Assembly (NCBI RefSeq): GCF_054482525.1
Contig: NZ_CM137006.1
Direction: 5' to 3' (one strand)
Length of the DNA stretch: 64,000 nt
Part shown: in pieces, positions 1 to 64,000 of the stretch
Numbering within the stretch: the first letter of the stretch is position 1
Layout: each line of letters starts with the position of its first letter
The notes under the pieces: generated by a model
Seen by the model: the letters and a program-made list of their open reading frames with translations, nothing else
What the model was told of the DNA's origin: nothing
Database searches by the model: none
Translations under genes and position numbers: made by a program

Positions 1-1
1 C

Positions 2-268
2 AATACTCAGAAAATTTTCCGCTGGGTGGAGAAAGACACCCCTGATGCGGTTAAAAAAATTCAGGCGTTGTTACCAGCTATCGAAAAAGCAATGCCACCT
101 CTGCTGGTGGCCCGAATGCGCAGTCATAGCTCAGCCTATTTTCGGGAACTAGTGGAGACGCGGGAACGACTGGTGAGAGACGCTGATGATTTTGTCGCAG
201 TGGCGATCGCTGGTTTCAACCAGATGAATCGTGGTGGCCCTGCAGGAAATATTGTGGCTGTGCATTGA
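2..268 (+). CDS. YdaT-like (CII-type) early regulatory protein, C-terminal part; 5' end outside window
   Basis: Frame is open from the window edge (NTQKIFRWVEKD...) to the stop at 266-268. The KIQALLPAIEK block and the ...NIVAVH tail recall the Rac YdaT family (from memory, not aligned). It lies directly upstream of the replication gene. Confidence 0.5.
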   Translation, partial: NTQKIFRWVEKDTPDAVKKIQALLPAIEKAMPPLLVARMRSHSSAYFRELVETRERLVRDADDFVAVAIAGFNQMNRGGPAGNIVAVH

Positions 269-339
269 CTCGCAATATTCATACCGGATCACTTCCGGCA
301 ATTTGTGAGTAAAAAGATTCGGTATCAAAAGAGGTGAGT

Positions 340-1410
340 ATGGCTAACGCCTGGCTCAGATTATGGCATGACATGCCAAATGACCCTAAGTGGCGAACAA
401 TTGCCAGGGTGTCAGGGCAGCCAATTGCAACAGTGATGGCAGTGTATATCCACCTCCTGGTGAGCGCGTCACGAAATGTCACGCGAGGTCACATTGATGT
501 CACGACAGAAGATTTGGCAAGTGCGCTCGACGTGACAGAAGAGGTAATTGATTCAATTTTGCAGACGATGCAGGGGCGGGTACTTGATGGTGATTTAATC
601 ACTGGATGGGAAAAACGCCAGGTGCTTAAAGAGGACAACGGCAATATTTCGCAAACCGCAAAATCTCCTGCAGAGCGCAAGAGGGCGCAGCGAGAGAGGG
701 AAAGAAAGCGGGAACAAAATGGCGATTGTCACGGCGCGTCACGAAATGTCACGCACATGTCACGACGAGTCACGACAGATAAAGATACAGATAAAGATAC
801 AGATCAAGAAGATCAAAACACTATGGTCCATGGCGTAAAAAACGCCACGAACCAGGCAGGGGATGTTCAGACCGTCAATCCTGGTCAGCCAGCAGGCACG
901 ACACCGGAAGCCGATTCAGCGTATGCGCTGAAAGCCGATTCGGGCGCTGTGCAGCAGGTGATGACCGCAAGGCCGGAGCAATCACACCAACTGCAGCAGC
1001 CTGAAGCCGATTCCGCCATTCAGCGGGAAGCCGATCGGGTAGTCCCGGAAAGCACCGGGCAGTCTGTGGGACGAGTGGATTATCCGGATGTGTTCGAACA
1101 GGTCTGGCGGGAGTACCCGTTGCGTGCTGGGGCAAACCCGAAGAAATCCGCTTTCAGTGCTTGGAAGGCCAGATTACGCGAGGGGGTGCCACCAGAGGCC
1201 ATGCTGGATGGCGTGAGGCGTTACGCAAGATACTTGGCGGCTACCGGGAAAACGGGAACGGAATTTGTTCAGCGAGCGACGACGTTTTTTGGACCGGATC
1301 GGAATTTTGAGAACCCCTGGTTGCTCCCGGTAAGCGGCACGAACAACCAGCGTTGTGTGAATCATATTTCTGAACCGGATAACGAAATTCCGCCGGGCTT
1401 CAGGGGGTAA
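340..1410 (+). CDS. phage replication initiator / replisome-organizer-like protein containing the origin repeats
   Basis: ORF track gives 334..1410. The ATG at 340 follows AAGAGG by 6 nt. The N-terminus MANAWLRLWHDMPNDPKWR is typical of lambdoid replication proteins. Iteron clusters lie inside the gene, as in lambda O. Confidence 0.65.
   Translation: MANAWLRLWHDMPNDPKWRTIARVSGQPIATVMAVYIHLLVSASRNVTRGHIDVTTEDLASALDVTEEVIDSILQTMQGRVLDGDLITGWEKRQVLKEDNGNISQTAKSPAERKRAQRERERKREQNGDCHGASRNVTHMSRRVTTDKDTDKDTDQEDQNTMVHGVKNATNQAGDVQTVNPGQPAGTTPEADSAYALKADSGAVQQVMTARPEQSHQLQQPEADSAIQREADRVVPESTGQSVGRVDYPDVFEQVWREYPLRAGANPKKSAFSAWKARLREGVPPEAMLDGVRRYARYLAATGKTGTEFVQRATTFFGPDRNFENPWLLPVSGTNNQRCVNHISEPDNEIPPGFRG
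466..506. repeat. iteron cluster 1: GTCAC(G) motifs at 468, 478, 488, 499 (10-11 bp phasing)
   Basis: The exact 19-mer GCGTCACGAAATGTCACGC at 466-484 is repeated at 736-754. An inverted CGTGAC lies at 531-536. Confidence 0.7.
728..776. repeat. iteron cluster 2: GTCACG motifs at 728, 738, 748, 759, 769 (10-11 bp phasing)
   Basis: Contains the second copy of the 19-mer (736-754), followed by GTCACGACGAGTCACGAC. Confidence 0.7.
778..819. repeat. AT-rich tandem repeat next to the iterons (possible unwinding element)
   Basis: GATAAAGATACA occurs twice (778-789, 790-801). It is followed by GATCAAGAA and GATCAAAAC, giving two GATC sites at 802 and 811. Confidence 0.55.
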
Positions 1411-1450
1411 GTGTTAATTTCTGGTCATGAGGTAATTTTCAGGAGGGCTT

Positions 1451-1876
1451 GTGGCAAAAGTTTTTACACAAGAAGAGCGGGAAAAAATTAAAGGGCAGGT
1501 TGTTGAACTTGTACGTCTGAGCGGTCGCGAGACGTTGCGGCAACTGGAAGCCAGGACAGGTGCGACAAGATATCTGATGAGTGTTCTCGCCAGAGAGCTG
1601 GTTGCCAGTGGCGATGTATACAACTCTGGTTACGGGTTATTCCCGTCTGAACAGGCGCGTAAGGACTGGCAAAATGCTCGCAAAAAACTCTCAAGGGCAA
1701 AGGTGAAGAAACCTGCAGTGGTTGATCCGGACCTTATCTGGTCGTTACCAGACGGCGAAATACGCCGCTACGACAGGCGCCTGAATATAATCTGTCGCGA
1801 GTGCCGGAAGAGCGAAGCTATGCAGCGTGTACTGGCATTTTATCAAGGAAATGTTAGGTATTTTAGACGTTACTAG
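1451..1876 (+). CDS. early-region protein, possibly DUF977/YdaW-like with an N-terminal winged-helix (family call uncertain)
   Basis: 141-aa ORF with a GTG start 8 nt after AGGAGGG. It occupies the position that ydaW holds in Rac-type early operons. No AAA/helicase-loader motifs are visible. Confidence 0.55.
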   Translation: MAKVFTQEEREKIKGQVVELVRLSGRETLRQLEARTGATRYLMSVLARELVASGDVYNSGYGLFPSEQARKDWQNARKKLSRAKVKKPAVVDPDLIWSLPDGEIRRYDRRLNIICRECRKSEAMQRVLAFYQGNVRYFRRY

Positions 1877-2029
1877 ATTAAAGAGCATTAGTTCAGATGT
1901 GAATTGACATTTTCATGGCGCAGGGTAGAGCCAGCGTGGTTGTCCGCTTTGCGTCAAAACCAGATATTACCAGATTTAGACATATATTCCCGATAGACCT
2001 GCTCTGATGCTACACTCTGTGCTATTTTC

Positions 2030-2716
2030 ATGACCCCAATAAAAATATTTATGACTATTGCTGATTTCAAACGGCCTAAATTGGAGCTCCCAAACGGGGC
2101 AAACAAACTACTACTGCACTCTTGCTGTGCTCCATGTTCCGGTGAAGTGATGGAGGCGCTTCAGGCCTCGGGAATCGACTACACCATCTTTTTCTACAAC
2201 CCGAACATTCATCCTCAGAAAGAGTATTTAATTCGTAAGGATGAAAATATTCGCTTTGCTGAACAACACGGCGTGCCGTTTATCGATGCTGATTACGACA
2301 CCGACAACTGGTTTGAACGTGCCAAAGGAATGGAATGGGAGCCTGAGAGGGGGATCCGTTGTACCATGTGTTTTGACATGCGTTTTGAGCGGACAGCGTT
2401 GTACGCTGCTGAAAATGGTTTCAGTGTGATCAGCAGTTCACTGGGCATTTCACGCTGGAAAAATATGCAGCAGGTTAACGAGTGTGGGCGGCGAGCTGTT
2501 GCGCATTATCCGGGTATGGTGTACTGGGATTATAACTGGCGCAAGCAGGGCGGCTCGTCCCGTATGATTGAAATCAGCAAGCGCGAAAAATTCTATCAGC
2601 AGGAATATTGTGGCTGTGTGTATTCTCTGCGCGATACCAATCTACACCGCAAATCTCAGGGACGCCCTCTTATCAAAATTGGCCAACTCCACTACGGAAA
2701 AGAAGAGAAGGAGTGA
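2030..2716 (+). CDS. queH: QueH-family (DUF208) epoxyqueuosine reductase homologue, prophage moron
   Basis: Shows the cysteine motifs [18 protein letters not shown] and QEYCGCVYS in the order characteristic of DUF208/QueH. An alternative start is the ATG at 2051. A 150-bp intergenic region with promoter-like TTGACA (1905-1910) lies upstream. Confidence 0.75.
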
Positions 2717-2748
2717 TTTTATGGATCACCTTTCTGATTGATTTTATA

Positions 2749-2777
2749 TTGGCGAGGTAACGGGAGTTAAGTAGAAT
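2749..2777 (+). promoter_or_regulatory. putative hok mRNA promoter (-35 TTGGCG, 17-bp spacer, -10 TAGAAT)
   Basis: The hexamers were read directly. The downstream leader GGGTGCTTGAGGCTATCTGTCTCAGGCATGA resembles the 5' end of hok-family mRNAs. Confidence 0.45.
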
Positions 2778-2833
2778 GGCTGCGGGTGCTTGAGGCTATC
2801 TGTCTCAGGCATGAACACCAAAGGCAGATAGAG

Positions 2834-2904
2834 AAAAGCCCCAGTTAACATTACGCGTCCTGCAAGACGCTTAACATTAATCTGAGGCTCAATCTATGAA
2901 CGGC
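2834..2904 (-). ncRNA. sok: putative Sok-like antisense RNA (ends approximate)
   Basis: A minus-strand promoter is readable: TTGCCT (2939-2934), 17-bp spacer, TAACCT (2916-2911). The predicted RNA covers the mok start region. A long stem AGCCTCAG/CTGGGGCT is followed by CTTTTC. Confidence 0.4.
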
Positions 2905-3108
2905 AAATCTAGGTTAGCCTCTTACGTGCCGAAAGGCAAGGAGAAGCAGGCTATGAAGCAGCAAAAGGCGATGTTAATCGCCCTGATCGTCATCTGTTTA
3001 ACCGTCATTGTGACGGCACTGGTAACGAGGAAAGACCTCTGCGAGGTACGAATCCGAACCGGCCAGACGGAGGTCGCTGTCTTCACAGCTTACGAACCTG
3101 AGGAGTAA
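2896..3108 (+). CDS. mok: mok-like in-frame N-terminally extended reading frame of the hok toxin
   Basis: 70-aa ORF with the same architecture as MokC/HokC, i.e. an in-frame extension. Confidence 0.55.
   Translation: MNGKSRLASYVPKGKEKQAMKQQKAMLIALIVICLTVIVTALVTRKDLCEVRIRTGQTEVAVFTAYEPEE
2953..3108 (+). CDS. hok: Hok/Gef-family type I membrane toxin (51 aa)
   Basis: MKQQKAMLIALIVICLTVIVTALVTRKDLCEVRIRTGQTEVAVFTAYEPEE is close to HokC/Gef as recalled from memory. Confidence 0.85.
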   Translation: MKQQKAMLIALIVICLTVIVTALVTRKDLCEVRIRTGQTEVAVFTAYEPEE

Positions 3109-3177
3109 GAGACCTGGCGGGGGAGAAATCCCTCGCCACCTCTGATGTGTCAGGCATCCTCAACGCACCCGCACTTA

Positions 3178-3198
3178 ACCCGCTTCGGCGTTTTTTCC
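3178..3198 (+). terminator. degenerate terminator copy at the hok mRNA 3' end (ACCCGCTTCGGCG-TTTTTTCC)
   Basis: Only a 3-bp stem remains. It matches the intact terminator at 3843-3868 apart from a 2-3 nt deletion. Confidence 0.3.
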
Positions 3199-3251
3199 GT
3201 TGATTAACTCTAGTTATTAGAGAACCGAACTTTTATTGATGGGGCAGGGAG

Positions 3252-3644
3252 ATGAAGAAACTTGTTTTAGTCGCAGGTGTAATGATTGCAACAGTAATGT
3301 TGGGAGGGTGTGCAGCAAAGATCGATCCAGCGTTGAAAGCAGAAGCAATGAAGCCACTAACATGTAATGATGAAAAGCAATGTGACTTTTATTGGAAACG
3401 AGCGCAATTCTGGTTGGCTAATAATTCCTCATGGAAAATTCAAACGGCGACAGACACGCTAATTTCCACTTATAATCCCTCTCCAAATAGTCCATTCCTC
3501 GCTTATCAAGTGAGTAAAATGCCAAATGAAGATGGATCCTCAAGAATTTTCATCAAGCCTTTTTGCGATAATATGTTTGGCTGTCAACCAAACCCCTATC
3601 AGGCAGTTGTTTCCTTTAAAAACTTCGTTAAAACAGGGCAGTAG
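3252..3644 (+). CDS. lipoprotein of unknown function (moron)
   Basis: Has a signal peptide with the lipobox LGG|C (MKKLVLVAGVMIATVMLGGCA). GGGAG lies 2 nt before the ATG. The segment is visibly AT-rich. Confidence 0.75.
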   Translation: MKKLVLVAGVMIATVMLGGCAAKIDPALKAEAMKPLTCNDEKQCDFYWKRAQFWLANNSSWKIQTATDTLISTYNPSPNSPFLAYQVSKMPNEDGSSRIFIKPFCDNMFGCQPNPYQAVVSFKNFVKTGQ

Positions 3645-3842
3645 TGTATAGCTTGGACGATAAATTATTAGTGAAAACGCCGTAAACCCTCACCCAATGT
3701 GGACTAAGTCTATCAAACATGACTGTGATGATTAGTCCGTAGTTGTTGTCTATGAAATCTGGATTGAGTCAGGGTTTAATCCAATAATTATTCTATCGTT
3801 CCTTTACAAGTCCGGTATATTACTTTCAGTTTGTTTTAGCAT

Positions 3843-3868
3843 ACCCGCTTCGGCGGGTTTTGTTTTTT
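3843..3868 (+). terminator. intrinsic terminator (ACCCGC-TTCG-GCGGGT + T-run)
   Basis: 6-bp GC stem, UUCG tetraloop and a T-rich tail. Confidence 0.75.
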
Positions 3869-3940
3869 CCTGGCATTCTGGTTTACAATTCGCACGCCAG
3901 CCTGAACAACTGGCACCTGCTGCGCCAGCAGAGACAACCG

Positions 3941-4219
3941 ATGGCGCACGATACCAAATTACACAATTCTGATGATTCTGCCGTCTTTGCCAGCAGGCAC
4001 GGGCGGCGTTCCCGCACTTTCAAATCTGACTGGTTCCAGCATGACCCATGTACTGAAGAACAGGCCGAATGGCTAATTCATAACTATCGCAGACGCGGAT
4101 ACGAGATTAAGAAAGCCCTCAGCCTCGATTATCGTCACTGGATAATCTATGTCAGGCTCCCTTATTCCGAACGCCCACCGCGCCCATCCCGCACATACCA
4201 GCAACGGATCTGGAGGTAA
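3941..4219 (+). CDS. hypothetical NinR-region protein (92 aa)
   Basis: The ORF track start at 3860 (TTG) lies inside the terminator, so the ATG at 3941 is preferred. The stop TAA at 4217-4219 abuts the next gene's GTG. Confidence 0.5.
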   Translation: MAHDTKLHNSDDSAVFASRHGRRSRTFKSDWFQHDPCTEEQAEWLIHNYRRRGYEIKKALSLDYRHWIIYVRLPYSERPPRPSRTYQQRIWR

Positions 4220-4220
4220 C

Positions 4221-5270
4221 GTGCGGATATTACTTCGACCTGTTCTGGTACCGGAACTCGGGCTGGTGGTCCTTAGGCCGGGCCGTGAATCCATGCAAGT
4301 ATTTCATAACCCTCGAGTGCTGGTGGAGCCTGAACCGAAAAGCATGCGCGGTCTGCCGTCCGGAGTCGTCCCTGCCGTTCGCCAGCCGCTGGCGGAGGAT
4401 AAATCATTACTGCCATTTTTCAGCGATGAGCGGGTGATTCGTGCTGCTGGCGGCGCTGGGGCGCTGTCTGACTGGCTGTTGCGTCATGTCAAATCCTGCC
4501 AGTGGCCTCATGGTGACTATCATCACAGTGAAATCGTCATACATCGTTACGGTACCAGCGCGATGGTGTTGTGCTGGCACTGCGACAACCAGTTGCGTGA
4601 CCAGACATCCGAATCACTCGGGCAACTTGCTCATCAAAACCTGTCAGCATGGATGATTGACGTCATACGCCATGCAATGAATGGCACGCAGGAGCGGGAA
4701 TTGTCGCTGGCTGAATTATCTTGGTGGGCGGTCTGCAATCAGGTGGCGGACGCGCTTCCGGAGGCAGTATTACGTCGTTCTCTGGGGGTACGTGCGGAAA
4801 AAATCCGCTCCTTGTACCGCGAAAGCGACATCGTACCGGGAGAGCAGACCGCCACCAGCATACTGAAGCAGCGCACAAAAAATCTTGCGCCGTTGCCTCA
4901 TGCCCACCAGCAACAGAACCCACCACAGGAAAAGACGGTGGTATGCATCACCGTTGATCCGGAGTCTCCGGAATCTTTCATGAGGCGACCTAAACGTCGC
5001 CGTTGGCTAAATGAGAAATATACGCGCTGGGTGAAGACACAGCCGTGTGCGTGTTGTGGTCAGCCAGCCGACGATCCCCATCACCTGATTGGTCACGGTC
5101 AGGGAGGGATGGGAACAAAGGCCCACGATATTTTCACGCTACCGTTGTGCCGGGAACATCACAACGAACTTCATGCGGATCCGCTGGCGTTCGAAGAAAA
5201 GCATGGTTCCCAGGTTGATTTAATTTTTCGTTTTCTTGATCACGCCTTTGCAACCGGCGTGCTCGGGTAA
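4221..5270 (+). CDS. DUF968 (YdfU-like) protein with a C-terminal HNH-like Cys/His motif
   Basis: The GTG at 4221 follows GGAGGTAAC. The C-terminus reads CACCGQPADDPHHLIGHGQGGMGTKAHD...LCREHHNELH. The gene precedes rusA, as in Qin/Rac-type prophages. Confidence 0.7.
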   Translation: MRILLRPVLVPELGLVVLRPGRESMQVFHNPRVLVEPEPKSMRGLPSGVVPAVRQPLAEDKSLLPFFSDERVIRAAGGAGALSDWLLRHVKSCQWPHGDYHHSEIVIHRYGTSAMVLCWHCDNQLRDQTSESLGQLAHQNLSAWMIDVIRHAMNGTQERELSLAELSWWAVCNQVADALPEAVLRRSLGVRAEKIRSLYRESDIVPGEQTATSILKQRTKNLAPLPHAHQQQNPPQEKTVVCITVDPESPESFMRRPKRRRWLNEKYTRWVKTQPCACCGQPADDPHHLIGHGQGGMGTKAHDIFTLPLCREHHNELHADPLAFEEKHGSQVDLIFRFLDHAFATGVLG

Positions 5271-5282
5271 AAGAGGTTACTG

Positions 5283-5642
5283 ATGCGTATAGAGTTTGTT
5301 TTGCCTTATCCGCCGACGGTGAATACTTACTGGCGACGTCGTGGCAACACATATTTTGTATCAAAAGTCGGTGAGCGTTATCGCCGTGATGTGGCACTAA
5401 TTGTTCGCCAGCAGCGGTTGAAATTAAACCTGTCCGGAAGGCTGGCAATAAAAATTATTGCAGAGCCACCGGATAAGCGCCGCCGCGACCTGGACAATAT
5501 CCTGAAGGCACCACTGGATGCGCTGACGCATGCCGGACTTCTCATAGACGACGAGCAGTTTGATGAAATCAATATTGTGCGCGGACTGCCTGTTCCTGGT
5601 GGTCGGCTGGGGATAAAAATCACAGAACTGGAGTGCGCATGA
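5283..5642 (+). CDS. rusA: RusA Holliday-junction resolvase
   Basis: Motifs PPTVNTYW and PDKRRRDLDNILKAPLDALTHAGLLIDDEQ match RusA. Confidence 0.85.
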   Translation: MRIEFVLPYPPTVNTYWRRRGNTYFVSKVGERYRRDVALIVRQQRLKLNLSGRLAIKIIAEPPDKRRRDLDNILKAPLDALTHAGLLIDDEQFDEINIVRGLPVPGGRLGIKITELECA

Positions 5643-6328
5643 ATAACCAGTATTTACAGTTTGTGCGTGAGCAGCTCATTATCGCCACCGCTGATTTGAG
5701 TGGGGCAACAAAAGGTCAGCTTGAAGCCTGGCAAGAGAATGCCATGTTCGATACAGGGCGTTACAGGCGAAAAAAAATCCGGTACCGCGATGAAGTGACT
5801 GGAAAAATGATAACGCGGGATAATCCACCAATCCCGGGAAAGCAATCGCTGGCGAAGGGGACGTCAATTCCTCTGGTCAGTCCGGTTGAGTTTTCGACAT
5901 CATCGTGGCGGCGGGCTGTTTTGTCTCTTGAAGAACATCATAAAGCCTGGTTGTTGTGGTGTTACAGCGGGAGTATTTGTTGGGAATATCAGATCGCGAT
6001 AACACAGTGGGCGTGGAATGAATTTAATACTCAATCCGGTACCAGAAAAATTGCAGGGAAAACGCAGGAACGCCTGAAAAAATTAATCTGGCTGGCGGCG
6101 CAGGCAGTAAAAGCAGAACTTTTTGGTGGGGAAGGTTATGAATACCAGGAGCTGGCATTACTGGCGGGAGTGACAACTAAAAACTGGTCCAAAACATTTA
6201 CTCGTCACTGGGTTGCAATGAAACACATTTTTCACCGACTTGATAGTGAGGCTTTATTGTTTGTAATGAGAACACGTTCAAAACAAAAGGCGGCATTTTC
6301 AAAGCAAAGTATTGCAAAAGTAGATTGA
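5639..6328 (+). CDS. late-gene antiterminator Q (QuuQ/phage-82 type)
   Basis: The ATG at 5639 overlaps the rusA stop (ATGA). Length and position are right for Q: after rusA and before pR'-tR', the tRNAs and the lysis genes. Confidence 0.7.
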   Translation: MNNQYLQFVREQLIIATADLSGATKGQLEAWQENAMFDTGRYRRKKIRYRDEVTGKMITRDNPPIPGKQSLAKGTSIPLVSPVEFSTSSWRRAVLSLEEHHKAWLLWCYSGSICWEYQIAITQWAWNEFNTQSGTRKIAGKTQERLKKLIWLAAQAVKAELFGGEGYEYQELALLAGVTTKNWSKTFTRHWVAMKHIFHRLDSEALLFVMRTRSKQKAAFSKQSIAKVD

Positions 6329-6340
6329 AAGGCATATATT
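6312..6340 (+). promoter_or_regulatory. putative late promoter pR' (-35 TTGCAA, 17 bp, -10 TATATT)
   Basis: Hexamers read at 6312-6317 and 6335-6340. A terminator lies about 55 nt downstream, analogous to lambda pR'/6S RNA/tR'. Confidence 0.55.
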
Positions 6341-6393
6341 TCATGCAAATCTGATATTTTGCCGATTTTGTACGTGATGGCAAAAGCAAACAA

Positions 6394-6418
6394 AACCCGC
6401 CCACAAGCGGGTTTTTTG
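6394..6418 (+). terminator. tR'-like intrinsic terminator (AACCCGC-CCACAA-GCGGGTT + T6)
   Basis: 7-bp stem followed by a T-run. Confidence 0.8.
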
Positions 6419-6522
6419 TGCCACTTATCTCGGATAGACATGGTGAATGCGCTAGTGGAGGAGATAAGGGTGATTTTTGAATGCTTGCAACATTGATTTC
6501 GTAACGTTATTATCCTGCGCCC

Positions 6523-6598
6523 GGCCCTTTAGCTCAGTGGTGAGAGCGAGCGACTCATAATCGCCAGGTCGCTGGTTCAAATCCAGCAAGGGCCACCA
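6523..6598 (+). tRNA. ileZ: tRNA-Ile2 type (anticodon CAT, ileX/ileZ-like)
   Basis: Cloverleaf is readable. CAT lies at 6556-6558. The sequence is very close to E. coli ileX as recalled, and CCA is encoded. Confidence 0.8.
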
Positions 6599-6599
6599 G

Positions 6600-6676
6600 C
6601 CGCCACTAGCTCATCAGGAAAGAGCGTCAACCCTTTAAGTTGAGTGTGCGAGGTTCGAGTCCCCGGTGGCGGTCCA
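6600..6676 (+). tRNA. noncanonical tRNA-like gene: anticodon loop CCTTTAA (nominal UUU, C at position 33), C1-G72, U73
   Basis: Acceptor stem CCGCCAC/GTGGCGG is 7/7. D stem is GCTC/GAGC. Anticodon stem TCAAC/GTTGA is 5/5. T stem CGAGG/CCCCG has one A-C mismatch. The T loop is TTCGAGT and CCA is encoded. Confidence 0.6.
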
Positions 6677-6678
6677 GT

Positions 6679-6754
<76 letters not shown>

Positions 6755-6757
6755 TAT

Positions 6758-6832
<75 letters not shown>

Positions 6833-6838
6833 GTTAGA

Positions 6839-6884
6839 GTCTTTCAGTCTGCGATGATGGGAAATCCCGGAGTGACTGAAAGAC
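6839..6884. repeat. perfect 11-bp inverted repeat (GTCTTTCAGTC / GACTGAAAGAC) with a 24-nt loop
   Basis: Read directly. Arms are at 6839-6849 and 6874-6884. Confidence 0.8.
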
Positions 6885-6891
6885 GTTTAAG

Positions 6892-6963
6892 TTATGAATG
6901 ATCGCTTTTTTTGCAAAATTGCTGTGCAGAAATACTAACCTTCGGGCAGGCGATCATTCATAA
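6892..6963. repeat. perfect 14-bp inverted repeat (TTATGAATGATCGC / GCGATCATTCATAA) with a 44-nt spacer
   Basis: Read directly. Arms are at 6892-6905 and 6950-6963. Arm 1 is followed by T7. Confidence 0.8.
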
Positions 6964-7038
6964 GCACTCTGCTTTTATTCCGATTAACTGTGGGTGGTTT
7001 GTTGGATAGAGTGCTTCCCTTACTGTATATATCGTTTC

Positions 7039-7063
7039 GCCCGCTTTTGCGGGTTTTTCTTTT
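7039..7063 (+). terminator. intrinsic terminator (GCCCGC-TTTT-GCGGGT + T-run) upstream of the holin
   Basis: GC stem plus TTTTTCTTTT. Confidence 0.7.
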
Positions 7064-7123
7064 CAAATCCCTTTCATTTCTCAGTGTAAAACTACGCCAT
7101 CCGTTATTTGCGGAGGTGAGGCT

Positions 7124-7339
7124 ATGAAATCCATGGACAAAATTTCAACGGGCATTGCCTACGGCACCTCCGCAGGCAGTGCTGGCTACTGGTTTTTACA
7201 GTGGCTTGATCAGGTCAGTCCGTCACAGTGGGCTGCGATTGGTGTACTGGGGAGTCTGGTTCTGGGCTTCCTGACTTATCTGACAAATCTGTACTTCAAA
7301 ATCAGAGAAGACAAGCGTAAGGCTGCACGGGGAGAGTAA
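7124..7339 (+). CDS. phage-21-type class II holin (pinholin S21 family), dual-start motif MKSM
   Basis: The 71-aa sequence is essentially that of S21/EssD as recalled ([33 protein letters not shown]...). Confidence 0.9.
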
Positions 7340-7343
7340 TTCA

Positions 7344-7694
7344 ATGACTCAAAACTATGAACTGATTGTGAAAGGGATCCGCAATTTTGAGAATAAAGTT
7401 ACGGTAACTTTAGCGTTACGGGACAAAAAACGCTTTGACGGCGAAATTTTTGACCTGGACATCTCGCTGGACCGTGTTGAAGGTGCCGCGCTGGAGTTTT
7501 ATGAGGCAGCAGCCAGAAGGAGCATCAGACAGGTCTTCCTGGATGTTGCTGCCGGGTTATGTGAAGGGGATGAGCAGTCGCCGGAAAAGCGCCCCGTAAT
7601 TTTAGAGGCGCAGAATGTGTGGATAACCTACAAAGGAAAGCTACCAGGAAGAATTACTGGTTCTCTGAAGACTCCTCCGGAATCACAACCTTAA
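7344..7694 (+). CDS. DUF1327 (YdfR-like) protein between holin and endolysin
   Basis: The N-terminal two thirds (YELIVKGIRNFENKVTVT...FDGEIFDLD...VEGAALEFYEAAARRS) resemble Qin YdfR as recalled. Confidence 0.65.
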   Translation: MTQNYELIVKGIRNFENKVTVTLALRDKKRFDGEIFDLDISLDRVEGAALEFYEAAARRSIRQVFLDVAAGLCEGDEQSPEKRPVILEAQNVWITYKGKLPGRITGSLKTPPESQP

Positions 7695-7757
7695 GTCACT
7701 GACCGGAACAGATAAACCTGTCCGTGGGCAGAAACCGATAAATCCTGATAAATATCC

Positions 7758-8291
7758 ATGAACGCAAAAATCAGATACGGCCTGTCGGCTGCCGTTCTGG
7801 CACTGATTGCCGTCGGTGCGCCCGCGCCTGATATTCTCGACCAGTTTCTGGATGAAAAAGAAGGTAACCACACAACGGCATACCGCGATGGTTCCGGCAT
7901 CTGGACCATCTGTCGGGGTGCCACGATGGTGGATGGAAAACCCGTTTTTCCCGGTATGAAACTGTCGAAGGAAAAATGCGACCAGGTCAACGCCATTGAG
8001 CGTGATAAGGCGCTGGCATGGGTGGAGCGCAATATTAAAGTACCACTGACCGAACCACAAAAAGCGGGTATCGCGTCATTTTGTCCCTATAACATTGGCC
8101 CCGGTAAGTGTTTTCCATCGACGTTTTATAAGCGGCTGAATGCTGGTGATCGTAAGGGCGCATGCGAGGCGATTCGCTGGTGGATAAAAGATGGTGGGCG
8201 CGATTGCCGCATACGTTCAAATAACTGCTATGGACAGGTTATTCGTCGTGACCAGGAAAGCGCATTAGCCTGTTGGGGAATAGATCAGTGA
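7758..8291 (+). CDS. SAR endolysin, T4-lysozyme-like (GH24), R21/RrrQ type
   Basis: N-terminal SAR segment is [18 protein letters not shown]. The catalytic E-D-T spacing is seen in [20 protein letters not shown]. Confidence 0.9.
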
Positions 8292-8755
8292 GCAGAGTCG
8301 CCGCGATTATTTATGCTCTGGTTATCTGCATCATCGTCTGCCTGTCGTGGGCGGTCAATCATTACCGTGATAACGCCATCACCTACAAAGAACAGCGTGA
8401 TAAAAAAGTCAGTGAGCTGAAGCAGCTGACCGCCACCATCGCTGACATGCAGCAGCGTCAGCGTGATGTTGCTGCGCTCGATGCAAAGTACTCGAGAGAA
8501 TTAGCCAATGCGAAAGCTGAAAATGAAACTCTGCGCGCTGATGTTGCCGCTGGTCGTAAGCGCCTGCGGGTCAATGCCAGTTGCTCCGCAGCCGTGCGTG
8601 AAGCCACCGGACCCACCAGCGTGGATAATGCAACCAGCCCCAGACTGGCAGACACCGCTGAACGGGATTATTTCACCCTCAGAGAACGGTTGATGACGAT
8701 GCAGAAGCAACTGGAAGGGGCACAGCTATACATTCGTGAGCAATGTCTCAGATAA
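8288..8755 (+). CDS. Rz: i-spanin Rz
   Basis: The GTG at 8288 overlaps the endolysin stop. The sequence is close to lambda Rz ([17 protein letters not shown]...[15 protein letters not shown]). Confidence 0.85.
8508..8693 (+). CDS. Rz1: o-spanin Rz1 lipoprotein, embedded in the +1 frame of Rz
   Basis: Lipobox is [36 protein letters not shown] matches lambda Rz1. Confidence 0.85.
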
Positions 8756-8910
8756 AAACCGGCCAAGGATAATCCGCTAAAGATTCGCCGGTGGCGAAAG
8801 AGAGCCAAGGTGTCAACCTACGCTATTACTTATGATAATGCAACAGACGAAGCGGGACATATTGGCGCATAACAAATCAGTGCAGGCTAACTGCAGGAAG
8901 AACTTAGGGC

Positions 8911-9177
8911 GTGAACGTAGAAAACCTAAGTAACGCACATTACATCTATAACGAGATGAAAGAGCTACAGCGACAGAAAGGTATACTGGAAAGTGGTGCA
9001 GGGCTTGGTGTGACAATCCAGTCTGCCTATCAATATAGTGCTTTTCTTGAGGCCATACGCCCGCATGCAGTTGCTGAACTTAACAGCCGTATTGAGGAAA
9101 AGAAATCCGCGCTGGTTAATTTGGGTGCTTCCTTCTCTATATACGAGCATAATAAGGCGGGTTGGAAACCCGCCTAA
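8911..9177 (+). CDS. hypothetical 88-aa protein (GTG start; uncertain gene)
   Basis: ORF in an AT-rich moron. The start codon lies in the loop of CTTAGG...CCTAAG. The last codons lie inside the 9155-9175 hairpin. No family was recognised. Confidence 0.35.
   Translation: MNVENLSNAHYIYNEMKELQRQKGILESGAGLGVTIQSAYQYSAFLEAIRPHAVAELNSRIEEKKSALVNLGASFSIYEHNKAGWKPA
9155..9175. terminator. hairpin between convergent genes (AGGCGGGTT-GGA-AACCCGCCT), possible bidirectional terminator
   Basis: 8-9 bp GC-rich stem. The flanking tails are only weakly T-rich. Confidence 0.45.
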
Positions 9178-9182
9178 AGCAC

Positions 9183-9722
9183 TTAGAAACTGCGTGGAGC
9201 TGTGGAAAGAATGGATGCCAGTTCTTCCTTCGATAAATCCCAGCTTCGATTTACAGCGTCAATTTTCTTAAACTCATCAAGCATTGCGTTATAGAGATGT
9301 TCTGTACGTGAATGAGTATTGGCAATGGGCTGTTTCTGTTCGGGGAAGCGATCAATTTTCTGATATGCCTCAATGATACTGAAGTAATCGCATTCATTAT
9401 TACCGTCGAAACCTGGGAGCTGAATTGCCCCATCATGTATTTTTAGATGATGGTCACGGACTAATTCTTTTTGCTCGTCATCACTAAGTTTCCTGAAAGC
9501 ATTGGAAAGTCCGCGATACATATTCAAGACAGCAGTAACAAAATCACGATCTTCTTTACTTGGTTCATCAACATCCAAATGTGAATATTCGGCCTTCATA
9601 ACCCAACCATTACCAGATGACACAGCATATTTAACAAGCTGTGGATCAATATCAGTTTCGATACCTAGGTGGATGGCAATGTCACATAACAAAATGGTAT
9701 TGATTTTATCTTTAATATCCAT
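9183..9722 (-). CDS. YfbU-family (UPF0304)-like protein, transcribed against the late operon
   Basis: By eye it is collinear with E. coli YfbU (recalled). Matching blocks are VLNMYRGLSNAF vs IMEMYHALHVSW, LPGFDGNNE vs FLGFDAATE, a conserved RF/RY, YNAMLDEF vs YQRMLNVW, and LSKEELASIL vs LSANEINQII. Confidence 0.6.
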   Translation of the reverse strand: MDIKDKINTILLCDIAIHLGIETDIDPQLVKYAVSSGNGWVMKAEYSHLDVDEPSKEDRDFVTAVLNMYRGLSNAFRKLSDDEQKELVRDHHLKIHDGAIQLPGFDGNNECDYFSIIEAYQKIDRFPEQKQPIANTHSRTEHLYNAMLDEFKKIDAVNRSWDLSKEELASILSTAPRSF

Positions 9723-9860
9723 GAGTTAACCCTCTGAAGTAAAAAGTAATATCTACACCCGTTAGCTCATGAAGTCTATTGATCTGGCTCATATCAGCGG
9801 CAAATCTATTTCATGGAGATACTCAATGCAGGTCACTTTTGATTTATATAAGGGCGAAAC

Positions 9861-10211
9861 ATGCCAGCACTAATCCCACGAGCCTGCCGTAAACGTGGAT
9901 GTGCAGGTACAACCACAGACAGTTCTGGTTACTGCGATAAACATCGTGGCGAAGGATGGGTACAGCATCAGCGCGGACTGAGTCGCCACCAGCGTGGCTA
10001 TGGCTCGAAATGGGATGCCATACGTGCGCGCATACTGAAGCGTGATAATGATCTGTGTCAGAACTGCCTGCGCAATGGGAGAGCCGTTGAAGCCAGAACT
10101 GTGGACCACATCATTCCGAAAGCTCATGGTGGCTCGGATGCAGACAGTAACCTGCAGAGTCTGTGCTGGCCCTGCCATAAAGCAAAAACAGCGCGCGAAC
10201 GCATCAATTGA
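9861..10211 (+). CDS. HNH endonuclease associated with the terminase (HK97 gp74-like)
   Basis: Contains DHIIPKAHGGSDADSNLQSLCWPCHKAKT. It lies immediately upstream of terS/terL. Confidence 0.85.
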   Translation: MPALIPRACRKRGCAGTTTDSSGYCDKHRGEGWVQHQRGLSRHQRGYGSKWDAIRARILKRDNDLCQNCLRNGRAVEARTVDHIIPKAHGGSDADSNLQSLCWPCHKAKTARERIN

Positions 10212-10360
10212 TAACAGTTCCCATCTGTAGGGGAGGGGTGGGTCAAATCCCTGCAGCCCTGGCTGCTCAGTACCGCCGCCTGACCCTTCCTCACATCGCC
10301 GCAGGTTCGAAAACTTTTTTTTTGGAAATGTGAACAAACGATTGATAGGTAAGACCGATT

Positions 10361-10843
10361 ATGTCAGGACCTCCGAAAACCCCGCCACGCCTGCATTTGA
10401 TTCGAGGTAACCCCTCAAAGCGCCCCGTTAAAGACCACAAAAAAACCGCTAAAAAGGATGAAAAAGGTCTTCCTAAAATTCCGCAGCATTTAGGGGCTCA
10501 GGGGAAGTACTGGTTCAGGCGAATGGCGGAAGAGCTGAATGCGGAAGGGATCATTTCTCAGCTTGATGCGCGTGCGCTCGAGCTGCTGGTGGAAGCCTAC
10601 ACCGAATATCGGCATCACTGCGAAACACTCGATGTTGAGGGGTATACCTACCGCACGGAAACGCAGAGCGGTGATGTACTGATTAAGGCGCACCCCGCGG
10701 CGGCAATGAAAGCGGATGCCTGGAAGCGGATCCGGGCAATGCTTGCAGAGTTTGGTATGTCACCGGCAAGCCGGGCTAAAGTAAATATCGCCGGACCGGA
10801 TGATGTTGATCCGCTGGCGGAGCTTTTAAAAGCGAGAGACTGA
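10361..10843 (+). CDS. terminase small subunit, P27 family
   Basis: Typical of P27-type TerS in length, in the N-terminal PPRLHLIRGNPSKRP, and in the C-terminal FGMSPASRAK. Confidence 0.8.
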   Translation: MSGPPKTPPRLHLIRGNPSKRPVKDHKKTAKKDEKGLPKIPQHLGAQGKYWFRRMAEELNAEGIISQLDARALELLVEAYTEYRHHCETLDVEGYTYRTETQSGDVLIKAHPAAAMKADAWKRIRAMLAEFGMSPASRAKVNIAGPDDVDPLAELLKARD

Positions 10844-12600
10844 TGGCAAAAGTGGCTGACGGGATCCGCTACGCCGAACGTGTTGTTGCAGGAGAAATTG
10901 TTGCTGGCGAATTTGTCCGCCTGGCCTGCCAGCGTTTTCTTGATGATCTGAAGTACGGCGAAGAGCGGGGGATTTATTTCAGTGAACCCCGTGCGCAGCA
11001 CATCCTGAATTTCTACAAATTTGTGCCTCATGTAAAAGGGGCGCTGGCAGGCCAGCCCATTGAGTTGATGGACTGGCATGTATTTATCCTCATTAATATT
11101 TTTGGTTTTGTCATTCCGCTGGTCAATGAAGAGACCGGGGAAGTTGTCATGCGCAGCGATGGCAGCGGACGTCCGGTGATGGTGCGCCGGTTCCGGACGG
11201 CGTACAACGAAGTCGCCCGTAAAAACGCAAAATCAACTCTGTCATCGGGTATCGGCCTGTATATGACGGGGGCAGATGGTGAAGGCGGAGCTGAGGTGTA
11301 TTCAGCCGCAACCACGCGTGACCAGGCCAGAATCGTGTTTGAAGACGCCAAAAATATGGTCAGAAAAGCCCGGTCGACACTCGGGCGGTTGTTTGATTTC
11401 AACAAGCTGGCGATTTACCAGGAGCAGAGCGCATCAAAATTTGAACCGCTTTCTTCGGATGCAAACAACCTAGATGGTCTGAACATCCACTGCGCCATTA
11501 TTGATGAGCTGCATGCACATAAAACCCGTGACGTGTGGGACGTTCTGGAAACGGCAACCGGTGCCCGTCTGCAGTCCCTTTTATTTGGTATCACCACGGC
11601 AGGGTTTAACAAGGAAGGGATTTGTTACGAGCAGCGTGATTACGCCATCAAGGTATTGCGTGGCTATAACAGCGACGTGGAGGGCGCGGTAAAAGACGAC
11701 TCCTACTTTGCGATTATTTACACCCTCGATGAGGGAGATGATCCGTTTGATGAAACGGTCTGGCAGAAAGCGAATCCCGGCCTGGGCATCTGTAAACGCT
11801 GGGATGATCTGCGTCGCCTGGCGAAAAAAGCGAAAGAACAGGTCTCTGCGCGGGTGAATTTTTTTACCAAACACATGAATGTGTGGGTAACAGCAGAGTC
11901 TGCCTGGATGGACATGATTAAGTGGGAGAAGTGCGAATACATTGCCCCACGACATGAGCTGAAAACGTATCCCATGTGGGTCGGCGTTGACCTTGCTCAT
12001 AAGATTGATATCTGTGCGGCGGCAAAACTCTGGCGAACGGATAACGGGCATGTTCATGCCGATTTTAAATTCTGGCTTCCGGAAGGACGGCTGGAACGAT
12101 GCTCGCGGCAGCAGGCAGAACTTTACCGGAAGTGGGCGGAGATGGATAAGCTGATTCTGACGGATGGTGATGTTATCGATCATGCTCAGATAAAAAGTGA
12201 CTTACTGGAATGGATTGGTGGTGAAAACCTCAGGGAACTGGGATTTGACCCGTGGAGCGCGATGCAGTTCAGCCTGGCACTGGCTGAAGAAGGGATACCG
12301 CTGGTGGAGGTTCCGCAGACGGTTCGCAATCTGTCAGAGGCCATGAAGGAAACGGAATCACTGGTCTATGCCGGGCGTTTCCATCACAGCAATCATCCGG
12401 TCATGAACTGGATGATGTCTAACGTTACGGTAAAACCGGACAAAAACGACAATATCTTCCCGAATAAATCCACGCTGGAAGCCAAAATCGACGGCCCTGT
12501 TGCGATGTTTACAGCAATGAGCCGGATGCTGGTCAATGGTGGTGAACCGGAGCTGGATCTGTCTGAACATCTGGTCAGCGTGGGCATCCGCTCGCTTTAA
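10843..12600 (+). CDS. terminase large subunit
   Basis: 585 aa, translationally coupled (TGATG). Carries ATPase/nuclease-type motifs (IIDELHAH). Followed by the portal gene. Confidence 0.85.
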
Positions 12601-12611
12601 CCGAGGTCATT

Positions 12612-12794
12612 ATGTTTCTGATAATTCTCGCGCCACTGGTGGGCGTGCTGGGTGCGCTTTTGCTGGCGTATGGTGCCTGGCTGATTTATCCCCCGGCGGG
12701 TTTTGTTGTTGCCGGGGTGCTGTGCCTGTTCTGGTCGTGGCTGGTGGCGCGATATCTCGACCGTACACAGCCGTCTGTCGGCGGAGGTAAATAG
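12612..12794 (+). CDS. small hydrophobic protein (2 predicted TM segments)
   Basis: 60-aa ORF packed tightly between terL and the portal gene. Confidence 0.5.
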
Positions 12795-14035
12795 TGTTCT
12801 TTTCGGGATTATTTCAACGAAAAAGTGACGCACCGGTGACCACGCCAGCAGAGCTGGCGGATGCCATCGGGTTGTCTTACGACACCTATACCGGAAAGCA
12901 GATCAGCAGTCAGCGGGCCATGCGACTGACGGCGGTTTTTTCCTGCGTCAGAGTGCTGGCAGAGTCGGTCGGGATGTTGCCCTGCAATCTGTATCACCTG
13001 AACGGCAGCCTGAAACAGAGGGCCACCGGCGAACGTCTGCATAAGCTGATCTCCACGCATCCCAATGGCTATATGACGCCGCAGGAGTTCTGGGAGCTGG
13101 TGGTCACCTGTCTGTGCCTGAGGGGAAACTTTTACGCCTACAAAGTGAAAGCATTTGGCGAAGTGGCTGAACTGCTGCCCGTCGATCCCGGTTGTGTGGT
13201 ACCGAAGCTTAACAGTCGCTGGGAGCCGGTCTATCAGGTCACATTCCCGGACGGTTCCACGGATGTACTGAGCCAGGAAGATATCTGGCATGTGCGCACG
13301 CTGACGCTGGACGGTCTGGTGGGACTGAATCCCATCGCCTATGCCCGCGAGGCAATATCGCTGGCAGCAGCGACCGAAGAGCACGGGGCCAGACTGTTCA
13401 GCAATGGTGCGGTGACGTCCGGTGTGTTGCGTACAGAACAGACGCTGTCGGATCAGGCTTATGAGCGCCTGAAGAAAGATTTTGAGGAGCGTCACACCGG
13501 GCTTGGCAATGCTCACCGCCCGATGATCCTTGAGATGGGGCTGGACTGGAAGTCGATGGCGCTGAACGCCGAGGACAGCCAGTTCCTGGAAACCCGCAAG
13601 TTTCAGCTTGAAGAAATCTGTCGTCTGTTCCGGGTGCCGTTGCACATGGTGCAGAACACCGATCGCGCCACCTTCAACAATATCGAAGAGCTGGGGCTGG
13701 GATTTATCAACTATTCACTGGTGCCGTATCTGACCCGCATCGAACAGCGGATCAACACCGGACTGGTACGAAAAAGTAAGCAGGGCGTTTATTACGCCAA
13801 ATTTAACGCCGGGGCGTTACTGCGCGGGGATATGAAGTCCCGTTTTGAAGCCTACGCCACCGGGATCAACTGGGGAATTTACTCTCCCAATGACTGCCGC
13901 GACCTGGAAGATATGAATCCGCGTCCCGGTGGTGATGTCTATCTCACACCGATGAACATGACCACAAAACCCTCCGATGGCAGTAAAGCCGGTAAGCAGA
14001 AGGATAACGCCAATGCAGACGAAACAACGTCTTGA
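12794..14035 (+). CDS. portal protein, HK97 family
   Basis: 413 aa, in the position and of the length expected for the terL-portal-protease-capsid order. Confidence 0.85.
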   Translation: MFFSGLFQRKSDAPVTTPAELADAIGLSYDTYTGKQISSQRAMRLTAVFSCVRVLAESVGMLPCNLYHLNGSLKQRATGERLHKLISTHPNGYMTPQEFWELVVTCLCLRGNFYAYKVKAFGEVAELLPVDPGCVVPKLNSRWEPVYQVTFPDGSTDVLSQEDIWHVRTLTLDGLVGLNPIAYAREAISLAAATEEHGARLFSNGAVTSGVLRTEQTLSDQAYERLKKDFEERHTGLGNAHRPMILEMGLDWKSMALNAEDSQFLETRKFQLEEICRLFRVPLHMVQNTDRATFNNIEELGLGFINYSLVPYLTRIEQRINTGLVRKSKQGVYYAKFNAGALLRGDMKSRFEAYATGINWGIYSPNDCRDLEDMNPRPGGDVYLTPMNMTTKPSDGSKAGKQKDNANADETTS

Positions 14036-14663
14036 TGTACCGCTGAGTCTGAAATCTGTCAGTGACTCCGGTGAGTTTGAAGGGTATGGCTCCGTCTTTG
14101 GTGTAAAGGACAGCCACGATGATGTGGTGATGTCCGGGGCATTTGCTGCTTCCCTGCGGGCGTGGAGTGACAGAAAAGCGTTACCTGCGCTGCTCTGGCA
14201 GCACCGCATGGATGAACCCATCGGTGTTTACACCGAAATGAAGGAAGACGATGTCGGGCTTTACGTCAGGGGACGGTTGCTTATTGATGATGATCCCCTC
14301 GCAAAACGCGCACATGCACACATGAAGGCCGGTTCGTTAACCGGCCTTTCTATTGGGTACGTCCTGAAAGACTGGGAATACGACCGGAGCAAAGAAGCCT
14401 TTCTGCTGAAAGAAATCGACCTCTGGGAAGTCAGCCTGGTGACGTTCCCGTCTAACGACGAGGCGCGGATCAGCGACGTCAAGAACGCACTGGCCCGCGG
14501 GGAAATCCCCGAACAGAAAAAAATCGAAAGAGTCCTGCGTGATGTCGGACTCTCCCGTACCCAGGCCAAAGCATTCATGGCCGGGGGCTATGGCGCACTG
14601 TCCCTGCGCGACGCTGAGGATGTGGGCTCTGCACTGAATGCACTGAAAAATCTAAACTTCTAA
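14013..14663 (+). CDS. prohead protease, HK97 family
   Basis: GEFEGYGSVFGVKDSHDDVV and EVSLVTFPSNDEA are typical of this family. The ATG at 14013 is preferred over the track start at 13977. Confidence 0.8.
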   Translation: MQTKQRLDVPLSLKSVSDSGEFEGYGSVFGVKDSHDDVVMSGAFAASLRAWSDRKALPALLWQHRMDEPIGVYTEMKEDDVGLYVRGRLLIDDDPLAKRAHAHMKAGSLTGLSIGYVLKDWEYDRSKEAFLLKEIDLWEVSLVTFPSNDEARISDVKNALARGEIPEQKKIERVLRDVGLSRTQAKAFMAGGYGALSLRDAEDVGSALNALKNLNF

Positions 14664-14677
14664 TCAGGAGAAATACG

Positions 14678-15883
14678 ATGGCGGTTGATATTAAAGATGT
14701 CGAACAGGTCGCGCAGGAGCTGCAGCAGAAGTTTGACGACTTCAAAGCAAAGAACGACAAGCGCGTGGATGCGATTGAGCAGGAAAAAGGCAAACTTGCC
14801 GGGCAGGTGGAAACCCTGAACGGGAAACTCAGCGAGCTGGAAAACCTCAAAAGCGATCTTGAAAAAGAGCTGCTTGAGCTGAAACGTCCGGCAGGTGGTG
14901 CGCAAAATAAACTGGCCACCGAGCATAAAGAAGCGTTTGTGGGCTTCCTGCGTAAAGGCCGTGAAGATGGTCTGCGCGATCTGGAGCGCAAGGCATTACA
15001 GGTGGGCACCGATGAAGACGGCGGCTATGCCGTGCCGGAAGCACTGGATCGCAACATTCTCACCCTGCTGAAAGATGAAGTGGTGATGCGCCAGGAAGCC
15101 ACGGTGATCAGCGTTGGTGGTTCCGACTACAAAAAACTGGTGAATCTGGGCGGCACGGCTTCCGGATGGGTTGGCGAGACTGACGCGCGCTCCCAGACTG
15201 CCACCTCAAAACTGGGCCTGATTGAACCTTTCATGGGGGAAATCTACGGTAACCCGCAGGCCACCCAGAAAATGCTGGATGATGCCTTTTTCAACGTGGA
15301 AGCATGGATCAACAGCGAGCTGGCAACCGAATTTGCCGAACAGGAAGAAATTGCCTTTACCACCGGCGATGGTACCAAGAAGCCGAAAGGGTTCCTGGCG
15401 TATGAGTCCACGGATGAAACAGACAAGGTCCGGGCGTTCGGCAAACTTCAGCATATTGTATCCGGCGAAGCGACGGCGGTGACCGCAGATGCCATTATCA
15501 AACTGATTTACACGCTGCGTAAGGCACACCGCACTGGCGCGAAGTTCATGATGAACAACAACAGTCTGTTTGCCATCCGTCTGCTGAAAGACAGTGAGGG
15601 TAACTATCTGTGGCGTCCGGGGCTGGAGCTGGGGCAGCCGTCCTCTCTGGCGGGTTACGGTATCGCTGAAAACGAACAGATGCCGGATATTGCCGCTGAT
15701 GCGAAAGCCATTGCATTTGGTAACTTCAAACGGGGTTACACCATCGTTGACCGTATCGGTACCCGCATTCTGCGTGACCCGTACACCAATAAACCGTTTG
15801 TCGGTTTTTATACCACCAAGCGCACCGGCGGCATGCTGGTCGATTCGCAGGCCATCAAACTGCTGAAGATTGCAGCGGCGTAA
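14678..15883 (+). CDS. major capsid protein, HK97 family
   Basis: 401 aa with an N-terminal coiled-coil delta-like domain. It follows the protease, and AGGAG lies upstream. Confidence 0.85.
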   Translation: MAVDIKDVEQVAQELQQKFDDFKAKNDKRVDAIEQEKGKLAGQVETLNGKLSELENLKSDLEKELLELKRPAGGAQNKLATEHKEAFVGFLRKGREDGLRDLERKALQVGTDEDGGYAVPEALDRNILTLLKDEVVMRQEATVISVGGSDYKKLVNLGGTASGWVGETDARSQTATSKLGLIEPFMGEIYGNPQATQKMLDDAFFNVEAWINSELATEFAEQEEIAFTTGDGTKKPKGFLAYESTDETDKVRAFGKLQHIVSGEATAVTADAIIKLIYTLRKAHRTGAKFMMNNNSLFAIRLLKDSEGNYLWRPGLELGQPSSLAGYGIAENEQMPDIAADAKAIAFGNFKRGYTIVDRIGTRILRDPYTNKPFVGFYTTKRTGGMLVDSQAIKLLKIAAA

Positions 15884-15890
15884 TCATTCA

Positions 15891-15912
15891 GGGGGCGCAG
15901 AAGTGCGCCCCC
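15891..15912 (+). other. strong 9-bp GC hairpin after the capsid gene (GGGGGCGCA-GAAG-TGCGCCCCC), poor T tail
   Basis: Read directly. It may be a partial terminator or an mRNA stabiliser. Confidence 0.6.
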
Positions 15913-15934
15913 TGTTCTGACAGGTGAAAGAATC

Positions 15935-16123
15935 ATGATCCTGAAACAAGATCTGAAATGGTCACCGGACGGTATGCGTGTTGAGATTATTCGGGCCGGT
16001 GAGTATGAAGATAAAGAATTACCCGAACGGGTACGCGAAATTGCCACTGCAGCTGGGATTGTCTCTGATAAGAGAACACCTGTTGCGCGGGGGGCTGATA
16101 AGTCTAAAAAACAGCATTCATAG
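15935..16123 (+). CDS. hypothetical small head-region protein
   Basis: 62-aa ORF between the capsid and connector genes. Confidence 0.45.
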   Translation: MILKQDLKWSPDGMRVEIIRAGEYEDKELPERVREIATAAGIVSDKRTPVARGADKSKKQHS

Positions 16124-16134
16124 AGGTTGCCCAA

Positions 16135-16440
16135 ATGATGCCCACTCTGGAAGAGCTTCGTGTTCAGTGCCGGATTGATGATGACAATGAACAGGAGAAT
16201 TCTCTTCTTATGATGTATCTGGCTGCTGCCAGGGAAGAGGCTGAAAAGTTTTTAAACCGGACGCTTTACGATGAAACTGTTTCTGAGCAGGATACGACCG
16301 GGCTTGTAATAACACCTCTGATAAAACTGCGTCTTATGCAACTGGTTGGCTACTGGTACGAGAACAGGGAAATGCAGGATGCAGTGCCTGATTTTTTCTA
16401 TACCGGACTGCGGATGTATCGATTTCATCCCGGAACATAG
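16135..16440 (+). CDS. head-tail connector (gp6-like, DNA-packaging/head completion)
   Basis: Size, position and an N-terminus (LEELRVQCRIDDDNEQENSLL) typical of the family. Confidence 0.7.
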   Translation: MMPTLEELRVQCRIDDDNEQENSLLMMYLAAAREEAEKFLNRTLYDETVSEQDTTGLVITPLIKLRLMQLVGYWYENREMQDAVPDFFYTGLRMYRFHPGT

Positions 16441-16448
16441 GAGGATTC

Positions 16449-16787
16449 ATGCAGGCAGGAAGATTACGTGATCGTGTGGTTATTCTGAATGCCACCACCG
16501 TTCGGTCTCCGTCAGGGCACCCTGTGGAAACAATGACGGAGGGGGCAACCATATGGGCAGAAGTTAAGGGGATCAGTGGCAGGGAGAGAATATCCGGAGG
16601 CGCAGAAACTGCTCAGGCTACAGTGAGGGTCTGGATGAGATTCCGGCGAGATGTAACAGCAACTTCATGTCTGAAAGTGCTGACTGGTGCATTCAAAGGC
16701 GCGATTCTGAGTATAGACGGTCCGCCGATACCGGATGCTCGTGCCACACGGCTTGAGATACTCTGTTCTCAGAAGGGGAATGTGTGA
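16449..16787 (+). CDS. head-tail adaptor / head closure protein
   Basis: MQAGRLRDRVVI... is a typical start for the SPP1 gp16-like family. Confidence 0.7.
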   Translation: MQAGRLRDRVVILNATTVRSPSGHPVETMTEGATIWAEVKGISGRERISGGAETAQATVRVWMRFRRDVTATSCLKVLTGAFKGAILSIDGPPIPDARATRLEILCSQKGNV

Positions 16788-17233
16788 TGGATTTCAGTCT
16801 TGATTTTTCAGGTCTGGCGGATATTGCACGGGATCTGGAGACGCTCAGCAGGGCAGAAAATAATAAGGTACTGCGCGATGCCACCCGTGCCGGTGCTGAA
16901 GTTATGCGGGATGCAGTTGTTGAACGTGCGCCGGAGCGAACCGGGAAACTGAAGAAAAATGTGGTTGTTCTCACTCAGCGTTCAAAGCGTCGCGGGGAAA
17001 TTATCTCGGGTGTCCACATTCGTGGACGGAACCTGCGAACCGGAAACAGTGATAACAGCATGAAAGCCAGTGATCCCCGAAATGCGTTTTACTGGCGCTT
17101 TGTGGAGCTGGGAACGATAAACATGCCCGCGCATCCGTTCATTCGCCCGGCTTTCGATACGACAGAGGAACTGGCAGCACAGATTGCCATACAGCGAATG
17201 AATCAGGCTATTGATGAGGTCTTAAGTAAATGA
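16784..17233 (+). CDS. HK97 gp10-family tail/neck protein
   Basis: Overlapping start (ATGA). Sequence context matches the gp10 family. Confidence 0.65.
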   Translation: MMDFSLDFSGLADIARDLETLSRAENNKVLRDATRAGAEVMRDAVVERAPERTGKLKKNVVVLTQRSKRRGEIISGVHIRGRNLRTGNSDNSMKASDPRNAFYWRFVELGTINMPAHPFIRPAFDTTEELAAQIAIQRMNQAIDEVLSK

Positions 17234-17574
17234 GAGAGACCACACTGTATTCCCTGCTGTCTCAACTGGCCGGAGGACAGGTTTATCCTTATGTGGTCCC
17301 GCTGACGGAGGGAAAGCCTGCGGTATCTCCGCCATGGCTGGTATTTTCTGTGGTGTCTGACACTGCGTCTGATGTGCTTGATGGTCAGGCTGAATCCAGA
17401 ATTACCGTGCAGATCGATGTCTGGGCAACAGTACCTGATGACGCAGATGATATCCGTGAGCAGGCGCTTGATGCGGTAAGGCAACTTGCACCCTCCGTTA
17501 TTTCTAAAACTCAGGGTTATGATCCTGATTCCCGTCTGAGCAGAGCCACGCTTGAATTTCAGGTAATAGCCTGA
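17230..17574 (+). CDS. tail completion / terminator-like protein (DUF3168-like)
   Basis: Assigned from position and size only. Confidence 0.55.
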   Translation: MRETTLYSLLSQLAGGQVYPYVVPLTEGKPAVSPPWLVFSVVSDTASDVLDGQAESRITVQIDVWATVPDDADDIREQALDAVRQLAPSVISKTQGYDPDSRLSRATLEFQVIA

Positions 17575-17594
17575 GGTCGTTAATGATTTTACCC

Positions 17595-17618
17595 ACCCGC
17601 CGCTGGCGGGTTTTTTAT
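17595..17618 (+). terminator. terminator-like hairpin (CCCGCC-GCT-GGCGGG + T6) just before the major tail gene
   Basis: Read directly. Confidence 0.65.
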
Positions 17619-17633
17619 TTTCAGGAGACGAGT

Positions 17634-18338
17634 ATGTCCTCTAATTTTGAGCGTTCGCAACTGACGAAAATTATGATTTCGTCTGCACCGGTAACAGCAG
17701 AAACCCTGGATTCTGCCAGCTATCTTGGCCTGAGCTGTACAATCAAAGAGGTGCAGTTTACCGCAGGACAAAAGCAGGATATTGATGTCACCACGCTGTG
17801 TTCTGTTGAGCAGGAAAATATTAACGGCCTTGGTGCCGCGTCAGAGATTTCCATGTCAGGCAACTTTTACCTCAATGCTGCCCAGAACGCGTTGCGCAGT
17901 GCCTATGACAATGACACCACGTATGGCTTTAAAGTTATTTTTCCGTCAGGCAACGGATTTACCTTTATGGCAGAGGTGCGTCAGCATACCTGGTCTGCAG
18001 GAACTAATGGTGTTGTGGCTGCAACGTTTTCCCTGCGCCTGAAAGGTAAACCTGTGCTGACGACAGAGCCGCTGAAAGTGAAGGTCGATTTAAACAGCAC
18101 GCTGCAGGTTTCTGCCGGAGCGAAACTCGAAATGGTGGTTGAGGCTGCCGGTGGTGTGCCGCCTTATTCTTATGTCTGGAAGAAAGGTAGTTCTCCTGTT
18201 TCCGGACAGACGGCGGCAACATTCAGTAAGGCATCAGCAGCATCAGGTGATGCCGGTGCGTATACCTGCGAGATTTCTGATTCAGCAAGCCCTGTTAACA
18301 AGGTGACCTCCACTTCCTGCACTGTTACCGTCAGTTAA
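17634..18338 (+). CDS. major tail protein with a C-terminal Ig-like domain
   Basis: The ATG at 17634 follows AGGAGA. The track start at 17583 lies inside the hairpin. The C-terminus PPYSYVWKKGSSPVSGQTAATFSKASAASGDAGAYTCEISD is Ig-like. Confidence 0.8.
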   Translation: MSSNFERSQLTKIMISSAPVTAETLDSASYLGLSCTIKEVQFTAGQKQDIDVTTLCSVEQENINGLGAASEISMSGNFYLNAAQNALRSAYDNDTTYGFKVIFPSGNGFTFMAEVRQHTWSAGTNGVVAATFSLRLKGKPVLTTEPLKVKVDLNSTLQVSAGAKLEMVVEAAGGVPPYSYVWKKGSSPVSGQTAATFSKASAASGDAGAYTCEISDSASPVNKVTSTSCTVTVS

Positions 18339-18724
18339 TGAGGATAGATGTGATGACTAAAAATATCCGCAATCTGGCACTGGCAACGATGTCGGGGTTT
18401 CGCCATAAAACTGTTGATGTGCCTGAATGGGAAGGGGCAACGGTTGTATTACGGGAACCTTCTGCAGAAGCCTGGTTGCGCTGGCAGGAGATCGTTAAAG
18501 CAAAAGATGATGAGACACCGTTATCCGTTGCGGAGCGCGCCCGCCGAAATCTGGAGGCAGATGTTGAACTGTTCATTGATGTTCTGTGTGATACCGGACT
18601 GCAACCTGTATTTTCAGAGGATGATCGTGAACAGGTGATTGCCGTGTATGGCCCGGTGCATGCGCGGCTTCTTCGGCAGTCTCTGGAACTGATCAGTGAT
18701 GCCGGCGAGGTTAAAAAAAAGTAG
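18338..18724 (+). CDS. tail assembly chaperone (gpG analogue)
   Basis: Lies between the major tail and tape measure genes. An alternative start is the ATG at 18353. Confidence 0.7.
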   Translation: MRIDVMTKNIRNLALATMSGFRHKTVDVPEWEGATVVLREPSAEAWLRWQEIVKAKDDETPLSVAERARRNLEADVELFIDVLCDTGLQPVFSEDDREQVIAVYGPVHARLLRQSLELISDAGEVKKK

Positions 18725-19026
18725 AGCTTCCGGGGATGCGTTTTCTGATGATGCTGGCGCTCAGGATGGGGCGCACATTGTCAGAGTTACGCCGGGAAAT
18801 GTCCGCATCAGAAATCATGATGTGGGCAGAATTTGACAGGTTCAGCCCGCTGGGTGACGAGCGGGCTGATATCCGGGCTGCCCAGATAGTTTCTGCGGTT
18901 TACGGTGCGCAGGGTGTCAAAGTCCCACTGAATGATGCGCTTCTTCAGTGGGAACAAGAGCAGACAGAAGGCGTCTCAGATCCATTTGCCGGACTGGAAA
19001 ACGCGCTTTTAATAGTGTCTCAGTGA
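18338..19026 (+). CDS. gpGT-like frameshift fusion chaperone (-1 shift at 18715-18721)
   Basis: The frame of 18736..19026 is -1 relative to G, and no stop intervenes after the heptamer. Confidence 0.6.
18715..18721 (+). promoter_or_regulatory. slippery heptamer A AAA AAG for a programmed -1 frameshift (G to GT)
   Basis: The zero-frame codons are GTT AAA AAA AAG TAG. The -1 frame is open from 18715 into ORF 18736..19026. Confidence 0.7.
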
Positions 19027-19034
19027 GTCAACAT

Positions 19035-19055
19035 AACCGCTTCGGCGGTTTTTTT
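19035..19055 (+). terminator. terminator-like hairpin (AACCGC-TTCG-GCGGTT + T7) before the tape measure gene
   Basis: Read directly. Confidence 0.65.
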
Positions 19056-19065
19056 CGTCCGGAGA

Positions 19066-22000
19066 ATGAGTGTGGCGACATTACGTGAACTGATTATTAA
19101 AATCTCGGCAAATTCCCGGTCATTCCAGTCAGAGATCTCCCGGGCTTCGCGTATGGGGCAGGATTACTACCGTACCATGCAGAACGGAGGCCGGCAGTCC
19201 GCTGCTGCATCCCGTGAAATGCGGCGTGCACTGGCAGAAGTGACGGATCAGATAAATACAGCTAAATCTTCGGCACTGAATATGGCGGGGGCATTTGCCG
19301 GAGCTTTTGCTACCGGTCATCTTATTTCTCTCGCCGATGAGTGGAATTCAGTAAATGCCCGTCTGAAGCAGGCTTCACAGTCCAGTGATGATTTTCAGGT
19401 ATCACAACGTGAATTAATGGCAATCAGCCAGAGAACGGGAACGGCGTTTTCTGATAACGCCAGCCTTTTTGCCCGCTCTGCAGCTTCCATGCGGGAGTAT
19501 GGCTACAGTTCTGAGGAGGTACTGAAAGTCACCGAGGCGATCTCCACGGGCCTGAAATTATCCGGTGCCAGTACAGCAGAAGCCAGTTCGGTGATCACGC
19601 AGTTCAGTCAGGCACTGGCGCAGGGAGTGCTGCGCGGTGAAGAATTTAACGCTGTGAATGAGAACGGCGATCGTGTTATTCGTGCGCTGGCTGCGGGAAT
19701 GGGTGTTGCCCGTAAGGATCTGAAGGCCATGGCGGATAACGGAAAACTGACCGCCGATAAGGTTGTTCCTGCACTGATTAGTCAGCTTGGGGCGTTGCGT
19801 GATGAATATGCAGCAATGCCTGATACTGTTTCATCCTCTGCAACCAAAGTTGAAAACGCCTTTATGGCCTGGGTTGGTGGTGCGAACGAGGCAAGCGGAG
19901 TGACAAAGACACTCACCGGGGTGTTGAATGGTGTTGCAGACAATATTGATACCGTGGCTGCTGCAGCTGGCGCACTGGTTGCCGTCGGGGTAGCCCGATA
20001 TTTTGGCAATATGGCGTCGTCTGCTGGATCTGCAACTGCCGGATTAATTACTGCATCCAGAAACGAAGTGGCTCTTGCTGAAGCGCAACTTCGGGGGACA
20101 CAGATAGCAACCGCCAGGGCGCGTGCGGCGGTTTATCGTGCGCAACAGGCGGTTGTTGCTGCTCGCGGTACCGAAAGGCAGGCCGCAGCAGAAGCGAAGC
20201 TGACAGCTGCCCAGGCGTCACTTACCCGTAATATTGCGGCCAGAACAGCGGCACAGACAACGCTGAATACTGTCACGTCAGTGGGGAGTCGTCTGTTAAG
20301 TGGTGCGCTGGGGTTGGTTGGTGGTGTGCCGGGACTCGTCATGCTGGGGGCGACGGCCTGGTACACGATGTATCAGAATCAGGAGCAGGCCAGAGAATCT
20401 GCACGCCAGTATGCCGCAACAATCGACGAAATTCGCCAGAAAACGTCGGCAATGTCGCTTCCTGAAGCGTCAGATAATGAGGAAAAGACGCGGCAGGCAC
20501 TTGATGAGCAAAACAGGTTAATTGACGAGCAGAAAAGTAAGATTAAATCCTTACAGGAAAAAATTGCTGGCTATCAGTATGTGCTGGCAAACCCGGGCTG
20601 GACAACCGATAACGGTTTTATGATTAACCACATGACGTCGGTAAAAACTGTCACAGAAGGGCTTGCAGAAGCAACAAATCAACTGGCAGTTGAACAGTCC
20701 CGTCTCACACAAATGCAGGGCAAAGCGCAATCCATTCAGGATGTGCTTGCCGGGCTGGAGGAGCGACGGGTGGCGTTGATCCGTCAACAGGCCGCGGAAC
20801 AAAACAAAGCGTATCAGTCCCTGTTGATCATGAATGGGCAGCATACCGAGTTTAATCGCCTTCTCGGGCTCGGTAATGAATTACTTCAGCAGCGACAGGG
20901 GCTGGTGAATGTACCGTTACGGCTACCACAGGCAACCCTGGATGATAAACAGCAGACCGCACTGAATAACAGCGAGCGCGAACTGGCTCTGTCCCGCCTG
21001 AAGGGGGAAGCCCGTGAGCGTGCCCGCCTGGGTTATGCTGCGGATGATCTCGGCTTTGTGGGAGAGGCGTATCAGACAGCCAGACAGAATTATATCAATA
21101 CCTCACTGGATGCCTGGCGAAATAACCAGGTAAATAAACCCAAAGCGCATAAAAAGACCGAAGCGGAAAAAACAGAAGATATTTATAAACGGCTGATTAA
21201 ACAGCAAAAAGAACAAATAGCACTGGCAGGGCAGAATACTGAACTGGCTAAGATGAAATATCAGGTCAGTCAGGGCGAATTATCAACCCTGTCAGAAGCG
21301 CAGAAAAAAACGCTTTTGCAGAATGCAGCACTTATCGACCAGAAAAAGATTCGTGAGCAGCTTGCTGCGTATGAGAGCAGTCTGGCGGACAGTAATGCCA
21401 GTGCCCGGGCATCTGACGAAGCGCAGTTGTTGGGATATGGTGAAGGCTCACGGATGCGTGAACGACTCCAGGAAATGTGGAGTATCCGGCAGGCGTTTGA
21501 GCAGAAAAATAACGAGCTACTGAGACAGTATCAGGCCGGAGAAATTGAAGAAGCCCTGTGGAAACAGGAAAAATCGCTGAATGAAAAATATCTGGAAGAG
21601 CGTCTCAGCGATCAGCAGGATTATTATGCAAAGGCTGATGCTTTACGCAGTGACTGGAATGCCGGCCTCCAGGAGGGACTGACGAACTGGGCAGACAGTG
21701 CCACCGATTATGCTTCGCAGGCGGCAGATGCTGTCGTTTCCACTATGGACGGGCTGGTATCAAATATTTCCGATGCACTGGCCGGAAATGTTGTGGACTG
21801 GCGAAACTGGGGGAGTTCAATTCTCCAGGAAGTTTCAAAAATTCTGATGAACGCTGCCATCGTTAACGGGCTGAAGTCACTTTCCAAAAGCATGTCCGGT
21901 GCCGGAGGATGGCTTGGTACGGTCGGCGACTGGCTTTCCGGTGCAGTGGCAAACGCAAAAGGTGGTGTTTATACATCTGCAAATCTGAGTGCTTACAGTA

Positions 22001-22311
22001 ACACCATTGTGGATACCCCGACGTATTTTGCTTTTGCGAAAGGTGCCGGGCTGATGGGCGAGGCCGGGCCTGAAGCTATCATGCCACTGACCCGGGCAGC
22101 GGACGGCTCTCTTGGAGTCAGAGCCATTGGCAATGTGAATGGTGGCGGGGGATTTGTTTATTCTCCCGTGTATCACATCAGTATTCAGAATAAAGGGAGC
22201 AATGGCGAGATAGATACGCAGTCAGCCAGGGGGCTGGTGGATCTGATCGACAGCAGGGTTGTGTCAATTATGCAGTCATCACGTCGGGACGGAGGATTAT
22301 ACAGTGCCTGA
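19066..22311 (+). CDS. tail tape measure protein
   Basis: 1081 aa, Ala/Gln-rich and coiled-coil, in the canonical position. Confidence 0.9.
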   Translation: MSVATLRELIIKISANSRSFQSEISRASRMGQDYYRTMQNGGRQSAAASREMRRALAEVTDQINTAKSSALNMAGAFAGAFATGHLISLADEWNSVNARLKQASQSSDDFQVSQRELMAISQRTGTAFSDNASLFARSAASMREYGYSSEEVLKVTEAISTGLKLSGASTAEASSVITQFSQALAQGVLRGEEFNAVNENGDRVIRALAAGMGVARKDLKAMADNGKLTADKVVPALISQLGALRDEYAAMPDTVSSSATKVENAFMAWVGGANEASGVTKTLTGVLNGVADNIDTVAAAAGALVAVGVARYFGNMASSAGSATAGLITASRNEVALAEAQLRGTQIATARARAAVYRAQQAVVAARGTERQAAAEAKLTAAQASLTRNIAARTAAQTTLNTVTSVGSRLLSGALGLVGGVPGLVMLGATAWYTMYQNQEQARESARQYAATIDEIRQKTSAMSLPEASDNEEKTRQALDEQNRLIDEQKSKIKSLQEKIAGYQYVLANPGWTTDNGFMINHMTSVKTVTEGLAEATNQLAVEQSRLTQMQGKAQSIQDVLAGLEERRVALIRQQAAEQNKAYQSLLIMNGQHTEFNRLLGLGNELLQQRQGLVNVPLRLPQATLDDKQQTALNNSERELALSRLKGEARERARLGYAADDLGFVGEAYQTARQNYINTSLDAWRNNQVNKPKAHKKTEAEKTEDIYKRLIKQQKEQIALAGQNTELAKMKYQVSQGELSTLSEAQKKTLLQNAALIDQKKIREQLAAYESSLADSNASARASDEAQLLGYGEGSRMRERLQEMWSIRQAFEQKNNELLRQYQAGEIEEALWKQEKSLNEKYLEERLSDQQDYYAKADALRSDWNAGLQEGLTNWADSATDYASQAADAVVSTMDGLVSNISDALAGNVVDWRNWGSSILQEVSKILMNAAIVNGLKSLSKSMSGAGGWLGTVGDWLSGAVANAKGGVYTSANLSAYSNTIVDTPTYFAFAKGAGLMGEAGPEAIMPLTRAADGSLGVRAIGNVNGGGGFVYSPVYHISIQNKGSNGEIDTQSARGLVDLIDSRVVSIMQSSRRDGGLYSA

Positions 22312-22645
22312 GCCTGAAGTTTTTAACTGGATCCCCCGCGAGGGGATGGAGACGACACGAAAGCCATCTGTTATTACGGTAAAGTTCGGTGACGGATATG
22401 AACAGCGGCGGGCTGGTGGTCTGAATGCGGATCTGAAAACGTTTAAACCGGTGTTTCGTGTCACAGATGAATATTCCCGTGCTGCGCTGGACAGTTTTTT
22501 ATCCCGTCATGCCGGGATACGTGCTTTTTTGTGGCGTCCGCCAAAACACAACAGAACCGTCCGGGTTGTCTGCAGGGAGTGGAGTATTTCGGATAATGCC
22601 ATGTATACCGATTTTAACTGTACCTTTGAAGAGGTCACTCACTGA
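22304..22645 (+). CDS. M: minor tail protein M
   Basis: The GTG at 22304 overlaps the tape measure stop. VKFGDGYEQRRAGGLNADLKT matches lambda gpM. Confidence 0.8.
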   Translation: MPEPEVFNWIPREGMETTRKPSVITVKFGDGYEQRRAGGLNADLKTFKPVFRVTDEYSRAALDSFLSRHAGIRAFLWRPPKHNRTVRVVCREWSISDNAMYTDFNCTFEEVTH

Positions 22646-23343
22646 TGCAGGATATACAGCAGGAAACACTGAATGAGTGTACAAAAGCGGAGCAATCCGC
22701 GCTGGTCGTGCTCTGGGAAGTCGATCTGACAGAAGTCGGCGGAGAGCGTTATTTTTTCTGTAATGAGCAGAACGAAAAAGGTGAGTCAGTCACCTGGCAG
22801 GGGCGACAGTATCAGGCGTACCCTATTCAGGGAAGCGGCTTTGAGATGAACGGCAAAGGAGCCAGTGCAAGACCAACGCTGAAAGTCTCTAACCTGCACG
22901 GCATGGTCACCGGGATGGCGGAAGACCTGCAAAGTCTGGTCGGCGGAACGGTGGTCAGGCGTAAGGTTTACGCCCGTTTTCTGGATGCGGTGAACTTCGT
23001 CAACGGAAACAGTGACGCCGATCCGGAGCAGGAGGTGATCAGCCGCTGGCGCATCGAGCAGTGCAGCGAACTGAGCGCGGTCAGTGCCTCCTTTGTGTTG
23101 TCCACACCGACGGAAACGGATGGTGCCGTTTTTCCGGGGCGCACCATGCTGGCCAACACCTGCACCTGGACCTATCGCGGTGATGAGTGCGGTTATAATG
23201 GTCCGGCTGTCGCGGATGAATATGACCAGCCGACGTCCGATATCACGAAGGATAAATGTAGCAAATGCCTGAGTGGCTGTAAGTTTCGCAATAACGTCGG
23301 CAACTTTGGCGGCTTCCTTTCCATTAACAAACTTTCGCAGTAA
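22645..23343 (+). CDS. L: minor tail protein L
   Basis: Lambda gpL-like, with the C-terminal Cys cluster CTWTYRGDECGY...CSKCLSGC. Confidence 0.85.
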   Translation: MQDIQQETLNECTKAEQSALVVLWEVDLTEVGGERYFFCNEQNEKGESVTWQGRQYQAYPIQGSGFEMNGKGASARPTLKVSNLHGMVTGMAEDLQSLVGGTVVRRKVYARFLDAVNFVNGNSDADPEQEVISRWRIEQCSELSAVSASFVLSTPTETDGAVFPGRTMLANTCTWTYRGDECGYNGPAVADEYDQPTSDITKDKCSKCLSGCKFRNNVGNFGGFLSINKLSQ

Positions 23344-23348
23344 ATCCC

Positions 23349-24092
23349 ATGACAGAGACAGAATCAGCGATTCTGGCGCACGCCCGGCGATGTGCGCCAG
23401 CGGAGTCGTGCGGCTTCGTGGTGAGAACGCCGGAGGGGGAAAGATATTTTCCCTGCGTGAATATCTCCGGTGAGCCGGAGGAGTATTTCCGGATGTCGCC
23501 GGAGGACTGGCTGCAGGCAGAGATGCAGGGTGAGATTGTGGCGCTGGTCCACAGCCATCCCGGTGGTCTGTCCTGGCTGAGTGAAGCCGACCGGCGGCTG
23601 CAGGTGCAGAGTGATTTACCGTGGTGGCTGGTCTGCCGCGGGGAGATTCATAAATTCCGCTGTGTGCCGTATCTCACCGGGCGGCGCTTTGAGCACGGGG
23701 TGACGGACTGTTACACGCTGTTCCGGGACGCTTACCATCTGGCGGGGATTGAGATGCCGGATTTTCACCGCGAGGATGACTGGTGGCGTAACGGCCAGAA
23801 TCTCTATCTGGATAATCTGGAGGCCACAGGGCTGTATCAGGTGCCGTTGTCATCGGCCCAGCCGGGCGATGTGCTGCTGTGCTGTTTTGGTTCATCGGTG
23901 CCGAATCATGCCGCCATTTACTGCGGCGACGGCGAGCTGTTGCACCATATTCCTGAACAACTGAGCAAACGAGAGAGGTATACCGACAAATGGCAGCGAC
24001 GCACACACTCCCTCTGGCGTCACCAGGCATGGCACGCATCTGCCTTTACGGGGATTTGCAACGATTTGGCCGCCGCATCGACCTTCGTGTGA
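23349..24092 (+). CDS. K: tail assembly protein K (MPN/JAB + NlpC/P60 domains)
   Basis: Contains ALVHSHPGG (JAB motif) and GVTDCYTLFRD (NlpC/P60 Cys). Confidence 0.85.
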   Translation: MTETESAILAHARRCAPAESCGFVVRTPEGERYFPCVNISGEPEEYFRMSPEDWLQAEMQGEIVALVHSHPGGLSWLSEADRRLQVQSDLPWWLVCRGEIHKFRCVPYLTGRRFEHGVTDCYTLFRDAYHLAGIEMPDFHREDDWWRNGQNLYLDNLEATGLYQVPLSSAQPGDVLLCCFGSSVPNHAAIYCGDGELLHHIPEQLSKRERYTDKWQRRTHSLWRHQAWHASAFTGICNDLAAASTFV

Positions 24093-24637
24093 AAACGGGG
24101 GCTGAAGCCATCCGGGCGCTGTCCACACAGGTCCCGGCGTTTCGTCAGAAACTGAATGACGGCTGGTATCAGGTGCGCATTGCCGGGCGTGATGCAGGTG
24201 AAACCGAATTATCTGCCCGTCTTAATGAGCCGCTGGCAAATGGTGCAGTGATCCACATCGTGCCGCGTCTGGCGGGAGCCAAAAGTGGCGGTGTTTTTCA
24301 GGCGGTGCTGGGTGCGGCGCTGATTGCGGTGGCGTGGTGGAACCCCGCAGGCTGGCTGGGTGCCGCGGCTTTATCGGGCATGTATGCGGCTGGGGCCAGT
24401 ATGATCCTGGGTGGTGTGGCGCAGATGCTGGCACCGAAAGCCCGGACGCCCACGGCAGCCAGTACAGATAACGGCAAACAGAACACGTATTTCTCGTCAC
24501 TGGATAACATGGTTGCCCAGGGCAATGTTCTGCCCGTTCTGTACGGTGAAATGCGTGTGGGGTCGCGAGTGGTATCTCAGGAGATCAGCACGGCAGATGA
24601 AGGTGATGGTGGTCAGGTTGTGGTGATTGGTCGCTGA
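23990..24637 (+). CDS. I: tail assembly protein I
   Basis: The N-terminus MAATHTLPLASPGMARICLYGDLQRFG and the C-terminus ...ADEGDGGQVVVIGR match lambda gpI as recalled. Confidence 0.85.
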   Translation: MAATHTLPLASPGMARICLYGDLQRFGRRIDLRVKTGAEAIRALSTQVPAFRQKLNDGWYQVRIAGRDAGETELSARLNEPLANGAVIHIVPRLAGAKSGGVFQAVLGAALIAVAWWNPAGWLGAAALSGMYAAGASMILGGVAQMLAPKARTPTAASTDNGKQNTYFSSLDNMVAQGNVLPVLYGEMRVGSRVVSQEISTADEGDGGQVVVIGR

Positions 24638-24656
24638 TGCAAAATGTTTTATGTGA

Positions 24657-24683
24657 AACCGCCTGCGGGCGGTTTTGTCGTTT
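24657..24683 (+). terminator. terminator-like hairpin (AACCGCC-TGCG-GGCGGTT + TTGTCGTTT) before J
   Basis: Read directly. Confidence 0.6.
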
Positions 24684-24697
24684 ATGGAGCGTGAAGA

Positions 24698-27600
24698 ATG
24701 GGTAAAGGCAGCAGTAAGGGGCATACCCCGCGCGAAGCGAAGGACAACCTGAAGTCCACGCAGTTGCTGAGTGTGATCGATGCCATCAGCGAAGGGCCGA
24801 TTGACGGTCCGGTGGATGGATTAAAAAGCGTGCTGCTGAACAGTACGCCAGTGCTGGACACTGAGGGGAATACCAACATCTCCGGCGTCACGGTGGTGTT
24901 CCGGGCAGGTGAGCAGGAGCAGACTCCGCCGGAGGGGTTTGAATCCTCCGGCTCCGAGACGGTGCTCGGTACAGAAGTGAAATATGACACGCCGATCACC
25001 CGGACCATCACGTCGGCAAACATTGACCGTCTGCGTTTTACTTTCGGCGTGCAGACACTGGTGGAAACCACCTCAAAGGGGGACAGGAATCCGTCGGAAG
25101 TCCGCCTGCTGGTTCAGATACAGCGTAACGGTGGCTGGGTGACGGAAAAAGACATCACCATTAAGGGCAAAACCACCTCGCAGTATCTGGCCTCGGTGGT
25201 GGTGGGTAACCTGCCGCCGCGCCCGTTTAATATCCGGATGCGCAGGATGACGCCGGACAGCACCACAGACCAGCTGCAGAACAAAACGCTCTGGTCGTCA
25301 TACACCGAAATCATCGATGTGAAACAGTGCTACCCGAACACGGCACTGGTCGGCGTGCAGGTGGACTCGGAACAGTTCGGCAGTCAGCAGGTGAGCCGTA
25401 ATTATCATCTTCGCGGGCGCATTCTGCAGGTGCCGTCGAACTATAACCCGCAGACGCGGCAATACAGCGGTATCTGGGACGGAACGTTTAAGCCAGCATA
25501 CAGCAACAACATGGCCTGGTGTCTGTGGGATATGCTGACCCATCCGCGCTACGGCATGGGGAAGCGTCTCGGTGCGGCGGATGTGGACAAATGGGCGCTG
25601 TATGTCATCGGCCAGAATTGCGACCAGTCGGTGCCGGATGGCTTTGGTGGCACGGAGCCGCGCATCACCTGTAATGCCTGGCTGACCACACAGCGTAAGG
25701 CGTGGGATGTTCTCAGTGATTTCTGCTCGGCGATGCGCTGTATGCCGGTATGGAACGGGCAGACGCTGACGTTCGTGCAGGACCGACCATCAGATAAGGT
25801 GTGGACCTATAACCGCAGTAATGTGGTGATGCCGGATGATGGCGCGCCGTTCCGCTACAGCTTCAGCGCCCTGAAGGACCGCCATAATGCCGTTGAGGTG
25901 AACTGGATTGACCCGAACAACGGCTGGGAGACGGCGACAGAGCTTGTTGAAGATACGCAGGCCATTGCCCGTTACGGTCGTAACGTCACGAAGATGGATG
26001 CCTTTGGCTGTACCAGCCGGGGGCAGGCACACCGCGCCGGGCTGTGGCTGATTAAAACGGAACTGCTGGAAACGCAGACCGTGGACTTCAGCGTGGGCGC
26101 AGAAGGGCTTCGCCATGTACCGGGCGATGTCATTGAAATCTGTGATGATGACTATGCCGGTATCAGCACCGGTGGTCGTGTGCTGGCGGTGAACAGCCAG
26201 ACCCGGACGCTGACGCTCGACCGTGAAATCACGCTGCCATCCTCCGGTACCACGCTGATAAGCCTGGTTGACGGAAGTGGCAATCCGGTCAGCGTGGAGG
26301 TTCAGTCCGTCACCGACGGCGTGAAGGTAAAAGTGAGCCGTGTTCCTGACGGTGTTGCTGAATACAGCGTATGGGGGCTGAAGCTGCCGACGCTGCGCCA
26401 GCGCCTGTTCCGCTGTGTGAGTATCCGGGAGAACGATGACGGTACGTATGCCATCACCGCCGTGCAGCATGTACCGGAAAAAGAAGCCATCGTGGATAAC
26501 GGGGCGCACTTTGACGGCGACCAGAGCGGCACGGTGAATGGTGTCACGCCGCCAGCGGTGCAGCACCTGACCGCCGAAGTCACCGCAGACAGCGGGGAAT
26601 ATCAGGTGCTGGCGCGATGGGACACGCCGAAGGTGGTGAAGGGCGTGAGCTTCCTGCTTCGCCTTACCGTGGCAGCGGACGACGGCAGTGAGCGGCTGGT
26701 CAGCATGGCCCGGACGACGGAAACCACATACCGCTTCAGGCAACTGGCGCTGGGGCGTTACACGCTGACGGTCCGGGCGGTAAATGCGTGGGGGCAGCAG
26801 GGCGATCCGGCATCGGTATCGTTCCGGATTGCGGCACCGGCAGCGCCTGTCACTATTGAACTGATACCAGGGTATTTTCAGATAACAGCGGTCCCGAAAC
26901 TGGCTGTATATGACCCGACGGTGCAGTTTGAGTTCTGGTTCTCGGAAACGCGGATTACCGATATCAGGCAGGTTGAAACCACAGCCCGCTACCTTGGCAC
27001 GGGGCTGTACTGGATAGCCGCCAGTATCAATATCAAACCGGGCCATGATTATTACTTTTATATCCGCAGTGTGAACACCGTTGGCAAATCGGCATTCGTG
27101 GAGTCCGTCGGTCGGGCGAGCGATGATGCGGAAGGTTACCTGGATTTTTTCAAAGGCAAGATAACCGAATCCCATCTCGGCAAGGAGCTGCTGGAAAAAG
27201 TCGATCTGACGGAGGATAACGCCAGCAGACTGGATGAGTTTTCGAAAGAGTGGAAGGATGCCAACGATAAATGGAATGCCATGTGGGCTGTCAAAATTGA
27301 GCAGACCAAAGACGGCAAACATTATGTCGCGGGTATTGGCCTCAGTATGGAGGACACGGAGGAAGGCAAACTGAGCCAGTTTCTGGTTGCCGCTAACCGT
27401 ATCGCGTTTATTGACCCGGCAAACGGGAATGAAACGCCGATGTTTGTGGCGCAGGGCAATCAGATATTCATGAACGACGTGTTCCTGAAACGCCTGACGG
27501 CCCCCACCATTACCAGTGGTGGAAATCCACCGGCATTTTCCCTGACACCGGATGGGCGGCTGACGGCGAAAAATGCCGATATCAGCGGTAACGTGAATGC

Positions 27601-28093
27601 GAACTCCGGGACGCTCAACAACGTCACGATTAACGAGAACTGTCGGGTTCTGGGAAAACTGTCCGCGAACCAGATTGAAGGCGATCTCGTTAAAACAGTG
27701 GGCAAAGCTTTCCCCCGGGACTCCCGTGCACCGGAACGGTGGCCATCAGGGACCATTACCGTCAGGGTTTATGACGATCAGCCGTTTGACCGGCAGATTG
27801 TTATTCCGGCGGTGGCATTCAGCGGCGCTAAACATGAGAGAGAGCATACTGATATTTACTCCTCATGCCGTCTGATAGTGCGGAAAAACGGTGCTGAAAT
27901 TTATAACCGTACCGCGCTGGATAATACGCTGATTTACAGTGGCGTTATTGATATGCCTGCCGGTCACGGTCACATGACGCTGGAGTTTTCGGTGTCAGCA
28001 TGGCTGGTAAATGACTGGTATCCCACTGCGAGCATCAGCGATTTGCTGGTTGTGGTGATGAAGAAAGCCACTGCAGGCATCACTATTAGCTGA
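24698..28093 (+). CDS. J: host-specificity / tip attachment protein J
   Basis: 1131 aa, lambda gpJ-like throughout. Confidence 0.9.
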
Positions 28094-28112
28094 ATTTTAT
28101 AACCCAGATACG

Positions 28113-28137
28113 GGCGCCAGAAATGGCGCCTTTTTTA
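28113..28137 (+). terminator. intrinsic terminator after J (GGCGCCA-GAAA-TGGCGCC + T6)
   Basis: Read directly. Confidence 0.8.
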
Positions 28138-28160
28138 TTGCAGAAAAGCGAGAGGTAATT

Positions 28161-28760
28161 ATGCGTAAATTATGTGCTGTTATTCTGTCCGCAGTAGTCT
28201 GGCTGGTTGCCGCTGGTACGCCAGCGAGCGCAGCAGAGCATCAGTCCACACTAAGCGCCGGGTATCTTCAGACCCATACTGATATGCCAGGCAGCGATGA
28301 CCTGAAGGGCATTAATGTGAAATACCGTTATGAATTTACGGACACGCTGGGGCTGGTGACGTCATTCAGTTATGCCAATGCCAAAGATGAGCAAAAAACG
28401 CATTACAGCGATACCCGCTGGCATGAAGATTCAGTGCGTAACCGCTGGTTCAGCATGATGGCGGGGCCATCTGTACGCGTGAATGAATGGTTCAGTGCTT
28501 ATGCGATGGCAGGTGTGGCTTACAGCCGTGTTTCGACTTTTTCCGGGGATTATCTCCGCGTAACTGACAGCAAGGGGAAAACGAACGATGTGCTGACCGG
28601 AAGTGATGATGATCGCCACAGCAACACGTCTCTGGCGTGGGGAACTGGCGTGCAGTTTAACCCGACCGAATCCGTGGCCGTTGATATTGCTTATGAAGGT
28701 TCCGGCAGTGGCGACTGGCGCACTGACGGTTTCATCGTGGGTGTCGGTTATAAATTCTGA
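28161..28760 (+). CDS. lom: Lom outer-membrane protein (Ail/Lom family)
   Basis: Has a signal peptide and a beta-barrel sequence ending GFIVGVGYKF. Confidence 0.85.
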   Translation: MRKLCAVILSAVVWLVAAGTPASAAEHQSTLSAGYLQTHTDMPGSDDLKGINVKYRYEFTDTLGLVTSFSYANAKDEQKTHYSDTRWHEDSVRNRWFSMMAGPSVRVNEWFSAYAMAGVAYSRVSTFSGDYLRVTDSKGKTNDVLTGSDDDRHSNTSLAWGTGVQFNPTESVAVDIAYEGSGSGDWRTDGFIVGVGYKF

Positions 28761-28786
28761 TTAGCCAGGTAACACAGTGTTATGAC

Positions 28787-28814
28787 AGCCCGCCGGTTCA
28801 GGCGGGCTTTTTTG
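28787..28814 (+). terminator. intrinsic terminator after lom (AGCCCGCC-GGTTCA-GGCGGGCT + T6)
   Basis: Read directly. Confidence 0.8.
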
Positions 28815-28824
28815 TGGAGTGGAT

Positions 28825-31224
28825 ATGGCAGCAGTAAAAATCTCAGGTGTGCTGAAAGATGGTGCGGGAAAACCAATACAGAACTGCACTATTCAACTGA
28901 AGGCAAAGCGTAACAGCACCACGGTACTGGTGAACACGGTGGCCTCTGAAAATCCGGATGAAGCCGGGCGTTACAGCATGGATGTTGAGTATGGCCAGTA
29001 CAGCGTCATCCTGCTGGTTGAAGGTTTTCCGCCTTCACATGCCGGGACCATTACCGTCTATGAAGGCTCCAGACCAGGTACGCTGAATGATTTTCTCGGT
29101 GCCATGACGGAAGATGATGTCATGCCGGAGGCATTGCGTCGTTTTGAGGAAATGGTGGAAGAAGCGGCACGCAACGCTGAAGCCGCCTCTCAGAGCGCAG
29201 CGGCGGCAAAGAAATCAGAAACTGCAGCGGCATCATCGAAGAACGCGGCGAAAACCTCAGAAACGAATGCAGCTAACAGCGCACAGGCGGCAGCGGCCTC
29301 ACAGACTGCATCAGCAAACTCCGCGACAGCAGCCAAAAAATCAGAAACCAACGCGAAAAATAGCGAGACAGCCGCAAAGACGAGCGAAACCAACGCAAAG
29401 TCCAGCCAGACGGCAGCGAAAACCAGCGAAACGAATGCCAAAGCCAGTGAAACTGCGGCAAAAAACAGCCAGGTTGCAGCAGCCCAAAGCGAGAGCGCGG
29501 CAGCCGGTTCTGCGACTTCAGCAGCTGGATCAGCAACTGCTGCGGCTAACAGCCAGAAAGCTGCGAAGACGAGTGAAACTAACGCAAAGTCCAGCCAGAC
29601 GGCAGCGAAGACCAGCGAAACGAATGCCAAAGCCAGCGAAACTGCGGCGAAAAACAGTCAGGATGCAGCAGCCCAAAGCGAGAGTGCTGCAGCTGGTTCT
29701 GCAAGCGCGGCGGCTGCTTCTGCCACTGCATCAGCCAACAGTCAAAAAGCAGCAAAAACCAGTGAAACCAATGCAAAGACAAGCGAGACTGCAGCGGCGA
29801 ACTCGGCGAAAGCATCGGCAGCAAGCCAGACAGCAGCTAAAGCAAGTGAAGACGCAGCCAGAGAGTATGCAAGTCAGGCAGCAGAGCCGTATAAATATGT
29901 CTTACAGCCACTGCCTGATGTGTGGATACCGTTTAACGATTCACTGGATATGATTACGGGCTTTTCGCCGTCATATAAAAAAATTGTTATTGGTGATGAT
30001 GAAATAACGATGCCTGGCGACAAGGTTGTTAAGTTTAAACGCGCATCAACTGCCACATATATCAATAAATCAGGCGTATTTAGTGTTGCTAAAATTGATG
30101 AGCCACGATTTGAAAAAGAAGGTTTATTGATTGAAGGACAGCGCACTAACTATTTTGTTAAATCCAATACTCCCGCTGAATGGACGAGTACCAGCAATAT
30201 CGATAAAACTAATAATGGTGTTGATGAATTTGGTTTTTCATATGCCAAAATGCGAACAAAAGATAATATGACAGGACAATCATCTGCACTTAGTCTGCAT
30301 ACATGCAGTGCATCCCGGGGGATTGATGTTAGTGGCGATAATAAGTATTGCACTGTTTCATGCAGGGTTAAAGCTCCTGATGGTCTTCGTTGTCGTTTGC
30401 GTTTTGAAAAATACGATGGGTCGGTTTATACATTTTTAGGAGATGCTTATTTAACTTTCGGAACTCTGATAATAGAAAAAACTGGCGGAGCAGCCAATAG
30501 AATAGCAGCTACTGCAACTAAAGATCCGGTTACAGGGTGGATTTTCTATGAGGCAACTATAGAAGCTGTTGAAGGTGAAACCTTAATTGGCGCAATGATT
30601 CAGTATGCGCCGAAAAAAGGTGGTATAACTGAAGCGGGAGATTATATTTACCTTGCAACACCACAATTTGAAAACGGCGGATGTGCTTCATCTTTTGTTA
30701 TTACGACAACTGCACCCGCAACCCGCTCCAGTGATATGGTGACGATCCCAACTGAAAATAATATCTATAATAGACCGCTTACGTGTCTTGTCGAGGTTAA
30801 TAGAAATTGGGGCGATATTCCTCCTAATGTAGCACCGCGTATTTTTGATTTTTCTGGTGTGCCACCTATTGAGTCAATTACATACGCTTTTAACACAACT
30901 GAGAAATATTACGGTCAGCTTTATATGCAGACTTATAAAGCGTCGACAAGTACTTACGTTTCTAGTGTGTTTGCTGGTCGAACTGATGTTCGAAAATTCA
31001 TTGGTGGTTTTAATATTTATTCTGATGGTACTAAACGAGTAGTTTCTAACGGTGAGGCTACTAAAACTATGAAAACGGAGTGGACGGGCGTAAAAACACG
31101 GACCTTTATTCGAATTGGAGGTCAAGCCACATCGGGAACTCGTCATCTATTCGGCCATTTGAGAAATCTTCGTCTCTGGCATAAAGAATTAACTGATGCG
31201 CAAATGGGGGAGAGTATTAAATGA
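28825..31224 (+). CDS. stf: side tail fibre (Stf-like N-terminus, Ala/Ser/Thr/Glu repeat shaft, divergent C-terminal LamG-like receptor domain)
   Basis: The first ~100 aa match lambda Stf (MAAVKISGVLKDGAGKPIQNCTIQLKA...). The ATG at 28825 follows GGAG. The C-terminus ends ...RHLFGHLRNLRLWHKELTDAQM. Confidence 0.85.
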   Translation: MAAVKISGVLKDGAGKPIQNCTIQLKAKRNSTTVLVNTVASENPDEAGRYSMDVEYGQYSVILLVEGFPPSHAGTITVYEGSRPGTLNDFLGAMTEDDVMPEALRRFEEMVEEAARNAEAASQSAAAAKKSETAAASSKNAAKTSETNAANSAQAAAASQTASANSATAAKKSETNAKNSETAAKTSETNAKSSQTAAKTSETNAKASETAAKNSQVAAAQSESAAAGSATSAAGSATAAANSQKAAKTSETNAKSSQTAAKTSETNAKASETAAKNSQDAAAQSESAAAGSASAAAASATASANSQKAAKTSETNAKTSETAAANSAKASAASQTAAKASEDAAREYASQAAEPYKYVLQPLPDVWIPFNDSLDMITGFSPSYKKIVIGDDEITMPGDKVVKFKRASTATYINKSGVFSVAKIDEPRFEKEGLLIEGQRTNYFVKSNTPAEWTSTSNIDKTNNGVDEFGFSYAKMRTKDNMTGQSSALSLHTCSASRGIDVSGDNKYCTVSCRVKAPDGLRCRLRFEKYDGSVYTFLGDAYLTFGTLIIEKTGGAANRIAATATKDPVTGWIFYEATIEAVEGETLIGAMIQYAPKKGGITEAGDYIYLATPQFENGGCASSFVITTTAPATRSSDMVTIPTENNIYNRPLTCLVEVNRNWGDIPPNVAPRIFDFSGVPPIESITYAFNTTEKYYGQLYMQTYKASTSTYVSSVFAGRTDVRKFIGGFNIYSDGTKRVVSNGEATKTMKTEWTGVKTRTFIRIGGQATSGTRHLFGHLRNLRLWHKELTDAQMGESIK
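29374..29751 (+). repeat. tandem duplication, 2 x 189 bp (63 codons), inside the fibre shaft; shorter degenerate copies flank it
   Basis: Copy 1 starts at 29374 (GCAAAGACGAGCGAAACCAACGCAAAGTCCAGCC). Copy 2 starts at 29563 (GCGAAGACGAGTGAAACTAACGCAAAGTCCAGCC). The differences are mostly synonymous. Confidence 0.8.
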
Positions 31225-31502
31225 AAGATTTAACACTCAAATTTGCAGACAGGGCCGACTTTTCGGCCTTTATGGAGAGCATTGGCTATTATGATGACGA
31301 GTCGATGCAGGATGATATTCTTATTGACGTGATAGGTAATGTGTACAAAGAAACCGGAGAACTTACTGAAGATGGCGAGCCGGTATGTGTTAAGGAGGAC
31401 GGATATTTTGTAAACGTGCGCATCATTAATGATTCGCAAATATCGTCATTATTCGATGAATACGCGGTTGCTGTTGAGCATCAACTTCGTGGCTGGATGT
31501 GA
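31221..31502 (+). CDS. hypothetical acidic 93-aa protein coupled to the fibre gene (possible fibre accessory)
   Basis: Start overlaps the stf stop (ATGA). No family was recognised. Confidence 0.55.
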   Translation: MKDLTLKFADRADFSAFMESIGYYDDESMQDDILIDVIGNVYKETGELTEDGEPVCVKEDGYFVNVRIINDSQISSLFDEYAVAVEHQLRGWM

Positions 31503-31511
31503 GGAAGGAAA

Positions 31512-32552
31512 ATGGCTACATCGACAGTAATTCCTGATGATATCAAAACGCTAAAATCCGACGTTAGCAAATTAAAAAACGATCAAGGGAGCTACGCAAC
31601 AAAATCATATGTAGACAATAAAACAACATGGAATAGTTATTGCAATGTAATCTATGATCAAAAGACATTGCCGACCACTGGAACTATATTTAGCGGTAAG
31701 ATTCACTTGTCAAATAAGACAGGAGAAACCGAAAACGCTTATAGTGAGATGTACACCAGAAAAAATATTGACGGTACAAAAGATACAATGACAAGGATTG
31801 TCACACACAATGGAACAAAAGGTATCTTTTGGGATTTTAGCGATCTTTACGGCGGAACATTAATTTTTCCAGGCAGTGATGGTTACCTTAAGATGGGGAA
31901 CTGTCTCATGTCGTATGGTGTGCGGGGAAGTAACGCGCTTATTAAGTTTGACTGCACAGACACATTACAAATCAAATATGCCAATCATGGGTCAACCATG
32001 ACATTAAACACACAGGGGACCGCTCATTCTGGCGCTACTACTAGTTTGTGGGGTAACTCTACCCGTCCGGTTGTATATGAAGTTGGTGCTGATGGTGGCG
32101 CGTATATGTTCTATGCGCAGAAAAATACCGATAACACCTATATGTTAAGCGTTAATGGTGCATGTCATGCCACCGCATTTAACCAGCATTCCGACCGGGA
32201 TCTGAAAGACAACATTCAGGTGATCGATAATGCAACCGACCGCATCCGTAAAATGAACGGCTATACATACACGCTTAAAGAAAACGGTATGCCCTATGCA
32301 GGTGTCATTGCACAGGAAGCTCTGGAAGCAATCCCAGAAGTTGTAGGTTCCGCAATGAAATATCAGGACGGTGCAAGCGGATCGGAAGGTGAAGAAGGTG
32401 AACGTTATTACACAGTAGATTATTCTGGTGTTACTGGCTTGCTTGTTCAGGTAGCCAGAGAGTCAGACGACAGAATAACAGTACTGGAAGAAGAAAACGC
32501 AGAATTAAGGCAAAGATTATCTGCAATTGAGGCGACGCTTGCGTCTAAATAA
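31512..32552 (+). CDS. second tail fibre/spike protein with a C-terminal peptidase-S74 intramolecular chaperone domain
   Basis: HSDRDLKDNIQVI...GYTYTLKENG...AGVIAQEALEAIPEVV followed by a coiled-coil tail is the S74 autoproteolytic chaperone signature. Confidence 0.75.
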   Translation: MATSTVIPDDIKTLKSDVSKLKNDQGSYATKSYVDNKTTWNSYCNVIYDQKTLPTTGTIFSGKIHLSNKTGETENAYSEMYTRKNIDGTKDTMTRIVTHNGTKGIFWDFSDLYGGTLIFPGSDGYLKMGNCLMSYGVRGSNALIKFDCTDTLQIKYANHGSTMTLNTQGTAHSGATTSLWGNSTRPVVYEVGADGGAYMFYAQKNTDNTYMLSVNGACHATAFNQHSDRDLKDNIQVIDNATDRIRKMNGYTYTLKENGMPYAGVIAQEALEAIPEVVGSAMKYQDGASGSEGEEGERYYTVDYSGVTGLLVQVARESDDRITVLEEENAELRQRLSAIEATLASK

Positions 32553-32563
32553 TATTAAGGGCT

Positions 32564-32881
32564 ATGCGCCCCGTTTTATTGGGTAGGATGAAAATGGATA
32601 TAACACCTTTTCTTCATGCGCTTTGTGCTGTGGCTGCGCAGGTACTGGTTGGTTTTTTTACCGGAAACTGGGCTTACGGGGCGATAGCCGGTTGTACATT
32701 CTTCATTGCGCGGGAACACACCCAGGCAGAATATCGCTGGATTGAAATGTTCGGGCATGGCAAGCGGATTAACATGCCGTGGTGGGGCGGTTTTGATCCA
32801 CGTGCATGGGATGTGGCAAGCCTGATGGATTTTGCTGTGCCGGTGGTGGCGTGTCTGCTGATCTGGATGTTGATCCGTTAA
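32564..32881 (+). CDS. small integral membrane protein, last prophage gene before attR (start uncertain: 32564, 32588 or 32594)
   Basis: Three hydrophobic segments. No family was recognised. Confidence 0.55.
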   Translation: MRPVLLGRMKMDITPFLHALCAVAAQVLVGFFTGNWAYGAIAGCTFFIAREHTQAEYRWIEMFGHGKRINMPWWGGFDPRAWDVASLMDFAVPVVACLLIWMLIR

Positions 32882-32896
32882 ATATAAAAAGTAAAA

Positions 32897-32932
32897 AGCC
32901 GCAGTAACTTGTCATGATAGGATACTGCGGCT
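32897..32932 (-). terminator. 10-bp hairpin (AGCCGCAGTA...TACTGCGGCT, 16-nt loop) whose T-run is on the minus strand
   Basis: The plus strand reads AAAAAGCCGCAGTA...; the minus strand reads ...TACTGCGGCTTTTTAC. As a terminator it would block transcription entering the prophage from the attR side. Confidence 0.5.
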
Positions 32933-33229
32933 GGCTGGTTAACTTTCGATAGTGCGAGTATTGAATGATTTCCAGCCGTTACCGATTTTATATAACTGCA
33001 GTGGAATTATTCAACACACAGGCAAAACGGAATAAGCTGAGAAAAAAGCGTGCTTACCCAATCTGGGGTAAATCACGTCTGAATGACACCTGAAAACAGG
33101 TGGTGGCCTCAAGAAGGCTTGGAATATTCTTCTTTAATGTTATGTAATTTATTGATTTTTCGTGTACGATTTTAAGACATTTATTCCAAGAAAAATTTTT
33201 AACTCTTTGATTTTTCGACTCTGTATCAT

Positions 33230-33291
33230 CGGTCTCGAAAACCGGAGTAGGGGCAACTCTACCGGGGGTTCAAATCCCCCTCTCTCCGCCA
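33230..33291 (+). pseudogene. serU: 3' 62 nt of tRNA-Ser(CGA) serU (anticodon stem to CCA) = attR core of the prophage
   Basis: CGGTCTCGAAAACCGGAGTAGGGGCAACTCTACCGGGGGTTCAAATCCCCCTCTCTCCGCCA matches the 3' part of serU. The 5' acceptor and D arms are replaced by unrelated AT-rich phage DNA. Confidence 0.85.
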
Positions 33292-33835
33292 CTTTATCAA
33301 TGACTTATCTCCCGACTTCCCGCCTTGCTTTTCCTAAACAGAACAATCGTAGAATATTCTTGAAGGGTTAGATCGTCACTGTTTTCTGTTCGATACTGTG
33401 ACATTCAGCACTTGATTCGCTATGGATCTGACAGGAAGGTCTCGAGCGAAAATCTGCAGTTATTCAGTCGTTTTCTTATCGGTCACCATTATTCTTTTAG
33501 ACATTGATCCTACGAAGCTGCCGCAAAGTTGGTGGTGGGAACTGAATTTGCGTAGAGAAGGGGTCAATAATTGAGCCAAAAAAGGAACGCGGCCGTCAGA
33601 TTAAAGCCGCGGGACAAAGTCCATAATTTCCAAGAGTTGTTGAATTTCCCAGCTTTTTTGAAAGCCTTTGTATCATACTAACAAGTAAAAAAGGTTTAAA
33701 TACCAAAATTAACCTATATTTCTGGTTAGCTTTACCATGACAGATGACTTGCTCCTGGAGACATTGGCGCAGCCAGTCTGTATTGGTGAGTTGTGTATTT
33801 ATTGTTCGCCGTTTTCTCAGTTTTTTTCTACAGAC

Positions 33836-33872
33836 ATAATAAAAAAGACACGTCTCAAGCATGAGCGTGTCT
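33836..33872 (-). terminator. zinT intrinsic terminator
   Basis: The minus strand reads AGACACG...CGTGTCT followed by TTTTTTATTAT. Confidence 0.7.
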
Positions 33873-33960
33873 GAGTTTGTCTTATTTATTTGTCTTGGTA
33901 AATTATTGTCGTTACTACCAGGCACTGTTCTGTTAAATAATTGAAGTCAGCGCAAAAAAA

Positions 33961-34611
33961 TCAATGAGACATCATTTCCTCGACCACTTCTTCGCTACTC
34001 AACTGATATGGATAATACGTTGGCCAGTTTTCCATTTCATTTAATAAAGATTGCTGTGAATCATTACCCATAAAAATGTGAAAATGAGATGATTTTCGTG
34101 GTGCAATTATATGATCGCTAAATTGTATATATTTAGGGGCTTTGCTTTTAGGATCTTTACATTCGAATAAGTAACGAACGCCTTTCTTGCCTGATTTATA
34201 GGTGAGTATTTTGTATCCATCGTAATCATATTTACAGGATGTTGTTTCATTATTTCTATGGAATTCAACAATGCCGTCCTCAATGCCAATCATCTCGATA
34301 TCTGTCACATAACCTTTGCGATAATAATCTTTAATTTCAGCAAATGTTTTAGTTTTATCTGCATCCGCTTTCTTCTGAAAGACGGGGTCAAGTTTGCCAC
34401 TTTGCAGTAAAGGATAAACGGATTGCCAGACTCCATCCCAGTCACTGAGCGTTCGGTTTTGTACATTGGCATCATCAAAAACACCATTAGCAGCTTTTTG
34501 TTCGACCTCTGTTAAGGGTTTGCCGTGTGAGTGATGACCATGCGAAAAGGCAGGAGCGCTAACAATAAAGACACCTAAAGCAACAGCCAGTTTATGAAGA
34601 CGAATCGCCAA
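33961..34611 (-). CDS. zinT: periplasmic zinc/cadmium-binding protein ZinT
   Basis: 216 aa with a His-rich N-terminus ([10 protein letters not shown]). Matches K-12 ZinT/YodA. Confidence 0.95.
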
Positions 34612-34640
34612 AACAGTTTCCTCCAGAGTTAATGTATATG

Positions 34641-34666
34641 ATGTGTAATGTTATATTGTAACACAT
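34641..34666. promoter_or_regulatory. Zur-box-like imperfect palindrome in the zinT promoter
   Basis: ATGTGTAATGTTATATTGTAACACAT lies 30-55 bp upstream of the zinT ATG. zinT is a known Zur target. Confidence 0.6.
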
Positions 34667-34800
34667 AAAAAAATGCAACAACTCTTAGGAGACAAGAGAA
34701 TAGTTCTCTCAGGTGTGCTTATCTATCTTATTGAAATAAAATAAATTATGTCGATGATTTGAGGTTGATGACAAACGAAACATAACCTAATGCGATCTGT

Positions 34801-34819
34801 GTATGCCGGATAAGGCGCT
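34801..34819. repeat. left half of a REP/PU element split by the IS
   Basis: GTATGCCGGATAAGGCGCT. Confidence 0.8.
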
Positions 34820-35721
<902 letters not shown>

Positions 35722-36251
35722 TTTTTTTCCAGGAGATGCTCCTGCATGGCTTTCAGATATGCATTTTCTGCGCGAAGATAACGCAGCTCATTCTTCATCT
35801 CTTCCGGCGTCATGTTTGCCTCGTTTTCATGGGTATCATCAGAACGGGTCATGCTTTTCTCCTTCCTGCGCCTGATAAAGGCCTCATTACCAGATTTGCG
35901 GTAGCCTTTTATCCAGTTTTTAACCGTGTTGTGGCTGGGAATGTTAAACCGGGCAGCTACCCGGGGTAGAGACTCAGAATGCCCGAGAGCATAAAGAACC
36001 ACGCAAAGTTTATCTTCAGGAGAATAGCTACGCTTGTGTCTGCAATCCAGTGCCCGAGGACCGTGAAGAAGAAAAAGATTAATCCAGTGTGAGAGGCTGG
36101 TGTGAGAAAGTTGAAAGAGTTTTGCCGTAGAAATGATGCCTGCATGACCAGCCAGGTAATGATTTACAGCGGCAAGTTTTACTTCAAATGAATGTTTCAT
36201 AAACTGCACCTTCAGATGTCAGATTATGTCCAACATTTGGGGTGCAGTTCA

Positions 36252-36273
36252 GCTCGCGCCGCATCCGGCAGGG
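36252..36273. repeat. right half of the split REP/PU element
   Basis: GCTCGCGCCGCATCCGGCAGGG. Joined to the left half minus one GCT, it gives a canonical TGCCGGATAAGGCGCTCGCGCCGCATCCGGCA. Confidence 0.8.
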
Positions 36274-36302
36274 ATAACGCGTACTTTGTCGGCAATATGA
36301 AG

Positions 36303-36938
36303 TTATAGAGATAATTTGTTGTGAACCTGCTTGCGTAACCGGTTGAAAAGGGAAAGCAACTTCTTATACCGTAAGGCTAAAAGCAGTACCGCCAGCCCAG
36401 CGTAGATGAGTGGCTGCGGTGAAATAATCTTCACTGACCACAGATAATGTATTGGGGCCAGGATCACGACAAGATAGACGAAGTTATGCAACTGTTGCCA
36501 GTGTTTGCCGAGTTTTCGCTGCATCGCCTGGGTTGAAGTGAACGCTAAAGCAAGCAAAATAACCCAGCTGATAATTCCTAACGTTAAATAAGGCCGGGTA
36601 ATTAACTCCTTGCCTAATAACGCCAGATTATTCACGCCCAGCTCCAGTAATGCGTAACTGGTTAAATGCAGTGTCGCCCAGGCAAAGCACCATAAGCCTA
36701 ACAGGCGGCGAGTGCGTATCAATAACGGCTGTTTTGCGTAGCGTGCCAGAGGTGTGATTAACAAGGCCGCCAGCAAAAATTTCAGTGCAGTGCGACCAGT
36801 AAAATGCTGAATATCTTTCACCGGATCGGCACCCAATCCACCGTGATTAATCGCCCAGACCAGCCAGAGAAACGGCAACAATCCGGCAAGATGCAGGCAA
36901 ACTTTCAGCCATGTCACCTGTTTTGCTGTCAGACGCAT
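36303..36938 (-). CDS. msrQ: methionine sulfoxide reductase haem-binding subunit MsrQ (YedZ)
   Basis: 211-aa membrane protein. Matches K-12 and is syntenic with msrP. Confidence 0.9.
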
Positions 36939-37949
<1,011 letters not shown>

Positions 37950-38051
37950 TCACACTTTTTTGTCTTTAGCCAGCAAGAGCCGTTTACTGTTAATCTGTCA
38001 GGGAGTGTCCTCCCTAACAGTAGCAGAGATCTGCTTTTACATATTTATGCA

Positions 38052-38465
38052 TTAACTGCCACGATAGGTTGAATACCCATATTGGCTAAGTAATAAAGGC
38101 ACATGATAATGCTCGTTCACTTTATTAATATGAAATTCAACGGGGATCTCAGGGAAGAGACTTTCAAGATTTTGTTTCTTGAAATAGTCCCCGGTTTTAA
38201 ATACGACACGGTAATCGCCCGTAGTTGCAGTTTGCTCGGGCCACAGTGCCTTAATTCGTCCATCCTTATCTGTTTTGGCGGTATTAAGTTGTAACCAGCC
38301 GTTATCCGCTTTCTTTTCAAGAGTGACTGTCACGTCGGCAGCGGGTTTTCCTGTTTGCTGGTTCAAAATATGCACGCTAAGAATGTTTTGTTGTGCAGCA
38401 TAGACCAAAGAAGGTAATGAAAATGCAGCCGTTACTACGGAGAGTACTAAATAACGCTTTAACAT
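38052..38465 (-). CDS. hiuH: 5-hydroxyisourate hydrolase, transthyretin-like (YedX)
   Basis: 137 aa ending YSTYRGS. Confidence 0.9.
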
Positions 38466-38597
38466 GTTTATATCCTTGTCATGTGAATGAGTTTTGAGGA
38501 TAGCGAAAAAGCGTCCAGGGTAACCTTACAGAAGCATTACAATTTTGTAATGAACCAGGCTGTTTCTATAACATATGATTTATGGCATATTATTTTC

Positions 38598-39269
38598 ATG
38601 AAGATTCTACTTATTGAAGATAATCAAAGGACCCAGGAATGGGTAACGCAGGGGCTTTCAGAAGCGGGTTATGTCATTGATGCCGTTACTGATGGCAGAG
38701 ACGGGCTTTATCTTGCGCTGAAGGATGATTATGCATTGATCATTCTGGATATTATGCTTCCGGGTATGGATGGCTGGCAGATCTTACAAACGTTAAGAAC
38801 GGCAAAGCAAACTCCTGTTATTTGCCTTACTGCAAGAGATTCTGTCGATGACAGAGTCAGAGGGCTGGACAGTGGGGCAAATGATTATCTGGTAAAACCT
38901 TTTTCATTTTCTGAGTTGCTGGCAAGGGTTCGGGCACAATTAAGGCAACATTACGCTTTGAATTCAACATTAGAAATCAGCGGCTTAAGAATGGACTCTG
39001 TTAGTCAAAGTGTGAGCAGGGACAATATCAGTATTACACTGACGCGCAAGGAGTTTCAGTTACTTTGGCTACTGGCCTCCAGAGCTGGCGAAATTATACC
39101 CAGAACGGTTATTGCGAGTGAAATTTGGGGAATCAACTTTGATAGTGATACCAATACGGTGGATGTCGCCATTCGCAGGCTCCGCGCAAAAGTTGATGAT
39201 CCTTTTCCTGAAAAGCTAATCGCCACAATCCGGGGGATGGGCTATTCATTCGTAGCGGTAAAAAAATAA
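38598..39269 (+). CDS. hprR: OmpR-family response regulator HprR (YedW)
   Basis: MKILLIEDNQ... begins at the ATG at 38598, giving 223 aa. The longer track ORF starts in the intergenic region. Confidence 0.9.
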   Translation: MKILLIEDNQRTQEWVTQGLSEAGYVIDAVTDGRDGLYLALKDDYALIILDIMLPGMDGWQILQTLRTAKQTPVICLTARDSVDDRVRGLDSGANDYLVKPFSFSELLARVRAQLRQHYALNSTLEISGLRMDSVSQSVSRDNISITLTRKEFQLLWLLASRAGEIIPRTVIASEIWGINFDSDTNTVDVAIRRLRAKVDDPFPEKLIATIRGMGYSFVAVKK

Positions 39270-40627
39270 TGAAAAGATTATCTATAACCGTCCGTTTAAC
39301 CTTGCTTTTTATATTGCTGCTGTCTGTTGCTGGCGCTGGAATTGTATGGACTCTCTATAATGGCCTGGCAAGTGAGTTGAAATGGCGCGATGATACAACA
39401 CTCATTAACCGGACAGCGCAGATCAAGCAGTTGTTAATTGATGGGGTAAATCCAGATACGTTACCTGTGTACTTTAACCGGATGATGGATGTTAGTCAGG
39501 ATATCTTGATCATTCATGGTGATAGCATCAACAAAATTGTTAACCGGACGAATGTCAGTGATGACATGTTAAATAACATACCTGCTACTGAGACAATCAG
39601 CGCAGCTGGCATTTACAGAAGCATTATTAATGATACAGAGATAGATGCTTTACGAATTAATATTGATGAAGTTTCGCCATCATTAACGGTTACTGTGGCT
39701 AAATTGGCTTCAGCCAGACATAACATGCTTGAACAGTATAAAATTAATAGCATTATAATTTGCATTGTCGCCATTATACTTTGCTCAGTATTAAGTCCGT
39801 TGTTAATCAGAACGGGGTTACGAGAGATCAAAAAGTTGAGTGGTGTAACGGAAGCGCTGAATTATAACGATAACCGGGAGCCTGTTGAGGTTAGCGCATT
39901 ACCGAGAGAACTAAAACCTCTTGGGCAGGCGTTGAATAAAATGCACCAAGCCTTAGTCAAAGATTTTGAACGCCTAAGTCAATTTGCTGACGATCTCGCT
40001 CATGAACTTAGAACACCAATTAATGCATTACTGGGTCAGAATCAGGTTACGCTCAGTCAAACCAGAAGTATCGCTGAATATCAAAAAACAATTGCCGGAA
40101 ACATTGAAGAGCTGGAAAATATTTCGCGGTTAACAGAGAACATACTGTTTCTTGCCAGGGCAGATAAAAACAATGTTTTGGTGAAACTGGATTCGCTTTC
40201 TCTCAATAAGGAAGTCGAAAATTTGTTGGACTATCTTGAATACCTTTCAGACGAGAAAGAGATTTACTTTAAGGTCGAGTGCAATCAGCAAATTTTTGCG
40301 GATAAAATTTTACTGCAACGAATGTTATCGAATCTTATTGTTAACGCTATTCGATATTCACCAGAAAAATCGCGCATTCAGATAACCAGTTTTCTTGATA
40401 CCAACGGTTCTCTTAATATTGATATCGCCAGTCCTGGAACGAAAATTCATGAGCCTGAAAAACTCTTCCGTAGATTTTGGCGGGGAGATAATTCGCGTCA
40501 TTCCGTAGGTCAGGGACTTGGTCTTTCTTTAGTCAAAGCGATTGCCGAATTGCATGGGGGAAGTGCTACGTATCACTATCTCAATAAGCATAATGTGTTC
40601 CGGATTACGTTACCGCAAAGAAATTAA
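39269..40627 (+). CDS. hprS: sensor histidine kinase HprS (YedV)
   Basis: 452 aa with the H-box LAHELRTP. Confidence 0.9.
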   Translation: MKRLSITVRLTLLFILLLSVAGAGIVWTLYNGLASELKWRDDTTLINRTAQIKQLLIDGVNPDTLPVYFNRMMDVSQDILIIHGDSINKIVNRTNVSDDMLNNIPATETISAAGIYRSIINDTEIDALRINIDEVSPSLTVTVAKLASARHNMLEQYKINSIIICIVAIILCSVLSPLLIRTGLREIKKLSGVTEALNYNDNREPVEVSALPRELKPLGQALNKMHQALVKDFERLSQFADDLAHELRTPINALLGQNQVTLSQTRSIAEYQKTIAGNIEELENISRLTENILFLARADKNNVLVKLDSLSLNKEVENLLDYLEYLSDEKEIYFKVECNQQIFADKILLQRMLSNLIVNAIRYSPEKSRIQITSFLDTNGSLNIDIASPGTKIHEPEKLFRRFWRGDNSRHSVGQGLGLSLVKAIAELHGGSATYHYLNKHNVFRITLPQRN

Positions 40628-40733
40628 CATAGGGCTTCAGTACGCCATAAATTAACCGTGAAAAACGCAGCCACGTCGTGAGTACTAACGCGGCTGCGAT
40701 TGATTATGTGCTTACATTCAAACGTAACAGGGA

Positions 40734-41585
40734 TTAACCCGCGTAAGCTGCCAGCATTTCCTGCGCCGCCAGTTTACCCAACGCATTCGCTGCGAAAGGA
40801 CTGTCGCCGGTGAGAACTTTACGGTCCTTATGTACTCGCCCGGTGATGTCGTCATTAATAATGTTCATGCCCATTTTCTTCAGCTCTTCGCCGAAGTACC
40901 AGGTGAGATGACCCGGCATATAGCCTATCTCTGGCGTTTGTTTGTCTGCGGCGTCTGGGAATGCGCAAATGGAATAACCATTCAGTGGGTTATCGCCGTG
41001 GCGAAGCGCCAGAAATGCCGCCGGGCCGTGGCAAAGGGAGATAACAAAACGGTCATTTTTGATTGCCCACTGTAAAGCGGCAGCCACGTTCTGGCTTTCT
41101 GGTAAACCAATAAGTGCGCCATGACCACCAGGAACAAAGATTGCTGCATATTCGCTGTCAGCGTTGAGGCTGGCGACAACATCCGCGAGTTTCTTCGGAT
41201 TGCGGAACAACGATTTATGCTGCTCAAAGAATGGCATTACTTTTTCATCTTTGTGCGGCATAGCCCAGTATTCAAACTTGGTCATCAGACCGGAAATGGT
41301 CGCCACTTCGAATTCGAAACCTGCAGCGTGGAGATGATACAACGGCAGCAACGTTTCAATCGGATGGTTACCGGTCGAGAACAGTTTTCCGTTATCGGTC
41401 GGCAAATAACGTTCGTCCGCGGCGATCACCAGAATTTTATGTTTACCGCGATACGGTTTTGGATAGTCCACGCCATCAAGATCAGAGACAGGACTGGTAT
41501 ATTGGCTAAGCGAATATTCTGAAGGGAAGAATGCATTATCTTCAGCAATATCGACCTGCGGATTTTTACTTGTTTGAACAGTCAT
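40734..41585 (-). CDS. hchA: Hsp31 glyoxalase/chaperone HchA
   Basis: 283 aa. Matches K-12 HchA. Confidence 0.95.
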   Translation of the reverse strand: MTVQTSKNPQVDIAEDNAFFPSEYSLSQYTSPVSDLDGVDYPKPYRGKHKILVIAADERYLPTDNGKLFSTGNHPIETLLPLYHLHAAGFEFEVATISGLMTKFEYWAMPHKDEKVMPFFEQHKSLFRNPKKLADVVASLNADSEYAAIFVPGGHGALIGLPESQNVAAALQWAIKNDRFVISLCHGPAAFLALRHGDNPLNGYSICAFPDAADKQTPEIGYMPGHLTWYFGEELKKMGMNIINDDITGRVHKDRKVLTGDSPFAANALGKLAAQEMLAAYAG

Positions 41586-42097
41586 AGTGTATTCCTTATT
41601 GTTGCTTAGTTAGGGTAGTCACTATATTTGCGACTGAGCTGGTCGTTATTTTTACCCAGTCTGGAAAATTGAGTCAATATATCGAAAGCGGTAGTCGGCG
41701 GGCGTAAGTATGTAATGATGATGCTGCACTGGTGTTGAATATTATTCACGCCAAATTTTCCTTATGGAGCAACGCCGTCGCAAGTGGCCTCAATGATTTT
41801 AGACCATTATCAGAGGTCCGGGGCGGCAGGGAGAGATTTAATGTTGTGGAATATTGTGGTGCTGATGAATATTTATATCGCGGATTGGTAGAGAAAAAGC
41901 TTTTTTCATGCACTATTTTTGCAAATATTTCTATATGGACGGCGGTTTTGTTGCGGATTAATTCATAAAGAAATGCATTTGGGTGTTGGCTGGAAGAGAC
42001 GCTGGTAGATTTTATTGAGCCAGGAGGGGCGGGGTAATGTGCTGTATCGATATGCTTTGGCAATTGCGTGTGCCGCAGATGGAGATGAAATGCCAAT

Positions 42098-42133
42098 AAA
42101 AAAGCCTGAGTTCGATGAGGGACGAACTCAGGC
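42098..42133 (-). terminator. yedS intrinsic terminator
   Basis: The minus strand reads GCCTGAGTTCG-loop-CGAACTCAGGC followed by T6. Confidence 0.75.
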
Positions 42134-42176
42134 TATTGTTAAGTTTTACAGTAACACGCCACGGCGCGTTGGCTGA

Positions 42177-43292
42177 TTAGAACTGGTAGACGATACCAAC
42201 TGCAAACTGGTCATCAGCTGCTGCGCCAGTAATGGCGGCGTCATCTTTATCCAGCATGTTGAATTTGTATGCAGTATAAACGTTCATGTTCTTATTGAAG
42301 TAGTACCAGGTACCAACTTCAATGTAGTTCACACGGTCAGCGTCAACATATCTATGTCCAGGTACACCTTTGATATCTTTACCTTTAGAATACACATAAC
42401 CTAAGGACGGACGCAGACCAAAGTCGAATTGATACTGAACAACCGCTTCAAAGTTCTGGGTTTCATTGATAAGTTGATCACGCATTATTGTATTGCCTTC
42501 TCGATCGGCAACACCTGTATCAATAGAACTCGGAGTCATATTACGAGTTTCACCGTACATTACAGCTGCGTAGACATTGTTCGCGTCATACTTTGCAGCC
42601 AATGACCACAGTTCAGCATTTGAACCGTTTCCATCGGCAACTTGATCGTTGGTGCGATCAGATTTGCTATATGCACCAACGATACCAAAACCATTGATGT
42701 TATAGTCTACAGACAACGCATAGCCGTCACCATTTTGTTTCTTAGTGCTACGGTTGCTGTTTTTGCCTTGGTACTGAATCGCAAAATCAAGACCATCAAC
42801 CAGACCAAAGAAATCAGAGTTACGGTAGGTTGCAACACCGTTGGTACGACCGTTCATGAAGTTGTCAGCGGACGCCCAGGAATCACCACCCCATTCAACT
42901 AACATATCGGTATAAGCTGCGGCATCATAAGCAACACCGTAGTTACGACCATAGTCGAAAGATCCTAACTCGTTATATTTCAAACCTGCGAAGGTTAAAC
43001 GGGTTTTTTCCTGATTAGAGCCTTCGGGCTTGCTGGCGTCGAGGTTGTATTCAAACTGACCAAAACCAGTCAGTTCGCTGGTGATTTGGGTTTCACCTTT
43101 AACACCGAAACGAGCATAGGAGGTATCTTCGTTTTCGCTGTTATTATCATCAGTATTTGACCAGATGCGTTCGCCAACCATCTTGCCGTAGAAATCAACT
43201 TTATTGCCATCTTTATTATAAATTTCAGCCGCATTTGCTGCGCCAGCAACTAATAACGCCGGGACCAGCATTGCCAGAACTTTTCTTTTCAT
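42177..43292 (-). CDS. yedS: OmpC/OmpF-family porin YedS, uninterrupted
   Basis: The signal peptide [21 protein letters not shown] starts at 43292. The protein has a C-terminal ...GIVYQF. The ORF is continuous, whereas K-12 yedS is split. Confidence 0.85.
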
Positions 43293-43603
43293 TATGTATT
43301 CCCTTGTGATTATAATCTTCATGAATATATCAATAAGTGCTGTTATCCAAAAAAAAGCACATTTGGATACTATTCTATGAAGTTCATTTTATTTTAAAGA
43401 TTACATGTAACAAATGTATTTAAAAGATTTCAAAATGTTTCCAATCTATTTAATATAATTCAGAATTATGAATTCTAAATATAAGCATTCATGAAAATTA
43501 TAAATACATATCAATATGTTATGAGTTGAGCGGAAATATAGGGGGTATCAATGATTGTTGCGCCAAACGGCTGGTGTGATCACGCGCACATTAATGAAGA
43601 CAT

Positions 43604-43694
43604 AAAAAAAGCCGGCATCATGCCGGCCCAAAAAATATAAACAAGACGATAAAAGGCTAATAACGGAAGCATCATGACACAGAATAATAAAAAG
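43604..43694 (-). ncRNA. rseX: RseX sRNA (5' end approximate)
   Basis: A minus-strand terminator (GCCGGCATGATGCCGGC + T7) lies at 43627-43604. In K-12, rseX lies between yedR and yedS and is transcribed toward yedS (from memory). Confidence 0.6.
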
Positions 43695-43857
43695 GGATAA
43701 TTGTAATCAGTGCTAATATATTGATCGAATGAATTAATAAAGCCGATATCAAAGATAAATAAAATCGCTCAAAACGATTTTTCCTGTATTCACTGCCATT
43801 GCGCAAAAATTATCTATTTGTTCAAAAAATGATTGAGTCTTGACTGGCTCATCCAAT

Positions 43858-44223
43858 GTGGAAAAATGTGACTTTTATCACATAATAGTACTAAGTCTGA
43901 ATTTTCCGGGTTATCTCAAAATGGAATACGGTTCGACAAAGATGGAAGAGAGACTCTCTCGCAGCCCTGGTGGCAAATTGGCTTTGTGGGCTTTCTATAC
44001 ATGGTGTGGCTATTTTGTCTGGGCAATGGCGCGTTACATCTGGGTGATGAGCCGGATCCCCGATGCCCCCGTGTCGGGATTTGAAAGCGATTTAGGCTCT
44101 ACCGCGGGAAAGTGGTTAGGGGCACTGGTCGGCTTTTTATTTATGGCTCTGGTCGGGGCATTGTTAGGCAGCATTGCCTGGTACACCCGACCTCGTCCCG
44201 CACGCAGCAGACGCTATGAATAA
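43858..44223 (+). CDS. yedR: inner-membrane protein YedR (start uncertain: 43840 TTG, 43858 GTG or 43921 ATG)
   Basis: Matches K-12 YedR, which is 121 aa if the GTG at 43858 is used. Confidence 0.75.
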   Translation: MEKCDFYHIIVLSLNFPGYLKMEYGSTKMEERLSRSPGGKLALWAFYTWCGYFVWAMARYIWVMSRIPDAPVSGFESDLGSTAGKWLGALVGFLFMALVGALLGSIAWYTRPRPARSRRYE

Positions 44224-44262
44224 AAACTGCTAATGTTGCGACTCTTTGGCAACGGAGCGCGT

Positions 44263-44958
44263 ATGGACTTACAACACTGGCAGACACAGTTCGAAAACTG
44301 GTTGAAAAACCATCATCAGCACCAGGACGCGGCCCATGACGTGTGTCATTTTCGCCGCGTCTGGGCTACGGCACAGAAGCTGGCGGCAGATGACGATGTC
44401 GATATGCTGGTGATTTTAACCGCCTGTTATTTTCACGATATTGTGAGCCTGGCGAAAAATCATCCACAACGGCAGCATTCTTCAATCCTGGCGGCAGAAG
44501 AGACGCGTCGCCTGCTCCGTGAAGAGTTCGTGCAATTTCCGGCGGAGAAAATCGAGGCCGTTTGTCATGCCATTGCCGCTCACAGTTTCAGCGCGCAAAT
44601 CGCCCCCTTAACAACGGAAGCTAAAATCGTCCAGGATGCGGATCGGCTGGAAGCCCTGGGGGCGATTGGCCTGGCGCGCGTGTTTGCTGTTTCAGGGGCA
44701 TTGGGCGTGGCGCTGTTTGATGGTGAAGATCCGTTCGCACAGCATCGCCCGCTTGATGATAAACGCTACGCGCTGGATCATTTCCAGACTAAGTTGCTGA
44801 AGCTACCGCAAACCATGCAAACCGCAAGAGGCAAGCAGCTGGCGCAGCACAACGCGCAATTTTTAGTCGAGTTTATGGCGAAGCTCAGTGCCGAACTGGC
44901 GGGGGAGAATGAAGGTGTCGATCACAAGGTGATAGATGCGTTTTCACCCGCGGGCTGA
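44263..44958 (+). CDS. yedJ: HD-domain phosphohydrolase YedJ
   Basis: [13 protein letters not shown]... gives 231 aa. The HD motif is FHDIV. Confidence 0.85.
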
Positions 44959-45024
44959 GCGCGTGGCCCTAAATGGCTGTAATTATGTTAACCTGTCGGC
45001 CATCTCAGATGGCCGGTTAAATCT

Positions 45025-46443
45025 ATGCAGGAAAATATATCAGTAACCGATTCATACAGCACCGGGAATGCCGCACAGGCAATGCTGGAGAAACTGCTGC
45101 AAATTTATGATGTTAAAACGCTGGTGGCGCAGCTTAATGGTGTGGGTGAGAATCACTGGAGCGCGGCAATTTTAAAACGTGCGCTGGCGAATGACTCGGC
45201 ATGGCACCGTTTAAGTGAGAAAGAGTTCGCCCATCTGCAAACGTTGTTACCCAAACCACCGGCACATCATCCGCATTATGCGTTTCGCTTTATCGATCTA
45301 TTTGCCGGTATTGGCGGCATCCGTCGCGGTTTTGAATCGATTGGCGGACAGTGCGTGTTTACCAGCGAATGGAACAAACATGCGGTACGCACTTATAAAG
45401 CCAACCATTATTGCGACCCGGCGACGCATCATTTTAATGAAGATATCCGCGACATCACCCTCAGCCATAAAGACGGCGTGAGTGATGAGACGGCGGCGGA
45501 ACATATTCGTCAACACATTCCTGAACACGATGTATTACTGGCCGGTTTCCCATGTCAGCCATTTTCGCTGGCTGGCGTATCGAAAAAGAACTCGCTCGGG
45601 CGGGCGCACGGTTTTGCCTGCGATACCCAGGGCACGCTGTTCTTTGATGTGGTGCGCATTATCGACGCGCGTCGTCCGGCGATGTTTGTGCTCGAAAACG
45701 TCAAAAACCTGAAAAGTCACGATAAAGGAAAAACGTTCCGCATCATCATGCAGACGCTGGACGAACTGGGCTATGACGTGGCTGATGCAGAAGATAACGG
45801 GCCGGACGATCCGAAAATCATCGATGGTAAACATTTCCTGCCGCAGCACCGTGAACGCATCGTGCTGGTGGGTTTTCGTCGCGATCTGAATCTGAAAGCC
45901 GATTTTACCCTGCGTGATATCAGCGAATGTTTTCCTGCGCAGCGAGTGACGCTGGCCCAGCTGCTGGACCCGATGGTCGAGGCGAAATATATCCTGACGC
46001 CGGTGCTGTGGAAGTACCTCTATCGTTATGCGAAAAAACATCAGGCACGCGGTAACGGCTTCGGTTATGGAATGGTTTATCCGAACAATCCGCAAAGCGT
46101 CACGCGTACTCTGTCTGCGCGTTATTACAAAGATGGCGCGGAAATTTTAATCGATCGCGGCTGGGATATGGCCACGGGTGAAAAAGACTTTGACGATCCG
46201 CTGAATCAGCAACATCGTCCACGTCGGTTAACGCCTCGGGAATGCGCGCGCTTAATGGGTTTTGAAGCGCCGGGAGAAGCGAAATTCCGCATTCCGGTTT
46301 CGGACACTCAGGCCTATCGCCAGTTCGGTAACTCGGTGGTCGTGCCGGTCTTTGCCGCGGTGGCAAAACTGCTTGAGCCAAAAATCAAACAGGCGGTGGC
46401 GTTGCGTCAGCAAGAGGCACAACATGGGCGACGTTCACGATAA
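45025..46443 (+). CDS. dcm: DNA cytosine-5 methyltransferase Dcm
   Basis: 472 aa with FAGIGG and GFPCQPFS motifs. Confidence 0.95.
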
Positions 46444-46894
46444 GGCCACCCGCAGCAAAAATATGCGCGCGATTGCTACGCGTGATACGGCGATTGAGAA
46501 GCGCCTCGCCAGTCTGTTAACCGGGCAGGGCCTGGCATTTCGCGTTCAGGACGCGGATCTCCCCGGACGCCCGGATTTTGTCGTTGATGAATATCGCTGC
46601 GTGATATTTACCCACGGCTGCTTCTGGCATCATCATCACTGCTATCTGTTTAAAATGCCTGCGACTCGAACCGAGTTCTGGCTGGAGAAGATAGGTAAAA
46701 ATGTTGAGCGGGATCGCCGTGATATCAGTCGCTTGCAGGAGCTTGGCTGGCGTGTACTGATTGTCTGGGAGTGTGCGTTACGTGGGCGCGAGAAGCTGAC
46801 GGATGAAGCGCTTACCGAGCGTCTGGAAGAGTGGATCTGCGGCGAAGGTGCCAGCGCGCAGATCGACACGCAGGGGATTCATTTACTCGCTTGA
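46424..46894 (+). CDS. vsr: very-short-patch repair endonuclease Vsr, overlapping the dcm 3' end by 20 nt
   Basis: [17 protein letters not shown]... begins at the ATG at 46424, giving 156 aa. Confidence 0.95.
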
Positions 46895-47803
46895 TGCATC
46901 CTGAATAACTGGCGCAACTACGGGTTTTGCCGGGAAGAGATATTTTCCCAACGTGACCAGTACCACCGCGAAGACAATCACGCCGAGCGCCAGCCATTCA
47001 ATCTTCGACAGCGTCTCTCCGCCCAGTCCCGTACCCAGCAAGACCGCGACCACAGGGTTAACGTAGGCGTAGCTGGTGGCGAGAGCCGGACTGACGTTGC
47101 GGATTAAATACATATAAGCGTTAATGGCGATAATCGAACCAAACAGCGCCAGATAGCCGACCGCAAGGAAGCCTGAAAGGGAAGGGAGCGCCGTCAGTTT
47201 TTCACCCGCAATCATCGACGCGATCATTAACACCACGCCTGCCGCCAGCATCTCAATCGCACCCGCCATCATCCCTACAGGTAAGGTAATGCGCGAGCCA
47301 TAAACCGAGCCAAACGCCCAGCTAATCGAGCCGATTAAAATCAGAATCGCGCCCCACGGATTGCCGCTTAAATTTCCACCGCTATTGAGCATGATGATTC
47401 CGGCAAGCTCAATGGCGATACCCACCCATTCCAGTTTGCGCGTTTTAATGCCAAACAGGCGGCTGAAGCACAGGGTAAAAAGGGGCACGGTTGCAACCAC
47501 TACGGCGGCGATGCCGGAAGGAACATTTTGATGTTCGGCAACCGTCACCATGCCATTACCGACAGCCAGCAATAACAGGCCAATCAGCGCGGCATTGAGC
47601 AGCGGACGTAGCGGGGGGAGTTTGTGTCCGCGCAGTAGCAAAAATGCCAGCAATAAAATACCGGCTGCCAGGAATCGAACGCCCGCCATCATTAACGGAG
47701 GCCAGCTTTCCACGCCAATCCGAATGACAAAATAGGTTGAGCCCCAAATGATATACAACGCAAACAACGCGCCAAAAAGCGGTAACAACTGGCGGAAACG
47801 CAT
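46883..47803 (-). CDS. yedA: EamA/DMT-family transporter YedA
   Basis: 306-aa membrane protein, syntenic with K-12. Confidence 0.9.
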   Translation of the reverse strand: MRFRQLLPLFGALFALYIIWGSTYFVIRIGVESWPPLMMAGVRFLAAGILLLAFLLLRGHKLPPLRPLLNAALIGLLLLAVGNGMVTVAEHQNVPSGIAAVVVATVPLFTLCFSRLFGIKTRKLEWVGIAIELAGIIMLNSGGNLSGNPWGAILILIGSISWAFGSVYGSRITLPVGMMAGAIEMLAAGVVLMIASMIAGEKLTALPSLSGFLAVGYLALFGSIIAINAYMYLIRNVSPALATSYAYVNPVVAVLLGTGLGGETLSKIEWLALGVIVFAVVLVTLGKYLFPAKPVVAPVIQDASSE

Positions 47804-47975
47804 AATCCCTCACGGTGGAAATAAAAAGGTGGTTCATAGTAAACGTGAAAATCATTCTGCTGGCGAGAGATATAATTGCACTTGATTGTTAAAAAAATGT
47901 TGACCTGTGAAGCAAGTATCAGAGGTGCCGTTTTTGCTTCATACTTACACCCTTCAACAATAAAAATGAGAGGGA

Positions 47976-48893
47976 ATGCTTTTGGCCGGGAGTAGTTTAC
48001 TGACGTTGCTCGATGATATCGCCACACTGCTGGACGATATTTCCGTGATGGGCAAGCTGGCGGCGAAGAAAACCGCCGGTGTATTAGGGGATGACTTATC
48101 GCTCAATGCGCAACAAGTTTCAGGCGTGCGGGCCAACCGGGAACTTCCCGTGGTCTGGGGCGTGGCGAAAGGATCGCTGATCAATAAAGTGATTCTGGTG
48201 CCGCTGGCGCTGATCATCAGTGCGTTTATCCCGTGGGCGATTACGCCACTGTTGATGATTGGCGGCGCGTTTCTCTGCTTTGAAGGGGTAGAGAAAGTGC
48301 TGCATATGCTGGAGGCGCGTAAACATAAAGAAGATCCGGCGCAGAGTCAGCAGCGTCTGGAGAAGCTGGCGGCGCAGGATCCGCTGAAGTTTGAAAAAGA
48401 CAAAATAAAAGGGGCGATTCGTACCGATTTTATATTGTCTGCGGAAATCGTCGCCATCACGCTGGGGATTGTGGCAGAAGCGCCGTTGCTTAATCAGGTG
48501 CTGGTGCTTTCAGGCATCGCGCTGGTAGTGACCGTGGGCGTCTACGGTCTGGTAGGGGTTATCGTTAAGATTGATGACCTGGGGTATTGGCTGGCGGAAA
48601 AATCCAGCGCGCTGATGCAGGCATTAGGTAAAGGGTTATTGATCATTGCGCCCTGGTTGATGAAAGCGTTATCGATTGTCGGCACGCTGGCGATGTTCCT
48701 CGTCGGCGGCGGGATTGTGGTACATGGTATTGCGCCGCTGCATCACGCCATTGAACATTTCGCCGGGCAGCAAAGTGCAGTGGTGGCGATGATATTACCG
48801 ACTGTTTTAAATCTGATTCTTGGATTTATCATCGGCGGCATCGTGGTGCTGGGAGTGAAAGCAGTAGCGAAAATGCGCGGTCAGGCACATTAA
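47976..48893 (+). CDS. yedI: DUF808 inner-membrane protein YedI
   Basis: 305 aa, syntenic with K-12. Confidence 0.9.
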
Positions 48894-48971
48894 TACTCGC
48901 ACTGGCTATTATGCAAAATTCGCCATCTTCAACTAAGGTGAACAAGTTTCACTCGAAAAAAGGAGGCGAGT

Positions 48972-49154
48972 ATGAGCTTTATGGTTAGTGAGGAAGTTAC
49001 GGTTAAAGAGGGCGGCCCGCGGATGATTGTCACCGGATACTCCAGCGGTATGGTTGAGTGTCGTTGGTATGACGGTTACGGGGTCAAGCGGGAAGCTTTT
49101 CATGAAACCGAGCTTGTTCCGGGGGAGGGGAGTCGTTCTGCGGAAGAAGTTTGA
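48972..49154 (+). CDS. yodC: small protein YodC (DUF2158)
   Basis: 60 aa, MSFMVSEEVTVKEGGPRMIVTGY... Confidence 0.85.
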   Translation: MSFMVSEEVTVKEGGPRMIVTGYSSGMVECRWYDGYGVKREAFHETELVPGEGSRSAEEV

Positions 49155-49324
49155 AAGGGTATCATTAACACCAGGCCGGATCACATCCGGCCTGGTGTGC
49201 CAATGCCTGCAATGAATGATAGTCGCGTCTTATCATGCCACCATTATAAAATTATCGCTGTTTTGCGGTACGTTATCGCCGGGTTATGCCAGAATCATAA
49301 AAAAGCAGGTTGGGAGTCGTCAGG

Positions 49325-51849
<2,525 letters not shown>

Positions 51850-51995
51850 TTACCAGGATGATTCTTAAAACAGCACAAATTATCAAAGATGATTTTTTCG
51901 GGAGCGATCCCGTTGACGCCAGAGCCACCAAGGGGTGACGCGCGTCACATTTCTATTCATAAGTAGCGTTAATCATTCATATCACGAATATTTTC

Positions 51996-52024
51996 TTGTC
52001 AGCGAAAAAAATTGCGGATAAGGT
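51996..52024 (+). promoter_or_regulatory. dsrA promoter (-35 TTGTCA, 17 bp, -10 TAAGGT)
   Basis: The hexamers were read directly. The transcript start follows 5 nt later. Confidence 0.7.
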
Positions 52025-52028
52025 GATG

Positions 52029-52115
52029 AACACATCAGATTTCCTGGTGTAACGAATTTTTTAAGTGCTTCTTGCTTAAGCAAGTTTCATCCCGACCCCC
52101 TCAGGGTCGGGATTT
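52029..52115 (+). ncRNA. dsrA: DsrA sRNA
   Basis: AACACATCAGATTTCCTGGTGTAACGAATTTTTTAAGTGCTTCTTGCTTAAGCAAGTTTCATCCCGACCCCCTCAGGGTCGGGATTT matches DsrA, including its terminator. Confidence 0.95.
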
Positions 52116-52128
52116 TTTTATTGTGCAT

Positions 52129-52356
52129 TCAACGATTCACTTCAGAGACGCTGAAGTCATGAATATCCAGTTCGAAGGCATCCGCCAATTCACGCCATGT
52201 ATGATATTCACGTCCATCGACGCTAACGTGTTCAGAATCGTTCTGGCTGCGATGAACTTCGCTTTCGCTAATTTCATTGATCGCCGCCAGCAGGGCATCG
52301 ACATCGACGCTGACCTCACGTTTTGCGGTATCGCTGTACTCTTTTGCGGTTTTCAT
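52129..52356 (-). CDS. yodD: stress-induced small protein YodD
   Basis: MKTAKEYSDTAKREVSVDVD..., 75 aa. Confidence 0.85.
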   Translation of the reverse strand: MKTAKEYSDTAKREVSVDVDALLAAINEISESEVHRSQNDSEHVSVDGREYHTWRELADAFELDIHDFSVSEVNR

Positions 52357-52428
52357 CATCTTTCCTCGCAACCGTTACTCTGTTGTTGCCGCCAGTCGTT
52401 AAGTCCGCCTGGCATCTCTTAAGTATAG

Positions 52429-52707
<279 letters not shown>

Positions 52708-52750
52708 TCTAATTCAGCCTGACTGGTGGGAAACCACCAGTCAGAATGTG

Positions 52751-53374
52751 TTAGCGCATGTTGACAAAAATACCATTAGTCACATTATCCGTCAGTCGGA
52801 CGACATGGTAGATAACCTGTTTATTATGCGTTTTGATCTTACGTTTAATATTACCTTTATGCGATGAAACGGTCTTGGCTTTGATATTCATTTGGTCGGA
52901 GATTTGAATGGTTCCCTGACCTGCCATCCACATTCGCAACATACTCGATTCGGTTCGGCTCAATGATAACGTCGGCATATTTAAAAACGAGGTTATCGTT
53001 GTCTCTTTTTTCAGAATATCGCCAAGGATATCGTCGAGAGATTCCGGTTTAATCGATTTAGAACTGATCAATAAATTTTTTCTGACCAATAGATATTCAT
53101 CAAAATGAACATTGGCAATTGCCATAAAAACGATAAATAACGTATTGGGATGTTGATTAATGATGAGCTTGATACGCTGACTGTTAGAAGCATCGTGGAT
53201 GAAACAGTCCTCATTAATAAACACCACTGAAGGGCGCTGTGAATCACAAGCTATGGCAAGGTCATCAACGGTTTCAATGTCGTTGATTTCTCTTTTTTTA
53301 ACCCCTCTACTCAACAGATACCCGGTTAAACCTAGTCGGGTGTAACTACATAAATCCATAATAATCGTTGACAT
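52751..53374 (-). CDS. rcsA: LuxR-type colanic acid activator RcsA
   Basis: 207 aa. Matches K-12 RcsA. Confidence 0.95.
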
Positions 53375-53663
53375 GGCATACCCTCACTCAATGCGTAACG
53401 ATAATTCCCCTTACCTGAATATTTCATCATGACTAAACGGAACAACATGGGTCACCTAATGCGCCACTCTCGCGATTTTTCAGGCGGACTTACTATCCCG
53501 TAAAGTGTTGTATAATTTGCCTGGAATTGTCTTAAAGTAAAGTAAATGTTGCGATATGTGAGTGAGCTTAAAACAAATATTTCGCCGCAGGAGTATCCTG
53601 GAAGATGTTCGTAGGTATTATTTTTCGGATAATCCTTAGGATAACATGATAAACGTTACGGAA

Positions 53664-54449
53664 TTATATTAATGGCAATTCACTAATAATATCAGCCAGC
53701 AAATTAAACATCTCACTGAATAAATGTTCGCAAAAAGGCGCAATTAACGGCATTAATGCCGCCATTAAAGAGATACCGACAGTCAGAGTTAATGGAAATC
53801 CAATAACAAAAATGGATAATTGCGGGGCCATACGATTAAGTAAACCTAATGCCAGATTCAGGGTCAGCAGCAGAGTAATGAGCGGTAACGCCAGCATCAG
53901 CCCGTTAAGGAAAATCAAACTCCCTGCTTTGGTGAGTGCCAGAAACGCATTGCTGTTCAACGGTTCGCCACCAATTGGCAGGGTGTGAAAGGTATCGACC
54001 AGCAGTGAAATCAACCATAAATGACCGTTAAATGTCAGGAACAGCAATAATGCCAGCATATCCATGATACGCGCTAGAACGGGCATATTGAGATGGCTGG
54101 CCGGATCGACAAACGTCGCAAATGACAGCCCCATTTGCAGACCGATAATTTCGCCAGCGGTTCGTACAGCGGCAAAGGCAAATTGCATGGTAAAACCAAG
54201 CGCAATGCCGATCAGGATCTGCTGCACGGCCAGCCACAGAGCAAAGAACGAAAAAACAGGAACATCGTTGGCAGGTAATGATGGGGCAATAGCGAACGTG
54301 ATCATCATTGCCAGACCCAGTTTTACCCGTTTCGGCACGCTGCGTTCGCTCAGAATTGGCGCGGTAGAAATGAGCGCCAGCACGCGCAGTAACGGCCAGA
54401 AGTACAGACTTAGCCAGGAAAGCCATTGATCGCTTGTCACCTGCATCAT
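53664..54449 (-). CDS. fliR: flagellar export apparatus FliR
   Basis: 261 aa, syntenic with K-12. Confidence 0.95.
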
Positions 54450-54457
54450 TGTACGGG

Positions 54458-54727
54458 CTACCCGATGATATACGGCAGGTTAGTGAACAAGGTGCGGACG
54501 TAATCCAGCAACAGATTGAGCATCCACGGTCCGGCAATAATAATGGCGATAAATACGGCGATGATTTTCGGAATAAACGACAGCGTCATTTCGTTAATCT
54601 GTGTGGCGGCCTGCAAAATACTGATGATAAGGCCCGTGACCAGCGCCACCAGCAACAGCGGGGCAGCCAGTGCCAGCGCGACTTTCATCGCTTCAGTCCC
54701 CATCATCATGACCGATTCAGGTGTCAT
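54458..54727 (-). CDS. fliQ: flagellar export apparatus FliQ
   Basis: 89 aa. Confidence 0.95.
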
Positions 54728-54736
54728 TTTGCCTCT

Positions 54737-55474
54737 CTAGCTGTAAAAGCTCTGCGCCAGCGAACCGACCAGCAATTGCCAGCCATCCACCAGTACAAAC
54801 AGCATCAGTTTAAAGGGCAGAGCAATAGTGGCTGGGGGAACCATCATCATCCCCAATGCCATCAACACGCTGGCAATCACCAGGTCGATAATCAAAAAAG
54901 GAATGAAAATCGTGAAGCCTATCTGAAATGCGGTTTTCAACTCGCTGGTCACGTAAGCCGGGAGCAAAATGCGCATCGGCACGGCTTCAGGTCCCTGCAA
55001 CGGGCCAGTATTTGCCAGTCTGGCAAACAACCCTAAATCCGCCTCACGGGTCTGACGCAGCATAAACTCACGCAGCGGCTGCGCCCCTTTTTCCAGCGCC
55101 TCCTGCATTGATATTTTCTCTTCGCTGAATGGCTGGTACGCATCGACATAAATTTTGTCGATCACCGGTGACATAATAAAAAAGGTCAAAAACAGTGCCA
55201 GCCCCAGCAATACCTGGTTAGGTGGCGCGGAGGGCGTTCCCAGCGCGTTACGCAATAAACCAAAAACAATGATGATGCGGGTGAAACTGGTCATCATCAG
55301 TAAAATTGCCGGAATAAACGTCAACGAGGTGATGAATACCAGCGTCTGCACCGGGAGCGACCAGCTTTGTCCACCGCCAGGCAGCGGCTGGCTGGTGATA
55401 CCCGGCAGTTGCGCGAAGGCGAGGGGCGTAATCAGCCAGAGAAGGACAGGTGCGACAGACAACAAACGACGCAT
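54737..55474 (-). CDS. fliP: flagellar export apparatus FliP
   Basis: 245 aa. Confidence 0.95.
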
Positions 55475-55839
55475 CAGGATCTCCCGCTACGCTTAAGCAA
55501 GTTTTTCATGACCGACTGAAAATCGGTCTGCGGTATCTCTTCCGTTGGTGCTGAAGGGGGAAGTTTATGCAGCAGATTGATTTGCCCAGCGGTAACGCCG
55601 AGCACCAGCCGTGCATCTTCCACATCGACCACCACGACCCGTTCACGCGCGCCCAGCGAAGCACTGGCGCTAATTTTCAGACCGTTAACGCCAGTGCGTT
55701 TCTGGGCAAATCCCAGCCGTTTTACCAGCCAGGCAGCAGCGAGGATCAGGGCAATAATGGCGATGAGTGCGCCGCTCACCTGCAGCAGTGGCGCAGCAGA
55801 AACCGGCGCGGAAGATTGCACAGTAGCGTGGTTATTCAT
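55474..55839 (-). CDS. fliO: flagellar protein FliO
   Basis: The ATG at 55839 gives 121 aa. The track start at 55842 is a GTG one codon upstream. Confidence 0.9.
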
Positions 55840-55841
55840 CA

Positions 55842-56255
55842 CTAACGGCTCAGGCGGCGCATCCGCTCAGACGGAGTAATGATATCGGTGATCCGCACGC
55901 CATATTTATCAGCGACTACGACAACTTCGCCCTGAGCAATTAAATAACCGTTGATCAGAATATCCAGCGGTTCGCCCGCCAGACCGTCCAGCGCCACGAC
56001 TGATCCTTGCGTCAGACGCAATAACTCTTTGATGGTCATTCGTGTGCGGCCCAGCTCGACGGTCAGCTTGACCGGAATATCCATAATCAGGTCGATATCC
56101 TGTAACGTTCCGCTGACATCACCACCGCCAAATTGCTGGAACACCGCGTCGGCAGCGCTTTTGCTGCTGGTTGATTTTTGTTCGCTCAACGCTTCAGCCC
56201 ACAGATCGTCCATTGCGCCGTTGTTGTCATCGGCCGGATTATTCATGTCACTCAT
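55842..56255 (-). CDS. fliN: flagellar C-ring protein FliN
   Basis: 137 aa. Confidence 0.95.
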   Translation of the reverse strand: MSDMNNPADDNNGAMDDLWAEALSEQKSTSSKSAADAVFQQFGGGDVSGTLQDIDLIMDIPVKLTVELGRTRMTIKELLRLTQGSVVALDGLAGEPLDILINGYLIAQGEVVVVADKYGVRITDIITPSERMRRLSR

Positions 56256-57256
56256 TTGGGCTGTTCCTCGTTCAGAGAATTTAAAATCGGGTTAATCAAA
56301 TGTTCTATCCGTAACGCATATTGACCGTTGAGTGTGCCGTACTGACTGGTCAGCACCGGGACGCCGTCAACATGGGCGATGATGCGGTCGGGTTTTTCTA
56401 TCGGCAGGACGTCGCCGGGTTTCAGTTTTAAAATCTGCGACAGGCGTAGCGAGATATCGGCAAAGTTGGCGACCAGCTCCAGCTGTGAATGCTGCACCTG
56501 GCGCACCAGGTTATCGCGCCAGTTCTGATCTTCATTACGCGAGTTTTCCAGCGGCGGGTTAACCAACAATTCCCGTAGCGGCTCGATCATGCTGAATGGC
56601 AGGCAGATATTAAATTCGCCGGTCAGGTTGCCAATCTCCACATGGAACGGCGTGTTAACCACGATGTCGTTCGGCGAGGTGGTGATATTGGTAAATTTCA
56701 CCTGCATTTCCGAACGTACGTACTCAACTTCCAGCGGATTAATCGCCTTCCAGGCATCGCTATAGCCTTCAAGCGCCAGCTTTAACATGCGGTTGATGAC
56801 GCGCTGTTCGGTATGGGTAAACTCGCGACCTTCCACTTTAGTCGGGAAGCGTCCATCGCCGCCAAACAGGTTATCCACGGCGATAAACACCAGACTCGGT
56901 GAGAACACCACCAGCCCTGTGCCGCGCAGCGGTTTCAGATGGATAAGGTTCAGGTTGGTCGGCACCGGCAGGTTGCGGGCAAATTCATGGTACGGCTGAA
57001 TGCGGATGGCCCCGACGGTTATATCCGGGCTACGGCGCAGCAGGTTGAACAGCCCCATACGAAAATGGCGAGCAAAGCGCTCATTAATGATTTCCAGCGC
57101 CTGCAAACGTTCGCGCACAACCCGTCGTTGGGTATTCGGATCGTACGGACGAATGTCACTTTCGCCGCTTACACTGGCTGTCGGTTCGTCTTTGACTTCG
57201 CTGTCACCATTCAACAGCGCATCAATTTCAGCTTGAGAAAGAATACTATCGCCCAT
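56252..57256 (-). CDS. fliM: flagellar C-ring protein FliM
   Basis: MGDSILSQAEIDALLNG starts at 57256, giving 334 aa. Confidence 0.95.
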   Translation of the reverse strand: MGDSILSQAEIDALLNGDSEVKDEPTASVSGESDIRPYDPNTQRRVVRERLQALEIINERFARHFRMGLFNLLRRSPDITVGAIRIQPYHEFARNLPVPTNLNLIHLKPLRGTGLVVFSPSLVFIAVDNLFGGDGRFPTKVEGREFTHTEQRVINRMLKLALEGYSDAWKAINPLEVEYVRSEMQVKFTNITTSPNDIVVNTPFHVEIGNLTGEFNICLPFSMIEPLRELLVNPPLENSRNEDQNWRDNLVRQVQHSQLELVANFADISLRLSQILKLKPGDVLPIEKPDRIIAHVDGVPVLTSQYGTLNGQYALRIEHLINPILNSLNEEQPK

Positions 57257-57260
57257 GTCG

Positions 57261-57725
57261 TTATCGCAGAATAAAAGCGGTATACAGCACGTCGGTGACA
57301 TCCTGTTTCGGTTGCCCGGCAACAAGCGGGGTGGAAAGTGTGGTTTTAATCTCGGCAATCAGTTTTTTCTTGCCTTCTTCTGTCGCCAGTACGGCAGCAT
57401 CCTGACGCGAAAACAGTAACAGCAAACGGCTACGGACTTCCGGCAAATACTCACTCAGCCGCGAGCGGGTAGCTTCATCTTTCAGTCGCAGGGTTATGCC
57501 GATATAAAGCACGCGATCCGCATCGCCCAGATTGACCGTAAAGGTATCCAGCGCATAGAAGACCGGGGAGGGCACGACGCGTTGCTGTGCTTTGTCTTCA
57601 GCGGCAACCTGATGCGAATGCCAGTAGCTGTAACCTGCGCTGGCACAGGCCGCGAGGGTAATGAATACCAGAATCGGGATCCAAAGCGATCGCTTGCTTT
57701 TCTTGCTTATCGCGTAATCAGTCAT
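57261..57725 (-). CDS. fliL: flagellar basal-body-associated protein FliL
   Basis: 154 aa. Confidence 0.95.
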
Positions 57726-57754
57726 GTGTTGCGGTCTTCCTGTGTCGCTACTGC

Positions 57755-57781
57755 TTATCGGCTAATTATCCTGCGTCTTGA
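57755..57781 (-). promoter_or_regulatory. sigma-28 (FliA)-type promoter upstream of fliL: TCAAGACG-N11-GCCGATAA
   Basis: Read on the minus strand. Matches the TAAAGTTT-N11-GCCGATAA consensus. Confidence 0.7.
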
Positions 57782-57829
57782 GCGCAACAAAGCGGGGAAA
57801 AGACGCGGATTACGGTGCTACCTCTGACG

Positions 57830-58957
57830 TTAGGCGAAAATATCAACGCCGCTGTTGCCTGTTACACGCCCTTGTAAAGAGACGGGAACCGGAAGCGTAT
57901 CGTCGTCTTCCCCCGCCAGAGGTTCATGGTTTGCTGTGCGTTGGCTTTGCTGTTGCTGGGAAGCGGCCTGCTGCTGACCACTAAAGCTTTCGCCACTAAT
58001 GTTGCTTTGCCCTAACTGAATGCCACTTTCGGCCAGCTGCGTACGCAGTACCGGAAGCGCTGCTTCCAGGGCGGCGCGTACGTGCTGATGCGGTGAAACC
58101 ATCTGGATTTGCGCCTGGTTATCATCCACTTTGAGGGAGATTTGCACTTCACCTAAATCCTGCGGGTGCAGACGCAACTCTGCACTTTGTTGCCCCTGGC
58201 GGGTTAACAGCGAAATATGCTGGCTTAATGATTGTTGCCATTCGTGAGAACCCAGCGGTGCACTCAAAACAGGCGCGGCGACGGTGGGCAGTGGCTGTGT
58301 CTGGTGTGGAGTGATTAGCGGGCTGGCGGCAGCGGTCACCGACGAAGGCGTGCTGATGACTTCCGCTTTACTCTGGGCTTCTGCTACCAGCGGTGTTAAT
58401 GGCTGAGCTGGTGTGCCGGGGGCGTCATCAGGCTGTGCTGTTGTGAGTTGCTCAGAAGTCAGTTTTGTGAAGAGCGTTGGTTTCTCTGTCGGTAATACGG
58501 TTGACGGTGCATCAGTCACTTTGGGCGTATTGTCAAAACCCGGCAACATCGCAAAAAGGGCACTCAGGCTGGCGGTGACGTCTTCATTCAGATCATCCGC
58601 TTTTTCGTCTTTTGCCGTATTGTTGTCAGCCGCCGCAGCCAACGTTATCGTCTGAGCGGTGGTTAACGGTGTTGATGTGGATTGTTCGTCGTTGATGACA
58701 GGCAGTGTTTCATCCACGGGGATCAGTAAATCCGCTTGGTGCGCGTCGGAAACAATATCGCTGACCAGCGGCTCGCCTTTTGTCGTGGGCTTATCTGTTG
58801 CCACCAGCAGCTGGGGGGCCGCTTTGTCGGTAGTTGCCTCGCCTGCTAATGCTTCGCTTAACAACGCGAGAAAATCTTGTGCAGCATCGCTGGCTTTGCC
58901 GCCAGGCAATGTGGTGGTGTCAACGTCGGCGGTAATCAAGGGCGCTAAGCGAATCAT
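57830..58957 (-). CDS. fliK: flagellar hook-length control protein FliK
   Basis: 375 aa. Confidence 0.95.
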
Positions 58958-59397
58958 TCAGGTTTCCTCATGGCGGCGCGCTGGGCGAACTCATCCATCT
59001 TTTTCTGATCGAGGCGGTTTTCTGCAAGCAGTGCCGCCGTGGATTGCCGTTCCTGCAGTGTCTGCCAGGCCTGCAAACGTTGTTTCTTTTCTCGCCAGCT
59101 GTTCAGGGCAATGTCAACTTTCTGCGTCCACTGATTAAGTTGCTGGCGATGCTGAGTAATGGCTTTTTCCAGCGTCTGGATAAACTGCTGATAGTTGATC
59201 CAGCGGTTGCTGGTCATCCCGGCACTCATATCGCTATTGAGGTTATTGCGATATTCATTCTGATAATCGATCAGCATTTTGAGCTGTTCTTCCGCCTGCT
59301 GACATCCGCGACGCATTTCACCCAGCAGGCGCGCGGCATCCTCTACCTCTTTTTCTGCCAGATCTTTCAGGGTCGCCAGCGCACCATGTTCTGCCAT
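58954..59397 (-). CDS. fliJ: flagellar export chaperone/stalk FliJ
   Basis: 147 aa. Confidence 0.95.
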
Positions 59398-59415
59398 CTG
59401 CCGTTATCTCCTGGG

Positions 59416-60788
59416 TTATGACACTGTCGGGAAAATACGCTCCAGCCCCTGGAGAGACGCTTCCCAGTCCGCGCGTTCAAAAATGCCTTGTTGCAAATAG
59501 CCCTCCAGCTGCGGCCACAGGGCGATGGCTTTGTCGAGCATCGGATCGCTGCCTTTGGCATACGCGCCGACGCTAACCAGATCGCGGTTACGCTGAAAAC
59601 TCGACAACAGCTGTTTGAAGGTGCGCACTCGCGCGTAATGTTGCTCACTGATCAACGCCGTCATTGCGCGGCTGATCGACGCTTCAATATCGATAGCCGG
59701 ATAGTGCCCGGCTTCCGCCAGTCGGCGAGACAGCACAATGTGACCGTCGAGGATGGCCCGCGCGGAGTCGGCAATGGGGTCCTGCTGGTCATCGCCCTCG
59801 GTGAGCACGGTATAAAACGCGGTAATCGAGCCGCCGCCGCTAATGCCATTTCCGGCACGCTCGACCAGTGCCGGTAATTTGGCAAACACCGACGGGGGAT
59901 AACCTTTGGTGGCGGGTGGTTCGCCAATCGCCAGCGCAATTTCACGCTGGGCCATCGCGTAGCGGGTGAGGGAGTCCATAATCAGCAACACATGCTGACC
60001 ACGATCGCGAAAATCTTCGGCAATGCGCGTGGCATAGGCGGCACCCTGCATTCGCAGGAGCGGAGAAACATCCGCCGGAGCGGCAATCACCACGGAGCGT
60101 GCACGTCCTTCGGCACCGAGGATATTCTCAATAAAATCTTTTACTTCGCGCCCACGTTCACCAATCAAACCCACGACAATGACATCGGCGCGGGTGTAAC
60201 GTGCCATCATCCCCAGCAGCACACTTTTACCAACGCCGGACCCGGCAAACAGCCCCATACGCTGCCCACGCCCAACGGTAAGCAGGGCATTGATTGGGCG
60301 CACGCCGGTGTCCAGCACATGTTCAATCGGTGTACGTTGCAACGGGTTAAATGGCGGGGTAATCAGCGCACCGGTTTCCGTCGTATCGGGGGAGGGGAGG
60401 CCATCGAGCGGTTTACCGCTGCCGTCCAGAACGCGACCTAATAACGCCGGACCGAGCGGCAACTGCTTGCCGCTTTGCAGCCCTTCAGCCGAAATGTTTT
60501 TGGCATAAACACGCGCGCCGGGCAGGACACCTTCCACTTCCTCCAGCGGCATTAAAAACAGCCGTTGACCGTTAAAGCCAACGACTTCGCTTTCTACTTC
60601 GTGCGTTTCGCTGCCGTTCTGGCGTTCAATGACACAGGTTGCGCCGAGCGGCAATTGTAATCCGGTGGCTTCCAGCACCAGCCCGGTAGCGCGGGTTAAT
60701 CGCCCGTAGCGACGTACCGCAGGCAACTGCGCCATTTTGGCTTCAAAGTTATCCAGCGTGGTTAGCCAGCGAGTCAGACGCGTGGTCA

Positions 60789-60789
<1 letters not shown>
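59416..60789 (-). CDS. fliI: flagellum-specific ATPase FliI
   Basis: 457 aa with Walker A GSGVGKS. Confidence 0.95.

Positions 60790-64000
<3,211 letters not shown>

What the first reader, a model, noticed from the sequence alone, without database searches (positions are those of the whole stretch)
8756..9860. AT-rich convergent two-gene moron (88-aa ORF + YfbU-family protein) between spanins and HNH/terminase
- Location: the ~1.1-kb segment between Rz/Rz1 and the HNH-terminase block is visibly AT-richer than the flanking late genes.
- Main gene: a 179-aa gene is transcribed against the late operon. It is collinear with the YfbU (UPF0304) family, whose function is unknown.
- Partner ORF: it converges on an 88-aa ORF across a shared GC hairpin (9155-9175).
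- Why it matters: reverse-oriented, self-contained cargo at the lysis/packaging junction is a classic site for lysogen-expressed genes such as defence, exclusion or virulence morons. No characterised defence family is recognisable here.
- Overall: this is the best candidate in the window for an undescribed lysogen-expressed function.
Basis: partly seen in the sequence, partly recalled or inferred. Interest (0 to 1): 0.7.

Follow-up and report, generated by a model that had tools for sequence, protein, structure and literature searches.

The report
Antisense YfbU-fold gene in prophage cargo slot
Between the lysis and DNA-packaging genes of an E. coli prophage sits one backward-facing, AT-rich cargo gene for a YfbU-fold protein; it resembles the recently described anti-phage protein Kamadhenu and is probably a phage defence gene, while its small 88-aa neighbour is an unrelated late-operon gene.

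Summary
Window 8756-9860 lies between Rz/Rz1 and HNH-terminase. It contains an 88-aa plus-strand ORF, a 9-bp GC hairpin (9155-9175) and a 179-aa minus-strand gene of 39% GC against 52-54% in the flanks.

The "two-gene moron" reading is only half right:
- The 88-aa ORF belongs to a 76-aa late-operon family. It lost its stop codon here, and 48 of 80 related phage loci carry it without YfbU.
- The cargo is the ~720-bp YfbU module alone (9138-9860). About 24% of E. coli genomes with this HNH-TerS module carry it (223 of 926).
- In 73 of 78 viral loci, YfbU relatives down to 29% identity are antisense to the recognised lysis or packaging genes beside them. This is the slot where a related E. coli phage carries the lambda-type moron bor.

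"No characterised defence family" is out of date. Kamadhenu (2024) is a 180-aa single-gene YfbU-domain abortive-infection protein and is absent from PADLOC and DefenseFinder.

The most likely function is a lysogen-expressed, Kamadhenu-like defence. This is inferred, not shown. I rate it a new member of a known kind, of moderate interest.

The parts
8273..8755 (+). Rz spanin gene (Rz1 embedded at 8508-8693). This is the left flank and the last recognisable lysis gene.
   Evidence: ORF list. Pfam PF03245 Phage_lysis E=1.6e-49. RefSeq annotates an Rz1 family lipoprotein here.
8842..9137 (+). orf76/orf88 module, which is independent of the YfbU module: about 70 nt of upstream sequence plus the conserved 76 codons.
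   Evidence: blastn shows 87-88% identity over window 8842-9137 to viral loci that lack YfbU (L132, L146, L149, L123).
8911..9177 (+). 88-aa ORF. It is a member of PHROG 5415, a family that is normally 76 aa, and is a small late-operon gene predicted to form a helical hairpin. It is not an obligate partner of the YfbU gene.
   Evidence: - PHROG 5415, E=2e-38, matching residues 1-76.
- 276 homologues, mostly 76 aa; alignment A4.
- dN/dS 0.22-0.26.
- AF2 predicts two long helices, with residues 78-87 disordered.
- No Pfam, NCBIfam or PADLOC hit, and no significant PDB fold match.
- 48 of 80 viral loci have it without YfbU.
9139..9141 (+). Codon ATA where relatives have the TAA stop. Losing the stop adds a 12-aa read-through tail to the ORF. 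The codon lies at the left junction of the YfbU module.
   Evidence: DNA alignment A1, codon list, module boundary.
9155..9175 (.). GC hairpin with a 9-bp stem, 8 nt past the YfbU-like stop on the minus strand. It is likely a 3' end or stabiliser element for the minus-strand transcript, and not a strong block to late plus-strand transcription.
   Evidence: Folding on both strands. Compensatory stem changes in relatives. The tail is UUAUUAU on the minus strand and UAAAGCA on the plus strand, and the terminator scan does not call it.
9183..9722 (-). 179-aa YfbU-fold protein of the mobile-element clade. This is the cargo gene.
   Evidence: - Pfam PF03887, 48.4 bits against a cut-off of 25.
- PHROG 6084, E=4e-82.
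- Profile against PDB 1wpb/4lr3, E=2.3e-7.
- dN/dS about 0.12.
- RefSeq name is 'YfbU family protein'.
9730..9735 (-). Shine-Dalgarno-like AGAGGG, 7 nt upstream of the ATG at 9722.
   Evidence: Sequence. Conserved across relatives (A5).
9750..9778 (-). Putative weak sigma-70 promoter for the YfbU-like gene: -35 TAGACT (9778-9773), a 17-nt spacer, then -10 TAGATA (9755-9750). This is inferred.
   Evidence: The same architecture recurs as TGGACT-17-TAAGAA and TGGACT-17-TAAAAA in relatives of 59-62% protein identity (A5); coordinates. Against: it falls below the thresholds of the consensus scan, which found no minus-strand promoter here.
9138..9860 (-). The self-contained YfbU cargo module of about 720 bp: hairpin, coding sequence, RBS and conserved 5' region. 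It is absent from related phages.
   Evidence: In YfbU-less loci, homology to the window stops at 9125-9138 and resumes at 9856-9861. About 100 nt upstream of the ATG travels with the gene, even in an 83%-identity relative (A2).
9861..10211 (+). HNH endonuclease gene. This is the right flank and the first gene of the HNH / TerS(P27) / TerL packaging module.
   Evidence: Pfam PF01844 E=2.3e-16 and PF05119 for TerS. RefSeq annotation.

Best explanation
Window 9138-9860 is a single-gene, self-contained cargo module (a moron). It sits antisense in the slot between the lysis genes and the packaging genes of an HK97/P27-type E. coli prophage. A related E. coli phage carries bor there, as lambda does.

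The module encodes a 179-aa, all-helical, two-domain YfbU-fold protein. This protein belongs to a clade carried on phages and plasmids, and it is not an orthologue of chromosomal YfbU.

The most likely mechanism is as follows, and every step is inferred:
- The gene is transcribed from its own weak promoter in the lysogen, against the silent late operon.
- It acts like Kamadhenu, the lactococcal single-gene YfbU-domain system, as an abortive-infection-type defence against superinfecting phages.
- By analogy with Kamadhenu escape mutants, it may be triggered by, or act through, a phage single-strand annealing protein, and it may act at a late step of infection.

The adjacent 88-aa ORF is a separate, conserved small gene at the tail of the late lysis operon. 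It lost its stop codon at the module junction.

Shown here: anatomy, fold, family, purifying selection, cargo status and positional conservation. Inferred: expression in the lysogen, defence function, trigger.
For: Family and fold:
- PF03887 scores above the gathering cut-off.
- A profile of 33 homologues hits PDB YfbU entries 1wpb and 4lr3 at E=2.3e-7.

It is not the housekeeping gene:
- The NCBIfam YfbU equivalog scores 35.5 bits against a cut-off of 90.
- Identity to K-12 YfbU is 20%.
- hhalign places it closer to an Enterococcus plasmid YfbU (E=4.7e-13) than to K-12 YfbU (E=5.9e-8).
- The mobile-element proteins in alignment A6 share GFDxN..E, N[ST]H and Y motifs. K-12 YfbU has NAQ at the N[ST]H position.

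It is a real, selected gene:
- dN/dS is about 0.12 against Klebsiella and Salmonella copies.

It is cargo:
- GC is 39% against 52-54% in the flanks.
- The module boundaries are sharp.
- The slot is empty in phi467 and holds antisense Bor in 640R1.
- 223-224 of the 926 E. coli genomes with this HNH-TerS module carry the gene.
- Other relatives carry diverse unknown genes in the same slot.

Position and orientation:
- In 73 of 78 IMG/VR loci with relatives of 100% down to 29% identity, the gene is antisense to the recognised neighbouring genes.
- In 49 of those loci packaging genes lie on its 5' side and lysis genes on its 3' side.
- This holds across at least two packaging types (HNH/TerS-P27/TerL and Nu1-like/GpA) and several lysis cassettes (also 30-32).

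Autonomy:
- The 5' region with an RBS and a promoter-like -35/-10 is conserved.
- The 3' hairpin shows covariation.

Precedent from papers:
- All escape mutants map to G22 of a Sak-like annealing protein (PMC12184496).
- It has no effect on phage DNA replication, transcription or translation (PMC13064643).
- It is absent from PADLOC and DefenseFinder (PMC13335696), which explains the empty PADLOC result.
Against: - There are no expression data. The consensus promoter scan finds nothing on the minus strand, and the proposed -10 (TAGATA) lacks the conserved final T.
- The hairpin has no U-tract.
- An AT-rich gene in E. coli may be silenced by H-NS (general knowledge).
- The link to Kamadhenu rests on domain, size, fold and mobile-element carriage only. 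I could not obtain its sequence, and the nearest Gram-positive plasmid YfbU I could fetch is only about 25% identical.
- Kamadhenu was assayed when constitutively expressed from a high-copy vector, and its mechanism is unknown (PMC11381338, PMC12184496).
- The very strict positional conservation could instead point to a role in the phage's own lysis or packaging biology.
- One viral contig has the gene split by IS5. That shows only that it is dispensable.
Confidence: 0.55

Rival explanations
1. Host-physiology modulator. The prophage copy acts on the pathway of chromosomal YfbU, which has been reported as a 'death gene' needed for mazEF-linked death after DNA damage. For example, it might mix into or compete with the YfbU oligomer. 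This would tune cell death or survival around SOS induction of the prophage, rather than sense foreign phages.
For: It has the same fold as chromosomal YfbU over 148 residues. E. coli delta-yfbU survives DNA-damage-triggered, mazEF-dependent death (PMC2646832). 1WPB and 4LR3 each hold 16 chains, which suggests higher-order assembly. The prophage has a LexA-family repressor, so it is probably SOS-inducible.
Against: Identity to host YfbU is only 20%, so co-assembly is doubtful. The clade has its own invariant residues, such as His137, which host YfbU lacks. The family has diversified to 29% identity within one slot, which suits an arms race better than tuning of a conserved host pathway. The only functional test of a mobile-element YfbU protein showed anti-phage activity (PMC11381338).
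Confidence: 0.15
2. Phage lytic-cycle accessory. The protein serves the phage's own late functions at the lysis/packaging boundary, for example as a cofactor or regulator of cos cleavage and packaging, or of lysis timing. That would explain its fixed position.
For: The position between lysis and packaging genes is kept in 49 of 78 loci, across relatives down to about 30% identity. A Bacillus relative sits just after an ArpU-type late regulator.
Against: The gene is antisense to the late operon in 73 of 78 loci. It is absent from about three quarters of E. coli genomes with the same HNH-TerS module, and from the phages phi467, Evi, 606R7 and PhiR49_2, which carry related Rz and HNH sequences. 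It is found with at least two unrelated packaging systems. Relatives also sit on small plasmids that have no phage genes. Its GC content is foreign to the flanks.
Confidence: 0.1
3. Counter-defence. The protein protects the phage or prophage from a host or rival abortive-infection system, for instance by mimicking or blocking host YfbU- or MazEF-type death.
For: It is a divergent copy of a host protein implicated in programmed death (PMC2646832). Phage cargo slots also carry anti-defence genes (general knowledge).
Against: Anti-defence genes are usually expressed early in infection (general knowledge), whereas this gene sits antisense within the late-gene region. The only tested relative is a defence, not an anti-defence (PMC11381338). 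No inhibitor-like features are apparent; it is a full-size YfbU fold.
Confidence: 0.08
4. Two-gene system. The 88-aa protein and the YfbU-like protein work together, for example as toxin and antitoxin or as sensor and effector, as a convergent pair sharing a terminator.
For: They are adjacent in the 35 viral loci of the clade with 89% identity or more, and in the Klebsiella, Salmonella and E. coli prophage loci read from genome assemblies.
Against: 48 of 80 orf88 loci lack YfbU. YfbU relatives at 82%, 78%, 75% and 62% identity or less lack orf88. The genes are on opposite strands. orf88 is translationally coupled to the upstream late gene in Salmonella relatives (ATGA overlap). The two lie in separate recombination modules. 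They evolve at different rates: 93-94% against about 73-80% identity between E. coli and Klebsiella or Salmonella copies.
Confidence: 0.04

Closest known systems
Kamadhenu (Lactococcus plasmid pUCCL624_130), a single-gene Abi-like antiphage system (Grafakou et al. 2024, PMC11381338; Mosterd et al. 2025, PMC12184496)
   Different: Kamadhenu sits on a Gram-positive plasmid, whereas this gene sits in a Gram-negative prophage. Sequence relatedness could not be measured because the Kamadhenu sequence is not held here. The nearest Gram-positive plasmid YfbU I could fetch is about 25% identical. No phenotype, trigger or escape data exist for the E. coli gene. Kamadhenu was tested with constitutive expression from a high-copy vector.
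Chromosomal E. coli YfbU (b2294; UPF0304; PDB 1WPB and 4LR3)
   Same: Both belong to Pfam family PF03887, share the same fold, and share the GFD...E...Y motif.
   Different: Identity is 20%. The window protein fails the NCBIfam equivalog cut-off, with 35.5 against 90 bits. It is 15 aa longer (179 against 164 aa). The prophage clade has N[ST]H where YfbU has NAQ. One is a housekeeping locus next to hxpA and yfbV and the other is prophage cargo. The function of YfbU itself is unknown apart from a 'death gene' phenotype (PMC2646832).
Lambda bor-type moron, an antisense lysogen-expressed gene between Rz and the packaging genes
   Same: Both occupy the same slot with the same antisense orientation and a single-gene, self-contained layout. 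Bor occupies exactly this slot in the related phage vB_EcoS-640R1. That bor is expressed in lambda lysogens is established knowledge, not tested here.
   Different: The proteins are unrelated. Bor is a lipoprotein of about 97 aa, whereas the YfbU-like protein is predicted all-helical and matches the YfbU fold along its length. No serum-resistance role is implied.
PHROG 6084 and PHROG 5415 (phage protein families of unknown function)
   Same: The 179-aa protein matches PHROG 6084 end to end (E=4e-82). The 88-aa ORF matches PHROG 5415 over residues 1-76 (E=2e-38). Both are therefore already catalogued phage families.
   Different: PHROGs assigns no function to either family. This work adds the YfbU/Kamadhenu link, the independence of the two families, and the slot statistics.

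Membership tests
YfbU / UPF0304 (Pfam PF03887) | Matches the Pfam HMM above the curated gathering score | tested here: met
   E=1.4e-12, 48.4 bits against a cut-off of 25; residues 38-172 match profile positions 38-164 of 166.
YfbU / UPF0304 (Pfam PF03887) | Two-domain all-helical YfbU fold as in PDB 1WPB | tested here: met
YfbU / UPF0304 (Pfam PF03887) | Orthologue of the chromosomal yfbU gene (NCBIfam equivalog NF003936) | tested here: not met
   35.5 bits against a cut-off of 90. Identity to K-12 YfbU is 20%. The genomic context differs: prophage here, hxpA-yfbU-yfbV in K-12. It is a mobile-element paralogue.
Kamadhenu (single-gene YfbU-domain defence) | Single protein of about 180 aa whose only recognisable domain is YfbU | tested here: met
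   179 aa; PF03887 is the only Pfam match above its cut-off. No conserved second gene lies in the module.
Kamadhenu (single-gene YfbU-domain defence) | Carried on a mobile genetic element as accessory cargo | tested here: met
   It is prophage cargo, variably present. Relatives occur on plasmids and phages.
Kamadhenu (single-gene YfbU-domain defence) | Sequence homology to pUCCL624_130 closer than to chromosomal YfbU | not testable with these tools
   The Kamadhenu sequence is not held. The paper has no text supplements, and no Lactococcus record was listed in the plasmid or protein searches. As a proxy, the clade is closer to an Enterococcus plasmid YfbU (hhalign E=4.7e-13) than to K-12 YfbU (E=5.9e-8).
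Kamadhenu (single-gene YfbU-domain defence) | Confers phage resistance with an Abi-like phenotype, with escape through a phage single-strand annealing protein | not testable with these tools
   This needs wet-lab phage challenge. The literature basis is PMC11381338 and PMC12184496.
Moron / lysogen-expressed cargo at the lambda bor position | Discrete insert between conserved phage modules that is absent from close relatives and differs in base composition | tested here: met
   Boundaries are 9138 and 9860. The slot is empty in phi467 and holds Bor in 640R1. GC is 39% against 52-54%.
Moron / lysogen-expressed cargo at the lambda bor position | Own promoter and terminator, and transcribed in the lysogen | tested here: inconclusive
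   A conserved promoter-like -35/-10 with RBS and a covarying 3' hairpin are present. However, the consensus scans call neither of them, and no expression data are available.
Two-gene toxin-antitoxin-like or partner system (orf88 + YfbU) | Obligate co-occurrence and co-transcription of the two genes | tested here: not met
   The genes are on convergent strands. 48 of 80 orf88 loci lack YfbU. YfbU relatives of 82% identity or less lack orf88. They lie in separate recombination modules.
Known defence systems in PADLOC-DB v2.0.0 | HMM match to any catalogued defence protein | tested here: not met
   No families matched either protein at E<=1. The database dates from 2023, before Kamadhenu was published.

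The most novel reading that the evidence does not exclude
YfbU-fold proteins would form a broad, rapidly diversifying family of single-gene superinfection defences. They would be locked, antisense, into the lysis/packaging junction of enterobacterial temperate phages, and would sense phage recombination (single-strand annealing) proteins. The long-unexplained chromosomal YfbU 'death gene' would then be a domesticated relative using the same effector chemistry, centred on the conserved GFD..E / N[ST]H / Y residues.
Probability: 0.25. Interest if true: 0.65.

Novelty: new member of a known kind. Interest (0 to 1): 0.4.

Why it matters
- YfbU is a conserved E. coli protein with a crystal structure released in 2004 and still no biochemical function.
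- The one functional clue for mobile YfbU proteins, Kamadhenu, comes from Lactococcus, and its mechanism is unknown.
- A prophage-borne YfbU protein is present in about 4% of complete E. coli genomes, and copies 93-94% identical were found in Klebsiella and Salmonella prophages. That moves the question into the most tractable phage-host system.
- There, the trigger, the effector activity and the roles of the invariant Asp106, Glu110, His137 and Tyr144 could be tested directly.
- This gene family is missed by current defence-finding tools.
- The slot between lysis and packaging genes in these prophages holds many other unannotated cargo genes that are worth screening.
- If no phenotype is found, this is simply one more catalogued moron of unknown function.

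Tried and rejected
- PADLOC on both proteins returned nothing. This is uninformative, because Kamadhenu post-dates the database.
- Single-sequence phmmer of the 179-aa protein against the PDB gave only a spurious stathmin-repeat match. A profile was needed to reach 1WPB.
- I tried four ways to obtain the Kamadhenu sequence: tblastn of the window protein and of an Enterococcus YfbU against PLSDB, the paper's supplements, and a profile search of the 5.8-billion-protein set. No Lactococcus entry was listed, so the direct comparison is left open.
- The 88-aa protein has no Pfam, NCBIfam or PADLOC hit. The Foldseek search of its model against the PDB gave only generic helical hairpins at E>0.5. No function is assigned.
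- Rfam found no RNA family in 8500-10400 at E<=1.
- The repeat search found no direct or inverted repeats bracketing the cassette that would suggest transposition or site-specific insertion. Modular recombination is the simpler origin.
- The consensus promoter and terminator scan found no minus-strand promoter and did not call the 9155-9175 hairpin. My promoter proposal is therefore marked as inferred.
- Ten representative cargo proteins from the same slot in other phages gave no Pfam hit above its cut-off, and only two marginal PADLOC hits (E about 0.004-0.01). I cannot show that the slot is enriched for known defence genes.
- I considered and rejected the toxin-antitoxin pair, the lineage-core gene and the pseudogene readings, on grounds of distribution, variable presence and dN/dS respectively.
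Full report
**Where the window comes from.** The segment is 100% identical to a prophage in the E. coli strain W46 chromosome and 99.1-99.6% identical to two sequenced phages, vB_EcoS-689R5 and vB_EcoS-611R1. The local gene order is: antiterminator, four tRNAs, holin, YdfR, lysozyme, Rz/Rz1, the finding, HNH, TerS (P27 family), TerL, portal, HK97-type head genes.

**Checking the observation.**
- The 88-aa ORF is at 8911-9177 (+) and the 179-aa ORF at 9183-9722 (-).
- The GC hairpin is at 9155-9175. It has a 9-bp stem, dG -16 to -17.6 kcal/mol, and z of -2.4 to -3.3 against shuffles.
- GC drops to 0.37-0.42, against 0.50-0.57 in the flanks. Per gene it is 39.3% for the 179-aa gene and 52-54% for Rz, HNH, TerS and TerL.
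- Both ORFs are real genes under purifying selection. dN/dS against Klebsiella and Salmonella copies is about 0.12 for the 179-aa gene and 0.22-0.26 for the small ORF.

**The 179-aa protein.**
- It matches Pfam PF03887 (YfbU) above the curated cut-off, at 48.4 against 25 bits, and matches PHROG 6084 end to end.
- As a single sequence it does not reach any PDB entry. A profile of 33 homologues hits E. coli YfbU (1wpb, 4lr3) at E=2.3e-7.
- It is not the housekeeping gene. The NCBIfam equivalog scores 35.5 bits against a cut-off of 90. Identity to K-12 YfbU is 20%.
- Profile comparison places it nearer to an Enterococcus plasmid YfbU (E=4.7e-13) than to K-12 YfbU (E=5.9e-8).
- The phage and plasmid proteins in alignment A6 share G-F/Y-D-x-N..E, N-S/T-H and Tyr motifs. 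Chromosomal YfbU has NAQ in place of N[ST]H.

**The 88-aa ORF is not a partner.**
- It belongs to PHROG 5415, whose profile and most members are 76 aa long.
- In the window the family's TAA stop is ATA (9139-9141), so translation runs 12 further codons through the hairpin. That tail is predicted to be disordered.
- In Salmonella relatives its ATG overlaps the stop of the upstream spanin-position gene (ATGA), so there it is a late-operon gene.
- In 80 IMG/VR loci it always lies on the late strand, and where lysis genes are recognisable it lies immediately after them. Only 32 of these loci also carry YfbU.
- Conversely, YfbU relatives at 82%, 78%, 75% and 62% identity or less have no orf88.
- blastn against loci without YfbU shows two separate modules: orf76 at window 8842-9137 and the YfbU module at 9138-9860.
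- The predicted structure is a two-helix hairpin with no informative match. Its function remains unknown.

**Cargo status and the slot.**
- Phage phi467 joins Rz to HNH with a 42-bp gap.
- vB_EcoS-640R1 has antisense Bor there. Established knowledge places lambda's own bor in the equivalent position.
- Among 5,426 complete E. coli genomes, 926 carry this HNH-TerS module at 80% coverage or more. Only 223-224 carry the YfbU-like gene. All copies are at least 95% identical and all are chromosomal.
- In relatives that lack YfbU, the distance from orf76 to HNH or the Nu1-like gene ranges from 244 to 2,715 bp. The slot holds diverse genes on either strand, none with a Pfam hit above its cut-off and only two with marginal PADLOC hits.

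**Positional conservation.**
- A scan of IMG/VR with the family alignment returned 78 loci, with relatives from 100% down to 29% identity.
- I mapped lysis and packaging genes onto them. In 73 loci the YfbU-like gene is antisense to the recognised flanking genes.
- In 49 loci packaging genes lie on its 5' side and lysis genes on its 3' side.
- This holds for HNH/TerS-P27/TerL phages, for Nu1-like/GpA phages, and across several lysis cassettes. It also holds in 22 of 27 loci where identity is below 40%.
- Outside enterobacterial prophages, YfbU-family genes sit on Enterococcus and Acinetobacter plasmids, on a prophage-like part of a Bacillus replicon just after an ArpU late regulator, and in a P2-like Yersinia phage.

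**Signals for autonomous expression.**
- About 100 nt upstream of the ATG travels with the gene.
- That region holds an AGAGGG Shine-Dalgarno (9735-9730) and a promoter-like TAGACT-17 nt-TAGATA (9778-9750). The same architecture recurs as TGGACT-17-TAAGAA and TGGACT-17-TAAAAA in relatives of 59-62% identity.
- It is weak, and the consensus scan did not call it.
- The 3' hairpin keeps its stem through compensatory changes but has no U-run. It should therefore not block Q-antiterminated late transcription heading for the terminase genes.
- No flanking repeats and no Rfam families were found.

**What is known.**
- Chromosomal yfbU was reported as one of several genes needed for mazEF-linked death after DNA damage (PMC2646832). 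No biochemical function is reported for it in the papers read here.
- All escape phages carry a change at Gly22 of a Sak-like single-strand annealing protein (PMC12184496).
- Phage DNA replication, transcription and translation are unaffected, which points to a late step (PMC13064643).
- Kamadhenu is not in PADLOC or DefenseFinder (PMC13335696), which explains the empty PADLOC result.
- I could not obtain its sequence. Membership therefore rests on domain, size, fold and mobile-element carriage.

**Most likely mechanism.**
- Shown: a single-gene, AT-rich, selectively maintained YfbU-fold cargo module, antisense in the bor-type slot.
- Inferred: it is transcribed in the lysogen and acts as a Kamadhenu-like abortive-infection defence against superinfecting phages, possibly triggered through their annealing proteins.
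- In W46 the resident prophage's left arm has an exonuclease gene but no annotated annealing protein. This is compatible with no self-triggering, but it is weak evidence.
- Confidence is about 0.55.
- Rivals are: a modulator of host YfbU- or MazEF-type death (0.15), a lytic-cycle accessory tied to the junction (0.10), counter-defence (0.08), and the two-gene system (0.04).

**Verdict.**
- The finding is real and the moron reading is right for the YfbU gene.
- It is one gene, not two.
- It has a described relative among defence systems.
- RefSeq and PHROGs already catalogue both proteins.
- This analysis adds the link to Kamadhenu, the separation of the two ORFs, and the strong slot and orientation conservation.
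- Novelty: new member of a known kind. Interest: 0.4.

Noticed in passing
window 6523-6832: There are four tandem tRNA genes on the plus strand, just upstream of the holin: CAT anticodon (called Met by ARAGORN and Ile by RefSeq), Lys-TTT, Thr-TGT and Gly-TCC. phi467 carries Thr and Gly tRNA genes upstream of its lysis genes, just after stxAB.
   Followed up: no
window 7344-7694: A YdfR-family gene (116 aa) is wedged between the holin and the lysozyme of the lysis cassette. It is conserved together with that cassette in many viral loci.
   Followed up: no
window 9778-9793 (minus strand); relatives in alignment A5: Immediately upstream of the putative -35, Klebsiella and Salmonella relatives read TGTGA-GCCAGA-TCAAT, which resembles a CRP site in a class-II-like position. 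The window has TATGA instead of TGTGA. This may be chance.
   Followed up: partly
L128 3552-4750 (same contig as L064): In one IMG/VR contig the YfbU-like gene is split by an insertion of about 1.2 kb. The insert encodes a 326-aa protein that I recognise, from memory only, as an IS5-type transposase. This is a natural knock-out of the cargo gene.
   Followed up: partly
L123-L175, between orf76 and HNH or the Nu1-like gene (for example L136 3303-3869, L167 3662-4441, L126 3276-3749, L144 3263-3943, L175 3305-3919, L142 3913-5942): In relatives, the same slot holds at least ten other cargo families on either strand. None has a Pfam hit above its cut-off. There are two marginal PADLOC hits: a 204-aa protein weakly resembling CARF/HEPN (E=0.004) and a 187-aa protein weakly resembling a 2TM effector (E=0.0099). 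One locus has a 2.7-kb insert with 485-aa and 196-aa ORFs that were not scanned. This is a pool of untested lysogen-cargo candidates.
   Followed up: partly
L046 6549-6809 and 8110-8334; L174 3001-3225 and 4526-4786: One phage contig, fetched twice as L046 and L174, carries two diverged copies of the orf76 family (76% and 54% identity to the window copy) about 1.3 kb apart.
   Followed up: no
L004 4998-6035; L178 3001-4044: On Enterococcus plasmids the YfbU-family gene is followed, 1-7 nt downstream on the same strand, by a conserved gene of about 170 aa. It is annotated as hypothetical or as a (4Fe-4S)-binding protein. A Fic gene lies nearby. This may be a two-gene version of the system, unlike the prophage form.
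   Followed up: no
L179 1657-3504: In a Bacillus mycoides replicon, the YfbU-family gene is the next annotated gene after an ArpU-family late (packaging/lysis) regulator, about 1 kb downstream. It is therefore again near a late-gene boundary, but here on the same strand.
   Followed up: no
L177 (strain W46 record 3,017,805-3,022,175, left of the window): The prophage's left arm has dicB, ydfD, an 823-aa exonuclease and a frameshifted integrase next to tRNA-Ser and mtfA. No single-strand annealing protein is annotated. The yersiniabactin island lies just beyond. The prophage may be defective in that strain.
   Followed up: partly
P0184 and P0189; L071-L078: E. coli, Morganella, Aeromonas and Lonsdalea carry a second YfbU-family group of about 183 aa. 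Separately, relatives of 35-39% identity to the window protein occupy the same antisense slot next to HNH or Nu1-like genes. Whether these are the same group was not checked.
   Followed up: no
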